A stretch of DNA of 64,000 nucleotides from the human T2T-CHM13v2.0 reference genome, Homo sapiens: positions 23,264,001 to 23,328,000 of the forward strand of contig CP068257.2 in assembly GCA_009914755.4 (NCBI GenBank), given 5' to 3'. The notes beneath the pieces are model-generated. The model was not told the origin of the DNA, searched no databases, and saw only the letters and a program-made list of their open reading frames with translations. Shown here piece by piece: positions 1 to 64,000 of the stretch. How positions within the stretch are numbered: position 1 is the stretch's first letter; each line of letters begins with the position of its first letter. The translations under genes were made by a program, and so were the position numbers.

Positions 1-583
1 TCAGACTCCATTCATCTTGGAAGAACCTATGTCTTCTGAAAAGAAGCTGTTTTTTGGTTATTTTTAATTAAATTTTTAAATTTATTAACAAAGTGCCCTA
101 GGCTCTATGTTGAAAGAGCAAGGCTTCATATGAGGATATGACTCTCTATACAATTCCACTGTTTTTAAACTTGTTCAATACCTGTAAATCAAGTGTAAGT
201 TGCACACACAGGATGCCTTATGTTGGCATGAGCTTGCCATTGGTAGGTCTGCATTTTCACCATCCTCTTTGTTCATTCTCGCTTTCTACAGCAGAGGTGA
301 TTCTACATAGAACAATGTGTGTGTATGTGTGGGGCAAGTTGTGAAGGGAGGTTGGGGAACATAACAGAATCATGAGTCTTTCCATTGCTGAACAACCAGC
401 ATATCAGTGAAAGAGGAGTGGCCTAGAGTTTGAAAAAATTCAGAATAGAAAAGGGGTGACTGAAAGGAAAGGGATATTTAGTATCAAGGAAGAGTCCTAA
501 AACAGGCATTAGGACATCTGAGTTCAAGTCCAACTTCAATATTTATTAGCTGTGTGATTGTTAAAAGATAACTAAATTAGTTA

Positions 584-868
<285 letters not shown>

Positions 869-1726
869 TTATTTTTCTATTTTATTGCCTCTATCTTTCT
901 ACTCCTAAAGTACACCCACAGATACAATTTTAGTCACTCACAGATGTCCGCAATTGACTCTTTTCCTGTTATTCTCTGTAATTCTCAGGTAGGTTTTCTA
1001 CACAAGGTATCAAAAATGGTCCATAGCTTTCTTAGGTTTGCATGATTTATGCCATTCACAAGATCATAAGAACAGAGTGCTTCTCTCTTCCCGAATGCAC
1101 ATCCAATCCTGAAAAAGAACTCTGACTCCACTTGAGCCATCCATGCATCTCTGGATGAATTAACATGTGAAAGGTCACAGGGTACACGAATTGGACAACT
1201 TGGACATGAGAATCTATTCCTGTACAGATGGGGAGTCAGGAGATGACAAGGAGGATTTCTAGAAAAGAAAAATTCTGGATAGACACAAATGAAAATAACA
1301 GATTTTCATCAAATTCCATGTTCAGGGCAGTTTATCCATGCCGATTACCCTGAAAGATATATTGGGAAGTCAGCACTGAATTCTCATCTTTCTTTCCTCC
1401 TTCCCAGATCAATACAAAAAAGAATTACATTCATCTAAATGTCTTTCTCAGATGGCTTGAATCATTGGAATGTTATATGTCATAGGAGATTACAGTTCCT
1501 ACAATAAAGCAGTGCATTGACAGGGAAAAATTAAATATATATGCAAGCTTTCCCAAGATTTCTAGTTATATTCATGTAAATTTGGGTCATCTCAATTCAG
1601 GGTGAGTGATTTTGTCATGCTTTCACCACAGTAAGAAATTCAGTAGTAGATTTTCTTTAATACCTTTGCCATTATGTCTTCGAGCACATGGGAAGAGGTT
1701 TTAAGACATGCGTTAGATTTTTGTAT

Positions 1727-2062
1727 AAGGAGTTCATGTCCTTTGTAGGGACATGGATGAAATTGGAAATCATCATTGTCAGTAAACTATCGCAAGAACA
1801 AAAAACCAAACACCGCATATTCTCACTCATAGGTGGGAATTGAACAATGAGATCACATGGACACAGAAAGGGGAATATCACACTCTGGGCACTGTTGTGG
1901 GGTGGGGGGAGGGGGGAGGGATAGCATCGGGAGATATACCTAATGCTAGATGACGAGTTAGTGGGTGCAGCGCACCACCATGGCACATGTATACATATGT
2001 AACTAACCTGCACAATGTGCACATGTACCCTAAAACTTAAAGTATATATAAAAAAAAAAAAA
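1727..2062 (+). mobile_element. L1 3' end fragment, young subfamily (L1PA2-4-like), 5' truncated, with poly-A
   Basis: Matches the L1 ORF2 end and 3'UTR: aaggagttcatgtcctttgtagggacatggatgaaattggaaatcatcattgtcagtaaactatcgcaagaacaaaaaaccaaacaccgcat...gggagggatagcatcgggagatatacctaatgctagatgacgagttagtgggtgcagcgcaccaccatggcacatgtatacatatgtaactaacctgcacaatgtgcacatgtaccctaaaacttaaagtatat. Poly-A at 2049-2062. Flanked by the direct repeat catgcRttaga (1707-1717 and 2065-2075). Confidence 0.9.
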
Positions 2063-2412
2063 GTCATGCATTAGAGAAAAAAGAAAGCTGTTTCTGTTGT
2101 CAAAAGTAAATCTCTTATTATTATAATTTGTTGGTACTGTTGAATTGTGGCAAGAAAACAAATAGCACAGAAAATAGTAATACCTTATAGCATGGAAAAT
2201 ATTTCCTTTTTAAAAATTAGTATACTTATACTGTGATGAAATTGTTTTCCATCTCTACATGGAACCACATATGTAAAGTTAGGCAATCAAATATTAAGTA
2301 AAACTTTTTCATTAATATTTTATTAGGAGGTGCATGAAGCAAGGTTAAGAAGATGGGGGATGAAGAATGATGAATGGTAACATGCTAAATTCTGTTAAAA
2401 ATGAGAAATAAG

Positions 2413-2736
<324 letters not shown>

Positions 2737-3649
2737 TCAGATATAATAGGTGGTCACATGAAAATTACCTTCATAAGAAAAAGGAAATTAAAGAGGAACT
2801 CAAATTTTTAGTGTCTGGGAAGTAACCTGAGGTGAAAAGAGGATAGTGAGAGGTCAAATATAGGTTATGGAACCATGCAATTTCAGAAGGGGCTTGATTC
2901 ATAGTGTCTATGTCATAAGGATCTAATTATTCAATGTAGGGGACTAATCTACAAAACTTCACATAAAGCAATAATTCCCAATGCAGATTTAGTGGCTGTT
3001 TATTTATGTCTGTGTTGAGATTCTGAACTTCTATCACAGTTTGTCTTACTCTGCAGCTTTTTTGGTAACCAGGCTTCTTTGTCTTAACTCTGATTTTGTA
3101 ATTTGACTTAATTTTCCTATAGGATCCCATCAGCATTTAACTTACCAGTTTTCCCTTGGTTTTCAACTTCAATAAGATTCATCTTTAAAAAAGTAATTTC
3201 TTTCAGTCTGGAACATTAGCATAGGATAAAGAAAAAAACTGAAAATGTCTTATGTCCTCAAAATCATAACATGTGGTAATTTTAATGATGTTAAATATAT
3301 ATTATCATACATTGGAAGGGCTTTAATTCATGAAAATTGGCAGGTTGACCACAATTATGTAGTTAAATTCTATTTAAAATAAAAGGGTCATATATGATAC
3401 CTCAACCACTTTTATCAGTTCCCTACTCTGTTCTCCTTTCCCCACTCAGTTCACCAAGCAAAGGTAATCTGAAGCAATAAAGCAACACTACAGTCATCCT
3501 ACATACTCCAAAGTATGTTTGGGCAGCATGGGATTCAAAGGAAGAGGCCATCAGTCACTAAGCATGAACAGTAGATATCAGGGCCATTGCCATAGCTTTA
3601 TCAAAAATGCAGTCTACCCCAGGCCTTTTAAAATTTTTGTTACATTGCA

Positions 3650-3905
3650 TTAATACACATTTATGCGGTACATATGAAATTTTGTTACATGCAGAGAATG
3701 CGTAATGATCAGTTGAGGATATTTAGGGTACTCATTGATTTATCATTTCCATGTGTTGAGTATACTTCAGGTCCTATCTTCTGGCTAATTTTAAAGTACA
3801 ATATGTTGTGGTTAACTATAGTCACCTGCCCTTCTATCAGATGAGAACTTATTCCTTCTATCTAACTGTATGTTTGTACTTATTAATCCCCCCAATTTTT
3901 ATGTC
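3650..3905 (-). mobile_element. Old L1 (L1M-like) 3'UTR fragment
   Basis: Reverse-complement similarity to the ancient L1 3' end: ...gttaactatagtcacctgcccttctatcagatgagaacttattccttctatctaactgtatgtttgtacttattaatcc. Confidence 0.4.
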
Positions 3906-4032
3906 TGTGTTCTCACAAGGACTATTCCTAAAGGAGGGCCTAATTGCTAAGGTTTAGACAATGGGAGTTTCTTTTGGAAATCTGTCTTTGAAAGAGGAAA
4001 TGCTTCTGGGAAGGAAAGGGTAGTTGGAGATT

Positions 4033-4460
4033 GGAGTGGTTACTTTTACATGTCCACTTGGCTTGGCTATAGCACCCTTTATTCAATCAAACGCTGATCT
4101 AGGTGTTGCTGTGAAGGTAGTTTGCAGATGTGTGTAACATCTACAATCAGTTGACTTTAAGTAAAGGAGATTATCCTCTGTACTGTGAGTGGGCCTTATC
4201 TAATCAATTGAAGCCCTCAAGAACAAATGGAATTTTCCATGAGGAAGAAGAAATTCCAGCCTTAAAGCCTGTCTGAGAGTTTCCAGCCTGCCAGCCTACC
4301 CTGCAGATTTCAGACATTCCTATCCAGATCCCATGATCATGTAAGCCAAGGTCAAGTCCTTGAAATATACCTTTTTACACACCTGCCCTCCCCACCACAC
4401 ACACACATAGGATATACCTATATACCTTCTATTGGCTCAGTGTTGGTCTGGTGGATACAG
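4033..4460 (+). mobile_element. ERVL-MaLR type solo LTR (MLT/MST-like family)
   Basis: Starts tggagtggttacttttacatgtccacttggcttggctatagcaccc, with internal ...gtgggccttatctaatcaattgaagccc..., and ends ...cacacacacataggatatacc...ctattggctcagtgttggtctggtggatacag. This is the MaLR LTR pattern tgtgatggttaattt...ggttctgtttctctggagaaccctgactaatacag. Confidence 0.6.
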
Positions 4461-6420
4461 AAATCCTATTAATTATTCATTTTATTCCTCTTATATCATA
4501 CCGACCTCAGCCTGACAACATACCAGATTTCTCCCTTGTTCTAAGCTTTGGAGGGATAGATGAAATTCCTGATACATCACGTATGTCCTGATATGCTTGA
4601 TAGACCTTAAGTATTTATATTTAACAAAATGAAACCATGATCATTTTGAAGCAAAAGATATCTAAAGCTGGAATGAGAAACTTAAATGATTTCTTTATGA
4701 ATATGAGATAATTTACTTGGATGTCATTCTTAGAGTAGCTTAATTTTAAGGATATTTTTTCTTCTCTAACTATACTAAATCAACAGTGGAAAAATCCCTA
4801 AACTCTGGAGGTGTTTTTATCTTACCAGTCTATCTAAGACACACTCAATCATAGTCGCTATTGAATTTGGCATTTCAATTCTTCACTGTCACTTCTCATT
4901 AATTATTGGTTCTAATACTGTCTTTGATGACTTCTTCCTTGTCATTTTACTTCATGAACTCATTATTTCTAATTGCTATTTTATGCCACTTTTTGGTTCA
5001 TCAGTTTTTAATGTTCCACTTAATTGGCTCCGTTGTTTAAATGATGTGAGGAAAAATGGGGTTAAATTTATCATTTATCTGATACATTCTGGTATGAGAG
5101 AGCTTAATTTGGTTGTTCCATTTTCTAGATAGAAAAAGTAAGGAAATATTTTCTGCATTCTATTCAGATTGTTATTGCTGAAGTCATCTTATACTATGAC
5201 CTTTTAAAATATTTTCAAAGGCTTTAGAAAAAAATTATAGGTACACTGACATTTGCTTATTGTGAAATGTTATATCATGTTCCTTTTTATGTTGTAATTT
5301 GTAGTATTCCACACGACAGATTTCTCTGTTAATCGTACATCAGGTCTCACACTCTTATAATTTAGCCAAGAATTAAAAAAAGACAAGTCAAAGAATTGGT
5401 TTTAACATGCCAAAATATGTCAGGGATATATCTGTGGATTTAAAGTTAAAGAAAAATTACTAGAAAAAATTGATAAATATTAAAGAAGTATTTAATGTTT
5501 ATAATAGTGCAATTTTTTACATAAAAAACAAAGTTTGTAAAATGTAAGCAGGGATATTTTATTGTTGATGTTAACTTAATGAAAATAAAAGTATGCATTT
5601 TATAAGACAAAGAATCTAAATCATAGTAAATCTAAAAATTCATTGATTTAAATACCATAATATTCTTAATTTATGAAACCCTCCTTCTAACAGATGGAAT
5701 TTAAATGTATGACTTGGCCATCTATCTTTGACTCTAAATGTATTTATATGAGTCCCACATGTTAAATTTATTCCTGGAGATTATCATGACCAATAGAAGA
5801 CTTTTACGTATGTGTCACAATAAGCATGAAATAATGTGATCTCTTTCTCCTTTATTATATACCTTTGCAGCCACCAGACTGCAGTATGTGACTTAATCCC
5901 ACAGAGATATTTTACACTGAAAGTTTGTCTTAAGTTGTCTTGCAAATCTTTTTGAACTCTATGCAAAATGGTTATTCTAATTCTCAGAGTACAGCCACAA
6001 GCTAGGTAGGTGTAGATCGTGACATATGGGCAAAAATATGGTGGGTGTCACTGGAACCACACTGGATAAAAGGAAATTTATCATCGCAAGTATCTTAAGA
6101 ATGAAAAATTTTGAGGCAGTATTTTATTATTTGCAATGAGTTTATATTAGTGAACTGACATATAAAATAAAATTTTATACAGCATATAATTGATTAAAAT
6201 CACACATACTTGGAAATTAAGCCCATGGGAAAGTTTTTGCAAAAACAAATTTTATGAGAATTTTTGACGTTGGTAAAATATTTATAACAAAAGTTAATAT
6301 TTATGGGGCTCTCTCAGAATTTTCAGTCTAAATGTAATAGGAAAACAAATTCCAATATATATCCAAGAATCGTAGAGAGCATGGCGACAATATCAGCACG
6401 GATTTCCAGTTAAAAATAAA

Positions 6421-6945
6421 GAGAATAATGACTTCCAGCTCCATCCATGTCCCTGCAAAGGACATGATTTCGTTCCTTTTTATGTCTGTATAGTATTCCA
6501 TGATGTACATGTACCATATTTTCTTTATCCAGTCTATCATTGATGGCATTTGGGTTGATTCTATGCCTTTGCTATTGTGAATAGTGTGCAATGAACATAT
6601 GCATGCATAGATCTTTATAATAGAATCAGCAAACTAACGCAGGAACAGAAAACCAAACACCACATGTTCTTACTTATAAGTGGAAGCTAAACAATGGGAA
6701 CACATGGACACATGGTGGGGTAAACAACACACACTGGGGCCTGTCAGGGGCAGTGGGAGGGAGAGCATCAGGAAGAATAGTTAATGCAGGCTGGGGTTAA
6801 TACCTAGGTGATGGGTTGATCTGTGCAGCAAAGCACTATGGCACACATTTACCTATGTAACAAACCTGCACATCCTGCACATGCACCCCTGAACTTAAAA
6901 TAAAAGTTGATGAAAAAAATGAAAGAAATAAAATACAAATGAAAT
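6421..6945 (+). mobile_element. L1 3' insertion with 5' inversion (twin-priming structure)
   Basis: 6421-6625 is the reverse complement of L1 ORF2 sequence ending ...catggatggagctggaagtcattattctc. 6626-6905 is the directly oriented continuation cagcaaactaacgcaggaacagaaaaccaaacaccacatgttct... through the 3'UTR. An A-rich tail runs to about 6945. Confidence 0.8.
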
Positions 6946-7168
6946 GTGAAAGATGGAACTGTTGCTTTGCACATCCAATTGGCTGAAAATAGCTAATACT
7001 AGTTGCTCTGATGCCCTTTTAATTCTGCATGTAGAGCTATAACTTCATTTCATGGTTAGAGATTAGTAAACATAAAACCTCACTTCCTAAATCTCTGATT
7101 TACATCTACTGATGTAATAGTTGATATTCTAAAGTCAGAAATCTTCCCATACTCTCTATCTCTACTAT

Positions 7169-7246
7169 GTGTTTTGCGAGTCCCCTTTTTAAAGAATCTT
7201 GTTCCTCTTAATGAATTCAGAAAAGAAAGACCATTTAATACACATG
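7169..7246. repeat. Copy A of a roughly 78-bp flanking direct repeat (candidate long TSD of the L1 composite)
   Basis: gtgttttgcgagtcccctttttaaagaatcttgttcctcttaatgaattcagaaaagaaagaccatttaatacacatgg has 6 mismatches over about 80 bp against 13703-13781. Confidence 0.7.
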
Positions 7247-7283
7247 GCAGCATTATTTGTCAACATTATGTTACAAAAATATG

Positions 7284-8054
7284 TTTTTATTTTACCAGCT
7301 TTATTATATGGAGTAATTGACCCACACTAAGCTGCACTTATTGACAGTGTACACCTTGAGAAAATTTGACATATGCTTATATCTGGTGAAAGCATTTACT
7401 AAAATCAAGATTTCAGACACGTCAATAATTCCACAAAGTTTCTTCCTGCCTTTTTTAATCCCATCCTCCTACAATTCACCTCTATTCCAACCTCAGTCAA
7501 TCACTGATCTACTTTCTGCTACTACAGATTAGTTCAAATTTCCTGGTATATATTTGAATTCATATACTATGTATTCTTTTTTTTCTTCTGGATTCCTCAC
7601 TCAGCATATTTTCAGATTCATCCATATCGTAGTGTATAGTTGATTCATTTGACTATATGACTAGCATTCCATTGTATGTATGTACCATAATTTGTTCATC
7701 GGTACATATGGAAATGGACATTGGAATTGCTTCCAAATTTCATCTGTTACAAATAAAGCTATTATGAACTTTTCTTATAAATCTTTGTATGGATATATGC
7801 TTTCATTTTTCATGGGTAAAGTCTACCTAGGAATAGAATGGCTCGACTAAGTGGTAAATGTTTGCTTAGCCTTGTAAGAAACTGTCAAACTGTTTTCCAA
7901 AGTGGTTGTCTCATTTTGCTTACCGACAGATGTATCTAAGAGTTCCAGGGCACACTAGCACTTGGTAGGGTCAGTTCTTTTTTAAACGTGGGCCAATCTA
8001 ATTGATGTTTCTCATTGTGGTTTTAACTTTTATACCTGTAATAATGAATGAAGT
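7284..8054 (-). mobile_element. Old L1 (L1M/L1PB-like) 3' end fragment, poly-T at its low-coordinate end
   Basis: 7295-7570 is the reverse complement of an ancient L1 3'UTR (ccagctttatt...). 7570-8054 is homologous to L1 ORF2 3' sequence (ttcatccat...ttccattgtatg...ctcattgtggttttaactttt...gaatgaagttgagc). It abuts the L1PA poly-T directly. Confidence 0.8.
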
Positions 8055-8349
8055 TGAGCTTCTTTTTTTTTTAATTATACTTAAAGTTCTGAGATACGTG
8101 TGCAGAATGTGCAGGTCTGTTACATAGATATACACGTGCCATGATGGTTTGCTGCACCCATCAATCCATCATCGACATTAGGTATTTCTCCGAATGCTAT
8201 CCCTCCCCCAGGTCCCCACACTCCAATAGGCCCCAGTGTGTGAGCCCCTCCACCACGTGTCCATGTGTTCTCATTGTTCAACTCCCACTTATGAGTGAGA
8301 ACATGCAGTGTTTGGTTTTCTGTTCTTGTGTTAGTTTGCTGAGAATGAT

Positions 8350-12090
<3,741 letters not shown>

Positions 12091-12153
12091 TATGAGGCTA
12101 GCTGGTTATTTTGCCCATTAGTTGATGCAGTTTCTTCATAGCATTGATGGTCT

Positions 12154-13466
<1,313 letters not shown>

Positions 13467-13702
13467 TTTGTGAATTTATCTACCTTTGGTCTTTGATGTT
13501 GGTGATCTTTCTGTGTCTGGATGTCCTTTTTGTTGATGTTGATGCTATTCCTGTTTGTTAGTTTTCGTTCTAACAGTCAGGCCCCTCTGCTGCAGGTCTG
13601 CTGGAGTTTGCTGGAGGTCCACTCCAGACCCTATTTGCCTGGGTATCACCAGCGGAGGATGAAGAACAGCAAAGATTGCTGCCTGCTCCTTCCTCTGCTG
13701 TA

Positions 13703-13781
13703 TGTTTTGCAAGTCCCCTCTTTAAAGAATATTGTTCCTCTTAATGAATCCTGAAAAGAAAGACCATTTAATACACATGAC
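13703..13781. repeat. Copy B of the roughly 78-bp flanking direct repeat
   Basis: tatgttttgcaagtcccctctttaaagaatattgttcctcttaatgaatcctgaaaagaaagaccatttaatacacatga, immediately after the L1PA 5' truncation point. Confidence 0.7.
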
Positions 13782-13789
13782 ACTACTAT

Positions 13790-14665
13790 AAAATATCATA
13801 TCACATCATCCTGTCAGGATGACTATTCTCTAAAAATAACCATACTAACAGAATCTCTTATACATAAATATAAGAGATAACAAGTGTTGGGGAGAGTTTG
13901 CAGAAAAGAGAACATATGTATGCTCTTGATAGGAATGTGGATTGATGCAGCTATTGTGGAAAACAGCATGAATGTTCCTAAAGAAATTAAAAATAGAACT
14001 ACCATATGACCCAGCAATCCCTTTTTGGGTATATATCCAAATTAAATGATATCATTATGTAGAAAAGATATCTTCCTTCCAATGTTTATTGCATCATTAT
14101 CCACAATTTTTAAGACATTGGAATCAATCTAAGTGTCCATGAATAGATGAATAGACAAATAAAACTGGTATATGTACAAAATGAGTACTATTCCGCTTTA
14201 AAAGAGGTGGAAATCCTCTTATTTGTGACATCATGGATGAACTTTGAGAACATTATTTCAAGTAAAATAAGCCAGGCACAGAAAGACAAATACTACATCA
14301 TAGATCCACTTACATGTAGAATCTAAATAAAATAAACTCTCAGAAAAAGAATATAATGCAGCATTTACCAGAGACCAACAGCATAGGTGAAGGGACTGGG
14401 GAGATATTGGTCAAAAGGCACCAAATTTGAGTTAGATGGCAGGAATAATTGCAAGAGATCTATTGTACACCACGCTGACTGTAGTTAATAACAATGCATT
14501 GTATACTTAAAAATCACTGAGAGAACCATGTTCTCACCACAAAAAATTTTGTAAGTATATGAGGTAATGCATATGTTAAATTGCTTGATTTAACCATTCT
14601 TCATTGTATCCATATATCAAAACACAATGCTGTACACCATAAATATATACAATTTTTACCAGGCA
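13790..14665 (+). mobile_element. Old L1 (L1MA/L1MB-like) 3' end, about 880 bp
   Basis: ...acaagtgttggggagagtttgcagaaaagagaacatatgtatgctcttgataggaatgtggattgatgcagctattgtggaaaacagcatgaatgttcctaaagaaattaaaaatagaactaccatatgacccagcaatcc... and onwards to ...acaatgctgtacaccataaatatatacaatttttaccaggc (L1 3' terminus). Confidence 0.85.
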
Positions 14666-15469
14666 TTTTAAAAATTAATTTTAAAAACTGAGAGCAGATT
14701 TGGAAAGTTAAAAACAGAAACATGTCTGCATTTATTCTGAAAGGAAAGAGAAGTAAATTGTTAAGTATCACTTAACTAAGAAAAATGAGAAAGCCTTTCA
14801 AAGAGCAAAAGTTTTAATTTTTTAATCTGCTCTTTTTCTGCCCTCTCTGGTTTTAATCAAATATTTTAAATGATTCCATTTTCTATCCTTTCAGCATTTA
14901 AAATTATGCTTTATTTTTTGAATATTTTAGTGTTTGTTCTAGAGTTTGCAATATACTCTAAATATAAAGCTAATCTGTGTATACTTTCAAATAATACTAT
15001 ATTATTTTACAGTTAATGCACACAACTTATAGCAGAGTATTACCATTTCCTCTCCCTTATAACAATGATGTCATTCATTTTATGTATACATATTCTATAA
15101 TCAATATATAATTGTGATTATGGCTTTGAATGCAAATTTATCTTTTGGATCAATTTAATTTTTTATTTATTTATTTTACCTTTGTTTATTCCTTCTGGGA
15201 CAGTATTCTTTTGTGTGTGTGTAGATCTGATTTTGTGTTCTAGATTATTTTTCTTCTCACTGAAGAATTTATTTTAACTTTTTTTTTAATAGTATGGGTC
15301 TTCTGTTGGCAATAAATTTCCTTGGTTTTAGGTTGTCAGAGAAAAGATTTCTTCATTTTTGAATAGTAATTTTCCTAGATATAGTATTCTAGTTTGGTAA
15401 ATTTTTTCCTTCATCGCTTTAAAAATGTTGCTCCAATTTTTCTTGTTGCCGTGGTCTTTTAAGAGAAGG

Positions 15470-15720
15470 CTGATGTGTGTGTGTGCTTGTGTGTGTGTGT
15501 ATATATATATTTATGGTGGTGAGTAAATTCTTTCAGAAGGTTTATTTGAAGGCTTCTATATATATATCACATATAGTATATAATATATATATCAGCCTTC
15601 AAAATACATATATATAAAGTATATATATAACTGTTCCTTATTTCTCTGATATATATGGTATATATCATATATATATCAGCCATTTATATATATATAAATA
15701 TATATTTTTATTAACTTTCC
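15470..15720. repeat. Compound (TG)n/(TA)n microsatellite with an AT-rich palindrome
   Basis: gtgtgtgtgtgcttgtgtgtgtgtgtatatatatat, then long TA-rich runs. Inverted 11-bp arms atttgaaggct (15544-15554) and agccttcaaaa (15594-15604) flank a TA-rich loop. Confidence 0.8.
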
Positions 15721-17100
15721 TTATTTCTCTATAGTAAGGTGTATTGTTTTCTACTTGCTGCTTTCAAGATTTTGTCTTTGTCCTTAGTTTTCAATAATCT
15801 GAATTTGCTATAACCAAAAACAGCTTTGGATTTTTTTTTTTTTTTTGCTTTATTTTTGGTATTTATCCTGCTTAGTGTTCACTGAGATTCTTGCTCTATG
15901 GTTTGGTGTCTATCATTACTTTTAGAAGCTTCTCAGCCATTATTACTTCAAATATTCTTCCTCCCTTCTCTGTCTTCTCATTCTCATCTACTACTCCTAT
16001 TACATATATGCTGAATATTTTGAGATAGTCTGCAGATCTTGAAATTTCTATTGTGTAGCTTTTTAAAATTAATTTTTCTTTTAATTTCTGTTCAAAAATT
16101 TATATTGATAGATCTTCATTCTTTCTTCAGCCATGTCCAGCTTGCTGATGAGCTCATCAAAGCATTTCTGCATTTCTGTTAGCATTTTTTTATTCCTAGA
16201 ATCTCTTTTTAATTCTTTCTTAAATTTTCTTTATCTTTACATTATTTACCTGTTAGTACATGTTGTCTACTTTTCTCATTAGAGACTTTTACATATTAAT
16301 CATAGTTATTTTAAATTCTGTCTGATAATTCCAAAATCTGTATCATATATGAGTCTTGTTCTGTTCGTTTTATATCTTCAGACATTTTTTTCCTGTCTTT
16401 TGGCAAGACTTAAACTTTTTTGTTTAAAGCCAACATGATGTATTGGGCAAAAGGAACAGAGCTCTGTAAGCAGTCCTTTATTTTGAGGTGTGACATCAAT
16501 CTGACTAGGATTTGGGCTAATTTTAAAGTCTCTTGTAGCTATACGTTTCAGTCTTTTATTTCCTCTAATATCCTTGTTCTTGTCATTTGTTTTATCTTTG
16601 AGTTTCCCTAAAAACTCCTTCTTAAGTAGAATGTGCACCTGACAGCTCTTTCAGCTGTAATCTACTTTTATTATACAGGAACCCTGTTGATATGACGGGA
16701 GGGTGGAAGAGAGGGGAAGCATTTTATAATCTTATTATCAAATCTTGGTAGTAATGTTATATTCCCATCCTGATATTGACAACATGTGTCTACTCTCTTT
16801 TTGTTTTGGTCAGTCTAGCTAGACGTTTATCATCAATCTATATTTTTAAAAAACTAGCTTTTGGTTTCTTTTATTTTTCTATTGTTTTTCTGTTTTTTAC
16901 TTCACTAATTTTCATGCTGATCTTTATAATTTCTTTTATCTTCCTACTTTATGTTTAATTTGCTCTTCTTTTTTAGTTCTTTAATAAGAAGATAAAGACC
17001 ATGATTTATGAAGTTTCTTCTTTCCTAGTATAGGTATACAGTGTTATAAATTTCCAATTAAACACAGTTTTTGTCACATCTCACAGATTTTTATATATCT

Positions 17101-17175
17101 GTATTATATTAATTATATTATATTATATTATATTATATTATTATATTATATTATATTATATTATGTTATATTTTT
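17101..17175. repeat. (TATTA)n/(ATATT)n microsatellite abutting an L1 3' end
   Basis: attaattatattatattatattatattatattattatattatattatattatattatgttatatt, directly upstream of the L1 poly-T. Confidence 0.9.
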
Positions 17176-17845
17176 TCAACTTTTAAGTTCCATGGTACAT
17201 GTGCAGGATGTGCAAGTTTTTTACATAGGTAAACATGTGCCAGTATTGTTTGCTGCACAGATCAACCCATCACCTAGGTATTAAGCCCAGCATCAATTAG
17301 TTATTCTTCCTGTTGCTCTCCCTCCTCCCACACCTCCACCCCTGACAGGCCCCAGCGTATGCTGTTCCTGCTCATGTGTTCTCATCATGCAACTCCCAGT
17401 TGTAAGTGAGAATATGTGATTTTTGGTCTTCTGTTACTGCATTTTCAGTTTACTGAGGATAATGGCTTCCAGCTCCATCCATGTCCCTGCAAAGGACATG
17501 ATCTCATTCTTTTTTATGGCTGCATAGTATTCCAGAGTGTATATGTACCATATTTTCTTTATCCAATCTATGATTGATGAGCATTTAGATAGGTTCCATG
17601 TCTTTGCTATTGTGAATAGTGCTACAGTGAATATACACGTGCATGAATCTTTATAATAGAATGATTTATATTCCTTTGGGTATGTATCCAGTAATGGGAA
17701 ACCTGGGCCAAATGGTATTTCTGCTTCTAGATCTTTGAGGAATCACCACATTGTCTTCCACAATAATTAGACTAATTTACACTCCCACCAACAGTGTAAA
17801 ATATTGCTTTCTCCACAACGTCACCAGAATCTGTTGTATTTTGTG
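17172..17845 (-). mobile_element. L1 (L1PB/older L1PA-like) 3' end fragment
   Basis: Reverse-complement 3'UTR and ORF2 end: ttttttcaacttttaagttccatggtacatgtgcaggatgtgcaagttttttacataggtaaacatgtgccag...ttttatggctgcatagtattccagagtgtatatgtaccatattttctttatccaatctatgattgatgagcatttagataggttccatgtctttgctattgtgaatagtgctac...ccaccaacagtgtaaaatattgctttctccacaacgtcacc. Confidence 0.9.
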
Positions 17846-20303
17846 TGCCTTTATTTTAATTGAATTTGAAATACTTTCTATTTTTTTGACACATGGATTA
17901 TTGTGTTATTTATGTACAAATATGTGGATATCTCCTAGAGAATTTTTTATGAATTTCTAATTTAAATCTATTGTGGTTATATTGCAGGACATATATTGTA
18001 TGATTTCAATGCATTTAGATACATTGAGAGTTATTTTATGGCCTGCTCACTTGATTTGATTCTGTTTTCTCTCTGAGTTTCATGTAAGACAGTTTTTCTT
18101 GCTATAAACCTTTGAACCTCTCTTTTTAGGTCCACAAACCTTTCATTTTGCAGTGTATAATTTGCTGTAATACCACCGAGGATATTTTTCACTTACCCAA
18201 TTGCTTTTATCACTACAAGTTCTGAGTCTGTTTAATGGCATCTATGTGTCTTTGAACATATGAGGTAGAGTTGTATTTGTTTCCATATGCTTGTCCGTTA
18301 ATTCTAAAACCTCTGTCCGTTCTGCATTCATTTTGATTGATTGATTTGTCTCTATTAGTAGTCATATTTCCCTGCCTCTTTATATGTCTGATGATTTTTA
18401 TTAGATTTCAGTTACTGTGAATTTTATCTGGGTAATTGATATTTTTATATTTTATAAATATTTTCTTCTAGGAAGTGGTCAAGTATCAGGGGAGTCATTT
18501 GATCCTTTTTGTCTTTTTGGAAGAGTTTTAGGCAGAATTGGCACAGTGCTCAGTGTAGGGCTAATTATTCTGCACTATTGAGGCAAGACCATTCTGTGAC
18601 CTCTACCCAACGCAACATGATTCATGAGGTTGTCTGGGATGCTTGGTGGAAACATCACTATTCCCAGCCCTCTTACCATTAATCCTTTAGGTGATTTTTT
18701 TCCCTAGCCTTGGATTGTTTTCTTACACTTGAGTGCTAATCAGTATTCTGCTGAGCACTTGACAGGGAAACTCTACAGGTTCCCAAATTTCTCTTTAAAC
18801 TTTGCAGTTCTATAATTACCAGTACTCAGCCCTACAAATGTTAGGTCCTCTGTTCCTCTCCGACTGTCAGTTCTGTTTTCTCAATTCAGAGAGAACTCTG
18901 GTCTCCAACTGGATTAACTTTTCTTCACCGTGGCCTCAGAACTGTCATAAAGCAGTAACCATGGACAACCATAACGCTCCCCTCATTTGCTTCCCATTTC
19001 TGAAGAATCACTACTCTTTGTTGCTAAATTTTTAGTGCCTTAAAAATTATTGTTTTATATTATTTTAGTTTTTTGTTGTTGTTATTTTAGTCAGGAGGGT
19101 AAATCAAGTCCTCTTTTCTTCATCCTGACTGAAAGCAAAGTCTCTGATAGTAGTATTATCAAATACATTAAATTTTGAAATAATTTTGTATACTTTATTA
19201 AAACTTTGAGATTTAATCACTTTGAGATTATTACAATGTAATATATATGCCCTAAGAACTGTGGGGAAACTTCAAGTAATTTAATATAGACAATTCTGTT
19301 ATCTGAAAATTCTGAAACCAAACATTTAAGTGAGAAGCAAGAAGAAAACTCAATACAGCACAAAGTAGAGTATAATAAGTTTTGTTTTGTTCTTCACTTT
19401 AGCTTTTTGGATATACGTGCTCTAAAATAAAGTGTTTTGTTTTTCTATTCCAATTTTAGTATAATGCTTAATGCCTGAGAAAAAACTGGATAGATTACAA
19501 GCAAAATAGAACCTTAGCTTGGAGAAGGAAATCTTGATAAACACTTTTATTATTTTTATTTTTCTGAGACAAACATCTTAACTCTTCTTTAAAAATTGGT
19601 TAGTGGTACTTAACTGATGAAGAGGGCTCTCAAAATAGAGGAAAACAGTTATCCTACCACTGTGAACATTTTTCTTTCATACAGTGCAATGTAACTTTTT
19701 TCACTCTTTTTAAAAATTAAAATAAAATTCAAAGTCATTACCATTAGTTAGAACCACGGGAAATAGCCTCCCAGTCAGACAGATGGCTCAACAAGCTTCT
19801 TAATGATGGTATTTTCCATTCTGGATTTCTCCACATAGAGACCAAAAAGGAAAACAAAGCAAAAACCCCAGGATATCTGATTCAAAATTGGAATAGAAAA
19901 TTTCAATAAAGAATAAGAAACATTGGCATGTATTTCAGAATGCACTTTAGAATCATTTCTTGCCTGCCCGTTTCCACCTTATTTCAGGTCTTCATTACTT
20001 TTCATATGAATTCTGTACTAGCCTTCTAGGTATTCCCAATTCCTGACATTCACAGCTCCAAATTGTTTTTCAAACTTCTGATAGCATAAGTTTCACATGG
20101 CCCAATTTCCATAACTTTCAAGTCCCTGTGTATAAGCATTCAAGGTGGATTGATTTAATTGTCACAGCTAATCAAAATTTAATGCCTGTTTTTAAGAAAC
20201 TTGTCTTCAACTTTCATCTAAACTTGTTTGTTCTTTATCTCCAAAATAAGCCACTAGTCTACTCATGTCGGACTTAATCTAACAGCCCTATTAATTACCC
20301 CAC

Positions 20304-22728
20304 TGATATGGCTTGGATCTGTGCCTGTACAAATTGCAATTCCAATTATAATACCCAGTGTTGGAGGAGGGGCCTGTTGGGAGGTGGTTGTATTGTATGG
20401 GGCAGATTTCCCACTTGGTGCTTTTCTCATGATCCAGTGAGTTATCATGAGATCTCGTTGTTTCAAAGTGTGTAGCACCTCCCCCACCCCTCTCTCTTGC
20501 TCCTACTCTGGCAAGTAAAATGTCCCTGCTTCCCCTTCACCTTCTGCCATGATTGTAAGTTTCCTGAGGCCTCCCCAGAAGTCAAGCAGATGCCAGCGTC
20601 ATGCATCTTGTCCAGCCTGCCAAACTGTGAGCCAATTAAACCTCTTTTCTTTATAAATTACCTGGTCTCAGGTATTTCTTTATAGCAATGAGAGAACAAT
20701 TCAATACAAAAAATTGGTATCAGGGGTGGAGTATTTCTATAAAGATACCTGAAAACATGGAAGCATCTTTGGAACTGGATAACAGGTAGAGGCTGGAAGA
20801 GTATGGAGGGCTCAGAAGAAGACAGGAAGAAGAGGGAAAATTTGGAACTTCCTAGAGAGTTGTTAAATTTTTGTGACCAAAATGCCAATAGTGATACCAA
20901 CAATGAAGTCCAGGCTGAGGACGTCTCAAATGGGAATGAGGAACTTATTGGGAACTGGAGCAAAGGACACATTTGTTACACCTTGGCAAAGACCTTGGTT
21001 GGATTGTTCCCCTGCCCTAGGGATCTGTGGAACTTTGACCTTGAGAGTGATGATTTAGGGTAACTGGCAGAAGAAATTTCTAACCATCGAAGTGTTCAAG
21101 TTGTGACCTGGCTATGTCTAACAACTTATGCTAACATGAGTGAGCAAAAAAATGACCTGAAACTGGAACTTATATTTAAAAAAGAAGCAAAGCATACAAA
21201 TTTGGAAAATTTACAGCCCAATAGAAAAGAAAAGTCTGTTTTCAGGGGAAGAGTTCAAGCTTGCTTCAGAAATTTGGATAAGTAAAAAGGAGCCAAGTGC
21301 TAATATCCAGGACAAAGGGGAAAAGGCCTTGAAGACATTTTAGGGACCTTCAGGGCAGCCCCTCCCATCACAGGCCTGAAGATTTAGAATGAAAGAATGG
21401 TTTGGGGTGCCAGGTCCAGTGCCCCACTGCCCTGAGCAGCATAAGGACATCACTCTCTGTGTGCCCACTGCTCTAGTCTCAGCTGTGGCTCAAAGGGACC
21501 CAGGCACAGCTTGGACCACTGCAAACCATAAATCTTGATGGCTTCCATGTGGTGTTAAGCCTGCAAGTGCACAAAATTTAAGAGTTGAGGCTTGGGAGCT
21601 TCTGCCTCAATTTCAGATGATGTATGGAAAAGCCTGGATGTCTAGACAGAAGCCTGCTGCATGGGCAGAGCCCTCATGGGGAACCTCTATGAGGGCACTG
21701 TGGAGGGGAAATGTGGGGTTGGATCCCCCACATAGAGTCCCCACTGGAGCACTGCCTGGTGGTGCAGTGAGAAGAGACCCATCATCCTCCAGACCCCAGA
21801 ATTGTAGACCCACTGGCAGTTTGCACCCTGCACCTGGGAGAGCCACAGGCATTCAACAACAGCCCATGACAGTAAACATGAGGGCTGAACCCTGAAAAGC
21901 CATAAAGGTGGAGCTTCCCAAGGCCTTGGGAGCTCACCTCTGGCCCCTGTGTGTCCTGGATGGAGACATGGAGTCAAAGGAGATTATTTTGAAGCTTTAC
22001 GGATTAATAACTGCCCTGCTGGGTTTCAGACTTGCATGGGGCCTGTATCCCTTTTGATTTGGCCAATTTCTTCCTTTTGGAACAAGAGTATTTGCCTAAT
22101 GCCTATAGCCCCATTTTATCTTGGGAGTAACTAACTTTTTTTTTATTTTTTTTATTTTACAGGCTCATAGGCCAACGGGGCTAGCCTTGTCTTAGATGAG
22201 ACTTTGGACTTTGGTCTTTTGAGTTAGTGCTAGAATGAGTTAAGATTTTGGGGGACTGTTGGGAGGGTATGACTGCATATTGCAAAGTGAGAAAGACATG
22301 AGATTTGGGAAGGACAATGGATGGAATGATATGGTTTGGATCTGTGTCCCTGCTCAAATCTCAGTCAAATTATAATCACCAATTTCAGAGGTGGGGCCTG
22401 GTGGTAGGTGGTTTGATCATGGGGGCATACTTCCCCCTTGGTGCTGTTCTCATGATATGGGTGAGTTGTGAGATCTGGTTGTTTAAAAGTGTATAGTACC
22501 TCCCCTGTCTCTCTGTTGCTCCTGCTCTGGTTATGTAAGATGTGCCTGCTTCCTCTTCACCTTCTGACATGATTGTAAGTTTCCTGAGGCCTCCCCAGAA
22601 GCCAAGCAGATGTCAGCATTATGCATCCTGTACAGCCTGTGAAGCCATGAGCCAATTAAAACTCTTTTCTTTATAAATTACCTAGTCTCAGGTGCTTATT
22701 TATAGCAATGCAAGAATGACCCAATACA
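20304..22728 (+). mobile_element. Full-length ERVL-MaLR element: MSTA-like 5' LTR (20304-20708), MST internal region (20709-22327), MSTA-like 3' LTR (22328-22728)
   Basis: Both LTRs begin tgatatgg(c/t)ttggatctgtg... and end ...gagccaattaaa(c)ctcttttctttataaattacct(g/a)gtctcaggt...atagcaatg.aagaa...caatacag. The internal region matches THE1/MST-int (taaattggtatcaggggtggagt...ctgaaaacatggaag...ggaacttcctagagagttgttaaatttttgtgaccaaaatgccaatagtgataccaacaatgaagtccaggctgagg...gatttgggaaggacaatggatggaatga). Flanks are cccac and gccac, a 5-bp TSD with 4/5 match. Confidence 0.85.
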
Positions 22729-25700
22729 GCCACTAACAGATTTGCTCATTCTGTATTCTAGCCGTGCATGCCCTGCTCCTTCTATAAAATCTGAGCCACC
22801 TCTCACATCCCACTTTCTGTGGTATTCACTTACCAAACACAAACCAGTGAATCTATCTCTCTTCCAAACAGGCATTCATTTTCTTCTGTTGTTATTTAAT
22901 CATCATCCATAGTATTCCTTACAATAACTGTCCATCACATTTTTCAGCCTATAGGTATAGCGTGCATTTCCCAAACTCCCATCCTCCCATTCCCACTCCA
23001 TTTCAGCAGTTAAGTAGGATTCAACTTCTCACATTCTACTTTAGGGAGAATAGAAGGCATATCCTTTATTTTCCTGTAATTAAACATATCCAGGATCCTT
23101 TGCTACCCTTCTCCCCTCCTATTACTATAGCAGAATTATTCTTCCTGTTACCTAAAGCCAATTACTCCACCTGTGATTGGTTCTCATCCACTCCTATCTT
23201 CTAAGCTATCAATGATCTCTTTTCCCTTTTGATATTTACCTTCTCCTCGGGTGAGTTCCTCTTACTGTCTTAAAATAAAATTTCTCCCATTGTGCTACAT
23301 TTCTGCCTCTCACAGTCCCTTTCTCTATCTACCCTTCTGATCTTCAGACCAGCATATTCAATAAGCTTTTTCCACTCATGTATTTAGATAACTCCAAGTC
23401 ATTTGAAGCTCAGTATGCCCAAAATAAAATTTACAATTTCATACATTCCATCCCACTAAAAAAAAATAATAAAACCCCACAGCTTGTCTATTTCCAGGGT
23501 TTTCTGTCTCAGTAACTATCACCATCAGCAAGCCAGACACTTAGACATCATAATTTATTTTATCTTCTCCCTTTCATTCCATGTAGAGTCCATCAAAAGA
23601 TCTGATCAATTGTGTATCCTAAATACCAATGACATTCACCCCCTTCTCTCCATCTCCACTTCTACCATTTCAGAAAAGCTGCCTTTATTCATGACTCTAA
23701 ACATTTTAATCTGCATTTTCTGTCTACAGCATCCAGCCAAGATCCTGCTAAAGTGTCCAATGACATCTCTATCGCTAAACCAAGGGAAATTTTTGTCTTT
23801 ATCTTGCTTGACCTCTCAGCAAAATTCAGTACTGTTCATGATCCTGTCCTTCTAGAAACACTGTTGATCCTTGTCTTCCATGAAAACTTCTAAATTTTTG
23901 CCTATTTTAGCCTCTCTTTTTCAGTTCTCTTTTTTGACTTTTCAATTTTAACTGGACCATTAAAACTGAAGTTTCATAAGAAGTCTCTCTCTCTCTTTCT
24001 CTCTCTCGATCTTCTCTATTTCTACCATTTCTCATTAGATGATCTTATTCATGACATGACTTCAAAGAATATTTACATACACTACTCCATTATCTTAGCT
24101 CATTAACATCTCCCCTCCTGAAGAAAAGCCTTCTCAATCTTATAGTTAATGTTAATTCCCCTATTAATTACTTTCACACCTTGTATGTTCCTTTATAGTG
24201 CTTACTGTTTTCAATTATAAACTTATTTACATGATTATTCTATTATTATTTTTTACACCATTACACTATTTGTTACATGAGATATAGTTTCACATTTTTA
24301 ACGTTCATTTTATTTTTTATTTCTATGCAAAGGTCTTAGAACTATACTTTAAATATAACAAAATCAGAAACTAAAATATTTCCAAATTAGAAAACATTGA
24401 ATGTTCAAATACATAATATTCAATGTACTATATTGGTTATGATTGATAGTCAAGAAACTCTTTACATTTCTAATGTCTATAAAAATTAAGCAAATTTACC
24501 TCATAATACGTAGTGTGAAAATAAAATATCTTGGGTGCCCAGAATCACTAAGGAAAACTCAAGCTGGAAAGTGCTTAGGGCAAACCTGCCTCCCATTCTA
24601 TTCAAAGTTATCCCTCTGCTCACTGCAATAGATGCCTATGTGATTGCCTCCTTTGGAAAGGCTAGTTAGAAAGTCAAAAGAATGGAACTCTTTGTGTCTC
24701 ACCTATCTGTGACCTGGAAGCTCCCTCTCCATTTCAAATCTTCCTGCCTTTGCTTCAAGTTGTCCCGCCTTTTCAGACCAAACCAATGTACTTCTTACAT
24801 ATGTTGATGAATGTCTCATGTCTCCCTAAAATGTATAAAATTCATAACCTCGACGATCAGCAAGCTATCCAAAAAATAGGAGGACTATTCCAGACTTTAC
24901 CCCTCACTTCCTCCTCCCTTATTATTGGCAGCCTAGTTGTGTTGCGGGCGCATTCTCAACCTTGGCAAAATAAACTTTCTGAATTAACTGAGACCTGTCT
25001 CAGATTTTCTGGGTTCCCAATAGTATTGCTTGCAAAGCAATTACAAAGATGACAGCCTTGATGTGATATATTATTTCCTGTTTTACAGTGTAAATGTTGT
25101 AAGCTGTGACATAGTAAATATGTTTCAGTTATAAGGATCAATACACATTCTCTCACAAGTTAATAAGTAGATGTAATCTGGTGAAAAATTAAGAAATAAA
25201 TGTTTAATTGCATTAAAATGATGGTTTTCCCAAAAAATGATGAGCTAACCCACTTCTGTGCCAGCATAAATTAAATCATAATACTACAATTCTTTTTCCT
25301 TTTTCTCTGCACAATACAATTATTGTGCTCATTGAGCTCTGAGAGCAATTATGGTCAATGAATTTATTTTCTCCATAATAAAGAACAAGATCATATTAGT
25401 ACTTGAGAATTCAATCGGCATAATAGGCCTTTCAGTCAATGTATTCCTTCTCAAGTTGCCTTCTATATTAAGATCTCCTTTATACTTATCACAATAGAAA
25501 AAAATATACATGGCATTTCATTTTAAAGCAACTTTCATCTGCAAAGTCATCTGCTATGAAAATCCTATTGAAACAACACAGTAAGTATCATGTATGTGTC
25601 CTTCTTACTCAAAGGTATATGTAAATGTCTATTTGGAGAAAAAAGTTTGCTTTGAAAGATCGCTTTCCAAAGAGAGCATGTTTTGTCCTTAAAATACTGC

Positions 25701-26104
25701 ACTTTTAACAAATTGATAGAATCAGTCACATCCTATCACATCATAGTAGTATAATTTTCTCCCCTTCCCTTCCCTCATTTATGGATCATCTCAGAATTTT
25801 GCATTCTATTCCCCTCTTTCTATCTTTAGAAAAACAATAATACTTGCTTCATTATTAGAACAAAATTAATTTTAGTTGTCAATTTGTGAAAACTAAATGC
25901 TGTGGAAGAAAACCAAAAGAACTGAGAGTAGAATAGCAAGCAAGAGGCAGTTTGTTCTCAACCACCTATTAGCTAAAGTGTCTTTAATCCCTCAGAACTG
26001 TAGTTTGCCTGCATAGAAAGGAATGTTTTATATATGTTATATATGTATAACATGTCTAATTTCATTAGTAAAGATAGAGAAGTTGGTGAAGTAATTAGCT
26101 TTAA

Positions 26105-26410
<306 letters not shown>

Positions 26411-26747
26411 TAGATTTTTTTATTAACCTGCACCATAGATATGCTTTGAGCAAATCTATTCTTCTCTATTTACATTATACCAAAATGTTTTTATGTGGCC
26501 TAATATGGTCTAATATTAATCTGTGTCTTCAAATTAAATACTATCATACATGATGCCTTTTTCTACCAAAAGATCTAAATCTTAAAAATATAATAAATAT
26601 AAATTAAAAAAATAAATGGAGATGGTTTAGGACTTGTTTGGATTCAGTTTAGTTCTACCACTTACTATCTATAACCATAAACATGTTTTATGATCTCTAT
26701 TAATAACTTTACTGTTTATTGTGTTTTCTTCTATATAATAGAGCATT

Positions 26748-26833
26748 TGAAAATTTAAGAAATATTTAAAAATTTAACAAAAAATTTAACAAAATTTTAA
26801 GAAAATTTAACAAAAAAAAATTTAACAAAAAAT
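26748..26833. repeat. AT-rich minisatellite, about 14-bp unit (aaaatttaacaaaa), about 6 copies
   Basis: aaatttaagaaatatttaaaaatttaacaaaaaatttaacaaaattttaagaaaatttaacaaaaaaaaatttaacaaaaaat. Confidence 0.8.
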
Positions 26834-27796
26834 ATGGCCAATATGGTAGCTGCTGATCTGATAATTAAATTAATTCCTAAGATCAATAATTTCTATACAG
26901 TCATGTGCCACATAGCCATGTTTCAGTCAACGTTGGACTGCATATGTGACGAGGGCCCCATAAGAGTATAATGAAGCTGAAAAATTCCTATCTCCTGGTG
27001 ATATCAAAGTGCATTTTTTGTTTTCCTTATAAATTTAGTGTAGCCTGAGTGTACAGTGCTTAGAGAGTCTACAGCATGTACAGTAAAGTCCTAGGCTTTC
27101 AGGTTCACTCACTACCTATGGACTCACCCACAGCAATCTCCAGTCCTGCAGCCTCCACTTATGGGGCCTGCCTGTACAGGTGTACCAGTTTTTATCTTTT
27201 ATACCATATTTTTACTGTCCCTTTTCCATGTTTAGGTATGTTTAGACACACAAATGCTTACCATTGTGTTATGATTGCCTATAGTTTTTATTCATAATTA
27301 GTTAATTATTAATTTTTTAATAGCATAGTAGCATGCTGTACAGGTTTGAAGACTAGAAGCAATAGGCTATTCCACATAGCCCAGGTGTGTAGTAGGTTAT
27401 ACCACCTAAGTTTGTGTAAGTACGTCCTATGGTGTTTGCACAATGATCAAATGACCTAATGACACACTTCTCCTCATGTAGCCCTGTCATTGTGATGTAT
27501 GGGTATTTTAATTGAATGATAAAACAAGAGGATACCTCCTTAACAACAGGAAATAAAACACATAAAGGTTATGTCAATAAATTATGCCAGACAAAAATGA
27601 TAAAGTAACATCATTAGGTAAAAATGTTAAATAATCAAAAAGAGGTGTTTTAGTTTTTTGTTTAGTTTAACAAGTATTTATTAACAATGTAATATATAGC
27701 TAGCTTCATACTATGCTACCAGGAGTGTAGAATAAGAAGATGGTAAACTCTTACCTCTGTTAATTATTGAGTTAGAAATGCAATACCTGAGCATCA

Positions 27797-28165
<369 letters not shown>

Positions 28166-28515
28166 TCAGTAAACCTGTGCTCTGGATAGTCATTAGAATG
28201 AAAAATATTTGTTACAACCATCTGAGAAAGTCTCACAATAGAGTTGGGATTTATATAAACCTTAAGAAGTGATTGGCTTAGAAAAAGAAAAGAATACCCA
28301 TCACCAGCAGAACATACAAACAGAAAACCACAAGAAAATATAGAGATGAGAAAATGCATACTGTTTATTGAGTGACAGACCAAAATACACTGTTGTCTAA
28401 AAGAAAACAGGCTTTCAAAAGTAGTGAAAAGATTAGGTTGAACTACTGTGAAATGTCACATGTACTGTTAATATGTTTTTGAACTTTATCTGAAAGGTAA
28501 TGTGAATATTTTTGA

Positions 28516-28812
<297 letters not shown>

Positions 28813-30519
28813 CCCAAAGGCATTTCTATTTTTGTGTTTCACAGTAAGTTTAAGTTAAAAATGTACTAAACACAATAAACTCTATTTTTAGATTGGATAT
28901 TATGCTGAAACTTTGTTTTCCTTAGATTCATTGTATAATCAAAAGATAAGGAAAATGACAAAAAATCTTGGCATTCCCATGAGATTGCTTTTTATCAGCT
29001 GACCATCTGAAGACAGCTGGGACAATAGCTGGCAGTGGATCACCTCTACTTCTGCCTGGCTAAAAATAAATGGTCAGTGAAAATTGCCTAAAACTCTATC
29101 ATAAAGATTTGCTCATTTTCCTAGGCATATTCCTATTACTCTACACTCAGTGCATACTGTTTACTTTTGTGAGTCTTGCTATATTATTATTAAAGTCTAT
29201 GGTGATATATGTTGGCTCATTTAGTTTAGTATCTTAAAGATCAATGTATCTAACTCAGTAATTTTCCCAGTAGCACAGGTATTGACGAATGGCTTGCAAT
29301 AACACAAGGAAATTTTCCTTGAACTCTCACATATTATCATCTCTAAAGGTATTACACACTAATTAGAACCAACCTTCCTTGTTATTTTGTTAACTGGAGA
29401 TCAATTTGCTAATCACTAAATAACAGAAAAGCATGACAGGGATAATACATATTGCCTCTGCCTTATAATCTCCAGACTTGGCTGATGTCTTGGAGCCTGT
29501 CAGGACTTCTGGATTTAGAGCACAGGCTAATGCAGTAGCCTTCATCAACAGGCAGGAGACTTGCCTACTGGAGAAGCATAAAGATGAGCATCTCACACTA
29601 CCACAGACAGGACCTTCTTGAGAAGCAGCACCATGCTCTGGGCTTGCTTTGAATGTTTCTTTCCCATGAGATATGTGTGTACAGCTGGTGCTGGGACTCA
29701 CGAGTCTCTCGCTTTTGGTTAAGTGTCATAAAAAAAGACATATTTTTTTTCTATGCAGATTTGAGAAAGGAAAAAAAACTATATTTATGTTTACTCTAGA
29801 AGATAATTTATCTTTTCTTGGAAAAATTGTAACAATACAAAATTCCCATAGCAGTTTCAAAATGCAGAAGTTACAAAAAAGTGAAATTCCTTATAAAATA
29901 TCCATGTGAATGCCAGAGGCTAATTTTATTCTCTCTCATGGAAACAAAATCTCAAGTGAGCCTAATTTATTAGTTCATTGATGTTGTTACTATCTCAAAC
30001 TAAAAGACAAGGGGCTTTTTCTTTGCAGTAAATTCACCAATATTTTTAAATCATTGGTCAAATGCATTATCTATTTATTTCCAATATACAAGAGAAAAAT
30101 AAAAGATAAAAGTTCTGTGCATTACCAATGTACCCATATTCTATAAGTGAGAAATTGAAGCATAGAATTTATTCATTGTCTATTTAACATTAAGTAAATT
30201 TAATAAAAGCAATTTATTTCAAAAATAATTCTGACTTGGACCTATGTGGTCCATCAAATTTTTCTACTTGCTTTTCTTATGAAACATTCACAGTCTTTCT
30301 GTGTGCTGTTTGTTAAGTATATTTTAGTTTAAGTGTCCTAAAACTGATACTGTTATATTTTCAAATGTCATATTGTAGTATATCAGGAATTTTTTTTTAG
30401 AAATATATCATGGGACTAGAATTATGGAGGAAAAAAAATGGAGGTTTAAGAAAATGTCAATCCTTATAAGTTAGTATTATTAAATTAATATTAAGAATGT
30501 TAAGAAAACATGTGGTTTT

Positions 30520-30816
30520 GGCCAGGCGCAGTGGCTAAACCCCAGTACTTTAGGAGGCCAAGGTCGATGGATCACCTGAGGTCAGGGGTTCAAGACCAGC
30601 CTGGCCAACATGGTGAAACCCCAACTCTACTAAAAATATAAAAATTAGCTGGGCGTGGTGATACACGCCTGTAATCCCAGCTACTCAGGAGGCTGAGGCA
30701 GGAGAATCACTTGAACCAAGGAGTTGGAGGTTGCAGTTAGCCGAGATTGCACCACTGCACTACAGCCTGGTGACACAGCAAGACTTCATCTCAAAAAAAA
30801 AAAAAAAAAAAAAAAA
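30520..30816 (+). mobile_element. Alu (AluS/Y-like) with A24 tail and 15-bp TSD
   Basis: ggccaggcgcagtggctaaaccccagtactttaggaggccaaggtcgatggatcacctgaggtcagg.... TSD gaaaacatg(t)ggtttt at 30504-30519 and 30817-30830. Confidence 0.95.
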
Positions 30817-31034
30817 GAAAACATGGTTTTAAAGGATTATGGTTGTCATAGGTGAGGAGTCTGAAAGATTGACTGCTTAGTACTTAATTGTGAGCACTAA
30901 CACTGAAAGTTAAAGGAGAGAGACAACAAAATGGGCAAACATAAAAAAAACCTCCCCTGCTGTCTCCTTTCTTAATGATTCTAGATCTTTGTTAGTAAGT
31001 GTGACTTTTTACGCAAGTGCATGGTTTATGGAGT

Positions 31035-31570
31035 ACATTAGTCAGGGTTCTCCAGAGAAACAAAACCAATAGAATATATATATAAATACATATATATATA
31101 GAGAGAAAGATTTATCATAAGGTATAATAACAACAGTCTTGCATGATTACCAAAGCTGAGAAGTCCCATGCTCTGCCCTCTGAAAGCTGGAGATGGAGGA
31201 AAGCTGGTGTTGGTATAGTTGGAAGGCCTGAGGGACAGAGAGCTGATGGCGAACATTCCACTCAAAATTTGACTGCCTGAGAAGCAGGAATGAGTGCCAA
31301 GGGCATGAGAAGATTGCTATCCCAATTCAAGCAGTCAGGCAGAGAGTGAATTTAACCTTATTTTGTCTTTTAGTCATTTTCAAGTCCTGAATGATTTGGA
31401 TGATGTAAACTTACATTTGGGCAAATGAAGGGCCATATGCTTTACTCATGCACCAATTCAAATAAATGCTCATCTCATGCTGAAATACCCTCATAGACAT
31501 AGCCAGAAATGATATTTTACCAGCCATCTAGGCATCCATTAGCCTAGGCAAGTTAACATATAAAATTTAC
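31035..31570 (-). mobile_element. ERVL-MaLR type solo LTR (same family as 4033-4460)
   Basis: Reverse-complement LTR: cattagtcagggttctccagagaaacaaaaccaatagaatatatatat...caaagctgagaagtcccatg...gaatgagtgccaagggcatgag...ctcatctcatgctgaaataccctcatagacatagccagaaatgatattttaccagccatctaggcatccattagcctaggcaagttaacatataaaatttactatcaca. Confidence 0.6.
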
Positions 31571-33948
31571 TATCACAGGAAAAGACTGGAAAAATAATAT
31601 AATCATCAGGAAAGGCTTATCTATATAATTTGTCTGGAAATTTTCTTCTCCGGGCCAAGTTGTGCATTGCTTTTTGCATACTGTTACATTGTATCTTTCC
31701 ATGCCACTCTATCCTCTTATTCTGCTTTAATTTCTATTAGTTCAATTCACCCCCGACATAGTATGAAAGTATTTCCTTAGTTGTTTGGTTGTTTATACCT
31801 TCCTCTCATCCACATTAGAAAGTAAACTCTATATTTCTTTGTTCATAGAAGTATGTCAAGAACCAAGAATAGTGCATGGCACACAGTAGGAGCTCAGTAA
31901 ATAAATAAATGAATATTCATTTATTGAATTAATAAATGTATCCAACATTAGCATTTGGTTTTAACCATATAACCATTCCTTCCATCATTGAAAATTTAGT
32001 TTCCCGAATTGTTGTAGTAAAGGAGTGTGTTTATTTTATATATTGGTCCAGTTGTGCTTTTTTGGTCCACATATTAACTGGAAAACCTAAAAAAAATAGA
32101 ATTAAAGTGAGTCAGTACAAGTATGCAACAAATTATTAGTGAAGAGTGTAACAAAACTCAAGTCCGCAGCATCAGACTGAATGCAGATTAGGGAGGTGTT
32201 TGGCAAGCTTCCATATTACCATTCACACATGGGGTGGAGTCTAGTGTAGGATGTAATGTGCTTGTGGAAGATAAAACCTGTACTTTCTCAAGGCGTACTC
32301 TCTTTGGACGTCCCTTCTGCATTTGTTCTTGCATGCAGAACACACAGGTGAGGAAAGACGTGTTGTTGCCTCACAACCTGGGGCATCAAAATGCAGCCTA
32401 TGGGAATCCCGAAGTCAAGGAGGAACAGGAATATTCTACTTATTTCTGTCTTCATTGACTGTGCTGGAGAGTCATGATGAAAAAAAAAGACACAGCCTAA
32501 CGCAGAACAAAACAAAAATGGACACTGGGCTTTTGCAATGTAAACTGAGCAAATGCGGGCTATGTGAAATGGAAGAATTGAAAGCCCTGCAAAAGCAAAC
32601 TAATTTTAGCTATTAGACTTAGTTTCTGCATGTACTACAGATCATCAATGTCTGAAACTGCTGAAAGGTCTCTCTATGAGTACCTTTTTTCCCAGGGCAG
32701 AGCAAGACAAAGATTGTGTCCAACAGTACTTACAAGCTAGCTTTGAAAATCATGGGTGTGAGATTTGGTGAATAAAGTGGGTGGGTAAAGACAACTTTCC
32801 TTCAATTAGGACTCTGAACAGAGAGTGATTTCCCTCCAAGCACTCTTTGTTTGGGAAAGATTGCAAAGCTGTACTCCTAAATCATTATTGTGGCAGCCTT
32901 TACCTCTGCTGCCAGACTTGGCATAGATTCTGCTGGCTTCCAGTGTGTTGCTGCCAAGGCTGTTTCTATTCCTTTTATTATATGTTGGCTCATTGGAAAC
33001 TCTCCTGGAAATTGCCCAAATGCATATATACACCATGCCACAATGCTGCCAAGTTCTCTCCCTGGGTGTCTTTACCTCATTAAAGTATGCGCGACTGTGT
33101 TGCAAGCTGCAGTTCTAAAAACTCATTTTCAATCCACAGGGCTGATTTGTTTAATTAAACGATCAATATCGTCTCCTTAACTTTTTGGTTTCAGTAGTTC
33201 ACTGGAGTTTTATTTCTACTGCTGTAGTCTCTCTACATAGACACACGCTTAGAATTTCCTTGATAATGGTCTCCCAAAAATGTTGCAGTGGTAGACCACA
33301 AAATTAGATGACTTTGGTAAGCAAAGTCTAATTCTACTTACTAGAGTTTATGCATATCTCCACAAATATTTGTGTCTTATGTTTGACTTATTATAACACC
33401 GTGTTTTAAGGGAAGATGGTTTAATGTCTTTCTAATTTTCACAATACTTCCAAGGCCCCTGATTTTTAGAGACTCCATAAAGGGACTTCTACTTCTCAGT
33501 GGCCTGATAATTACATTGAGTTTATATGTTCACTTTGTTGAAGCCACTTATCCCACTGCAAGATTTCTGCAAGACCTCTTATTTGTTCTCTCTCTAAATG
33601 TGACCCACAACAATATCATCTAATCAGTTGGGAGGTGTATCCCAAACTCGTTGAACTATTAATAAGTTCCTTGTCTTTATGGTTGCCTTTACTTTAAAAT
33701 ATAAACTAAAACTGTTTAAAACTTATGTCTACAAAATCATTTCTCTCATAAAATTTTCCTGTGCTTTCTTCATTGTGATAAAAGGGATTTGAGTCGAAGT
33801 TGGAATGCAGGGAGAGCACTTAATTTTCTGTTTAGTTCCAAACTGACACACCTTACCCAAACATTTTATAAACTCATGGCCTTGGTCCTTAAATTCAGAT
33901 TAAAAACTCACTTCCAGTAAAGCATGTTCAAAATTAATCTCTCTATAA

Positions 33949-34283
<335 letters not shown>

Positions 34284-34910
34284 CATGCCCAGCCTGTGTT
34301 TGCTTCTTTACCATGGTCTGTTTTTATTATTAGGTTTTACAAGAATATTATATTTTTCTTGATCCAATTTTTGAATTATTTGGAATGTGTGTTTTAGAAT
34401 GTTTATCACATATGTGAAAATAAACTTGTGGGTGTTATATATCCACGAAAAGTTAAAATGAAAACATTTTTAAAAATAAATAAAATTGTGGGTAAAAAGC
34501 AAAGTAAAAAAAACATGAAATCTGATTCAAGTCTTAAAATATATGTATTGAAAAAAACTCAAGTGATCTATAACTCCTTATTTCTGAGTTGAAACTAAGA
34601 AAATGTAAAAATAAAAAAAATAAAATATTTGATTAATCTATTGACTTTGAGTGTCTTTCTACTCCTCCCTCTCTTTCTTGATTTATATACTTGATTTATA
34701 TACTACAATTTCCAAAGTCTTGAAATACCTTGTAAATTTCAAGATGCTATGAGAGAGGGTACTCAGAGATAATGAAGGAAAAGTGTAATTTGAAGAACCT
34801 GAACTAATAGGTGGTTTTTAGTACCTAAGTTAAAGAAATAATAATATTTGCATTAGGACAAACTAAGTACTTAACAAGTATCAACTGCATAATAAATTGA
34901 TAAATTAATT

Positions 34911-34992
34911 ATAATTAATTTAAAATTCAAAATAAACACATTAGTAAATTAATTTAATTAATTGGTTACTTTGTAAATTAATTGGTTAATAA
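34911..34992. repeat. AT-rich tandem duplication (29-bp identical block attagtaaattaatttaattaattggtta repeated at a 53-bp period)
   Basis: 34911-34939 and 34964-34992 are identical. The spacer is ctttgtaaattaattggttaataa. Confidence 0.8.
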
Positions 34993-36807
34993 ATTAGTAA
35001 ATTAATTTAATTAATTGGTTAATTAATTTGATTTCCAAGGTATAAGTATACTAGATTGTATTTTAAAATGCACCCAAGATTTGTATTCATCAGGTCTAGT
35101 AAAACATGCAGACACAGAAATGACTGGCACGAAGGAAGAAGTTTATATGCACAGAACTCTAGAAGCAGGAGTCAGTGCACACATGCAGGGCCATAGGCAG
35201 AAACACCAGGTCAGCCAGGAGGCAGAGGGAGCAAGCAGAAAATGTGAGTCAGAGCTTTAATGAGCAAGGCAGGATAAACAACTTAGAACTGGCAAGTGTG
35301 AACAATTTCAGTGTACGCTAGATTGTAGGGGTTTCCTGAGTTGTCTAGTACCTGGCAATGGAGTGATTAGGGCAGGGAAATATTGGCCTGGAGCGTAAGA
35401 GCTTCAAGGCAGTGAGTGAGCTCTGGATTGGTTAATTTGCCTAAGAAAGATTCACTCCTGGTGAGTTGTTTGCTATCTCTAGGATTTAGCTAATTCTGGG
35501 GGAACAGTCTCCTCCGGTGTCAGGAAGCCCACAAATTGTAAAGGTATCAAAATAAAAAGACATGCTCAACAGGTTAGATAATTTGTTGTCTATTATTTTT
35601 GTTTGCTCAATTTCTCTGTTTTGGGGTGAGAGGATCTCCAGTCCGTTTAGTGTAGTTCTGGGAAGGCTTTTCAACAAGCAGCCCTATCATGCCTGCCATT
35701 CATGGTTCCCCAACCAGACGATTCAAGTCTATTCATATCCAACTGCGTTAAACACTGTTCCCTTCATTTGGACTTCTCAAGCATAAGGCAACAAAAAGCT
35801 TTTATTTTTTTTCTTCTTAAGAAATTTTCAGTTGTGTTTATCAACTTGCAACCCAAATAATTGTAATGAAATAGTTTAAATTTTCTATACTAGAAACTAT
35901 AACCAATACCGAGGATAAACACTAACCACCAACCCTGACCTCAATTAATGTCAAGCGTTCATGAACGGCTTCCGCCAGTTCTACATAGGGTAGACAAATT
36001 TAATTCCTCCTTGTGGGATACAGAATGTAATCTGTAATATTATAATTGGGATTTAAAATAAAATAATTTTGATTTCCAAACTTGAACCTGTCGATTAACT
36101 TGTGTTCATCTATTTTCTTTTCAAATTTAAAAAAAGGCCTGTGTAAGTGTATGTAAATGAAGGGTGAAAAAAGTAAGTTAAGGTACTAACGAAAATAGTA
36201 TAAACTAGTGAACAAAAAATAATACTAAGTGGATTCTGGCCTCTTCTAGTGCAATATTTAAAATAATCAATAACTGGAAAAACTAGTGCTGGCTTTGGAG
36301 ATCAATACTGTAGGAAGGGGATAGACAGCAGTATAAGGGAAGCTTAGGAAATTCTTCATCATACTCTCTTTTGTACTTATTCATTCCTAGAATACCAAGA
36401 AATGTTATAATGTATGCCTCATTTTCCCAGCTTTCATTTAAGGACTTGTAACTCCCAGTAGTCTGAAGATAATAAAAGAGCCTTTAGCCTTTAACTAAAA
36501 ATACTTTCCCTATATATTTCCCACCTCATCTACTTCACCCTTATAGACTTCTGTTCAAAAACATTTCCAGAGTTCTAAAAACATTGTTCTTGCATTCCAT
36601 TTTAATTTCCCTAGATGTGACACGTTTTAAGTTATTCATATTTAAATTAGGGGACAATTGCAGATAGTGCAAGTTTCTCACCCTTATTTAGGACTGCTGA
36701 AATGTTAAGGAGCCATGTTTTAATGTTGTAGCTTTTTACTGAAGTGCTCCATCCTACTCTCATCATGTAGCAGCGGGTCACCTTGTCAATCAGGAGGGCT
36801 GTGTTGA

Positions 36808-37101
<294 letters not shown>

Positions 37102-37203
37102 TGAAATGATGAGATTCCTGAGCCTGTTCTAAACATGCAGTGCCCCTACTTCTCCATATATCTGTTCACAGTTATCTGTCATAGAGATCCTTTGATACTA
37201 GGG

Positions 37204-37727
37204 CAGGAGTCCCCAACGTTTTTGGTGCCAGGGACAGGTTTCGTGGAAGACCATTTTTTCACTGACTGGGAGCGGGGAGAGGGGGTGGTTTCAGGATGAT
37301 TCCAGCACATTATATTTATTGTGCACTTTATTTCTATTATTATTACATTGTAATATATAATAAAATAATTGTACAACTCACCATAAGGTAGAGTCCGTGG
37401 GAGCCCTGAGGTGGTTTTCCTGCAACTAGATGGTCCCATCTGGGGCTGATGGGAGACAGTGACAGATCATTAAGCATTAGATTCTCACAAGTAGCACACA
37501 ACCTAGATCCCTCGCATGCACGGTTCACAGCAGATTTGTGCTCCCGTGATAATCTAATGCTGCTGATGATCTGACAGGAGGTGGAGATCAGGCAGTAATG
37601 GGAGTGATGGGAGTGGCTCTAAACACAGATGAAGCTTCACTTGCTCACCTGCTGCTCACCTCCTGCTACGTGGCCCGGTTCCTAACAGACTGGTAGTGGT
37701 CCATGGCCCAGGGGTTGGGGACCCCTG
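37204..37727. mobile_element. Non-autonomous hAT-like DNA transposon (MER30-like MITE) with terminal inverted repeats
   Basis: Termini caggagtccccaacgtttttggtgccagggacaggtttcgtggaagacc... and ...ggcccggttcctaacagactggtagtggtccatggcccaggggttggggacccctg, i.e. TIR CAGG(A/G)GTCCCCAAC. The 8-bp flanks are tactaggg and ttctagga (6/8 match), as expected for hAT. Confidence 0.55.
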
Positions 37728-37789
37728 TTCTAGGACATTAGTTTAGCCCTGCTCTTTCCAAAGATTTAATATATGAATACTTCTAGATC

Positions 37790-38082
37790 TTTTTGTTTTC
37801 TTCTAGAGACAGGGTCTCTATCACCCAGGCTTGAATGCAGTGGTGTGATCACAGCCCACTTCAGCCTCAACCTCCTAGTCTCAAGTGATCCTCCTGCCTC
37901 AGCCTCCCATGTTGCTGAGACTACAAGTAAACACCACCGTACATGGCTAATTTTTTAAATTTTTGTGTAGACGGAGTCTTGCTCTCTTGCCCAGGCTGGT
38001 CTTGAACTAGTGATCTCAAGAGATCCTCCTGCCTTGGCCTCCCAAATTGCAGTATTACAGGCATGAGCCACAACACCCTGCC
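37790..38082 (-). mobile_element. Alu (old, AluJ-like)
   Basis: Reverse-complement Alu: ...gagacagggtctctatcacccaggcttgaatgcagtggtgtgatcacagcccacttcagcctcaacctcctagtctcaagtgatcctcctgcctcagcctcccatgttgctgagactacaag...gcatgagccacaacaccctgcc. Confidence 0.9.
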
Positions 38083-39047
38083 TCTTAAAATGTTTATGAC
38101 ATATTTTAAACAAAAGATAATAAAAAATATATTGCAAACATATAAAAAGATGCTCCACATCATATGTCATTTAGGAAATGCAAGCTAAAACAACAAGGTA
38201 CCACTGCATACCTGTTCAAATGGGCAAAATCCAGAGCAATAGCAAATGCTGGTGAGGATGTGAAGCAACAAGAGCATTCATTGATGATGGGAATGCAAAT
38301 GGCATAGTCACTTTGCAAGACAGTTTGGTAGTCTCTTACAAAACAAAACATACTTTAACCATATGATATAGCAATCACACTCATTTGTATTTACCCAGAG
38401 GAGCTGCATAAAATGTGCACAAAAACCTACATATGATTTTTCATATCTTTATTCATAATTGCCAAAACTTTGAAGCAACCAAGATGTCCTTCAGTAAATA
38501 AGTGGATGAATAAACTGGTAAATCCATGAAATGGAGCATTGTTCACCACTAAAATGAAATGAGCTATCAAGCCATAAAAAGACATGAAGGAAACTTAAAC
38601 GTATATTACTAGGTGAAAGAAGTCAATTTGCAAAGGCTGTATACTGTATGATTCCAACTATGTGACAATGAAACAGGAAAAATTATGGAGACAGTAAAAA
38701 GATTAGCTATTTCTAGTCCAGGAATTAGGAAAGAAAGGGATACATGGATGAAGCACAGAGGATTTTTAGTGCAGTGAAACTACTCTATGATTCTACAATG
38801 GTGGATAAATGTCATTTTATATTTGTCCAAATCCAGAAAATGTTCAGTATCAGGAGTGAGCCCTAATGTAAATTGTGGGCTTTGGGTGCTAATGAGGTGA
38901 CATTGTAGGTTCAACAGTTATAACCAAGGTACCATTTTGATGGGAGATGTTAATAATGGAAGAGGTTGTGCATGTGTGAAGGGAGGGCATATATGAGACC
39001 TCTTTGTATCTTCTGCTCAATTTTGCTGTGAACCTAAAACTGCTCTA

Positions 39048-39384
<337 letters not shown>

Positions 39385-39750
39385 TTAAAAAATACTACAA
39401 AATTTAAACAATAATCTATTGAACACACACACTCACCTTCAAGTTTAGTAAGTTAAAATTAAAATCACAATTATAGCTTTCTGTGTACTCCTCCCACTCT
39501 GCTCACTTTCCTTCACCACCAAGGGAAAACATTCTTTAACTTCTTAGTCATTATTCAGATGTGTATGTGCACTTTTACCTCTGGCTATGCTCATATGCAA
39601 CTTATAGTGCTGTTTACCTATTTTGAAAATTCCCACACAGAGTATCACAATAATGATGAGGGTTGTTTATGATATGTAATGATGCTAATTTATGTAATAA
39701 TATTGTATACATTTTCATTTTCATTATTCTAAATATTCCATTTAAATTGA

Positions 39751-40071
<321 letters not shown>

Positions 40072-40303
40072 TAACCACCTATTTTTTTTTCATAAATAGA
40101 TATTGGTTTTGTCCTAACTTAAACTTTTACAATTACTAAAAATTACAATATAGCAATAAACCTGCTGTAGAACAATATGCATTCTTGAACATAAACCTAA
40201 TGTAAAATAGCTTTTGCCATAAGAAATAAGCTATTTAGCTTTGTTACATAATGCTCAATCGCTCTCTAATGTTGATGTACAATTTTCAGTACTACTTATA
40301 GTA

Positions 40304-40380
40304 TTAGGTTGGTGCAAAAGTAATGCAGTTTTGCCATTACTTTTAATGACAAAAACCGCAATTACTTTTGCATCACCTAA
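40304..40380. mobile_element. MADE1 (Hsmar1-derived mariner MITE) with TA target duplication
   Basis: ttaggttggtgcaaaagtaatgcagttttgccattacttttaatgacaaaaaccgcaattacttttgcatcacctaa is palindromic and flanked by ta (40302-40303 and 40381-40382). Confidence 0.85.
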
Positions 40381-40481
40381 TAGTATATAAATGTCTCCAC
40401 TGCTCCACATACTTACCAAGGTAGTCAAATCTGGTAAAGAATTTTATTTTTCCATTTTCCTCATTAACAGTGAAATGACTC

Positions 40482-40645
40482 AGGCATAGTGGTGCATACC
40501 TGTAGTCCCAGCTACTCTGGAGACTGAGACTGGATGATCACTTGAGCCCCCAGGTTTGAGGCTGCAGTGAGCTATGATCACACCAGTGTACTCCACCCTG
40601 GGCAACAGAGCAAGACCCTGTCTCAAATAATAATATTAATAATGA
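40482..40645 (+). mobile_element. Alu-related monomer (FRAM/right-arm-like) with A-rich tail
   Basis: aggcatagtggtgcatacctgtagtcccagctactctggagactgagactggatgatcacttgagcccccaggtttgaggctgcagtgagctatgatcacaccagtgtactccaccctgggcaacagagcaagaccctgtctcaaataataatattaataatg. Confidence 0.8.
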
Positions 40646-42371
40646 TGAAATGAGTGTGAGTTGTTATGTTTATTGGTCATTTAGGCTTCTTTGCTTGTGA
40701 ATGTTTAATTCATATACTTTGCTAATATTTCCATACTGTTTATCTTTTCCTTATTGCTTCATAGTGGCCTTACTATGGCCATTAATTATGGATATCTATA
40801 TTTATTACATATAGTCCCACCTAAACTTGTCTCTGCACTGATTTTATGGGGACTTTGCATTAGTAGGAGCATTTACACAATTCTTTATGAGTTGAAATTT
40901 TTAAAATATCATGTAAGAAATTATTCTCTATTCTAAGACCACAAGAATATTTTCCTCTAAAATTTCTCCAAAGGTTTTAAAGTTTTGTCTTTTGTATGTA
41001 TGGAAATTATTTTTATATATGGTCGGACTTCAGGGATCATTTTGTTTTGTTTTGTTTTAGTACAGGTAGCCTATTGTTCGTTATCATTGATTGAATGGTT
41101 CCTTTTTACCTCATTGTTTTCTAACATCACTTTTCTCATACATGCAATGATCTTTCCCAGACTGTCTATTCTTTGAGTCTATTTGTCTATTCTGGCAATA
41201 ACATTACCGTTCTCTTTGTATATTCGCATAACTTCATGATGAGTTAAGCTACCTGGGTAGCCTCCACCTTTTTTAGCTTCTTAAACATTGACTTAATTAT
41301 TCTGAGGCTTCTTTGCTTTTGAATTACTCTCAGGCCTCCTTACTTCTACATACATTTTAGAATCGGCTTGCTAAGTGCCTTAAAAAATTCTGATGGAATT
41401 ATAATTGAATGTATGAATATACATTAAATTAAATGTATGGATTAATTGAGGGAACATTGACATCATTATGACATTGATTCCTTCAAAAGTTTATGAACGT
41501 GGAATAACTTTTCCAGTAAATGTTTGATTTATGCTGTTACTTTGTATTTTGTTTCTATATTAAATAGTATATTTTTCTTAGAACTAATTTTTTTTATTTA
41601 GTACTAGTTTATAGCCTAGTTTATAGTGATCCTGTATTCAACAATTTTATTAATTCTCGTTCTAATTGGCAAGTAGAAGAATCTCAGAATTTATTTTTGG
41701 TGGGGGATGAGGTAAACAAATCTATAAATTTTAAATACTAGTGTATTTACAAACCATGTAGCAAAGATAGCTTTTGCTTCTTAACAAGCCAGCCATCTGG
41801 GTTGTGCAGTTCTGATTTTGGCAGGGCTCCTCATGTATACAAGTGCCTCCAGCAGCCAGCCAGCAAGCCACGTCCTCTTCAGAGGGATCGGCTGGGAACA
41901 TGGTCCACTGGCCTCTCATATCTTTCATTGTCCCCCATCTAGCTCAGGGTAGCTCTGCATGGTTTCCAGAGAAAAGAGGTGTGTGTTGTCTCTTAATGTC
42001 TAGGCTCAGAACTGGAAAAGCATCGTGTATGCCACATAATTCTGGCCAAATAAGGCAAAAGTTCAGTTCAAATTCAAGAAAGAAAAATTGGCTATACCTC
42101 CCCTTGGAAGTAGATACAAAATCACTTTGGCAAAGGAACAGGGATTACAGGTAAAGGGACCTTTTTACAATCACATAATCACACCTTTGTTTCTTGGTCT
42201 CGCATATCATTTTTGTTGGCTTTCTCGTTAGTTTTTACAAAGTAAGATAATACTTTATTCCTTATTCTTTTGGATCAAGATTTTTGTGATGCTTGTTAGA
42301 AATTATTTGTAGTAGAGGAGCTGATGGATTAATAGACAAGAGCTTTGACTGTGGTATAAATCATCACATGA

Positions 42372-42728
<357 letters not shown>

Positions 42729-43742
42729 TGCATTACTTAAATAGACTTTTATGCACATTTTGTGTGTATATTATAAATTTTCCATGCTCCTATACTTCCT
42801 GTTTTTATTCTTCACGTATACTTCTCTAAAGCTACCTTAGTTATGTGCCGTGTTGCACGTGACTGCTTCACCTTTCATTGATCAATTTTGTGTTGGCTGT
42901 TTACATTTTCTTTTTAGTACAGTAGCTTCATATTTTTTCTGTCTCCTTTTACCCCCAGCTCTTACTATCTCTTTGATAGAAAGAAGGAGTTAAATAATTT
43001 ATTAAATCTCTTTTTTTTAACTACTTTGGTCTACAGATCCTCCTTTATGTCAGTCAATCAATCTGTCAACAGTATATTTTAGATTCCGCTGTCATAGAAG
43101 TTAAAAATATAGAATCAAACAAATGATATGATTTCTGCTCCCTTAAAGTTTACACTCCAATAAGTAAACATAATTGTACTATGTGGAAGAGAGTCACCCA
43201 TCTTCCAAGCTTGAGAGTCTGTTTAGTATTTTCTATGCATATGCAATCTGAGAATGGCCATGAACAGGTTGCTTTATCATAGCACATGGATCTTTTAGGA
43301 GGCATTGGGGCTCCAGTTCTCAAATTTGCTATTCTTTTTTCCTCATACCATTAAACAAATCTGAGCTACATGAGAAAAAGTGATTTATCATTTTAAAAAG
43401 TCATCTGCATTACTTTTACTTTTAGATCAATTTTAATGCTTATATTGAATCCAAATTTGTCCACCACTTTTGTAAAGTTAGATTTCTTCGATGGCGATAA
43501 TTTATATAAGTGAGTGATCAGACCATAAGAGAGAGAAGAATGAAGAGTCTGAACTGAGAAGTTCATCCATATTCTTACCCTTCACTTTGGAAAGAATGAG
43601 TCTGCACAGCTCAGCAGGTAGTGACTCCTCTCATGCGTTGGCATCACATATAAGCATACATGGGAGTAGACATATAAACTGTATGGCCCCCAGCAAGATG
43701 CACCACCACCAAGAGTTCAATTGTCTAAATTGTATTAGCTTA

Positions 43743-43893
43743 GCTTGGTGTGGTGGCATGTTCCTGTAATCCAAGCCACTCAGGAGGCTGAGGCAGGAGG
43801 ATCACTTGAGCCAAGGAGTTTGAGGTCGCAATGAGCTGTGATCGCACCCTTGTACTCCAGCCTGGGCAACAGAGCAAGAGTTTGTCTCTAAAA
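43743..43893 (+). mobile_element. Alu-related monomer (FRAM-like) with A-rich tail
   Basis: gcttggtgtggtggcatgttcctgtaatccaagccactcaggaggctgaggcaggaggatcacttgagccaaggagtttgaggtcgcaatgagctgtgatcgcacccttgtactccagcctgggcaacagagcaagagtttgtctctaaaataaataaatc. Confidence 0.8.
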
Positions 43894-44291
43894 TAAATAA
43901 ATCTGATTAGTCTGGGAGTTCCTTGAGAGCCAGAGTGCTTGATTCTCTTTCAGCTCCAATGTCCCATCCTAGTGCAGTTCCTGGAAGATATTCAGTAATA
44001 GCTGGCAAGAGAATATGAGAACAAATTATATGTGTATTGACGTAATTTTAAAAAACTGCTTTCTCCTTCAAGCTTGTTTTGGTTCATAGATACTTTGAAA
44101 ATGTTATTAATAGCATGATCCCTGGACATCACAGATATAAGGGCTTGCATTCACCAGCCTAATTCCAAATCTATTTTCTGAGTAACATTTTGAAATAGGG
44201 CGAAGCAGGACAACGCTTATTGCAAACCTCTTGGTCCCCTTCAAGGGGACTAACATTGAGGGAAAATGTTGTGGAAAAGTCAGCTGATTTT

Positions 44292-44835
44292 GAACAATGT
44301 ATTAGTCAGGGTTCTCCAGAGACACAGAACCAATAGGATGTGTGTATATATAAAAGAGAGTTAATTAGGGAGAACTGGCTCACACAATTACAAGGTGAAG
44401 TCCCATGATAGGCCGTCTGCAAGGTGGGGAAAGAGATAAGCTGGTAGTAGCTCAGCCCAAAGCCTCAAAACCAGGGAGGATGACAGTGTAGCCTTTAGTC
44501 TGTGGCCAAAAGGCCCAAGGGCCCCCAGGAAGCTGCTGGTGCAAGTCCCAGAGTCCAAACGCTGTGGAACTTGGAGTGTGGTGTCCAAGGGCAGGAGAAG
44601 TGGAAGCAAGTGTCCAGCAGGGGAAGAAGAAAGAGAGTCAGAGCAGGAGCAAGAAAGAGGGAGTGCGAGAGGAGGTGCCACACACTTTTAAATGACCAGA
44701 TCTCTTGAGAACTCACTCACTCTCAGGTGAACAGCACCAATAGGATGATACTAAACCATTCATGCCCTCATAATCCAGACACCTCCCATCAGGCCCCATC
44801 TTTGACATTGGGGATTACAACTCAACACGAGATTT
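44292..44835 (-). mobile_element. ERVL-MaLR type solo LTR (MST/MLT-related)
   Basis: Starts (reverse complement of the LTR 3' end) tattagtcagggttctccagagacacagaaccaataggatgtgtgtatatat. Ends with the reverse complement of a MaLR LTR start ...gaggtgccacacacttttaaatgaccagatctcttgagaactcactcactctcaggtgaacagcaccaataggatgatactaaaccattcatgccc...cattggggattacaactcaacacgagatttgggcagaggc.... Confidence 0.6.
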
Positions 44836-45066
44836 GGGCAGAGGCAAATATACAAACTAGATCAAACATTTTTAATGAGCCAGATGTTTGTCACTGACGT
44901 CTTCTCAACGTCATCTCTGAGCACTATATGATGGTTTCTTATACACCCTGGAGAATGAGTCTTCCCTCTCCCCTCAAAATGCAGAGATTGGTCAAATAAC
45001 CATATTAGTATTGAATCTACTTAGTCAAAAGCAGGATGGGCCCTTCTGCAGCAAAGGGAAGGCACA

Positions 45067-45128
45067 TCTGTTTAATATGTAGGATATGGTGAATGTCTGT
45101 TTAATATGTAGGGTATGGTGAATGTCTC
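45067..45128. repeat. 31-bp tandem duplication
   Basis: tctgtttaatatgtagg(a/g)tatggtgaatg twice in tandem. Confidence 0.85.
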
Positions 45129-48100
45129 ATTCTTGAATCCTGAAGTAGGTTTGACTGCAGATGTCCAGAAGTTGATTGAAGCTCTGCTCCAAAGGGGGGA
45201 GAAAAGGTTTTGTATGATTGAGACAGTTTCTGTAATAAGACTACCTGCTACAAAATACTTTTAGCACTGATATTATTAAAATGAATTAAATGGGAAGTCA
45301 TATTAAATAGTTTGATGAGGGTTGAAGTTCCAAATTTCTGAAAATGATGCTTTTACTCACTCATACTCACCTTCTTCAGAGACTTTGCTGCTGTTAGTGA
45401 CCTAGTAAGATATGCTCTCACCTCTGGTAGGTGGAGAAACGCCTGTGTAGGTGGCAGGATTAAAAGATTTATTATCACTTTTTCACCTTCTTCCTGTTAA
45501 TCTAGTTCTTCTTAGGCCCTTCTCCTGATGGTCTCACTTTTGGCTATGTTTCAACATCCAAGAACTGTTGATGTTTTATTGTCACTTTCTTTAGAAATGT
45601 GGAAATGTGTCCTGAAATGAGAACTTTATTACACTTGATATGGAAGTTACAATGTTGCTTACACCTTTAATGTGTAAAGCTCTGAATTCTTGTTCTTGTT
45701 TTGTTTTTTGCTAGATTATCTTTCACAGACTGGATTATAATCTGTGGCTTTTCTAACACAAATAAGGCCTGCTCATATATCAAGATATTTCCTAATTGTT
45801 TCTGTAAATACATCAGCAATCATTTAATTGACACCTAGTAATGGTCATTTCAAATGAATGTTAATTTATTATGTCATCTTTCTCAAAATGTTCAAATCAA
45901 TACTATAATCAATATTTTATTGACCAAATGTGCCATATTAGTGAACAAATCCAGAAGTCTAGATCTGATTATTATAGTTACTTTCTTAGAATACAATTCA
46001 GACTTTGATACAAAAGCTATAGCCCTTGAACAAATCACATTTCTTAGTTTTGTTAAAGACACTGGTTGTTACCATCGATTAAAAATATTATTTTATTAAG
46101 ATTTTCTCTGAAAGCAATGAATAAGATACACTAGCTATCATGAAGTTTACAATCTAGTGTGAAGTATTAGAAAAGGACTAGTGAGATCCAGGCAAGGACA
46201 GAGTAAGAGAGAAGATATAAACATCAGAAAAATAATAAACATGAAATTTTCAAAGCATGGTGAAATTGACATCAATGTCTTTGACGGAGAAAAGTAGACT
46301 TTTAAGTTTTTCTTCATTAGTTCTCTAATATTCCACTCATGTTTAGGGCACCAGTTATTGGATTCTTGCATCTTATGCAGTGAAACTGTCTTTTAAAATT
46401 AATACTGTAGCTCTATAGTTTACTAGCTATTCATTGTGTGTATAAGTAGTGCAGGAGAAATGAATGTAGAATGAAGCTAGGCTAGTTTTTCCTCTTACCC
46501 GTTTAATAAACAAATGTTGGGGAAAATATGGTCAAATATGAAAACTGTAGTGAATGAAAGATATTGAACCCAGGAACATGATATGCAAAAAATATGTAAG
46601 AATAGGGTTTCATAGAAAATATTTTACCCATTTCCATTCTCCTATCTGAAACATAGTAAGTATGTATTAGGAAATTTAGCCTTTCATTAAAAGCTTATGT
46701 TGGAATTTTGTTCAACTTAGCCAAGCATGTCTAATTAGCATTCCCGAAAGTTGATTGGTGCGGTGTAGTAGTTAGAGTTGCCTGCTGCAGAGTCTATCTC
46801 TAACTGTCTCAGACAGCTTCAATCCTGGCTATTCCATACATATGCTGACTAAGTGTTTGGGATTCAACTCTAGAAATTTATCAACTTTTTATTTTGTAGA
46901 TTTCAGGTAGAAATACAGGTCAATAGTTTAAGATGTTAGTTGGCACTTTTATATTTTAAGGCCAATGAATATATAGTTCTTTTAATGTCCTCCAATTTAC
47001 TTCCAATTTATTTTTACTTATACATTCCAGAGCCATATAAAAAATATCCTAACCTTTTACTCTTTTTTTTAAAGTATTATTTGTTTGATATTGCCCAGAT
47101 GGCAAAGAGTTTTAAGCAATTTTTCACATGTTTTTGCCTACATTTTCAAATGATGTGTCAAAATGACAGAAATTTTGATGGCACTTTATTGTACTGTGAT
47201 ATATTACACTTAATGTTTCTATTTTCACTTAAAATTAATGATGCACATTGAAGCCCACACATTCTCTTTTAGCTAATTCATAATTTCATTCAATTTGGGG
47301 TTTTTAATTAATAAGTCTTTTTTACTTAAGCTTATTTCTTCACTTTTTAAATGATTTTATTTACGATTTGAGAAATGATGACTTCGGACCTGATATATTT
47401 ATTTGGGTCAATGTCATTGGTATTTTCTATTAAAAAAGCATATTTTAATAGGCAATGTTTTCATATTTACTATTTGTGACTATAATTTAAATTTCAAATT
47501 CTTATCAAAATATTCTAGTTTGTGATAATCTCATCAATATGTAGCATGATTAATTTGCTACGTATATTCATTTCTGCATTTTATTATGGGTTTTTTGGTT
47601 ACATATTTCTTTAGTCACCTCCAAATATTTAATATTATGCTTACCTAAATTTTTAAATCAGCTTTGTTCAGCCATAATTTTAGAATAAAATGTACCAATT
47701 TTTGGTATAAAATTCAACATATGTATGGTCAGTAATACTAGCAAAATAGCTTCGTCACCCCCAAAATTGTACTACTTAGCTCTTTCCTGTCAATTAGCTT
47801 TCCCTACCTCCCTGAAACTGGCAAACTCTATTCTTTCTAAAATAATAGTTTTGCCTTGTAAAAAATATTTTTACATAAACAAAACCATATAGTTTGCAGC
47901 CATTTGTGTTTCACTTCTTTCACTTCCTATAATGCTTTTGAAATTTAACCATGTTGATATTTATATTTGTTCATCTCTTTTTATCACTGGTAACATTCCA
48001 TTGAATGGTAGCTTAGCCCGTTTGGGCTGCTATAAAAAAAATACTCTAAACTGGCTTGCTTATAAACAAGAGAAGTTTATTTCTCACTGTTCTAGGGCTG

Positions 48101-48370
48101 GAAATCCAAGATCAAGGTGTCTGCAGATTGGTGTCTACTAAGGGCTCACTTCCTAAACAGCTGCTTTTTCACTATAACCTCACATGGTTGAAGATGTAAG
48201 GATCTCCCTAGACCCTGTTTTACAAGGGCACTAATCCCATTCACAAGAGCTCTGCCTAAACACCTAGTAACCTCCCGATGGATCAGTTTCCTAATACCAT
48301 CACCTTGGGAGTGAGGATTTCAACATATGAATCTTAGGGACACATGAACATTAAGATAATAGCAGGTTAG

Positions 48371-48706
<336 letters not shown>

Positions 48707-50545
48707 TTAGTTCACTACAATTTGTCTAGCCATTCATCAGCTGAAGAACACTGTTTTCTTTCCTATTTGATCATATTAAAATATACCCCAACAGACAGGC
48801 AAGATGAACTCTTCATGGCTAACATGAGGCACAACCAAACAGAATCAAAGGGTCATGGCAGGGTGAGGAGCTGGTCACATATCCCTGTGTTACTCAGTAC
48901 TGTCACGAAATTTTCTTTCCTGTAATTAAGCAGAAACCAGTTCCTAAAGAGCCTTGTCAAAACAACTACAGCTAGAGTGTCCCCTCTGACCTTCACAAGC
49001 TCAGCTGACACCTGGAACCTCCTAATTGAAAGACTTGTAGTTTCTATTGAAAGACTATCCAACCCAGGCTTTGCCCCTTATCCTACTGTTTCCCCTCTGG
49101 TTCTGCAGTCCCATCACAAATTCTGATTAGACAGGGTATTGGTCCTTCAAACATTCTTTCCTGATACACAACCACAAACCTCAAGCCAGTTTCGGCCGCC
49201 TTACACAGGATGTACACAAAATGCTTTGAACTCTGTAGTTCACCTTTTAATGTAGTCAGCTAAACTCCCCCTCATTTTAATACTAAAACTCAACCACAAA
49301 GTGAACATAGAGTGTATGTTACATATCTGTTTACCCATTGTGCATGTGCCTGACTTCCCTCATAAATATACATAGATTTTCCCCAAACCCGCTGAAAACG
49401 TATGACCCAATTATGCAAAACAGACCATGTAAGGCATAAACATCAGCCTCACCCTACCCTCTTTAGAGAACACATTTCACTTACACTGAAGGCTTTGCTT
49501 CCCCAGTTTGCAGATTTTTTTTTAATATAGAAATTAAAGCTACTCCTTTTCCCTCTGCAAATCTCATGACTTTTGTTAACATTTCTTTGGGGACAACGAT
49601 GGGATCAGAAGTGGCCCCCAAGCTCCTTCCCAGCCACATCTGGAACAACACCTGATGCCTACAAGAGTCCCTTGAACTCAGTTATCTTCTGGCTGCTTTC
49701 TAGGATTTAAGATCTCCCATTTTTAGGTTGAAGCCTTGAAAACTTTTCTTCAGGAAGCCAGTTCATTAGGCTCTATCAGCCCTGTGGGGTCCACTCACAT
49801 TTTGTAGGGTACACTTGCAATTTGTGGGTACACTCGTGCTTCCTGGGGTGTGCTCACATTTCAGGTTTTGCTGTAATGCTCACACTAAGGGTATCAGAAG
49901 GGACACCTTTGTCAGGTCCCTGCAATGAGTAATCCATGTCCCGAGGGGATGGTCTCTGACCAGCTGCCTTCAGGTACCCAGGTAAGCTTTACATTTAAAA
50001 ACTATAGGGAAAATTCCTGCACCTTAAGGCTTTGGATAAACTCAACCTGAGAAAGTTTAAAGCCATGCCAAGACATTTTCTGGGACTCTGATTGGTAACA
50101 TGTTTAAACATTATAGGGATCATTCAAACCACCTGTTGTTTTAAAACTAGAATAAAAGATTGCTGCTATAAAATTTTACATTTTAAACAAGATATGCTTA
50201 TCGCATTGATATCTTGAGGCTAGGAAACAAAGAACCATTCAGGACTCAAAGACTGCCTTGCTACAAAATACTGTCTCAAAGCTAACTAAAACTTTTTTTC
50301 CTTTCCAGAGCTCCCCCTCCTTCTTTTGACAATTCTGTCTCTTTATCTTTCTGTGAGCTAAACTCTCTTTATCCAAAACTCCTCACTATTCTGACATACT
50401 ATTTAGAAAAAACACTTAAAAACCCACAAAGATATAATTCCCATGTAAAGACCCCCTTCTTATGCTCAACAGAATGGCAACATTCTTACCTTAAGGGCAA
50501 AGAATTGAGTCCAAAATCTGCTGCATAGACTTTGTTAAAATAAAT

Positions 50546-50552
<7 letters not shown>

Positions 50553-50576
<24 letters not shown>
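50553..50576. repeat. (TA)12 microsatellite
   Basis: tatatatatatatatatatatata. Confidence 0.9.
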
Positions 50577-51930
50577 TTGTTCTCTTTACATAATTCAGTT
50601 AGATTTTCACAGTTAACTATTATTTGTCCAATTCAGTATATTGATAACTGCCTCAAATTGTTTTACCCAAAAGTAACCTGTTAGTAGTAGCTCAGTAGTA
50701 GCCTATAAAAGCCCTGCTAATATTTGTTGGTTTTTCCTTTCTGTGTTTCATCTGAATAATTTACATTTCTATGTATTTATATTTATTGATATTTTATTCT
50801 ACAGTTTCTAATCTTCTGTTAATATCTTCCAATGTATTTTTTATTTCAGATAGTGTATTTTATCTCTAAAAATTCAATTTAATTCTTTTCACATCTTACT
50901 ACTCATTATTTTTATACATTTTAAAAATATGAATTATACATCTAATAGATGTTTTAGTGTTCTTTTCTGCTAATTCTATAATACCTTACATTTGAAAGCC
51001 TATTTCTGTTTATTGATTTTTCTCTGTTATGGATTATATTTTTCTACTTCCTTTCATGCCTGTCAATTTTTGTTTGGGTGTTGGGCATGGTAGAATTTAT
51101 GTTTTTGTTTTCTGAATGTTTTTTGTAGTCCTTTAAATATTGTCGGGCTTTGCATTAGATCACAGTTAAGATACCTGGGACCAGTTGGATCCTTTTCAAC
51201 AACTGCTTCTAAGTTAGAATTGTTAATTTGTTAGGATGATCAAAAAAATCACTCAGTATAGAACTCTTCTGAGGAGTTACAAGCATTATTTCTCTTCAAT
51301 ACTTGTTTTCTTCACCTAAGACAATGCTGTCTCATGCAGGCAAATTTCAGTATTGGGATAAAAAGAAGAGGTTTTCCTCATTGCAAATATCCAGGGCTGT
51401 CAATCTCTCTACTCTCCAAATTTTTTCTTATAAATTTTAACTACCTTGGTCTTCTGAACTCCAAATGTCTCCTCAACTCAGCAGGACCACTAATCTCTGT
51501 TTAGTTCTCTGTGTTTTGTATTTAAGCGTAGGAACTCTATTAAAGCAGTAAGCTGAGGCAATGATGGGGCTTAACTCATTTGTTTTCTCTTATTCAGGAA
51601 TCACTTTCCTGTACTGCATATTTCCGTTGTTCAATATAAAAACAAAAATGAAAGCATAACAACAAAAACCGTTGTTTCATATATTTTGTTTGGTTTTCTA
51701 TTATTTTAAGATTGGAAAATAAATCTGGTTTTCTTCACTGTAAGCAAAAGTCAGATTTTTTTAAAACTTATTAAAAATATTTATTTCTCTAATTCCAAAT
51801 TTGTTATAGAGTTGTTTCATTTCTATTCATACCGAGAGTCTGAATATCCTAAAGGTTAAGACACCAAATCGCCTGGGTGTAAATCTCTGCTTTGACAATT
51901 ACCTCTTAGGTGACCTTGAAAAGCCTCCTT

Positions 51931-52294
<364 letters not shown>

Positions 52295-52392
52295 TCATAG
52301 AGTTGTTGAAGGGATTAAGTTAGTTAATATAGAAAAAGCACTAAAAGCCATTTCTATCATATATTAAGATATTATTATCTCTAGTTCTGCTA

Positions 52393-52767
<375 letters not shown>

Positions 52768-53688
52768 TTATATTTTACTTTGTCATTTTTACGTTCATTT
52801 TAATACATTCCTTTGTTATTTTAAATATGAAGAGGCTCACTAATCTTATGCCTCTATTTTCATAACATTTGAATTCATTACATACATAACATCTAAGGAA
52901 ACCAACTTATACATTTGACCTCAATGAATCCTCATAATAGTTCTATGAGATTAAAACCAGTGATAGCTACACTATGCTGATTTGGGGAATAAAGTTAGAG
53001 AAGTTCAGTGATGTCCCCAAGGTCAAACAGCTGTCTCCTGAACACTGGAATACAAACCCAATTCCCTGTGATTCTAGAACCTTATCTGTTAGTGACTATG
53101 TGACTACCTCTATTAAATATCATTATAAGTAGGATAAACACAATTTCAGTTTTCCTTCGCAGAGTTCTGCTTCATGCCTGCCTTGCAGACTGATTTTTAT
53201 TTAATAGTGCCCATGGTCACTCACAAAAAGCCAAATTTGAATGATAAATTATATATTCACTGTTATATACATAACAGGTATTACTGACTGATGAGATTTA
53301 TAATGAGCAGCTAAAACCTAGAGAGTGATTTATACAGTTAAAGGAGGTGACGTCTCTAATGTCATTTTCCTATGCTTCAGTGATTTTATCACTTTGACTT
53401 TTAGAGAAAAATGACATGACACTTCACAGAGATTTGTTAAAATTTAGCAGTTAGTTATTCAGCCTCTCCCATTCTGCTGGTAGTTACAAAATAAGGTAGA
53501 TATTGAAGGACAGAGGTTAAATGCAGGAAGTGTATCTTGTCAGATGCCCAACACTCCATTCTTGCCTCCTCAGCCCTACTCAGATAAAAATAGAATAATT
53601 AAACTTTTAGGAAGAATCTGTAATCTAGTGGCTCTTTAGGGGATGGAAATGTGGGACAAGAAGGAGAATAAGAGAGAGAAATGAGTAA

Positions 53689-54020
<332 letters not shown>

Positions 54021-55648
54021 TCAGCAAAGTTTTTAATCATGTCAGAACTGTACTTATTTTTAAAGCTGCAAAAACATAAATAATCTATTCATTCCTCTTA
54101 GTCACTACTGAACAGGTAAAATAAAATATTTAGTATTATCCCACGCAAATGTGAAAAAGAGGGTGAACGCAAAGCATTGGCTGTTCCCAGGAGAGAGGCA
54201 ACTATGTCATTAAAGTTTGCATAATTGTTTTATCCATGAAGCAAAGAAAGGCAGTTGGGCTCTTTAATAACAAAAAAGGAAATACTGGATGATATACTAG
54301 TGACTGTGAAATAGTTCAGGGACTGTCATGCAGGAAATGAAATGAAATTGCCTACTTTGAAGTCTCTTGCCTTTGCTGTTCTTTCTGCTTGAAAATCTTT
54401 CTCCAAATACGCTTATGGCTTACCTTATCATAGCCACTGGAAGTCATTTTTTCACTGAGGGCTTCCAAAGTTGCCCTACATAACTTGCTAATTCTCTCTC
54501 ACACACACGCACAGTCACACTTCCTAGCTCCCTCTCTGCTTGTATTGCGTCATTTAGCACTTACTTCTACCTAATAGAGTATGTATTTTTCTTATTTTTC
54601 TTTTTTATTACCTCAAACCTACCTAAATGTGGGGCTCATAAAAGCAGGAATTTATATCTAATTTGCTCACTGCTAATCACCAATGCTCAAATCAGTACCT
54701 GGTAATGGTTAACAAATACTTCTTACATTAATAAATGATGAACAAGATATTTGTTTGGTTTTAACCCAAAGGGTTGAACAAAAATCCAGAAATAAATTGG
54801 AAGGTGGCAGATTAGGCTCATTGTAAAATATTAGGACTACATTCTGTCTCTTTATGAGTAAGTGGCTCCTCAGAACATGATTCTAACATACTTGAAGTTA
54901 CTATATGATCAACTGACAGAAGTAATTTCAAAAATTCTTGCAGATTGGATGAGAGGTTGATATTCTTTTCCTTAGTACAGAGAAACTTTGGTTATTCAGC
55001 AAAGGGAGAAAAAGATGTTCAAAGCACTACACACAAGCTACAATACTAAAATGAAGACTAGCTTTCCTGTTTAATCATAGTTCTCGTTAGTTTATTTCTA
55101 TTACTCAATCTAACTTGAAAACTTGCTTCTGTGAAACCTGAAAAATAAAAATTGAACCAAGAGAGAAGGTGAAGGAGATATGAGTTCTGGGAGCAGTGGT
55201 GGAGAACAAGAAAAACAAAGGAGAAACAGCAACTCATAGAGCCTTTTTTGCATTACTTATTGAGACAGATACAGTTTACAATGCTGACATTTGTCTTGAG
55301 AAAGAGAAAGAGAAGAAAAAATTTACTTATGACATGTTTTATTTTTCTAAAACTTTGAAAGGTTCAAAATTATCTTTATGCAGGTTTCACATATTAATTT
55401 AAAATCTTACTGACTTTGTGAAACGGTACAAAAATCAACAACAACAGCAACAAAAATAACTTGAACTCAATAAATGCCACTTGAATCAGCAAAGACCCAC
55501 GTGTGTGGTTCTGTCAAATCCCCTTGCTGCAATAGCTCTGCCAATTTACTTGACAAATGTGTAGCCCTGGACTTTCACCCCTTGTTTAACAGAACAATTT
55601 GAAGATGATACTTTAGAAGTCTTTCAGATCATTAGATGGTTATTTTTG

Positions 55649-55853
55649 CAGAAGCAAAGGAGAGAGAAGGAGGTGCTACACACATTTCAAAAACCAGGTC
55701 TTGTGATAACTCACTCACTCACTCACTATCATGAGAACAGCACCAAGGAGGAGGTGTTAAACCATTCATCACGGACCACCCGCATGATCCACTCACCTCC
55801 CACCAGGCCCCACCTCCAATATTGGGGATTACAATTCAACATGAGATTTGGGC
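55649..55853 (-). repeat. Inverted, near-identical (about 98.5%) partial copy of the downstream MSTA LTR 5' region
   Basis: gcagaagcaaaggagagagaaggaggtgctacacacatttcaaaaaccaggtcttgtgataactcactcactcactcactatcatgagaacagcaccaaggaggaggtgttaaaccattcatcacggaccacccgcatgatccactcacctcccaccaggccccacctccaatattggggattacaattcaacatgagatttgggc is the reverse complement of 56454-56656, with 3 substitutions and one ACTC-unit indel. Confidence 0.85.
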
Positions 55854-56428
55854 TATCAGCTTGGGAAAAAATACTATCAGCTTGGAAAAAAAACTATTTT
55901 GTACTTTGCTTTTTTAAAGCACAAAAATAAATAGGAGTTATACATTTAACATTTTCAACATTCAGGAAAATAAAATATTAATTTCTCTTTTTCATAAACC
56001 AAATGCATTTTAGGCTCAGTTCTTCTCTATCTCTTATTTCATGGCTACTACTGTGTTTTTCCAACTAGGCCAAGAGTAAAACATTGCTGAATTTTTATAA
56101 TAATACAAACCTCATTCCCTATATATTTTCACAGGAAAAAAAATCTTTTTGGCGATAAAAAAATTTCATCATTACCCTGATGTCATGAAATTATATTCTG
56201 CTGAATTGACCAGAGAAAGACATTGTGCATAAGGCATGGTAGATCCATTAAAATTCAAATAAACACATTCAATTTTAAGGTGAAATTTGTTCATTTGCAT
56301 TTTTTTATAATTAGTAGTCATGGAGGATAATACTTTGATGACATACTAATAAAAATACATCCACAATAATGTATTATTACTAGACTTCTCTTTATTTCTA
56401 ACAACATAACAAACACTGTGATAATGAC

Positions 56429-57412
56429 TGATATGGTTTGGATCTGCGTCCCTGCCCAAATCTCATGTTGAATTGTAATCCCCAATATTGGAGGTGGGGC
56501 CTGGTGGGAGGTGAGTGGATCATGCGGGTGGTCCGTGATGAATGGTGTAGCACCTCCTCCTTGGTGCTGTTCTCATGATAGTGAGTGAGTGAGTTATCAC
56601 AAGACCTGGTTTTTGAAATGTGTGTAGCACCTCCTTCTCTCTCCTTTGCTCCTGCTCTGGCAGTGTAAGATGTGCCTGCCTTCCTGTCTCCTAATCATGA
56701 TTGTAAGTTTCCTGAGGCCCTCCTCAGAAGCAGAAGCTGCTATGCCTCCTGGACAGCCTGCAGAACCATGAGCCAATTAAACCTCTTTTCTTTATAAACT
56801 ACCCAATCTGAGGTAATTCTTTTTTTTAAATTTTATTTTATTTTAAGTTCTGGGGTGCACGTGCAGGATGTGCAGGTTTGTTACATAGGTAAACATGTGC
56901 ACGTGGCTTGCTGCACCTATCTACCCATCACCTTGGTATTAAGCCAGGCGTGCATTAGCTGTTTTTCCTGATGATCTCTCACTCCTCCCCGTCTCCCACT
57001 AGTCCCCAGTGTGTGTTGTTCTCCTTCCTGTGTTCATGTGTTCTCATTTTTTGACTCCCACTTATAAGTGAGAACATGCAGTGTTTGGTTTTCTGCATTG
57101 CTGTGCTGAGGATGATAGCATCTGGCTCCATCCATGTCCCTGCAAAGGACATGAGCTCATTCATTTTTATGGCTGCATAGTATTCCATAGTGTGTATGTA
57201 CCACATTTTCTTTATCTAGTTTATCATTGATGGGCATTTGGATTGATTCCATGTCTTTGCTATTGTGAATAGTGCTGCAACCAACATATGTATGCATGTA
57301 TCTTTATAGTAGAATGATTTATATTCCTTTGGGTATACACCCAGTAATGGGATTATCAAGTCAAATGGTATTTCATAGCACTGCAAGAACAGACTAACAC
57401 AATGCCTTTTTG
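56429..57412 (+). mobile_element. Solo MSTA LTR (ERVL-MaLR), interrupted near its 3' end by an L1 fragment
   Basis: tgatatggtttggatctgcgtccctgcccaaatctcatgttgaattgtaatccccaatattggaggtggggcctggtgggaggtgagtggatcatg...ccatgagccaattaaacctcttttctttataaactacccaatctgaggtaattc (56429-56816), then resuming ...atagcactgcaagaacagactaacacaatg (57380-57412) after the L1. Confidence 0.8.
56817..57379 (-). mobile_element. L1PA-like 3' end fragment (about 560 bp) inserted into the MSTA LTR
   Basis: Poly-T, then reverse-complement L1 3'UTR and ORF2 end: aagttctggggtgcacgtgcaggatgtgcaggtttgttacataggtaaacatgtgcacgtggcttgctgcacc...ttttatggctgcatagtattccatagtgtgtatgtaccacattttctttatctagtttatcattgatgggcatttggattgattccatgtctttgctattgtgaatagtgctgc...cccagtaatgggattatcaagtcaaatggtatttc. 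Confidence 0.9.
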
Positions 57413-59940
57413 CACACATTATTTCTAATTATCAAAACAACTCAGACAGATCATAATCTTTGATTTACAAATGAGGAAACTTAAACTCTAAAGATTAATT
57501 GGAAGCTCATATAGCAAAAAGGGAGGTATGATCAGAATTTGAAACTAAGTCTTATTGATTCAGTAGTTATAATATTTATTAGTAGTTATTTGGTAATATC
57601 AATGAAATGGATAAACTGGTTAGCTAGCCTAACCAAAAATTAAACAAACAAATAAAGAAGACACAAATTACTAATACCAGGAATGGAAGAAGGGTCATCA
57701 CTACTGTCTCATAGATGCAAAAAGAATAATAAAGGCATATTATGAACAATTCTATGACCACACATATAACTTTGATGATATGTACCAATTAACTGAAAAG
57801 CACAATTTGTCAAAACTGACACAAGAATATGTAATTAGAATAGCTCTATATCTATTTTTAAAATTGAATCAATAATTAATAACCTTCCAAAAAATAAAGC
57901 GCTAAAACTGATGGTTTCAATGTTGGATCTTACCAAACATTTAAGAAAGAAGTGATAGTAAACCACAATCCCCAAAAAATAAAATTGGAAAGGACACTTC
58001 CTAATATATTCTATGAGGCAGCATTATCTTAATCTCAAAATCAGATAAAGACATTACAGAAAAGGAAAACAAGGGACCAATATCTCTGATGAACATAAAT
58101 GAAAATTTTCTCAACAAAGTATGAGCAAAGAAAATCTAACGATATATAAAAACGTATACACCAGGGCCAAGTGGGATTTGTTGTAGATTTGCAGGGCTGG
58201 TTCAACATTCAGCAGTCAGTTAATATAATGCACCATATTAACAGATGAAAGAAGAAATATCACATAAGCATATCAATAGGTGCAGAAAATGCATTTGACA
58301 AAATGCAATAGCCACTTGTGATAAGATATCTCAGAAAACTAAGACTAGAACTCACTGAAGTTGGAAAAATAAAATCTATAAAAACCTATAGCTAACAGCA
58401 TACTTAATGGTAGAAACTGGACAATTTCTTTCTGTGGTTGGGAATAAGGCAAGGATGTTTTCTCTCATCACTCCTATTCAATTCTATGATGGAAGTCCTA
58501 GAAAATGCAATTAAAAGAGGAAGGGTAATACAACATATAGAGATTGGGAAAGAATAAATAAAACTGTGTTTGTTTGTAGATGACATGGGTTGTCTGTGTA
58601 AAAAATCCCAAAGAACTAACAAAATTACTCCTGGGACTAAAAAGCAATTACTGCAAGATTGTATAATACAACCTTATAAATACACAATAGTCAAATTATA
58701 TTTATGTATAGCCTGTAATAAACAAATATAATTTGAAATTAGAAGCATTTTGGTTCAATTATACAAATATATACAAGATCTGTATGAGTAAAACTACAAA
58801 GCTCAGATAAAACAACAAAGATATCTAAATAAAAAAATAGATGTTCCATGTTTATGAATAGAAAGGCCTAATATAGTTAAGAAGCTAATTGTTTACAACT
58901 TGATCTAGATACAAACAATCGCAACCCAAAATTCTAGAAAGTCATTTTGTGGACATCAGCAAATGACTCTAAAGTTTATATGAAAAGAAAAAAGATGCAG
59001 AATAGCCAACACAATACTGAAAAAAAGGAAAAAACTTATAATACTAAACTCCTGGAGTTTATAAATTACATAAAGGTACATTAGTCGAGACAGTGTGATA
59101 CAGGCAAAAGGCTAGAAGAATGGAAGAACAGGTCAATGGAAAACAATACAGAGCTCAGAAACAGACCCAAACAAATACCATTAACTAATCTTTGAGAAAG
59201 GAACAAAGGCAATTCCATTGAGAAAGGATAATCTTTTCAACAAATGGTGCTGCAACAACTGGACATGACCAGAGCAAAGAGATTATTACAGACCTAATTA
59301 AGGACTTTGGACCTCCAGACAAACGCAATCTTTGCTGAGAATGGAACTGCCTGTAAGTAAGTTCTAAAGATGTGTTCTGCAGCCTAGTGTCTACAGTTAA
59401 CAATACAGTGCTGGGCACGTCAAAATTTGTTAAGAAGGCTCATCTCATGTTAAGTGTTCTCGCCACAAAAACAAAAACATAGGGGCACAAGAAAGCTTTG
59501 GGAGGTGACGGTTACATCTGTAACCTCAAATGTACTGATGCTATCACAGGTGTTTGCATATACTGAAACTCACCAAATTGTCCACATTAAATATGTGTAG
59601 TTATTTGTATATCAATTACACCTCATTAAAGCTGTTAACAAAAGAATCAATGTGATGATTTGCATAGGAGAACATACATAATTCAGGTTATAAGGCAAGA
59701 AAGGCCAGTGGGAATGTGAATTCCTATGATCACCTCACACAAATTAAATATGGGGTTCTAGACTCTGAGATAAATTCCAGAGCGCTCTCACTAATAACTA
59801 ATTGATCGCCTAATGATCTCTTCAGTGAAATGAGGATTTCTTGAAGAAATACATGAGTTTGTAATGACTCCCTGCCTGCTGAAAGCCTTCCAATCCCCAA
59901 ACTGAGTGGACCCAGTGAAGACAAAACAGTGATATATTTC

Positions 59941-60042
59941 TTTTTTTTTTAATTATTATTATACTTTAAGTTTTAGGGTACATGCGCACAATGTGCAGGT
60001 TTGTTACATATGTATACATGTGCCATGTTGGTGTGCGGCACC
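59941..60042 (-). mobile_element. Short, young-looking L1 3'UTR end fragment (about 100 bp) with T11 tail
   Basis: tttttttttttaattattattatactttaagttttagggtacatgcgcacaatgtgcaggtttgttacatatgtatacatgtgccatgttggtgtgcggcacccattaac is the reverse complement of the extreme L1PA 3' end. Confidence 0.85.
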
Positions 60043-62978
60043 CATTAACTTTCTACCCCATCACAGCAAAGAATGAACACAAATGGTTATCCAAAAAAAA
60101 ATCAAAATCTTTAGACATATTCCTGAAGAGACATAAAGAAATAGATCCTTAGGGATAAGGGAAGCCCTAATGAGAAAATGTCACCTACATCTCAAGGTAG
60201 TTGTCAGAGCTAGATTAAAGAGCTATTGATACTCTACAATTCCCAGACTTCCTGTGGGCAAGGCTTATGAAAGGCAACAATTGGGGAAAAGTTCACTTCT
60301 TCCTACTCAGCCTGAGGCATATTTCCCACAGATCGGTTGATTCATTTGGCAAACTTTTATGGAGCACCAACTATATATTGTACTATACACTACACTAGAA
60401 TCAGGAGATTAAAAAGTATGATTACAACACAGTCCATATCCTGAGAAATAGTCCCATCCTTTAGAATCTTAATATTTTTTCTAAAACATGATTTGGTGGA
60501 CAGTCTGTTTCTTTACTTACGTGACATATTTCATATAAACTATAGCAGAAAAAAAGATACTATTTAAGAACGAAGACTGCAGCCAGATTGCCTGGTTTCC
60601 AGTTTTTTTTCATCTCCTCACTATGTGACCTTTGCCAAGTTTCTTGCCTCCTCAGTGCTTTATATTTCTCATCTGTACAGTGCAATGTATAATATACTGA
60701 GTACAGTGTCATAGTTATCTACCTTGTAAGGTTGCTGTGAGGATTTAAGTGAGTTAAAACCTGTAAAGTATCTAAACCATTCTAGGCGCATAGAAAGTTC
60801 TAGAGCCATGTTTGCTGCTGCTGCTATCACCCGTGTTATCACTGTTGTCGCCACCGTCGTTTTCATTCCAATGGGTTACAGGCTGACTGATGTTTATATA
60901 ATCAATAGGAATGTTATCTCACCATCCCATGGCACATTAACCACAGCAACTGTTATTTAGTAGCTACGTCTGTACTGAGAGCCTTTCAAAGATTTATATC
61001 TATTACCAAACAATACCTTGCTGTAGGGACACAGATCCACAAATATTAGTGACTTTGTGACAATCACTAATATCTCTTCAGGCACAGAGTTTTGAAGTTC
61101 TTTTTTTCAACTAGAGAGTTATGCAAATATTATGTATACTCACTGCACAATTAAACCTAATTATTTTAAAATGCAAAATGACGGACATTGCACATCATCT
61201 CACCATATTTTTCCAAATAGGATAGCATAGGTGTACTGTCAACTTCATGACAAGAATATGGCAGAGCTGTGCATCCTTTGGGAGAGATTTCCTACAATTA
61301 CTTAAATTCCTTACACTTTAACTCCTCGGAATTTCTGTAGAGGAAGAAAAGTGAAATCTGTAACTATTATGCCTTCTACTCTGTTATATGCTCCCATCTC
61401 TGTGAATCTTGATTTAAGCTGAGTGCATCGTTAATCTTTAATATAACCCGAGAACAATAGTCAAATAGAATAATGAGTGGTATTGAAGAAATATATAGAA
61501 CAGCATGCCCAGAAATGCATTCAACCACTCCATATCTTGCATTATTAGACACACCCACTGACTTGCACAGATCCAGAATTTTTAACTCTTTGTTGAAAGC
61601 AAGGGTAGGCAAAACTTATTCATAACAGACCAGATAATATAATATGTTCAGCTTTGTGGGCCATATGGTCTCTGTGACAACTACTCAACTCTGCTACTAT
61701 GACATAAAAGTGATCATAGACAATATATAAATAAAACATTATGGCTGTATTTTAATAAAACTTCATTTATGAACAGTAAAATTTGAATTACACGTAATTT
61801 TCATGTGTCACATGTATTATTTTCCTTGAAATTTTTTTCAAAAAATTAAAAATGCAACAAGTCTTTGCTCCCAGACCATACAAAAACATATGGCAGGCTT
61901 GATCTGGCTTACAGGCTATAGTTTCCTGAGCCATAATGCATAGGAATCAGAATATTTTGAATTTAACAATTTAACCATGGAACTGCAATCATTACCTAGA
62001 AGATTAGCTAATAACATAAAATGTCTCAAGGCATGCATTAAAACTTCAGTCTTATTTTTCTCATTTATTTATTTAGGATTCTAACTTTAAGAACAGAAAT
62101 CATGGGTTATGATTTCACATCTACCACTGTTAGTTTGCTAGCCTTCAGTGAAAATTTCCAACCTCTAGCAACCTCTTTTTCCCAAAGTCTGTTATTTGGG
62201 AGATGGATTATATCACTACTATCAACTCACACTATGTATCAGAATCACCTGTGGAGAAACCAAGGCCGAACACTCAGAGATATGGCGTCAACAGGTGACA
62301 CCAACCTGCATCCAGGGTTGGAAACCACTGGGCTACTGAGCTCCAGACCTCTTTCTGTTTGATAAGTTTAAGAATTTCTATTCTGTACATACCGTTGACA
62401 CAAATATCAGTAATAATGTAGCATTACTTCAGAGAATATTAAATTTAAATAATTAGTAGAAACCCTTTGCAAAAAAATTCAGAACTATTGAACTTCTCCT
62501 CCTTCACGATGGCAAAATCAAAAAGAAAATATATATTTAACTCCTTTTAGCTCACTGTTGAGAGATGGACAGAATAGAAAGAAAATAAGTAAACAAATCA
62601 TATGTATTTCTTTTCCCAATAGCTAGAGCATAGAAAATTACAGAGAAATAAAGCAGCAATAATCTGAAAGCTTCTATGTATTCTTATTCTCAAGCCCTAT
62701 TTCCTTATTTAGGGGGTTTTGTAGTTGAACAATTGCAGCAGTATTTCTCTGCTTCCAGTTTCATTATTGAAAAGACAGTTCACACAAATATTCAAAAATA
62801 AGCAGTCTACATTTTCATAATATGGTTCATTTTTTCCTAACTTTTAGTACATTTCACAGTCAATATCTTGTGTATACTCATGTTAGTGACTCAATTTTCA
62901 ACTGTCAGCTTCACAAACCGTCATCAAAAAAATCAGATGATCAAGCAGAGCTTGGTTGTTCAGACTTCTTACAGTAAG

Positions 62979-63032
62979 GGACACACACGCAGACACACAC
63001 ACACACATCTAAACACACACACACACACACAC
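62979..63032. repeat. (CA)n microsatellite, interrupted
   Basis: gacacacacgcagacacacacacacacatctaaacacacacacacacacacacc. Confidence 0.9.
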
Positions 63033-64000
63033 CTTCTTGATTAAAAAACAGTAATGTTCCAACCTTTGGGTAGGAAATATTTAGGGTTTTATAACCTGAG
63101 CAGAATGATTTTAAGATGAGTGTTTCAAAGGAGGAAACTGGTTGAAATTAGGTATAGTTTTTGAATTACTAGATCTAGATTAGTGATCACAGTGAGGAGT
63201 GGGTCTTAAAGGGGGATTTGACAAGAAGATATGTCAGCCTGCCATATGTTTTCATATGGTCTGGGAGAAAAGGCTTGTGGCTGCATTTACAGTCTTGTCT
63301 TCAACAATTAAATATTTCTTGCAACAAGTAATTAAGACATTTTTGCTTGATTCCAATATTGTTTGACATAGGGACATGTAAATATGTTCATCATATATAT
63401 TGCTTAACAGAAGGGCAGAAAAGTATGCCTGGACCTGGCATGACTTAACACAGAGAGAAAAAAAATGTTTGTATTAATGCTCACTGACACTTTTTGTCAT
63501 GCTTTTGGTCATGCCTAAGATATACCATTATCTTATGAACTACCTTAGTCTGTTTTGTATTGCTACACACAAATACCTGAGATGAGTAATTTATAGAGAA
63601 AAGTGGTTTATTTAGCTCATGGTTCTGCAGGCTGGACAGTTCAAGGACATGGCCATGATTTCTGGCAAGGTCTTCTGTGCTGCATCATAACATGGCAGAG
63701 AAGGTCAAAATGGAAGCAGTTATGTGTGAAGAGGAAAAACCTAAGAGGCATCCTGGCTTGATAGCAACTCATTCTCAAGGGAATTCATTAAGTTCCATGA
63801 GAACTTATTCAGTCTTGCCAGAGTGAGAACTCATTCACTACCATGAGAAGGGCACTAAGCCATCAGGAGAGATTTACTCCAATGATTCAGACAATTCTCA
63901 CTAGGCTCCACTTCCCAAGACTGCCATTTCAGGGATCAAATTTCAACATGAGGTTTGGTGGGAACAAACTCAAACCAAATCACAGCATGAGGATATGATC

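What the first reader, a model, noticed from the sequence alone, without database searches (positions are those of the whole stretch)
55649..56656. Recent inverted duplication of 205 bp of an ancient MSTA LTR (about 98.5% identity, 600-bp spacer) with a 22-bp tandem duplication at the breakpoint
MSTA LTRs are tens of Myr old and unrelated copies usually differ by 10-20%. Here 55649-55853 is the reverse complement of 56454-56656, with only 3 substitutions and one ACTC-unit slip. That indicates a much younger segmental inverted duplication, or gene conversion, of part of the solo LTR into a site 600 bp upstream.

The left copy's breakpoint is followed by a tandem duplication, tatcagcttgggaaaaaatac / tatcagcttggaaaaaaaactat (55854-55897). 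This is the kind of junctional scar left by template-switching replication repair or NHEJ.

Inverted repeats of this size and spacing can extrude hairpins or cruciforms and are prone to deletion or inversion. If transcribed, they form dsRNA.
Basis: seen in the sequence. Interest (0 to 1): 0.55.

Follow-up and report, generated by a model that had tools for sequence, protein, structure and literature searches.

The report
Young inverted copy of LTR fragment
A 206-bp internal piece of an old retrotransposon LTR was copied upside-down 600 bp upstream a few million years ago, most likely when DNA synthesis switched templates; this is a real but ordinary mutational relic with no sign of function.

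Summary
55648-55853 is the reverse complement of 56454-56655, with 3 substitutions and one ACTC-unit slip (199/202 = 98.5%) and a 600-nt spacer. It is the only repeat pair above 90% identity in the 64-kb window.

The right arm lies inside a bona fide solo MaLR (MST-like) LTR at 56429-56820 + 57375-57401. That LTR has TG..CA ends and an ATGAC/ATGCC target-site duplication, and it is split by an antisense L1 3' fragment. The left arm is an internal fragment (LTR positions 26-227) with no LTR ends, no target-site duplication and no residual LTR homology beyond its edges.

Independent copies of the family are only 67-79% identical to the arm. The two arms share 31 differences from the family consensus.

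The best reading is a local DNA-templated inverted duplication (a template switch, four-point type 1-4-3-2, or snap-back repair). It dates to roughly 7-15 Myr ago (95% range 1.5-43).

A 21/20-nt tandem duplication abuts the inner breakpoint more closely than chance predicts (p about 0.003), so it is probably linked to the event.

Primate orthologues could not be retrieved, so lineage and polymorphism remain untested. This is a new member of a known kind, of low interest.

The parts
55648..55853 (-). Left arm: inverted copy of LTR positions 26-227 (206 nt). An internal LTR fragment without LTR termini or a target-site duplication.
   Evidence: 199/202 identical to the reverse complement of 56454-56655; flanks show no LTR homology.
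56454..56655 (+). Right arm: the source segment, inside the solo LTR.
   Evidence: It is contiguous with LTR positions 1-25 upstream and 228 onward downstream.
55854..56453 (.). 600-nt spacer. It is AT-rich unique sequence; its last 25 nt (56429-56453) are the 5' end of the LTR.
   Evidence: no other copy in the window or in 288 kb of human-like contigs.
55853..55897 (+). Tandem duplication abutting the inner breakpoint: CTATCAGCTTGGGAAAAAATA / CTATCAGCTTGGAAAAAAAA / CTAT. It is bounded by CTAT microhomology and shares 1 nt (C 55853) with the arm.
   Evidence: (D2).
56429..56820 (+). Solo MaLR (MST-like) LTR, 5' part. It starts TGATATGG.
   Evidence: aligns over its full length to other MaLR LTRs in the window.
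57375..57401 (+). Solo LTR, 3' end (ATAGCACTGCAAGAACAGACTAACACA), ending in CA.
   Evidence: Compare the 3' ends of copy20k and copy63k and of both provirus LTRs.
56821..57374 (-). 5'-truncated L1 3' fragment inserted antisense into the LTR, with its poly-T at 56822. It lies outside the duplicated segment.
   Evidence: Sequence read. Recognised as L1 from my own knowledge of the L1 3' end; not tested with a repeat library.
56424..56428 (+). Left target-site duplication of the solo LTR (ATGAC).
   Evidence: It matches ATGCC at 57402-57406, 4 of 5.
57402..57406 (+). Right target-site duplication of the solo LTR (ATGCC).
55709..55727 (+). (ACTC)4.8 microsatellite in the left arm. The right arm has (AGTG)3.8 at 56580-56594. 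The one-unit difference is the only indel between the arms.
56428..56433 (+). CTGATA at the LTR 5' edge. Its reverse complement, TATCAG, equals the first 6 nt to the right of the left arm. It is a possible switch-back microhomology, but only if 20 nt were later lost from the copy.
   Evidence: chance p about 0.02, post hoc.

Best explanation
A solo MaLR (MST-type) LTR inserted tens of millions of years ago and decayed. Much later, one DNA-level event copied an internal 202-206-nt stretch of it (LTR positions 26-227) in reverse-complement orientation into unique sequence 600 bp upstream.

The geometry is that of a local template switch. A growing + strand that stopped near 55647 used the + strand about 1 kb ahead as template, reading 56655 down to 56454, and then returned to its original template at about 55854. 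This is four-point type 1-4-3-2. An equivalent route is a resected 3' tail at a break snapping back on itself, priming at the LTR and then being re-joined.

The 21-nt tandem duplication at the return junction is most likely a second slip of the same event, or else the fragile site where it began.

Since then each arm has drifted independently: one polarisable substitution on each arm, a third that cannot be polarised, and one microsatellite slip.

The result is a mutational relic. It can form a roughly 200-bp stem in single-stranded DNA or RNA, but no function is indicated.

Shown: the structure, the direction of copying (right to left) and the relative age. Inferred: the molecular mechanism and whether the tandem duplication was simultaneous.
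For: - Arms are 98.5% identical over 202 nt and are the only pair above 90% identity in the window.
- Independent family copies are far more diverged: 72-76% in the window and 67-79% for 30 copies from human-like metagenome contigs.
- The arms share 31 of 171 differences from the consensus of those copies.
- The right copy is a complete LTR with TG..CA ends and a 4/5 target-site duplication. The left copy is an internal fragment.
- Homology stops abruptly at both ends of the left arm. Flank alignments score no better than shuffles, while a 75%-identical old copy scores 96 against 11 as a positive control.
- Source and copy lie 600 bp apart. That is expected for local template switching and very improbable for genome-wide RNA or fragment capture.
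- The orientation and order of switch points fit the published type 1-4-3-2, which creates an inverted repeat (PMC5453318).
- Two of the three substitutions can be polarised with other copies: one is derived on each arm. This is real post-duplication drift, not an assembly copy.
- The tandem duplication abuts the breakpoint. With about 11 comparable arrays in 64 kb, chance adjacency is about 0.002-0.004.
- Internal clock: the two LTRs of a MaLR provirus in the same window differ by JC 0.18, against 0.015 for the arms.
Against: - No outgroup or empty site could be obtained, so the ancestral state is inferred rather than seen.
- Junction microhomology is weak: 0 or 4 nt (GCAG) at the outer junction and 1 nt at the inner junction.
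- The 6-nt TATCAG match requires an extra 20-nt loss and has only p about 0.02.
- The tandem units differ by 2 of 21, more than the arms do (binomial p = 0.04, Fisher p = 0.07). The duplication may therefore predate the event.
- The copied length (202 nt) and distance (600-1000 nt) exceed what published great-ape template-switch scans report: median 12 nt, maximum 128 nt. Those scans searched only +/-100 nt (PMC7954356).
- Arm-to-arm gene conversion could make the pair look younger than it is.
Confidence: 0.8

Rival explanations
1. Gene conversion. An old, independently inserted, inverted MaLR fragment already sat at 55648-55853 and was recently overwritten by the right LTR, erasing its divergence.
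For: Inverted repeats a few hundred bp apart can convert each other (established knowledge). The arm identity alone cannot separate this from duplication.
Against: A conversion tract normally lies inside older homology. Here identity falls from 98.5% to background exactly at both ends (9/40 and 10/40 matching flank bases; gapped scores no better than shuffles). The left copy has neither LTR terminus nor a target-site duplication. BLAST with other MaLR copies also stops at 55648 and 55853.
Confidence: 0.07
2. RNA-derived or free-fragment patch. A reverse-transcribed piece of a transcript crossing the LTR, or an excised DNA fragment, was captured at a double-strand break (class 2 templated sequence insertion), or inserted by L1 machinery (class 1).
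For: Class 2 insertions lack a target-site duplication and poly(A) and show end-joining features at the junctions (PMC5110952). The left arm likewise has no target-site duplication and little microhomology. TTATTTTT lies at the outer junction.
Against: Such inserts come from distant regions spread over the chromosomes. A random landing within 1 kb of the source has a prior of about 1e-6. There is no target-site duplication, no poly(A) tail, and no AATAAA-like signal 10-30 nt before the end of the copied segment (sequence), so class 1 is not met.
Confidence: 0.05
3. Assembly artefact: a chimeric or fold-back read placed an inverted copy into the assembly.
For: One comparable young inverted repeat in the harvested metagenome contigs sits at a contig end (L062), the typical position for assembler artefacts.
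Against: The arms differ by 3 substitutions and a microsatellite unit, with derived changes on both arms. The copy is embedded in unique sequence on both sides, 8 kb from the window end. Artefactual copies would be identical.
Confidence: 0.03
4. Two independent retrotransposon insertions of the same subfamily in opposite orientation.
For: MaLR LTRs are abundant, with at least five other copies in this window.
Against: Independent copies are 67-79% identical. Even the two LTRs of one provirus, identical at insertion, are now only 84% identical. The arms share 31 private differences. The left copy lacks termini and a target-site duplication.
Confidence: 0.01

Closest known systems
Template-switch mutations, four-point model type 1-4-3-2 (Loytynoja & Goldman 2017, PMC5453318; Walker et al. 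2021, PMC7954356)
   Same: [quoted passage not shown] The order of switch points is 1-4-3-2. There is neither a target-site duplication nor a poly(A).
   Different: Published ape events have a median 2->3 fragment of 12 nt (maximum 128) and were sought within about +/-100 nt. Here the fragment is 202 nt and lies 600-1000 nt from the insertion point.
FoSTeS / MMBIR complex rearrangements and snap-back templated insertions at repaired breaks
   Same: Replicative or repair synthesis on a wrong nearby template, an inverted orientation, and small extra templated duplications at junctions. This comparison rests on established knowledge, not on a test here.
   Different: Those events are usually kb-Mb copy-number changes (FoSTeS/MMBIR) or insertions under 30 nt (polymerase-theta snap-back). 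This one is intermediate in size, and its junction microhomology is weak.
Inverted-repeat Alu pairs (dsRNA substrates of ADAR1/MDA5; PMC12695637) and fragile Alu inverted repeats (PMC10164571)
   Same: Two inverted copies of a retroelement within 1 kb can pair within one strand. The predicted stem is about 200 bp.
   Different: Alu pairs arise from two separate insertions and are imperfectly paired. Here the pair arose by duplication and is 98.5% paired, with perfect runs of 56, 44 and 93 bp. Transcription is unknown. The 600-bp spacer makes cruciform extrusion from duplex DNA unlikely.
Large fold-back inverted duplications (PMC3907307)
   Same: An inverted duplication with a short single-copy spacer between the arms.
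   Different: Those are large terminal duplications formed through dicentric intermediates. This is a 206-nt interstitial insertion with normal sequence on both sides.

Membership tests
MaLR (ERVL-MaLR) MST/THE1-type solo LTR (right copy) | TG...CA termini | tested here: met
   Starts TGATATGG at 56429 and ends ...CTAACACA at 57401.
MaLR (ERVL-MaLR) MST/THE1-type solo LTR (right copy) | 5-bp target-site duplication | tested here: met
   ATGAC (56424-56428) and ATGCC (57402-57406), 4 of 5.
MaLR (ERVL-MaLR) MST/THE1-type solo LTR (right copy) | Full-length homology to other LTRs of the family, about 400 bp | tested here: met
   Length is 392 + 27 = 419 nt. It aligns end to end with the two LTRs of an in-window provirus and with other copies, and with 68 contigs sharing a 29-mer.
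MaLR (ERVL-MaLR) MST/THE1-type solo LTR (right copy) | Assignment to subfamily MSTA specifically | not testable with these tools
   No Dfam, Repbase or RepeatMasker is available. The resemblance to MSTA rests on memory only.
Template-switch mutation (four-point model, type 1-4-3-2) | The new fragment is the reverse complement of a nearby sequence | tested here: met
   199/202, with the source 600 nt away.
Template-switch mutation (four-point model, type 1-4-3-2) | Switch-point order 1-4-3-2 (insertion site upstream of an intact source) | tested here: met
   The insertion is at 55647/55854. The source at 56454-56655 is intact and contiguous within the LTR.
Template-switch mutation (four-point model, type 1-4-3-2) | Ancestral or outgroup sequence lacks the fragment | not testable with these tools
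   No primate genomes are available. Look-ups and scans for the locus found nothing.
Template-switch mutation (four-point model, type 1-4-3-2) | Microhomology at the switch points (usual, not obligatory) | tested here: inconclusive
   0 or 4 nt at the outer junction and 1 nt at the inner junction. A 6-nt TATCAG match lies 20 nt further along the source, chance p about 0.02.
Interlocus gene conversion between two old LTR copies | A pre-existing homologous acceptor extending beyond the converted tract | tested here: not met
   Flanks of the left arm show no LTR homology above shuffles. BLAST to other copies stops at the arm ends.
Independent LTR retrotransposon insertion (left copy) | LTR termini with a target-site duplication, and family-typical divergence | tested here: not met
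   The left copy covers LTR positions 26-227 only and has no target-site duplication. It is 98.5% identical, against 67-79% for independent copies.
L1-mediated templated insertion (class 1 TSIP) | Target-site duplication of at least 5 bp, a poly(A) tail, and a cryptic poly(A) signal 10-30 nt upstream (PMC5110952) | tested here: not met
   No flanking direct repeat, no tail attached to the copied segment, and no AATAAA/ATTAAA near the relevant end (sequence; criteria).
Known structured RNA / miRNA hairpin | Match to an Rfam family | tested here: not met
   No match at E <= 1 in 54500-58000, and none at gathering score in the whole window.

The most novel reading that the evidence does not exclude
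The locus may be a clean example of an intermediate-scale template switch: a 202-nt fragment copied from 0.6-1 kb away, with an extra 21-nt slip. Published short-range scans (+/-100 nt, maximum 128 nt) cannot see events of this size, and structural-variant callers rarely resolve them. If the region is transcribed into a mature RNA, the event would also have created in one step a near-perfect 200-bp RNA hairpin, far better paired than inverted Alu pairs. Such a hairpin could be an ADAR1/MDA5 or Dicer substrate.
Probability: 0.07. Interest if true: 0.45.

Novelty: new member of a known kind. Interest (0 to 1): 0.2.

Why it matters
On its own it matters little. It is one neutral-looking rearrangement in AT-rich, repeat-rich primate DNA.

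It has three modest uses:
- It is a worked example showing that local inverted template copying operates at the 200-nt / 1-kb scale, between the tens-of-nt events catalogued in great apes and kb-Mb FoSTeS/MMBIR events.
- It is a potential lineage marker, because the presence or absence of a 206-bp insert is essentially free of homoplasy.
- If it lies inside an expressed transcript, it is a nearly perfect long hairpin of the type that RNA-editing and dsRNA-sensing studies look for.

It also warns that repeat annotation would list two 'MST' fragments here without showing that one is a young DNA-level copy of the other.

Tried and rejected
1. Finding the same locus or an orthologue elsewhere failed.
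   - Three exact-protein look-ups used ORFs spanning the left junction, an internal start of that ORF, and the spacer/right-LTR junction. None is on record.
   - A unique 31-mer from the spacer was scanned in metagenome and bacterial/archaeal genome contigs. There were no matches.
   - A homology search with the 94-aa junction ORF found only two 45%-identical paralogues.
   - Dating by outgroup was therefore impossible.
2. The family 29-mer found nothing in genome contigs. It found 68 human-like contigs in metagenomes, which served as independent copies.
3. I tried to reconstruct the empty site from other copies of whatever repeat the flanks might belong to. The flanks and spacer are unique in the window and in the 288 kb harvested.
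4. I looked for a donor of the 21-nt tandem unit elsewhere in the window. There is none.
5. I considered a shared truncation hotspot, because the copy at 44639-44857 seemed to end near the same LTR position. This was rejected. That LTR continues with a different 3' half, so it belongs to another subfamily.
6. The Rfam search found nothing.
7. The first self-BLAST of the harvested loci timed out. It was repeated per locus.
8. The idea that the missing 20 nt of LTR and the extra 21-nt tandem unit replace one another was checked by eye on the, 40 strings. They match at 6 of 20 positions, which is chance level, so the idea was dropped.

Full report

Yes. The repeat finder reports two inverted pairs: 55713-55853/56454-56594 (141 nt, 99%) and 55648-55723/56580-56655 (76 nt, 99%). 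They are one repeat broken by a 4-nt offset. A gapped local alignment joins them. The left arm, 55648-55853 (206 nt), matches the reverse complement of 56454-56655 (202 nt). There are three substitutions and one extra ACTC unit in the left arm, giving 199/202 = 98.5% identity. Exactly 600 nt separate the arms.

The mismatching positions are 55652/56651, 55757/56550 and 55760/56547. The perfectly paired runs are 56, 44 and 93 bp.

In a self-comparison of the whole 64-kb window this is the only pair above 90% identity; the next best pairs are 88-90%.

The tandem duplication next to the left arm is also real. Tandem Repeats Finder gives 55853-55897, period 20-21, 2.2 copies, 92% matches. The units are CTATCAGCTTGGGAAAAAATA and CTATCAGCTTGGAAAAAAAA, followed by CTAT. 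That is 21 and 20 nt rather than 22. The first C (55853) is also the last base of the arm.

**2. What are the two copies?**

The window is primate DNA. It holds at least five Alu elements and is 36% G+C.

The right arm lies inside a complete solo LTR of the MaLR (MST/THE1-like) kind:
- It begins TGATATGG at 56429.
- It runs to 56820, where a 5'-truncated L1 3' fragment is inserted antisense (56821-57374, poly-T first).
- It resumes at 57375 and ends ...CTAACACA at 57401.
- It is flanked by ATGAC and ATGCC, a 4/5 target-site duplication.

It aligns end to end with other LTRs of the family in the window.

The arm corresponds to LTR positions 26-227. The left copy therefore has neither LTR end, and it has no target-site duplication. 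The subfamily name MSTA could not be tested, because no repeat library was available.

**3. How unusual is 98.5%?**

- Other copies in the same window are 72%, 76% and 75% identical to this LTR.
- A scan of metagenome contigs for a conserved 29-mer of the family returned 68 human-like contigs. The 30 that align over at least 170 nt of the arm are 67-79% identical, mean 72%.
- Against the consensus of those copies, the two arms share 31 differences in 171 comparable columns.
- The window also holds a full-length MaLR element: LTRs at 20304-20708 and 22327-22728, a 1.6-kb interior, and target-site duplication CCCAC/GCCAC. Its two LTRs were identical at insertion and are now 83.9% identical, JC distance 0.18.

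On the same local clock the arms (JC 0.015) are about 8% as old as that insertion.

Independent insertion is excluded. The left arm is a copy of this particular, already decayed LTR.

**4. Duplication or gene conversion?**

If an old inverted fragment had been overwritten, older homology should persist around the tract. It does not.
- The 40 nt outside each end match the expected continuation of the LTR at 9/40 and 10/40 positions.
- Gapped alignments of 100-150-nt flanks score no better than shuffles (282 and 126 of 300 shuffles reach the observed score).
- The positive control, the arm against a 75%-identical old copy, scores 96 against a shuffle mean of 11.
- BLAST hits of other family copies to the left locus also stop at 55648 and 55853.

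Gene conversion therefore remains possible only if the old fragment happened to have exactly these ends.

**5. Direction, age and drift**

The right copy is the source, because it is contiguous with the rest of a complete LTR. This also shows that the spacer is still in its original orientation relative to the LTR.

Two of the three substitutions can be polarised with copies that retain this segment (44k and 63k copies). The ancestral sequence was GGTTTAGC. The right arm changed T to G at 56547. The left arm changed G to A in LTR sense at 55757. Both arms have thus drifted since the event, which also argues against an assembly artefact. Both arms keep the same two CpGs.

Three substitutions in 202 nt give 7.5 Myr (95% range 1.5-22) at 1e-9 per site per year, or 15 Myr (3-43) at 0.5e-9. 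Arm-to-arm conversion could make this an underestimate.

**6. Mechanism**

The inserted strand is the reverse complement of sequence 600-1000 nt downstream. The source is intact, and there is no target-site duplication or poly(A). This is the geometry of a template switch. In the four-point model it is type 1-4-3-2, which creates an inverted repeat and makes up 31% of the confident human-chimp events (PMC5453318). It is equally the geometry of a resected 3' tail snapping back on itself during break repair. The data cannot separate the two routes.

Junction microhomology is weak. At the outer junction it is either none or GCAG, depending on whether 55652 is a substitution. At the inner junction it is one C.

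One detail is unexplained. The first six bases to the right of the arm, TATCAG, recur 20 nt further along the source continuation, where they are the reverse complement of CTGATA at 56428-56433, the LTR's 5' edge (chance p about 0.02, post hoc). If copying originally ran to the LTR edge and returned on this 6-nt microhomology, the copy has since lost 20 nt.

The tandem duplication is bounded by CTAT repeats, the classic signature of slippage. About 11 arrays of comparable type occur in 64 kb. One starting within a base of a breakpoint is therefore unlikely by chance (about 0.002-0.004), so the two features are probably linked. However, the units differ at 2 of 21 positions, both in the A run. 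That is more than the arms differ (binomial p = 0.04, Fisher p = 0.07). The duplication might be an older fragile site rather than a scar of the same event.

RNA-mediated or fragment-capture insertion (templated sequence insertions, PMC5110952) is unlikely. Those donors are distant and scattered, whereas this donor is 600 bp away. The class 1 features are absent.

**7. Consequences**

As single-stranded DNA the interval folds into a stem of about 200 bp, with minimum free energy -304.7 kcal/mol. RNA would do the same, and one of the three mismatches becomes a G-U pair.

Whether the locus is transcribed is unknown. No Rfam family matches.

In yeast, lengthening the spacer from 12 to 100 bp lowers inverted-repeat recombination 300-fold, and from 12 to 200 bp lowers rearrangements about 20-fold. 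Widely spaced repeats still interact in long single-stranded regions (PMC10164571).

For dsRNA sensing, most immunogenic dsRNAs are inverted Alu pairs in mature mRNAs, not in introns (PMC12695637). Any relevance here therefore depends on the genomic context, which I could not determine.

**8. Comparison with what is known, and verdict**

The event works like a template-switch mutation but is larger and longer-range than those catalogued in great apes. Those have a median of 12 nt and a maximum of 128 nt, and were searched within +/-100 nt (PMC7954356). It is much smaller than FoSTeS/MMBIR or fold-back duplications.

Young local inverted copies of this size are uncommon in the data at hand. There is one in this 64-kb window. 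There is one more in 288 kb of harvested human-like contigs, and it sits at a contig end, so it may be an artefact.

The finding is a correct observation with a correct main interpretation. It is a new member of a known kind of mutation and of low general interest. The decisive test is the orthologous sequence in other primates, and it could not be run here.

Noticed in passing
window 20304-22728: Full-length MaLR element on the + strand. Its LTRs at 20304-20708 and 22327-22728 are 83.9% identical (JC 0.18). It has a 1.6-kb interior and a target-site duplication CCCAC/GCCAC. It was used as an internal clock.
   Followed up: partly
window 44300-44857 (- strand): Another MaLR LTR. Its first roughly 230 nt resemble the MST-type LTR (75%), but its 3' half is different, so it belongs to another subfamily. 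Its apparent truncation near the same LTR position as the arm end is a coincidence of subfamily structure.
   Followed up: yes
window 63545-64000 (- strand): A further MaLR LTR in minus orientation, running to the window end. It has an 86% match to the last 65 nt of the solo LTR.
   Followed up: partly
window 56821-57374: An antisense 5'-truncated L1 3' fragment is inserted into the solo LTR about 27 nt before its end. No clear target-site duplication is seen. It lies outside the duplicated segment, so it gives no relative timing.
   Followed up: partly
window 56545-56577 and 56622-56654: A direct repeat inside the LTR (GTGTAGCACCTCCT..., 76% over 33 nt). It is also visible as inverted pair I6 with the left arm. 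One of the arm differences (56547) lies in the first copy.
   Followed up: no
window 55636-55652: The outer junction reads TTATTTTTGCAG|AAG, a polypyrimidine tract plus CAG that looks like a splice acceptor. It was not examined further, and the gene context is unknown.
   Followed up: no
L062 4477-4650 vs 6053-6225: A 174-nt, 99.4% inverted repeat in a human-like metagenome contig, with one arm exactly at the contig end. It is probably an assembly artefact.
   Followed up: no
L001-L068 (metagenome contigs): 68 metagenome contigs, several labelled human skin metagenome, carry primate MaLR LTR sequence. This is host DNA in metagenome assemblies. The same 29-mer found none in the bacterial/archaeal species genomes.
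   Followed up: partly
window 45067-45127: A 29-nt tandem duplication (2.1 copies, 96%) in unique-looking sequence. It is another small young duplication in the window.
   Followed up: no
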